A stretch of DNA of 8,042 nt, taken from contig CAYJVY010000012.1 in the NCBI GenBank assembly GCA_964373795.1, positions 27,728-35,769 of the forward strand, given 5' to 3'. Source of the stretch: an uncultured archaeon. Lineage in GTDB: Archaea; Iainarchaeota; Iainarchaeia; Iainarchaeales; DATDZZ01. Under the pieces are notes generated by a model. That model was not told the DNA's origin, did no database searches, and saw only the letters and a program-made list of their open reading frames with translations. Below are positions 1-8,042 of this stretch, one piece after another. The position numbers were made by a program, and so were the translations under genes. Positions within the stretch are counted from its first letter, which is position 1; each line of letters begins with the position of its first letter.

Positions 1-20
1 GTTCAAGGGAAATTTGCTTT

Positions 21-64
21 GAAAGCATTTAAAAAAGGGAAAAAATAAAAGTTTTGTAGGGGAG
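21..64 (+). promoter_or_regulatory. Candidate archaeal BRE/TATA element and SD-like sequence upstream of mcm
   Basis: Purine-rich GAAAGC (21-26) is followed by ATTTAAAAAA (27-36), resembling BRE plus TATA box. GGGGAG at 59-64 lies 3 nt upstream of the TTG start. Spacing implies a very short leader. This rests on motif resemblance only. Confidence 0.3.
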
Positions 65-67
65 AAC

Positions 68-3000
68 TTGGAATTAAATTTAAATTCAATTGAGAGAGAG
101 GAAAAAGAAAATCCTTTCATTTCAAAGTTTGAACAGTTTTTTCATTTACGTTATAAAAAAGAAATTGAAAAACTTGCTTCGACTTATCCTGAAAAAAAAT
201 CTTTAAATATTGATTTCAATGAATTGGAAAGGTTTGATTTTGAATTAGCTGAGGAATTAATTTCAAATCCAGATTATTTAATTGATGCAGCGAAAGAAGC
301 AGTTAAATCAATTGATATTCCAAACCTTGGATTAGAGATAGAGTTTACTCCAAATATTCGTTTTTATAATTTGCCCAAAGACAGGGAAGTATTGCTTAGA
401 AATATTGGTTCAGAGCATTTAGGAAAACTAATTTCAGTTGAAGGAGTTATAAGGCAAATAACTGATGTATTGCCAAAATTGAAATTAGCTGTATGGGAGT
501 GCACTAAATGTGGCAACACTTATAAAATAAGTCAAGAAGGCCAGTCAATTAAAAAGCCTTCAATTTGTGAATGTAAAAACAAGGAATTTGATTTACTTGA
601 AGATAAATCTTTTTTTATTGATTATCAAAAAATTCAAATTCAAGAACCATTAGAAAAACTTAGAGGCCATGAACAACCAACTACTTTAAACATTTATGTT
701 TCAGATGACTTAGTAAACAAGGTTTCAGCTGGAGACAAAACAAGATTTGTAGGAGTTATTCGTTTACTTGTTCCAAGAGAAAGAAAAGTTGTTTATGGAA
801 GATTTTTAGAAGCAATTCATTTAGATGAAACTGAAAAAGAATTCAGTGAAGTAGAGGTTTCAAAAGAAGAAGAAGAACAAATAAAAGAATTATCTAAAAA
901 TCCTCAAATATATGACATTTTAGTTCAATCCATTGCTCCAAACATTTACGGACATGAAATAGTGAAAGAAGCAATTGCATTACAATTATTTGGAGGAGTA
1001 AAAAAATTACTTCCAAATAATACATCCATTAGAGGAAATATTCACTTACTAATTGTAGGAGATCCTGGAATGGCTAAATGCGTTAGTGGAGACACAAGAA
1101 TTTTATTAGAAGATGGAACTCAAACACGAATTGATCAATTTGTTGAAGAAAATTTACAAAAAAACCAGCAATTTAATTTAGAAGACGGAGTATACAGCAA
1201 CATCAACCAATTCATTCCAACAATAAATTTGGATGGAAAAATAAGTGAACAAAAAGCTTTAAGAGTTTATAAAAGAAAAGCTCCAAAAATGTATGAAATA
1301 AAAACAAGCACTGGAAAAAAAATAAAAGGAACGTACACTCATCCATTGTTTAGTTGTGAAAACGGAAAAGTTAAAGCTGTAAAAATAAGCAATTTAAAAA
1401 AAGGAGATTTTATAGCTATTCCAAGAAATATTAAAATAAATCCGGCAGAAATTTTGTTAAACAATGAAATAATTAAAGGAAAAACAAATGCTGCTCAGAT
1501 TAACTTGCCTTTAAAAGTATCAAAAGAACTCGCCAGGATATTAGCATATATTGCATCAGAAAGCCATATTTTTGATAAAACTAACAGCAAGTATGTTTCA
1601 TTCACCAATGTAGACAAAGAATTACTTGAAGACTTTTTTACTTGTGTTAAAAAAATATTTAACTTAAATCCAAAAATAAAAAAAAGAGAAAAAATAACTA
1701 CAATAAAGTTACACAGCACTGAATTGCATAATTTTTTAAAGCTAAATGCAAAAGAAGTGCTTGGAAAATCTAGAGATAAAAAAATTCCGGCAATAATAAT
1801 GAATTCAAATGATAACGTTGTAAAGGAATTTTTAAAAGCATTTATTAATGCAGAAGGATCAATAAGAAAAGATGAAAGAGGAATTGCAATAGTTTCTGCA
1901 AGCGAAGAACTATTAGAACAACTTCAAACACTATTGTTGAGATTTGGAATTGTAAGTTCAAAAAAAGCCATATGGAATGTAGCTACAAATACTATCAAAA
2001 AAGAAAAAAGAAAATATTATAGAATAAGATTTGCTGGACAATTTGCAATTGATTTCATAAACAAAATTGGATTTATAACTAAAAGAAAACAAGAAAAAGC
2101 AAAAAAAATAATTTTATCAAACAAAAAAACTAATTCAAACATTGATGTGATTCCAAATCTGAACGCATTATTAAAAGAAATTAGAATTAATTTAGGAATA
2201 AGCCAATTTAAAACAGGAATTGCTAGAACTTCTTTTCAACACTATGAAAGAGGAGATAGACTTCCAAGTAAAAAACAGTTAGGAAAAATTGTTTCAACTT
2301 TTTTAAAAGAATATGAACAAAAAAATTTATTTGACAAAAATCTTGAAAAAAAATTGCTGGATTTATTTAAGCTTTGGAAATCAGATATTTTTTGGGATAA
2401 AATAGAAGAAGTAAAAGAAATACCTTCAGATGAATGGGTTTACGATATAGAAGTAGAAAATAGCCATATTTTTATAACAAATAACATGTTTTCACATAAT
2501 TCCGCGCTTCTACAAGCAACAAATGAAATTGCTCCAAAATCAATTTATGTTGCAGGAAAAACTTCCTCCGGAGTTGGATTATGCGTAGCACCTGATTCAT
2601 TAATACTCAATGATAATGGTTTCAAAGAAATTAAAGAATTTGTTGAAGAAAACTTTGATAAAACAAAATCAAAAGAAGAAATATCGAATGCTTTTTCAAA
2701 TGATTTCTGTGGAAAGGCTCCAACACTTGAAAACAATTTAAAAGTAACAAATTCAGAAATATACAAAATTTGGAAAATAAAAGCTCCGGAAAGAATGATT
2801 AAGATAAGAACAATGTCTGGAAAAGAACTTGATTTAACTCCAAATACTTCTCTTGTTAGGATAAAAAATGATTCAATTGAGTGGATTAAGGCTTCAGAAA
2901 TTACAGAAAATGATTTTATTGCTTCATCTAGAATCTTGCCTGAAGGTGAAGTAAAAAACTATCCAACAATTAAAGTGTTATATGGAAATAAAAATATTAG

Positions 3001-6000
3001 AATAAGAGACAATGTTTTTACAATCTTTAAAGAAATAACTGACAAACTATTAAAAAAATATAAGTCAGTTAAAGAAATAGCAAAAAAACTTGGTATATCC
3101 AGAGAAAGAATTTATCTTTGGCGAACAAAAAACTATTCAAGTGGCATTCCTTTACATGCCTTTGTTTCACTTGGCTTGGAAGCAGGATACTCATTTGAAG
3201 AATTATCAAACCATGTTACAAAAATATTTTTGAGTTATGGAAAAAATGTAAAAATCCCTAGATATATTGATGATGAAGAAATAGCTTATCTTGCAGGATT
3301 GGTTTTAGGAGATGGAAGTATCTATCTTACAAAACGTTCTGCATCAATAAGGGTTTTCAACCAATCAGAAGAAATTTTGAAAAAAGTTGACAGCATAGTT
3401 GAAAAAACAATTGGAGCAAAAACAGAAAAAATAAGTGATGGAGTAAGAGTTCCAAATAGAAGAATTGCTTCAATACCTTTATACACAATATTAAACGCTT
3501 ATGGAATAGTTAAAGAAAAAAACAAAATCAGGATTTCATGTATTGCATCAGAGTTTTCAAACAAAGTTGTTTCAAAAATATTGCAAGGATTATTTGATAC
3601 TGATGGCTATACTGCTAAAACAAAAAAAGGTTCTCCACACATTGGTTTGAGAACAATAAGTAAAGATTTAGCAAAAACTGTGCTACTTTGCCTGCTAAAA
3701 TTTGGAATACATACAAAACTTAGGCTAAGAAAAGTAGCAGGAAGAATATCTATAGGAAAAAAAATAACTGTAAAAAGCAACAACAATCAATGGATTGTAG
3801 AGATTAGAGGAAAAGAAAACCTTGAAAAATTTGAAGAAAAAATAGGTTTCAACCTTCAAAGAAAAAGTAATTCATTAAGAGAAATAATTTCAGCCATATC
3901 GAAATCCAATACTAATATTGATGTTGTGCCACAAATAAAAGAAACATTAAAAGAACTATCAAAAACAGGTTATGCTATAAATTCTACAAAAAATATTTCA
4001 AGAAATAAATTGATTGAATTAGTAAAAAAACAAAAAACAAAAAATAATTTCTTAAAAAATTTATCTGATTCAGATATTTTTTGGGAAAAAGTTACAGAAA
4101 AGACAGAATTCAAACCAGAATATGATTTTGTATACGATTTCTCTGTCAAAGAAAGCCACAACTTTATTGCAAACGGAATATTTGTTCATAACACGGCTTC
4201 AGCAGTTAAAGATGATTTTGGTGAAGGAGGTTGGACTTTAAAAGCAGGAGCACTTGTTTTAGCTTCTGGAGGACTAGCCTTAGTTGATGAATTTGATAAA
4301 ATGGAGTGCTTGACTAGCGATGCATTAATTACTTTAGAAGATGGAACATTAAAACCATTAAAGGAATTATTTATAGAATCTACTTTAGAAAATGAAGTTG
4401 AAAATACAGTTAAAGGAAAAAGTGTGAAATCTTTAGAGAATTTCAGAGTTTTAAGCATGGATGAAAATGGAAAAATTATTGGAAAAAAATTGTTAAAAGT
4501 TCATGAATTTCCTTATTCAGGTAAATTGCTTAAAATAACTCTTGAAAGTGGTGAAACGCTAAAGGTTACTCCAAATCATCCGTTTTTTTGCTTGAATGAA
4601 AAAAGTGAAATTAAAACAATTAAAGCTGGTTTTTTAAGGAAAGGAATTTTCTTAACCTTGCCCAGAATAATTAATACTTTTTCTAGTCAAAAAATAAGTA
4701 ATGAATTAGCTAGAGTTTATGGTTATCTTGCTGGAGACGGAAATGTTTCTTGGAATCCAAATGAAAATTATTTTATTCGTTTTACAAATAAAGAAACAGA
4801 TTTAATAGAAGATTTCAATGAATGCATTCACAAAATAGGGTTTGAATCAAAGTTTTTTCCAAGTGATTCTAAAGAAAATGGAGTCATAACGCAGAGAGTT
4901 AATGGAAAAAAACTTGTTGAAGAAATTCAATTTAATGCACCTGGATTAATTGAAAAATATAGTAACAAGTATTCTCCAACAGATTTAGTGACTTCACCAA
5001 GCACTTCAAGCAATTATCTTAAAGGGTTATTTGATTCAGAAGGATTTGTAGATATAAAAAACAAGCAAATAAGTTTTTCTTCCACCAGCGAAAGATTAAC
5101 AATTGAAGTAAAGTCATTGCTTCTAAGATTTGGCATTCTAAGTCAAATTAGAGTTAGAAAAGCTGAACAAAATAGAAAAAAAAGCTTTATACTTAGAATA
5201 ACTAACCAAGATTCTATTCAAAAATTTTCTACTTTTATTTCTTTTACTCATAACAGGAAAAGAAAAAAATTGGAAGAAATATTGCAAAAAGAAAAATGTA
5301 ATAGAACTATAATAAATGTCATTCCAAATATTGGGGATTTATTAAAAGAAATTAGAATCAATTTAAAACTAAAACAAAGCGAGTGCGGACTAATTAAATC
5401 AACTTACAATAATTTTGAAAACAATGTTGCAAACATTTCAATTGAAAAAGCTGCACTAGTTCTTGAAAAATTTAAAGAAGCATCTTTAAAGCATGAAAAT
5501 GAATTAGTTAAAGAAAAAATAAAAACACTTGAAACATTAATTGATTCAGATCTTGTGTGGAGAAAAGTAAAAAAAATAGAAATAACAGAAACTAGTGAAG
5601 CAAAAGAATTGAATCATAAAATGATTAACGAACTAAATAAAGTTTTAGACATGTTAAGAGTAAATGAAAAAATAACTAAAAAAACTAGTTTTCAAGAATT
5701 GAAAAACATAGTCCAAAAAATTGAAAGAAAAATAAGTGAAATTGAAAAATGTAAAGAAAATAGTTTTGAAACATTAACTCCTTTATTAAATGAAATAAAG
5801 TTATTCAATATTAGTGAACAAGAAATAGCTTTAAAGCTTGAAGTAAATCAATCCACAATTCACAGATGGCTGAATAAAGAAGTAAAAACAGAAAAGTTAG
5901 AAGAAAAAATATCTGATGCATTCTATAAGATTTTGAATTCAATTGATTTAAATAAAGTAAATAAAGTTATTAAAAAAACAAAACTATATTTAGAGAAAGA

Positions 6001-6976
6001 AATAAAGATTTACGATCTAACTGTTGAAGATTCTCATAACTTTATTGCAAATAATATAATTGTTCACAACTCAGAAGACAGAAGTGCAATGCATGAAGCA
6101 ATGGAGCAAGGAAGGGTTTCAGTTGCAAAAGCAGGAATTGTTACTTCATTTAAAACTGATACAAGTGTTTTGGCTGCTGCCAATCCAAAATATTCTCGTT
6201 TCGATCCATACCAATCTTTTTTAGAACAAATTGATTTACCTTCAACTCTTATTTCCAGGTTTGACTTGTTCTTTCCAATTAAAGACGTACTAGATAGAGC
6301 TAAAGATAAAGAAATTGCTTCACACATTCTTGAAACCCATAAAACAGGTGAAATGTTAATTCAATCAAAGCTTAAAGGAAAAAATTTAAGTGAAGAACAA
6401 TCAAAGGAATTGAAAAAAATTATTCCAATAATTGACAACGAGTTATTAAAAAAATTCATTTCATTTGCAAGACAAAATGTTTTTCCTATACTGGAAAAAG
6501 AATCAATTCAAATGATTAGTGAATTCTATATTGATTTAAGAGATCAGGGAAGAAAAGAAGGAGCTTATTCTGCTACTCACAGACAATTAGAAGGACTTGT
6601 AAGATTAAGTGAGGCTTCAGCTAGAGTAAGACTTTCAGACAAAGTTGAATTAGAAGACGTTAAAAGAGCAATTAAATTAGTAAAATATTCATTAGAAGAA
6701 CTTGTAACTGATCCTGAAACAGGAAAAATTGACATTGATATTTTAACTGCAGGAATAACTCATACTCAAATAAGTAATCTTAAATCGGTTTTAAAAATAG
6801 TTAAAGACTTAGCTGAAACACAGGAAATGGTTTCAATTCAAGAAATAATTGACCAAGCAAAATCTGAAGGAATTGGAGAAGAAGAAAAAATTCGTGAATA
6901 TATTTCTACTTTGAAAAAGAAAGGGGAGTTATACGAGCCTCGTCATAACTTCTTAAAACCAACTAGCAAAAAATAA
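68..6976 (+). CDS. mcm: MCM (minichromosome maintenance) replicative helicase precursor, archaeal type, with three in-frame inteins; predicted mature protein 703 aa
   Basis: Single 2302-codon ORF. Extein segments are nt 68-1078 (aa 1-337), 2501-2581 (27 aa), 4193-4306 (38 aa) and 6071-6973 (301 aa). Joined, they give canonical MCM motifs. N-terminal domain has a CxxC...CxC zinc motif (CTKCGN...SICEC). Walker A is IVGDPGMAK|S and Walker B is LALVDEFDKME|SEDRSAMHEAMEQGRVSVAKAGI. Sensor 1 is VLAAANP, the arginine-finger region is LISRFDLFF, and sensor 2 is ATHRQLEGLVRLSEASARVRL. The C-terminal tail looks like a winged helix. Start is TTG at 68: it is the first ATG/GTG/TTG after the in-frame TGA at 20-22, and no in-frame ATG follows for 334 codons. 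Stop is TAA at 6974-6976. Confidence 0.93.
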   Translation: MELNLNSIEREEKENPFISKFEQFFHLRYKKEIEKLASTYPEKKSLNIDFNELERFDFELAEELISNPDYLIDAAKEAVKSIDIPNLGLEIEFTPNIRFYNLPKDREVLLRNIGSEHLGKLISVEGVIRQITDVLPKLKLAVWECTKCGNTYKISQEGQSIKKPSICECKNKEFDLLEDKSFFIDYQKIQIQEPLEKLRGHEQPTTLNIYVSDDLVNKVSAGDKTRFVGVIRLLVPRERKVVYGRFLEAIHLDETEKEFSEVEVSKEEEEQIKELSKNPQIYDILVQSIAPNIYGHEIVKEAIALQLFGGVKKLLPNNTSIRGNIHLLIVGDPGMAKCVSGDTRILLEDGTQTRIDQFVEENLQKNQQFNLEDGVYSNINQFIPTINLDGKISEQKALRVYKRKAPKMYEIKTSTGKKIKGTYTHPLFSCENGKVKAVKISNLKKGDFIAIPRNIKINPAEILLNNEIIKGKTNAAQINLPLKVSKELARILAYIASESHIFDKTNSKYVSFTNVDKELLEDFFTCVKKIFNLNPKIKKREKITTIKLHSTELHNFLKLNAKEVLGKSRDKKIPAIIMNSNDNVVKEFLKAFINAEGSIRKDERGIAIVSASEELLEQLQTLLLRFGIVSSKKAIWNVATNTIKKEKRKYYRIRFAGQFAIDFINKIGFITKRKQEKAKKIILSNKKTNSNIDVIPNLNALLKEIRINLGISQFKTGIARTSFQHYERGDRLPSKKQLGKIVSTFLKEYEQKNLFDKNLEKKLLDLFKLWKSDIFWDKIEEVKEIPSDEWVYDIEVENSHIFITNNMFSHNSALLQATNEIAPKSIYVAGKTSSGVGLCVAPDSLILNDNGFKEIKEFVEENFDKTKSKEEISNAFSNDFCGKAPTLENNLKVTNSEIYKIWKIKAPERMIKIRTMSGKELDLTPNTSLVRIKNDSIEWIKASEITENDFIASSRILPEGEVKNYPTIKVLYGNKNIRIRDNVFTIFKEITDKLLKKYKSVKEIAKKLGISRERIYLWRTKNYSSGIPLHAFVSLGLEAGYSFEELSNHVTKIFLSYGKNVKIPRYIDDEEIAYLAGLVLGDGSIYLTKRSASIRVFNQSEEILKKVDSIVEKTIGAKTEKISDGVRVPNRRIASIPLYTILNAYGIVKEKNKIRISCIASEFSNKVVSKILQGLFDTDGYTAKTKKGSPHIGLRTISKDLAKTVLLCLLKFGIHTKLRLRKVAGRISIGKKITVKSNNNQWIVEIRGKENLEKFEEKIGFNLQRKSNSLREIISAISKSNTNIDVVPQIKETLKELSKTGYAINSTKNISRNKLIELVKKQKTKNNFLKNLSDSDIFWEKVTEKTEFKPEYDFVYDFSVKESHNFIANGIFVHNTASAVKDDFGEGGWTLKAGALVLASGGLALVDEFDKMECLTSDALITLEDGTLKPLKELFIESTLENEVENTVKGKSVKSLENFRVLSMDENGKIIGKKLLKVHEFPYSGKLLKITLESGETLKVTPNHPFFCLNEKSEIKTIKAGFLRKGIFLTLPRIINTFSSQKISNELARVYGYLAGDGNVSWNPNENYFIRFTNKETDLIEDFNECIHKIGFESKFFPSDSKENGVITQRVNGKKLVEEIQFNAPGLIEKYSNKYSPTDLVTSPSTSSNYLKGLFDSEGFVDIKNKQISFSSTSERLTIEVKSLLLRFGILSQIRVRKAEQNRKKSFILRITNQDSIQKFSTFISFTHNRKRKKLEEILQKEKCNRTIINVIPNIGDLLKEIRINLKLKQSECGLIKSTYNNFENNVANISIEKAALVLEKFKEASLKHENELVKEKIKTLETLIDSDLVWRKVKKIEITETSEAKELNHKMINELNKVLDMLRVNEKITKKTSFQELKNIVQKIERKISEIEKCKENSFETLTPLLNEIKLFNISEQEIALKLEVNQSTIHRWLNKEVKTEKLEEKISDAFYKILNSIDLNKVNKVIKKTKLYLEKEIKIYDLTVEDSHNFIANNIIVHNSEDRSAMHEAMEQGRVSVAKAGIVTSFKTDTSVLAAANPKYSRFDPYQSFLEQIDLPSTLISRFDLFFPIKDVLDRAKDKEIASHILETHKTGEMLIQSKLKGKNLSEEQSKELKKIIPIIDNELLKKFISFARQNVFPILEKESIQMISEFYIDLRDQGRKEGAYSATHRQLEGLVRLSEASARVRLSDKVELEDVKRAIKLVKYSLEELVTDPETGKIDIDILTAGITHTQISNLKSVLKIVKDLAETQEMVSIQEIIDQAKSEGIGEEEKIREYISTLKKKGELYEPRHNFLKPTSKK
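500..574 (+). other. Zinc-binding motif of the MCM N-terminal domain
   Basis: Cys codons at 500-502, 509-511, 566-568 and 572-574 give C-x2-C-x18-C-x-C. This position matches the zinc motif of archaeal MCM N-terminal domains. Confidence 0.75.
1529..2100 (+). other. LAGLIDADG homing endonuclease domain of intein 1 (domain ends approximate)
   Basis: Two dodecapeptide motifs: LARILAYIASES (1529-1564) and FLKAFINAEGSI (1829-1864), each with an acidic residue at the catalytic position (Glu). The LLLRFGI motif typical of intein endonucleases follows motif 2. Confidence 0.8.
2168..2302 (+). other. XRE/Cro-C1-like helix-turn-helix module in intein 1, between endonuclease and block F
   Basis: LLKEIRINLGISQFKTGIARTSFQHYERGDRLPSKKQLGKIVSTF matches the XRE HTH pattern: hydrophobic-x-x-x-R, then G-x-S-Q, then a recognition helix, then x-E-R-G-x-R-x-P-S and a trailing helix. 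Confidence 0.6.
3065..3133 (+). other. Small helix-turn-helix in intein 2, between the N-terminal splicing region and the endonuclease
   Basis: SVKEIAKKLGISRERIYLWRTKN fits the common x-x-EIAxKLGxSxxTIxxW three-helix DNA-binding pattern seen in transposase, terminase and resolvase type HTHs. Confidence 0.55.
3281..3890 (+). other. LAGLIDADG homing endonuclease domain of intein 2 (domain ends approximate)
   Basis: Motifs IAYLAGLVLGDGSIY (3281-3325) and ILQGLFDTDGYT (3578-3613), both with the canonical catalytic Asp, followed by LLCLLKFGI. Confidence 0.85.
4706..5290 (+). other. LAGLIDADG homing endonuclease domain of intein 3 (domain ends approximate)
   Basis: Motifs LARVYGYLAGDGNVS (4706-4750) and YLKGLFDSEGFV (5015-5050), with Asp and Glu at the catalytic positions, followed by LLLRFGI. 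Confidence 0.85.
5339..5473 (+). other. XRE-like helix-turn-helix module in intein 3 (more degenerate), same relative position as in intein 1
   Basis: LLKEIRINLKLKQSECGLIKSTYNNFENNVANISIEKAALVLEKF. It shares the identical nonapeptide LLKEIRINL and the upstream VIPN with intein 1, and keeps the F-E-N...I-S-x-E-K-x-x-x-x-L layout. Confidence 0.5.
5810..5881 (+). other. Small helix-turn-helix inside the C-terminal insertion of intein 3
   Basis: ISEQEIALKLEVNQSTIHRWLNKE has the same EIAxKLxxxxSTIxRW pattern as the intein 2 HTH at 3065-3133. Confidence 0.55.
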
Positions 6977-7014
6977 CTTTTTCTTAAAAAGTAAAAACTA
7001 AAAAAATTTTCTTT
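6977..7014. terminator. Intergenic region between convergent genes with oligo-T tracts on both strands (archaeal-type termination signals)
   Basis: On the + strand, T5 at 6978-6982 lies directly after the mcm stop, within a weak hairpin (CTTTTT 6977-6982 pairing with AAAAAG 6986-6991). On the - strand, a T7 (A-run 7001-7007) and a T5 (A-run 6993-6997) follow the transporter stop. Confidence 0.45.
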
Positions 7015-7878
7015 TCAGAAAACAGCAATCAAAAGCACTCCAATAAACATTATTGCTGCACCAATTAATCTGTCCTTAATGTTTTTTTCTTTAAAAAAAA
7101 GCCAGCCAAAAAAAGTGCTAATTAAAGCACTTGTACGCTTGATTGCAATTACATAAACAACTAATGCCATACTCATTGCAATCATTTGAAATACAACTAA
7201 AAAAGACATTGCCAACCCACTAAAAATAATTGGTTTAAAATTTTCTTTAATTTGTGTAACAATGTTTTTTGACTTGAAAAGCATTACTGGAAAAAGCGCA
7301 AGTGTTAGGAAAAGACTTGTAATAATGCCCCAAAAAATTGGAGAAGAGTTTTGAATTCCGATTTTGTCATAAGCAGAACTAATTCCCCAAATAAATGCAA
7401 CAAGCAACATTAGCTTTACCCCTTTATTTTCAACTAATGCTTTTAATGGATTGAGCAAGCCAAGCTTGCCTTGCTTTATATTCAGAATATATGAACCAAT
7501 GACAACAAATATTACTCCAAGTAAACCAAAAAAACTTGGAATTTCATGCGCAATTAAAGGAGTTGTAAAAAGCAGAAAAACTGGAGTAAAATTAAGCATT
7601 GGAATTGCCAAAGACAAGTCAGAAACCTCTAATGCTTTAATGTAAAGAACTGTTGTCAAAGCATTTGTCAAGCCAACTACTACCAAAGCAAACCAAAAAT
7701 CTTTTCCAAATTCAGGAATTGAAGTAAACACAAGCCATGGAAGCAAAAACACAAGGCAAGCAAACCTGAAAGCAAATGCAATTACATATGCATCTGCTTT
7801 CCTAGTTGCTTGTTTTCTAAAAACATCTGCAAAAGAATTAGACAATGCACATAAAAATGAAAAAAAAATCCAAAGCAT
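7015..7878 (-). CDS. EamA-like transporter, drug/metabolite transporter (DMT) superfamily, about 10 predicted TM segments
   Basis: 287-aa ORF that is almost entirely hydrophobic helices separated by short polar or charged loops. It has a two-halves architecture. The C-terminal ...FFKEKNIKDRLIGAAIMFIGVLLIAVF is typical of EamA repeat ends. ATG at 7876-7878 (complement) and TGA at 7015-7017 (complement). Substrate cannot be inferred. Confidence 0.75.
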   Translation of the reverse strand: MLWIFFSFLCALSNSFADVFRKQATRKADAYVIAFAFRFACLVFLLPWLVFTSIPEFGKDFWFALVVVGLTNALTTVLYIKALEVSDLSLAIPMLNFTPVFLLFTTPLIAHEIPSFFGLLGVIFVVIGSYILNIKQGKLGLLNPLKALVENKGVKLMLLVAFIWGISSAYDKIGIQNSSPIFWGIITSLFLTLALFPVMLFKSKNIVTQIKENFKPIIFSGLAMSFLVVFQMIAMSMALVVYVIAIKRTSALISTFFGWLFFKEKNIKDRLIGAAIMFIGVLLIAVF

Positions 7879-7973
7879 TTAATCACATTAAAGATTACTT
7901 AACTGTTTTTATCTAAATCAATAATTAAAATCAATACAAAATAAATAAAAACTAGAGGAAGGTAATTCTAGTA
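7879..7973. promoter_or_regulatory. AT-rich divergent intergenic region, presumably holding promoters for the transporter gene (-) and the partial ORF (+)
   Basis: 95-bp spacer between divergent start codons. It contains several TATA-like A/T runs (for example AAATAAATAAAAA around 7940-7951 and TTTATCTAAATC around 7908-7919). No specific box can be assigned with confidence. Confidence 0.3.
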
Positions 7974-8042
7974 ATGAACAAAAAATTAATTGCTCAATTA
8001 ATTGTAATTTTTTTAATTACTCAAATTCTTGGATTATTTGTT
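7974..8042 (+). CDS. 5' end of an ORF for a membrane-anchored or secreted protein (truncated by window end)
   Basis: ATG at 7974 is the first start after the in-frame TAG at 7953-7955. Translation is MNKKLIAQLIVIFLITQILGLFV: a basic N-terminus followed by a hydrophobic stretch, as in a signal peptide or TM anchor. A purine-rich GAGGAAGG at 7955-7962 is a possible SD. Only 23 codons are visible. Confidence 0.35.
   Translation, partial: MNKKLIAQLIVIFLITQILGLFV

Follow-up and report, generated by a model that had tools for sequence, protein, structure and literature searches.

A single mcm reading frame with three inserts

We analysed a window of 8,042 nucleotides of DNA from an uncultured, AT-rich DPANN archaeon that is related to Iainarchaeota/Diapherotrites and has a GC content of about 28 %. 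The ORF listing of this window contains a single ORF, and searches of the window for tRNA genes and Rfam RNAs found none. Judged from its sequence, the ORF product is the precursor of an MCM replicative helicase carrying three class 1 inteins, laid out as follows.

68–6976, + strand: mcm precursor ORF of 2302 codons plus stop, with a TTG start and GGGGAG upstream
68–1078, + strand: N-extein, 337 aa; MCM N-terminal domain, OB fold with zinc motif, and start of the AAA+ core up to Walker A (GDPGMAK); from Pfam MCM_N, MCM_OB and MCM and the 8x7t_D alignment
1079–2500, + strand: intein 1, site MCM-a, 474 aa, Cys1, +1 Ser; from junctions, Pfam and family conservation
2501–2581, + strand: internal extein 2, 27 aa, SALLQATNEIAPKSIYVAGKTSSGVGL; from junctions and MCM alignment
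2582–4192, + strand: intein 2, site MCM-b, 537 aa, Cys1, −1 Leu, +1 Thr; from junctions, Pfam and family conservation
4193–4306, + strand: internal extein 3, 38 aa, with Walker B DEFD (nt 4286–4297); from junctions and MCM alignment
4307–6070, + strand: intein 3, site MCM-d, 588 aa, Cys1, +1 Ser; from junctions, Pfam, family conservation and an AlphaFold model
6071–6976, + strand: C-extein, 301 aa plus stop; rest of the AAA+ core (SEDRSAMHEAMEQ..., arginine finger SRFD), lid and winged helix; from Pfam and MCM alignment

Alignments with homologues of the precursor begin at residue 1–2. A public collection holds an identical protein (P0001), an independent assembly (Logan ERR3478686) matches all 8,042 nt with 1 SNP, and the near-identical P0050 lies on a Logan contig of 9.7 kb, where its neighbours are the same. 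The inteins account for 69.5 % of the precursor, and 2302 − 1599 leaves 703 aa. At the base composition of the window, the probability that the 1599 intein codons are free of stops by chance is about 1e-67. Third-position GC content is the same in inteins (0.154) and exteins (0.152), so the inteins are either long-resident or have been exchanged among similar genomes.

A view limited to 8 kb of the genome leaves room for a second mcm that does the work, the copy in the window being a decaying, non-functional one whose inteins no longer splice. We consider this scarcely credible. A 6.9-kb ORF uninterrupted at 28 % GC has a chance probability of about 1e-97, the MCM motifs and intein catalytic residues are all intact, and the exteins are conserved to the same extent as in intein-free relatives.

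In silico excision yields a colinear MCM

The initial annotation had assigned 703 of the 2302 codons to the helicase and the remainder to three inserts, and the junctions, Pfam matches and MCM alignment confirm its boundaries. All three inserts are in frame, with junctions GMAK/CVSGDT...MFSHN/SALL for the first, GVGL/CVAPDS...IFVHN/TASA for the second and DKME/CLTSDA...IIVHN/SEDR for the third. The class 1 signatures that it had noted, and its placement of the inserts in Walker A, at GL/TA and just after Walker B, are also correct.

In silico removal of 1079–2500, 2582–4192 and 4307–6070, which had been suggested as a check, leaves a 703-aa MCM that is colinear and gapless through the three junctions with the PDB MCM structures 8x7t_D (E 2.2e-160) and 8q67_A (E 2e-151). 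The 8x7t_D alignment covers spliced residues 36–697, with GDPGMAKS, DEFD and SRFD in place, and the exteins match Pfam MCM_N, MCM_OB, MCM (P-loop) and MCM_lid, all above cut-offs. The product thus combines the N-terminal domain, OB fold with zinc motif, AAA+ core and lid of an archaeal MCM helicase in colinear order. Because the inteins lie in the ATPase core, unspliced protein would be inactive, and a functional ATPase would require all three splicing events, as had been soundly inferred.

The initial annotation had gone further in proposing that internal exteins of 27 and 38 residues make the splicing reactions interdependent. Splicing might then be ordered or mutually dependent, or neighbouring inteins might at times be excised together with the extein between them (alternative protein splicing). 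The 27 % identity of inteins 1 and 3 over about 450 residues would also favour such an arrangement, and extein-skipping products are reportedly suggested by the title of a study on Haloquadratum walsbyi, with a bearing on MCM. However, each intein has the full set of junction residues, and splicing that omitted either internal extein would remove conserved sequence of the ATPase core (with extein 3, Walker B too), leaving a dead helicase. Nor does short spacing imply interdependence on its own; an identical 27-residue distance between sites a and b is present in the P. abyssi CDC21-1/-2 inteins (PMC6801210). Ordered or skipping splicing is thus unlikely, and we found no sequence feature in the window that supports either conditional or ordered splicing.

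The three inteins retain splicing and endonuclease motifs

Within the inteins we assigned the following elements.

1328–1351, + strand: intein 1 block B, GTYTHPLF
1529–1567 and 1820–1861, + strand: intein 1 LAGLIDADG motifs (Glu161 and Glu259)
2168–2293, + strand: intein 1 accessory helix-turn-helix, lying past the endonuclease and ahead of the C-terminal Hint part; Pfam HTH_3 with E 1.6e-5, which passes the gathering score in a separate scan
2438–2500, + strand: intein 1 block F/G with the His-Asn end
2831–2857, + strand: intein 2 block B variant, LTPNTSLV (Thr for His)
3065–3133, + strand: intein 2 N-terminal accessory helix-turn-helix (NUMOD1/HTH_23-like), between the N-terminal Hint part and the first LAGLIDADG helix; NUMOD1 E 1.2e-5, above the gathering score
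3281–3319 and 3569–3610, + strand: intein 2 LAGLIDADG motifs (Asp244 and Asp341)
4130–4192, + strand: intein 2 block F/G
4562–4588, + strand: intein 3 block B, VTPNHPFF
4706–4744 and 5006–5047, + strand: intein 3 LAGLIDADG motifs (Asp144 and Glu245)
5339–5464, + strand: intein 3 first accessory helix-turn-helix (HTH_3), 3' of the endonuclease; from a profile match
5591–6004, + strand: intein 3 second accessory module, 138 aa, all-helical, with a helix-turn-helix core at nt 5810–5881; from the model and alignments
6008–6070, + strand: intein 3 block F/G

The profile comparison that had been proposed gave matches in every insert to Pfam Intein_splicing (E 1e-24 to 1e-28; 86–98 bits against a cut-off of 35.8), which in inteins 1 and 2 stop exactly at the predicted C-terminus, and to LAGLIDADG_3 in two stretches. 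All three inteins have class 1 ends, namely Cys1, a terminal His-Asn and Ser, Thr and Ser, respectively, at +1. Each also has the two LAGLIDADG helices of a double-motif endonuclease, with an acidic and then a small residue in both. Cys1, the block-B Thr/His, both LAGLIDADG acidic residues and the His-Asn are conserved within each site family as they are in the window.

Block B (Thr-x-x-His) is complete in inteins 1 (TYTH) and 3 (TPNH) and reads TPNT in intein 2. This missing His could be taken as degeneration of intein 2 and as a sign of a decayed gene. However, Thr replaces His in 44 of 48 b-site inteins, and splicing in the absence of the block-B His is known from the Tko CDC21-1 group (PMC6333167). 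Intein 2 is therefore a documented exception and not a decayed intein, and this argument for a non-functional mcm copy falls away.

The inteins occupying different sites in the window are only about 26–27 % identical to one another. We also considered recent gene conversion among them. At the DNA level only the stretch encoding block F/G is alike (62–73 % over 60 nt), which reflects motif conservation rather than recent exchange. The top PDB sequence matches of intein 1 are the P-loop VMA inteins 7qss/7qsu (E 7e-24), followed by the Pho/Pab CDC21-1 inteins 6rpq and 6rpp (E 2e-21 and 9e-18).

The accessory modules to which the initial annotation had drawn attention are real, although domains of this kind have already been described in endonuclease-bearing inteins, including helix-turn-helix domains that separate the endonuclease from the Hint C-part (PMC8966425). 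The second module of intein 3 adds a modest new detail. It interrupts the Hint hairpin after the strand LVWRKVKKIEI (nt 5552–5584) and immediately ahead of block F, and this 138-aa helical module with its helix-turn-helix is conserved at this place across the MCM-d intein clade. About 70 other inteins have no insert at the same position, nor do the solved intein structures that can be aligned there. An AlphaFold model of intein 3, of moderate confidence overall (mean pLDDT 68, pTM 0.45), predicts the module helices (residues 437–562) with a local pLDDT of about 77–89. The best structural matches of the model are TliVMA (7qss), PI-PfuI (1dq3) and PI-PkoII (2cw7), and the model also matches the LAGLIDADG endonuclease I-DmoI; the predicted fold thus matches that of solved endonuclease-bearing inteins. 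'Domain IV' of PI-TkoII is an unlikely counterpart of the module, as residues 492–529 of 2cw7 align contiguously across the hairpin.

Catalogued sites and sporadic occupancy

We compared the junctions with published site descriptions (PMC10643990, PMC6801210, PMC3972481, PMC4760082), a comparison that the initial annotation had called for. The three sites are the already catalogued MCM-a (K/S, after the Walker A Lys), MCM-b (GL/TA, 27 residues further on) and MCM-d (DKMx/S). The insertions follow residues 337, 364 and 402 here, compared with 335, 362 and 401 in Hfx. volcanii.

The relatives of the gene in Iainarchaeota (DPANN) genomes carry from 0 to 4 inteins distributed over six mcm sites. 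Occupancy states include none, b, d, a+b, b+d, a'+d, a+b+d and up to four inteins; the same a+b+d trio occurs in one relative (P0002/L004), and several other MCMs have three. About 20 relatives have intein-free alleles with an extein identity of 58–66 %. The inteins group by site and not by host gene, and the nearest relative differs for each of the three (48 % identity for intein 1 to a-site inteins, 63 % for intein 2 to the b-site intein of L005/P0016, 44 % for intein 3 to a d-site intein). There is no sign of recent transfer in the intein identities of 40–63 % to nearest relatives. In a search for viral or phage vectors, archaeal-virus MCMs proved to be intein-free and 30–34 % identical, and phage intein matches were about 25 % identical. 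A word-indexed homology search using only intein 3 produced a single weak match.

Occupied d sites all read FDKME/SEDRS, whereas the +1 residue of empty d sites is mostly Pro, Ala, Lys, Glu or Thr; the same dichotomy between occupied and empty sites is seen in haloarchaeal MCM-d (PMC10643990). Some empty sites match the target nearly perfectly, with 29/30 nt identical at the d site of L031 and 28/30 nt at the b site of L018. These near-identical empty targets provide indirect support for homing.

Homing elements or a replication switch

The sporadic distribution, the intact endonuclease residues and the Ser-versus-Pro pattern at the d-site +1 position point to selfish homing elements, and the gene is very probably best understood as an MCM precursor with three canonical class 1 inteins of this type at MCM-a, -b and -d. 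We infer the following course. The inteins would have reached their sites separately, each from a site-specific family that related genomes gain and lose. After translation, the expected self-excision of every intein would begin with an N–S acyl shift at Cys1 and proceed through transesterification onto the +1 Ser or Thr to cyclisation of its terminal Asn; Walker A to Walker B would be uninterrupted solely in the 703-aa product of all three splicing events. In intein-free alleles, the endonucleases would make a cut at the corresponding site, and recombination would copy the intein into it.

The initial annotation had instead seen a candidate for conditional control of replication. By this account co-option has turned the three inteins into a post-translational switch, in which splicing of at least one of them depends on ions, temperature, redox state or contact with the host and so gates the supply of helicase and hence replication. 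All three inteins do lie in the ATPase core, their splicing residues are intact, and conditional splicing has been documented in the RadA and DnaB replication and repair inteins (PMC4513877, PMC6195587, PMC11409957). However, with Ser, Thr and Ser at +1, a disulfide trap between Cys1 and Cys+1 is impossible, and the families of inteins 1 and 3 do not conserve the Cys found after block B in these two inteins. The retention of endonuclease catalytic residues is expected of mobile and not of domesticated elements. Moreover, close relatives with 0, 1, 2 or 3 of these inteins, and some 20 intein-free alleles, form a pattern of selfish gain and loss and not that of a fixed regulator. Overall, we found neither of the marks of a conditional intein, that is, a junction redox Cys pair or clade-wide fixation: there is no conserved extra Cys, and occupancy is patchy. 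The authors of the haloarchaeal MCM-a/d study express the same reservation, citing frequent loss and gain (PMC10643990). We therefore regard a co-opted switch as improbable.

We give a similarly low chance to a more elaborate speculation, in which the three neighbouring inteins would act as a multi-step lock on the replication of a DPANN symbiont, with conditional or order-dependent splicing and perhaps skipped exteins. The second helix-turn-helix module, in the Hint fold of the MCM-d intein, would link DNA binding to splicing or broaden the recognition of homing sites. A secondary regulatory effect may nevertheless be compatible with the selfish origin that we favour.

Comparison with known multi-intein systems

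The window provides a clean, intact multi-intein MCM from a DPANN lineage, and it leaves the understanding of inteins and of replication control unchanged. A survey of archaeal multi-intein genes covered just two DPANN genomes, with no multi-intein gene there (PMC10643990, Table 1). Iainarchaeota-like genomes use the mcm intein sites of haloarchaea and Thermococcales, plus an additional P-loop site, and also show the Ser/Pro immunity pattern at site d. With these common features, the group lends itself to comparisons of how inteins are gained and lost and of how adjacent inteins interfere with one another. The full-length inteins with their helix-turn-helix domains could serve meganuclease or intein engineering, especially those of the MCM-d clade with its unusual Hint insertion.

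The description of the gene as an extreme case was overstated, because four inteins have already been reported in single archaeal MCMs (PMC3972481; WP_083500658.1, WP_048152640 and WP_014557079.1 in PMC10710043) and five in Anaeramoeba Prp8 (PMC10710043). Among the relatives, P0014 also has four (2842 aa, 76 % intein), and the trio itself recurs. As in those records, several inteins share one conserved ATPase or essential protein, but three falls below them; the window is a well-preserved, ordinary case of a known phenomenon and not a record.

The closest counterparts are the haloarchaeal MCM (CDC21) inteins, whose sites are named MCM-a, -b, -c and -d in InBase nomenclature (PMC10643990, PMC3972481, PMC4071816). 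They share with the window the host protein, the three insertion points, LAGLIDADG endonucleases, the presence of several inteins in one gene (as many as four), sporadic gain and loss and, at the d-site +1 position, Ser when occupied against Pro when empty. The differences are the DPANN host of about 28 % GC, the empty site c and the extra 138-aa module carried by the MCM-d inteins here. The Pyrococcus/Thermococcus CDC21-1/-2 inteins (6rpp, 6rpq; PMC6801210) likewise combine a P-loop intein with a second one 27 residues on, and the Tko CDC21-1 group has the −1 Leu and lacks the block-B His, as in intein 2 (PMC6333167). However, those of P. abyssi and P. horikoshii are mini-inteins that lack an endonuclease, whereas the window has three full-length inteins with accessory domains, the third being an addition.

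The plan of Hint, LAGLIDADG and accessory domains is common to the window inteins and to TliVMA/PhoVMA (7qss, 7qst), PI-PfuI (1dq3), PI-PkoII/TkoII (2cw7) and PI-SceI (PMC8966425), and VMA-b occupies the P-loop position equivalent to that of intein 1 (MCM-a). Two features set the window apart from this group. Intein 2 has its extra helix-turn-helix ahead of the endonuclease, unlike the accessory-domain inteins compared, and intein 3 has its second module between the 'W-strand' and block F, where 7qss, 2cw7 and the other aligned solved inteins are contiguous.

An intact MCM precursor with three inteins

The mcm gene of the window encodes an intact MCM precursor of a DPANN archaeon, with three inteins at the known sites MCM-a, MCM-b and MCM-d. 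Its features are as follows (slashes mark intein-extein junctions):

68..6976 (+): mcm precursor ORF, 2302 codons, TTG start with GGGGAG before it
1079-2500 (+): intein 1, 474 aa, junctions GMAK/CVSGDT...MFSHN/SALL
2582-4192 (+): intein 2, 537 aa, junctions GVGL/CVAPDS...IFVHN/TASA
2831-2857 (+): block B variant of intein 2, LTPNTSLV, Thr replacing His
4307-6070 (+): intein 3, 588 aa, junctions DKME/CLTSDA...IIVHN/SEDR
5591-6004 (+): second accessory module of intein 3, 138 aa, between the Hint strand 'D..WRKV..I' and block F

The initial annotation had proposed three in-frame inserts at these junctions, and the junctions themselves, alignment and Pfam profiles confirm this in full. The precursor consists of 703 aa of extein and 1599 aa of intein (69.5 %), the internal exteins being 27 and 38 aa long. 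Splicing in silico rebuilds GDPGMAKS, DEFDKMESEDRSAMHEAMEQ and SRFD, and the product is colinear with solved archaeal MCMs, without gaps through all three junctions (8x7t_D, E 2.2e-160; 8q67_A, E 2e-151). In each insert Pfam identified Intein_splicing plus two LAGLIDADG_3 stretches; the exteins gave MCM_N, MCM_OB, MCM and MCM_lid. A 1599-codon open frame has a chance probability of ~1e-67 at the window's composition (28 % GC). The entire window was recovered, with one SNP differing, in an independent assembly of run ERR3478686, and a protein in a public collection (P0001) is identical to the precursor.

The SNP, G2165A, changes Ala700 to Thr within intein 1. In the independent contig (ERR3478686_613564), the 75 nt upstream of window position 1 (contig positions 1-75) are GC-rich, unlike the AT-rich rest, and are possibly a contig-end artefact. 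Convergent to mcm, with the two stop codons 38 nt apart, lies an ORF for a 287-aa EamA-family transporter (7015-7878, -; Pfam E 1e-28), beyond which the longer Logan contig carries SPP-peptidase-family (PF06550) and VTT-domain genes. Two antisense ORFs that span intein-extein junctions (4186-4458, -, 90 aa; 6064-6327, -, 87 aa) are most likely chance ORFs.

Insertion sites and their occupancy

All three insertion sites are already catalogued. Intein 1 lies right behind the Walker A lysine (MCM-a); in archaeal ATP synthase the equivalent site is VMA-b (PMC10643990). Its best PDB sequence matches are TliVMA-type inteins (7qss, E 7e-24), which is consistent with this equivalence, and the Pho/Pab CDC21-1 inteins. 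Intein 2 interrupts GL/TA 27 residues further on (MCM-b), the same spacing as reported between Pab CDC21-1 and CDC21-2 (PMC6801210). The site of intein 3, DKME/S, is MCM-d, defined as R/S or D/S with Ser at +1 (PMC10643990) and lying at 401 when MCM sites are numbered as in Hfx. volcanii (335, 362, 401, 415; PMC3972481). Sites a-e are also catalogued in PMC4760082.

We surveyed site occupancy with an aligner that tolerates long gaps. The spliced MCM served as reference for 42 database proteins and, from the 80 genome loci, for 31 ORFs that contain inteins. The closest extein relatives (58-72 % identity) come from metagenome-assembled genomes that carry the label Candidatus Iainarchaeum, Diapherotrites or 'archaeon' and belong to the DPANN (Nanobdellati) archaea. 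Six sites are occupied among the aligned relatives:

Occupied intein sites in mcm
a': GDPG/C...HN/TGKS
a: behind the Walker A Lys
b: GL/TA
e: .../C...HN/CIDE, immediately ahead of Walker B
d: DKMx/S
c: EQQ/S...HN/T

The occupancy states include none, b only, d only, a+b, a'+b, a'+d, b+d and a+b+d; mcm is intein-free in ~20 close relatives, and b only is the commonest state. The window shares the a+b+d trio with one relative (P0002/L004, 2314 aa). Different three-intein sets are found in P0023, P0024 and L046, with mini-intein versions in P0038 and P0039. The initial annotation regarded the precursor as an extreme case. However, P0014 carries four inteins (a, b, e, c) that make up 2168 of its 2842 aa (76 %), and single archaeal MCMs with four inteins and a eukaryotic Prp8 with five have been published (PMC3972481, PMC10710043). 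The window is therefore rich in inteins, not extreme.

Site a' is a further P-loop site (GDPG/C...SHN/T(G/A)KS), 3 residues upstream of MCM-a and absent from sites a-e as PMC4760082 describes them. In this sample its inteins (368-380 aa; P0007-P0013, P0015, P0016, P0030, P0036; L005, L006, L037, L045) are never accompanied by an intein at site a. In the window's GDPGMAKS the residue that would be +1 is Met, so this sequence could not host an a' intein.

Predicted splicing competence

Each intein has Cys1 and a C-terminal His-Asn, followed at +1 by Ser, Thr and Ser, respectively. Block B reads TYTH in intein 1, TPNT in intein 2 and TPNH in intein 3. The missing His could be taken to mean that intein 2 has decayed, a reading that we rejected. 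Among the 133 inteins taken from the relatives found, 48 distinct sequences occupy site b; 44 of the 48 have Thr at this position and one has His, and the Thr is invariably paired with Leu at -1. Intein 2 thus resembles the 'Tko CDC21-1 orthologs', a small group that naturally lacks the block-B His, has Leu at -1 and uses a compensatory mechanism (PMC6333167). Because it follows the b-site rule and fits this group, its Thr does not represent decay. An acidic residue closes both LAGLIDADG motifs of every intein (Glu161/Glu259, Asp244/Asp341 and Asp144/Glu245 in inteins 1, 2 and 3), and these positions are kept within each site family; judged from sequence, all three endonucleases look active.

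That the helicase requires three splicing events, as originally noted, is a direct consequence of the gene's anatomy. The further suggestion that splicing is ordered, interdependent or conditional finds no support in any feature examined (+1 residues, Cys conservation, occupancy). With Ser, Thr and Ser at +1, no Cys pair is possible at the junctions; the site families of the relatives contain no conserved extra Cys; and the three inteins are not fixed among relatives. Such splicing may nevertheless occur here, though with low probability: conditional splicing exists for further inteins of replication and repair proteins (PMC4513877, PMC6195587, PMC11409957), and a study of inteins in H. walsbyi, as cited in PMC10643990, reports 'conditional alternative protein splicing'.

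Origin and spread of the inteins

The three inteins are best explained as selfish homing elements. In sequence comparisons, inteins cluster by insertion site and not by host gene. The best identities are 48 % for intein 1 (P0021, site a), 63 % for intein 2 (L005/P0016, site b) and 44 % for intein 3 (L004, site d); the nearest relative is a different one for each, which fits separate histories. Inteins 1 and 3 are 27 % identical over ~450 residues, and intein 2 is ~26 % identical to either in the endonuclease region only. Neither GC3 (0.154 in inteins, 0.152 in exteins) nor DNA comparison of the three inteins, where likeness is limited to block F/G, points to gene conversion or to an arrival in the very recent past. 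A search for a close viral carrier found none.

The genome loci include three occupied d sites (window, L001, L004), all of which read FDKME/SEDRS, whereas empty d sites mostly have Pro, Ala, Lys, Glu or Thr at +1. This pattern mirrors the Ser/Pro dichotomy of haloarchaeal MCM-d, in which Pro has been proposed to render alleles refractory (PMC10643990). The only empty d sites with Ser at +1 among Iainarchaeota-like relatives (~58-72 % extein identity) are L031 (JAWANB010000007.1) and L032, which match the window's spliced junction at 29/30 and 26/30 nt; the empty b site of L018 matches at 28/30 nt. These intein-free alleles are either susceptible targets or the outcome of precise intein loss.

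When two active endonucleases are neighbours, their homing into an allele with both sites empty is poor (PMC10643990). Stepwise assembly of multi-intein alleles is therefore expected, and every intermediate occupancy state that this requires is found among the relatives. In two relatives, a LAGLIDADG intein is also present in the ATPase domain of topoisomerase VI subunit B, whose gene (L015 13091-16345; L034 18445-21798) lies ~4 kb downstream of that for MCM.

A second accessory module in MCM-d inteins

Inteins 1 and 3 contain an HTH_3 domain that follows the endonuclease and precedes the C-terminal portion of Hint, and intein 2 has a NUMOD1/HTH_23-like helix-turn-helix ahead of its endonuclease. 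TliVMA, PI-PfuI and PI-TkoII are described as having accessory domains at roughly this place, some of them with a helix-turn-helix fold (PMC8966425). An AlphaFold model of intein 3 (mean pLDDT 68, pTM 0.45; 5-sequence alignment) resembles the structures of these same inteins, its best structural matches being 7qss, 1dq3, 7qsu and 2cw7.

The one detail that merits follow-up is the unusual second accessory module that MCM-d inteins carry. This all-helical module of 137-138 aa, with an HTH core NQST..RW, is conserved in all seven MCM-d inteins found (six distinct sequences). In the intein 3 model its helices span residues 437-562, with local pLDDT of ~77-89. The distance from the Hint strand to block F is 146-147 residues in the d clade but 9-17 in 70 other sampled inteins. 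A search of 1.84 billion representative proteins with the module profile gave full-length matches in two clusters only, both MCM precursors; the remaining matches covered only the generic HTH core. Sequence comparison and the moderate-confidence model indicate that the module probably occupies a position new for accessory domains in inteins. The stretch between strand and block F is contiguous in the matching solved inteins, including 6rpq, 6rpp, 4o1r, 1mi8, 2lqm, 7qss and 2cw7. In MCM-d inteins, unlike in 7qss and 2cw7, the helical module appears to be inserted in the Hint hairpin, immediately ahead of block F.

Follow-up and report, generated by a model that had tools for sequence, protein, structure and literature searches.

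Inteins with homing endonucleases have accessory domains of diverse kinds, frequently HTH-like, that modulate the cleavage of DNA (PMC8966425). In PI-PfuI, PI-TkoII and the TliVMA intein the accessory domain (ACD) follows the endonuclease and precedes the C-terminal Hint half, at the canonical site 'C35', and the lone exception to canonical placement among accessory DNA-binding domains is the DRR of PI-SceI (yeast VMA1 intein), a DNA-binding insertion into the HINT domain itself at a location unlike that of other ACDs (PMC8966425). Large Hint insertions as a whole are almost confined to one site, a restriction that has been explained by clashes with the host protein (PMC6801210). Beyer et al. 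(2019, PMC6801210) documented a natural insertion away from the canonical endonuclease site: specific to thermophiles, it consists of two strands and a short helix between Hint blocks A and B of the N-terminal half and is presumed to have a structural role. For inteins at the MCM-c site, the literature (MacNeill lab 2014, PMC3972481; Gogarten/Papke labs 2023, PMC10643990) gives the site and allele counts and leaves the architecture reported below undescribed; our search for a published account of an HTH domain within the hairpin of the penultimate Hint strand and block F found none.

The window, that is, the whole stretch of 8,042 nucleotides of archaeal DNA that was analysed, carries an MCM gene with three inteins, the third of which holds the insert considered here. 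The features are as follows.

68..6976, + strand: MCM replicative helicase precursor, a single open reading frame of 2302 codons with three inteins at sites a, b and c
4307..6070, + strand: intein 3, of 588 aa, which follows DEFDKME at four residues beyond Walker B
4307..4681, + strand (intein residues 1-125): N-terminal Hint half, matching PF14890 from profile position 1 onward; beta strands within 7-119 in the model
4682..5311, + strand (residues 126-335): LAGLIDADG homing endonuclease domain, PF14528 E 1.7e-26 in two stretches
5312..5545, + strand (residues 336-413): canonical accessory domain, an HTH_3 of XRE type with a long helix, linking the endonuclease to the C-terminal half of Hint
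5546..5590, + strand: penultimate Hint strand ('W-strand'), SDLVWRKVKKIEITE, homologous to DIFWDKIEEVKEI and DIFWEKVTEKTE in inteins 1 and 2; strand 416-427 in the model
5591..6004, + strand (residues 429-566): the insert, a predicted seven-helix domain of 138 residues, delimited by MAFFT alignment and AlphaFold2
5615..5755, + strand (residues 437-449 and 462-483): N-terminal helices of the insert, fast-evolving, the first one absent from haloarchaeal homologues
5774..5872, + strand (residues 490-522): HTH core of the insert, with QSTIHRW as recognition helix; no other part of the insert is well conserved
5897..5992, + strand (residues 531-544 and 548-562): C-terminal helices of the insert, leading back to block F, poorly conserved
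6005..6070, + strand: Hint blocks F and G, KIYDLTVEDSHNFIANNIIVHN, matching PF14890 profile positions 132-155 (E 7e-9); model strands 567-573, 578-581 and 584-587

The gene call of the source contig likewise gives the MCM precursor as one gene of 2302 aa, and its Pfam matches comprise MCM_N, MCM_OB, MCM, MCM_lid, three copies of Intein_splicing, and LAGLIDADG_3. The insertion point of intein 3 corresponds to the MCM-c site of haloarchaeal nomenclature (PMC3972481, PMC10643990). By its PF14890 score (98.2 bits in two stretches, cut-off 35.8) and the catalytic residues read from the translation, namely Cys1, TPNH (block B), the Asp of KIYD (block F), the terminal VHN and Ser+1, it is a Class 1 intein whose splicing is predicted. 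The endonuclease domain sits at the canonical insertion site, scores 92.7 bits against PF14528 in two stretches, and contains both LAGLIDADG motifs in one chain (YLAGDGNV and LFDSEGFV); its Foldseek matches are the TliVMA intein, PI-PfuI, PI-TkoII and I-DmoI. The domain that follows it (residues 336-413; PF01381 HTH_3 match at 346-389, E 9e-7; model helices within 343-413) occupies the interval between endonuclease and C-terminal Hint half in which ACDs are located.

An initial annotation of this DNA had located a segment of about 138 aa within the C-terminal half of Hint, where it separates the penultimate strand from block F, and not in the usual linker after the endonuclease, and the coordinates, the MAFFT alignment, the break in PF14890 and the AlphaFold2 model all agree with this. 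Nucleotides 5591-6004, read in the MCM frame, encode 138 aa (TSEAKELNHK...LYLEKEI) flanked by DLVWRKVKKIEITE at 5549-5590 and KIYDLTVEDSHNF at 6005-6043, with KIYDLTV as block F. When the three inteins of the window are aligned, the insert stands opposite a gap in inteins 1 and 2 between their DIFW(D/E)K strand and VYD block F. The PF14890 match of intein 3 is split at the same place: profile positions 1-132 stop at residue 430 and positions 132-155 resume at the last 24 residues, which alone score 36.0 bits. In intein 1, an unbroken stretch of 41 residues matches positions 115-155. In the predicted structure the penultimate Hint strand and block F make up a beta-hairpin that carries the insert at its tip; from the end of the insert, about 22 residues remain to the C-terminus of intein 3, and the catalytic aspartate of block F (KIYD) follows after about 3. 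All of the solved inteins that one query matched, about 17 with PI-TkoII among them, are short and contiguous in the hairpin at this place; residues 493-529 of 2cw7 (PI-TkoII) and 393-426 of 7qss (TliVMA) align without a gap, and sequence alignment does not put the 'domain IV' of PI-TkoII within the block-F hairpin. Judged by these alignments, the position of the insert is new relative to the roughly 17 solved intein structures matched.

The AlphaFold2 model of intein 3 (14-sequence alignment, pLDDT 90.4, pTM 0.88) consists in this region of a strand (416-427), seven helices (437-449, 462-483, 490-499, 504-511, 515-522, 531-544 and 548-562) and a second strand (567-573). The insert also folds when modelled in isolation (pLDDT 90.1, pTM 0.77) and is predicted to be a domain of its own, as had been anticipated, and to be compact and helical. 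It had further been described as charged, repetitive and K/E/I/L-rich. The compositional part of this holds, with 36% charged residues and 55% K/E/I/L as against 29% and 42% in the rest of intein 3; the repetitive part does not, as scans for DNA repeats and tandem repeats returned short AT-rich chance matches only and no meaningful direct or tandem repeats. The same composition had been taken to suggest a coiled coil, which would serve in dimerisation or as a protein-protein arm, for example by bringing two inteins together or by binding a host factor, and the high K/E/I/L content and long helices of the window copy are what such an arm would have. However, the domain is predicted to be a seven-helix bundle whose longest helix has 22 residues, the K/E/I/L share drops to 22% in P0009, the single haloarchaeal homologue checked, and the endonuclease has its two LAGLIDADG motifs in one chain and therefore needs no dimer. 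We regard a coiled-coil arm as very improbable.

The presence of an HTH in the insert, also proposed at the outset, is supported by family profile matches to HigA, HTH_3 and HTH_31. The HTH sequence ISEQEIALKLEVNQSTIHRWLNKE lies at nucleotides 5810-5881. Searched against PDB sequences, the family profile of the insert finds HigA antitoxin (E 1.4e-4), and HTH_31 and HTH_3 each match 8 of 13 homologous inserts (E <= 0.01, best 8e-6); the window insert alone reaches 15.9 bits with HTH_3, below the Pfam gathering score of 23. Residues V85, T89, R92 and W93 are invariant in the 13 homologues, and the pattern [SA]T[VILF][STH]RW is found in every full-length homologue. Foldseek gives sub-domain matches with E near 1 to HigA, C.Esp1396I, 434 Cro and XRE proteins, one of which, to a phage XRE protein, spans 44 columns at 0.5 Å, and finds no whole-domain fold relatives of the insert in PDB and BFVD. 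One haloarchaeal fragment carries the PGAP label 'XRE family transcriptional regulator'. On the evidence of profiles and conserved residues, the core of the insert is most probably an XRE/Cro-type HTH. The helices flanking it are the fastest-evolving part of the intein, with 5-21% identity to homologues compared with about 30-60% elsewhere; between the window and three DPANN relatives, the N-terminal helices of the insert show 5-19% identity and the other domains 46-59%. That most of the insert outside its HTH evolves faster than all other intein parts also fits weak constraint and speaks against an accessory DNA-binding role, the reading that we prefer below.

With regard to origin, the HTH of the insert is related by hhalign (probability 96%, E 6e-9) to an accessory HTH module that haloarchaeal inteins carry upstream of the W-strand, with the pattern SW..L..L..H.SQ.ELA....SQQ.ISR.W, a relation visible by profile-profile comparison only. 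The insert was probably derived from the intein's own accessory HTH repertoire, by duplication or relocation. A recent internal duplication was considered and rejected, the BLASTP comparison of the insert with the upstream accessory region and the remaining protein being not significant (E at least 0.19), and a nested intein was dismissed as the insert contains no Hint motifs. The insert could instead be what is left of a foreign mobile element (a nested element or one with a transposase-type HTH) after its entry into the intein gene, and two features would agree with this: a weak match to HTH_Tnp_1_2 (E 6e-4) and a slightly lower GC content (0.215 versus 0.277 in the rest of the gene). The Pfam match is sub-threshold (20.4 bits, threshold 27.9), for which a transposase HTH was rejected, and the low GC is due to the K/E/I/N-rich composition. 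Moreover, among specific relatives the best is the upstream HTH module of the intein family itself, and no repeats, Hint or nuclease motifs, or flanking duplications were found in or around the insert, so that a foreign origin of this kind appears highly unlikely.

Homologues were collected by an exhaustive HMMER (phmmer) search, with E down to 4e-14. A word-indexed protein search with the strand-plus-insert query returned no matches, the same type of search with the whole of intein 3 returned five distant inteins, each with a short hairpin, and a protein search with the insert profile matched one fragment. The sample analysed contains 25 complete endonuclease-bearing MCM-c inteins, of which four are DPANN/Iainarchaeota-like and 21 haloarchaeal, together with 18 mini MCM-c inteins. 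The insert is present in all 25 of the former, with 138 aa in the DPANN/Iainarchaeota-like inteins and about 115 aa in the haloarchaeal ones, and absent from all 18 of the latter. Lengths are fixed, with a gap of 146 in the four DPANN inteins and of 122-126 in more than 25 haloarchaeal inteins, and the DPANN and haloarchaeal inserts are related to each other by hhalign with a probability of 98%. By these comparisons the insert is a family trait of endonuclease-bearing MCM-c inteins conserved across two archaeal phyla, and not a peculiarity of the window gene, because the same architecture is common among the MCM-c homologues. The architecture had been called unusual at first, and a common occurrence in homologous inteins had been named beforehand as an outcome that would speak against the observation; the solved inteins matched have short contiguous hairpins, but homologous MCM-c inteins commonly share the insert.

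The minis possess neither endonuclease nor insert and sit within intact MCM reading frames. Two of them show 84-95% Hint-N identity to full-length alleles, and in a Hint-only NJ tree (134 residues) the minis are scattered among the full-length alleles, mini L116 at a distance of 0.04 from full-length L102 and mini L118 at 0.16 from full-length L103. In L116 and L118 the endonuclease block and the insert are gone as two separate deletions, with the W-strand kept; in L116 a turn of 6 residues stands in place of the insert. The co-occurrence of endonuclease and insert could in part come from shared ancestry and allele recombination, as opposed to repeated independent loss.

We think it reasonably likely that the insert is a second accessory DNA-binding domain, drawn from the intein's own HTH modules, which acts in recognition of the homing site and is dispensable for splicing; among the roles suggested initially, the extra DNA-binding arm is the one that fits the evidence best. 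The N- and C-terminal helices of the insert would form a stalk through which the chain exits and re-enters the hairpin, and the HTH would touch MCM homing-site DNA beside the LAGLIDADG domain and the canonical HTH_3 domain, a contact that may extend or tune target recognition. Neither the Hint fold nor splicing would need the insert. Alternatively, the insert may be a tolerated relic, a duplicated accessory module that ended up in a loop able to accept it, persists since it does no harm and resists clean deletion, and has no function now. The rapid evolution of its flanking helices and the failure of Foldseek to find a whole-domain relative in PDB or BFVD are compatible with this. Yet the insert has been kept at fixed length in two phyla despite about 30% overall intein identity, the V..T..RW of its recognition helix is invariant, its fold is predicted with confidence in isolation, and clean deletions do happen but only alongside loss of the endonuclease. 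A relic is to our mind a minority possibility.

A further alternative, raised initially as a plug that controls splicing, is that the insert regulates splicing, gating it on DNA or another ligand so that maturation of the MCM helicase becomes conditional. The C-terminal junction of the insert adjoins block F, and in some archaeal inteins splicing relies on endonuclease or linker regions (PMC10643990, PMC6801210). Nevertheless, 18 minis at the same site do without the insert in intact MCM frames, the insert co-varies with the endonuclease and not with the Hint domain, and the data give no sign of any ligand besides DNA; such a regulator is rather unlikely. DNA-gated splicing in particular is conceivable because the insert joins the chain about 3 residues before the catalytic block-F aspartate. 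We give a small chance, smaller than for splicing regulation in general, to an HTH that controls splicing allosterically on binding the homing site or other DNA, with the hairpin as a natural third permissive site of Hint. If true, maturation of the replicative helicase would be tied to DNA, and the third site could be a new model from nature for building split or switchable inteins.

An intein lineage extending from haloarchaea to DPANN keeps a predicted autonomous HTH domain in another loop and lacks it in every collected allele that has lost the endonuclease. Under the preferred reading of a second accessory domain, the insert would be the second natural example of a DNA-binding module grafted onto Hint. 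The pairs L102/L116 and L103/L118 are natural alleles with and without the insert on which the role of an accessory domain in homing can be tested, and the hairpin loop is a candidate permissive place for engineered domain insertions or split sites in inteins. Our understanding of splicing chemistry is unchanged by the insert.

Compared with the ACD or stirrup of PI-PfuI, PI-TkoII and the TliVMA intein, the insert is likewise an extra, HTH-containing domain that occurs together with a LAGLIDADG endonuclease and that the Hint fold can do without, being found in all 25 endonuclease-bearing inteins and in none of the 18 minis. Those domains modulate DNA recognition (PMC8966425), as the insert presumably would. 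It differs in location, since it follows the first strand of the C-terminal Hint half and is not placed between endonuclease and Hint. The closest functional analogy is the DRR of PI-SceI, which is also a module inserted in Hint itself and not in the endonuclease-Hint connector. The DRR lies in the N-terminal Hint half, the other half of the fold, and is not known to be an XRE-type HTH. Its DNA binding is experimental, whereas that of the insert is one we infer, and the two have no sequence or Foldseek similarity, the isolated insert giving no match to PI-SceI. The thermophile-specific insertion is a small element of the N-terminal half, whereas the insert is a predicted autonomous domain of 115-138 aa in the C-terminal half. 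The core of the insert, four short helices with the recognition helix QST[IV]xRW, resembles XRE/Cro-C1 HTH proteins (HTH_3, HTH_31, HigA, 434 Cro/repressor, C.Esp1396I) in profile matches and in Foldseek sub-domain hits; here, however, the HTH is embedded in a predicted seven-helix domain with extra terminal helices, within the beta-hairpin of an enzyme fold. The haloarchaeal MCM-c (cdc21) inteins have in common with intein 3 the MCM site, the lineage (about 30% whole-intein identity) and the insert at the same position, and they differ from it by an additional HTH module ahead of the W-strand and by an insert of about 115 aa that lacks the first helix.

The MCM gene is a single ORF interrupted by three LAGLIDADG-bearing inteins, which account for 1599 of the 2302 codons (~70% of the reading frame) and correspond to MCM sites a, b and c in haloarchaeal nomenclature (PMC3972481; PMC10643990).

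Features of the MCM gene (window coordinates)
nt 68-6976, + strand: MCM helicase precursor, one ORF, 2302 residues
nt 1079-2500, + strand: intein 1, after the Walker A lysine
nt 2582-4192, + strand: intein 2, 27 residues downstream of intein 1
nt 4307-6070, + strand: intein 3, after DEFDKME, four residues past Walker B

No intein occupies site d (after HEAMEQ), and both LAGLIDADG motifs are kept in all three inteins. The extein is most closely related to MCMs from 'Candidatus Iainarchaeum' and further MAGs of DPANN type, and the window DNA has 28% G+C. An archaeal MCM with 55-61% identity to the window extein occurs on two contigs (L007, L038) assigned to 'Candidatus Falkowbacteria bacterium' and 'Chloroflexi bacterium'; these contigs are probably mis-binned. 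Downstream of the MCM gene lies a convergent EamA-family transporter gene (287 aa, window 7015-7878, - strand), followed on the contig by SPP-peptidase-like and then VTT-domain genes; this neighbourhood has no obvious tie to the MCM gene.

The initial annotation had placed a 138-residue insertion in intein 3 at nt 5591-6004 (intein residues 429-566), between the penultimate Hint strand (W-strand) and block F, and these coordinates are exact. When the three inteins are aligned, inteins 1 and 2 have nothing but a gap opposite the 138 residues, between DIFW(D/E)K...E and VYD, and five distant inteins from a homology search have only 3-7 residues at this point. The Pfam intein profile matches intein 3 in two pieces, positions 1-132 up to residue 430 and positions 132-155 over the final 24 residues; in intein 1, positions 115-155 of the same profile are 41 contiguous residues. 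The proposed insertion within the C-terminal Hint part is borne out by the AlphaFold2 model of intein 3 (alignment of 14 homologues; mean pLDDT 90.4, pTM 0.88), in which a 12-residue strand (416-427) is followed by seven helices (437-562) and then by the block F strand (567-573). The equivalent two strands of ordinary inteins form a hairpin, and by homology those of intein 3 would pair in the same way.

Folded alone with its homologues, the insert is predicted (pLDDT 90.1, pTM 0.77) to have helices of 13, 22, 10, 8, 8, 14 and 18 residues, and seven helices of such lengths make a compact bundle rather than the extended coiled coil first proposed. The "repetitive" pattern also fell away, as the insert has no real repeats; its abundance of K/E/I/L is explained by helical sequence encoded in an AT-rich genome, these residues making up 54% of the canonical accessory domain of intein 3 and 22% of one haloarchaeal insert homologue. 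The HTH was correctly recognized; it lies in the middle of the insert and appears to be of XRE/Cro type. Searched against PDB sequences, the insert family profile matches HigA antitoxins (E 1.4e-4) along with further XRE proteins. HTH_31 and HTH_3 are each found in 8 of 13 homologous inserts. Foldseek against PDB and BFVD returned XRE, Cro and HigA matches at sub-domain level only, with no whole-domain structural relative in either. Identity to the DPANN relatives is 46-59% in Hint-N, the endonuclease and the canonical accessory domain, 34-40% in the insert HTH and only 7-19% in its flanking helices; judged from these identities, constraint on the insert is concentrated on the HTH. That the insert is a tolerated relic seems rather unlikely.

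An exhaustive HMMER search with the strand, insert and block F/G as query gave full-length matches to two DPANN-type MCMs (P0006, P0011) and matches over the HTH half to many haloarchaeal MCMs, the MCM site being identical every time. Both GTDB genomes with an MCM-c intein (L001, L004) carry the insert. Scanning metagenomes for block F joined to the C-extein added another 23 MCM-c inteins that have the insert, and 18 mini-intein loci that lack it along with the endonuclease (17 complete, one of the last 21 residues only).

Classes of complete, non-identical MCM-c inteins
Endonuclease-bearing, DPANN type: n=4; 587-588 aa; 146 residues from strand to block F
Endonuclease-bearing, haloarchaeal type: n=21; 637-657 aa; 122-126 residues from strand to block F
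Mini-inteins: n=18; 172-211 aa; 6-8-residue turn from strand to block F

The insert, with its recognition helix [SA]T[VILF][STH]RW, is present in 25/25 endonuclease-bearing MCM-c inteins and is not peculiar to this gene. The minis have neither endonuclease (0/18) nor insert (0/18), and no endonuclease-bearing allele without the insert was found among the collected MCM-c inteins; such an allele would have ranked alongside the minis in the metagenome scan. The second insertion point is unusual, as initially described, relative to solved structures, but it is the norm among endonuclease-bearing MCM-c inteins. Compared with the DPANN inteins, the haloarchaeal ones carry an additional HTH module upstream, and their insert is shorter. 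One intein lineage and architecture is found in low-GC DPANN (Iainarchaeota-like) MCM genes (P0006, P0011, L001, L004) and high-GC haloarchaeal ones (P0007-P0022), which implies that the intein is an old inheritance or has been transferred between phyla. A 164-aa haloarchaeal MCM-c intein fragment from Halorubrum sp. Atlit-8R (P0041) is named 'XRE family transcriptional regulator, partial' at NCBI, showing that the insert is mis-annotated where assemblies break within the intein.

In a crude Hint-only neighbour-joining tree (134 residues, without support values) the minis are dispersed among full-length alleles. Two metagenome pairs are natural near-isogenic full-length/mini alleles: across the N-terminal Hint half, mini L116 shares 95% identity with full-length L102, and mini L118 ~84% with full-length L103. 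Both minis keep a recognisable W-strand (DVALRRV, DIALRQV) between the missing endonuclease-plus-accessory block and the missing insert, so that the two were removed by separate deletions. The insert tends to be lost along with the endonuclease; allele recombination could inflate the apparent count of independent losses. The W-strand motif D[VL][KRV]WR[KRQ][VI] is near-invariant throughout the endonuclease-bearing alleles and minis have degenerate versions of it, a pattern suggesting that the strand packs against inserted or accessory domains. The minis show that a reading frame can stay intact and keep a Hint fold without the insert; a role as splicing regulator appears quite improbable. The best-supported mechanism, which we consider probable, is that the insert acts in homing as a second accessory domain for DNA binding.

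Profile-profile comparison matched the insert HTH to the second accessory HTH module of haloarchaeal MCM-c inteins, upstream of the W-strand (probability 96%, E 6e-9 for a single comparison), with no match to the first, HTH_3; DPANN and haloarchaeal inserts matched at 98%. Simple BLASTP revealed no internal duplication. The match to the upstream module points to the accessory modules of the intein lineage itself as the most likely source of the insert. Intein 2 has an extra HTH of its own (NUMOD1/HTH_23-like, KSVKEIAKKLGISRERIYLWRTKN; window 3005-3130, intein residues 142-183) in a ~95-residue segment N-terminal of the LAGLIDADG domain, without counterpart in inteins 1 and 3, and accessory HTH modules thus sit at three different positions across the inteins of one gene.

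The finding is chiefly relevant to structural biologists and engineers working on inteins. Accessory domains, which are diverse, sometimes HTH-like, and modulate cleavage, are defined by a location that follows the endonuclease and precedes the C-terminal Hint part, and the DNA recognition region of PI-SceI is singled out as an insertion into Hint (Beyer & Iwai, PMC8966425). All intein endonucleases are described at one conserved site, with insertions elsewhere argued to be restricted by host-protein clashes; the sole other insertion mentioned is small, thermophile-specific and between blocks A and B (Beyer et al. 2019, PMC6801210). The architecture of MCM-c inteins is absent from the papers defining the site (PMC3972481; PMC10643990), and our searches of the open-access literature turned up no account of a domain placed in the W-strand/block F hairpin. 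A 49-residue query from intein 1 (W-strand, turn, blocks F/G) aligned gap-free to every solved intein detected, including PI-TkoII (493-529), TliVMA (393-426), PhoCDC21-1, Ssp DnaB, Pho RadA and gp41-1.
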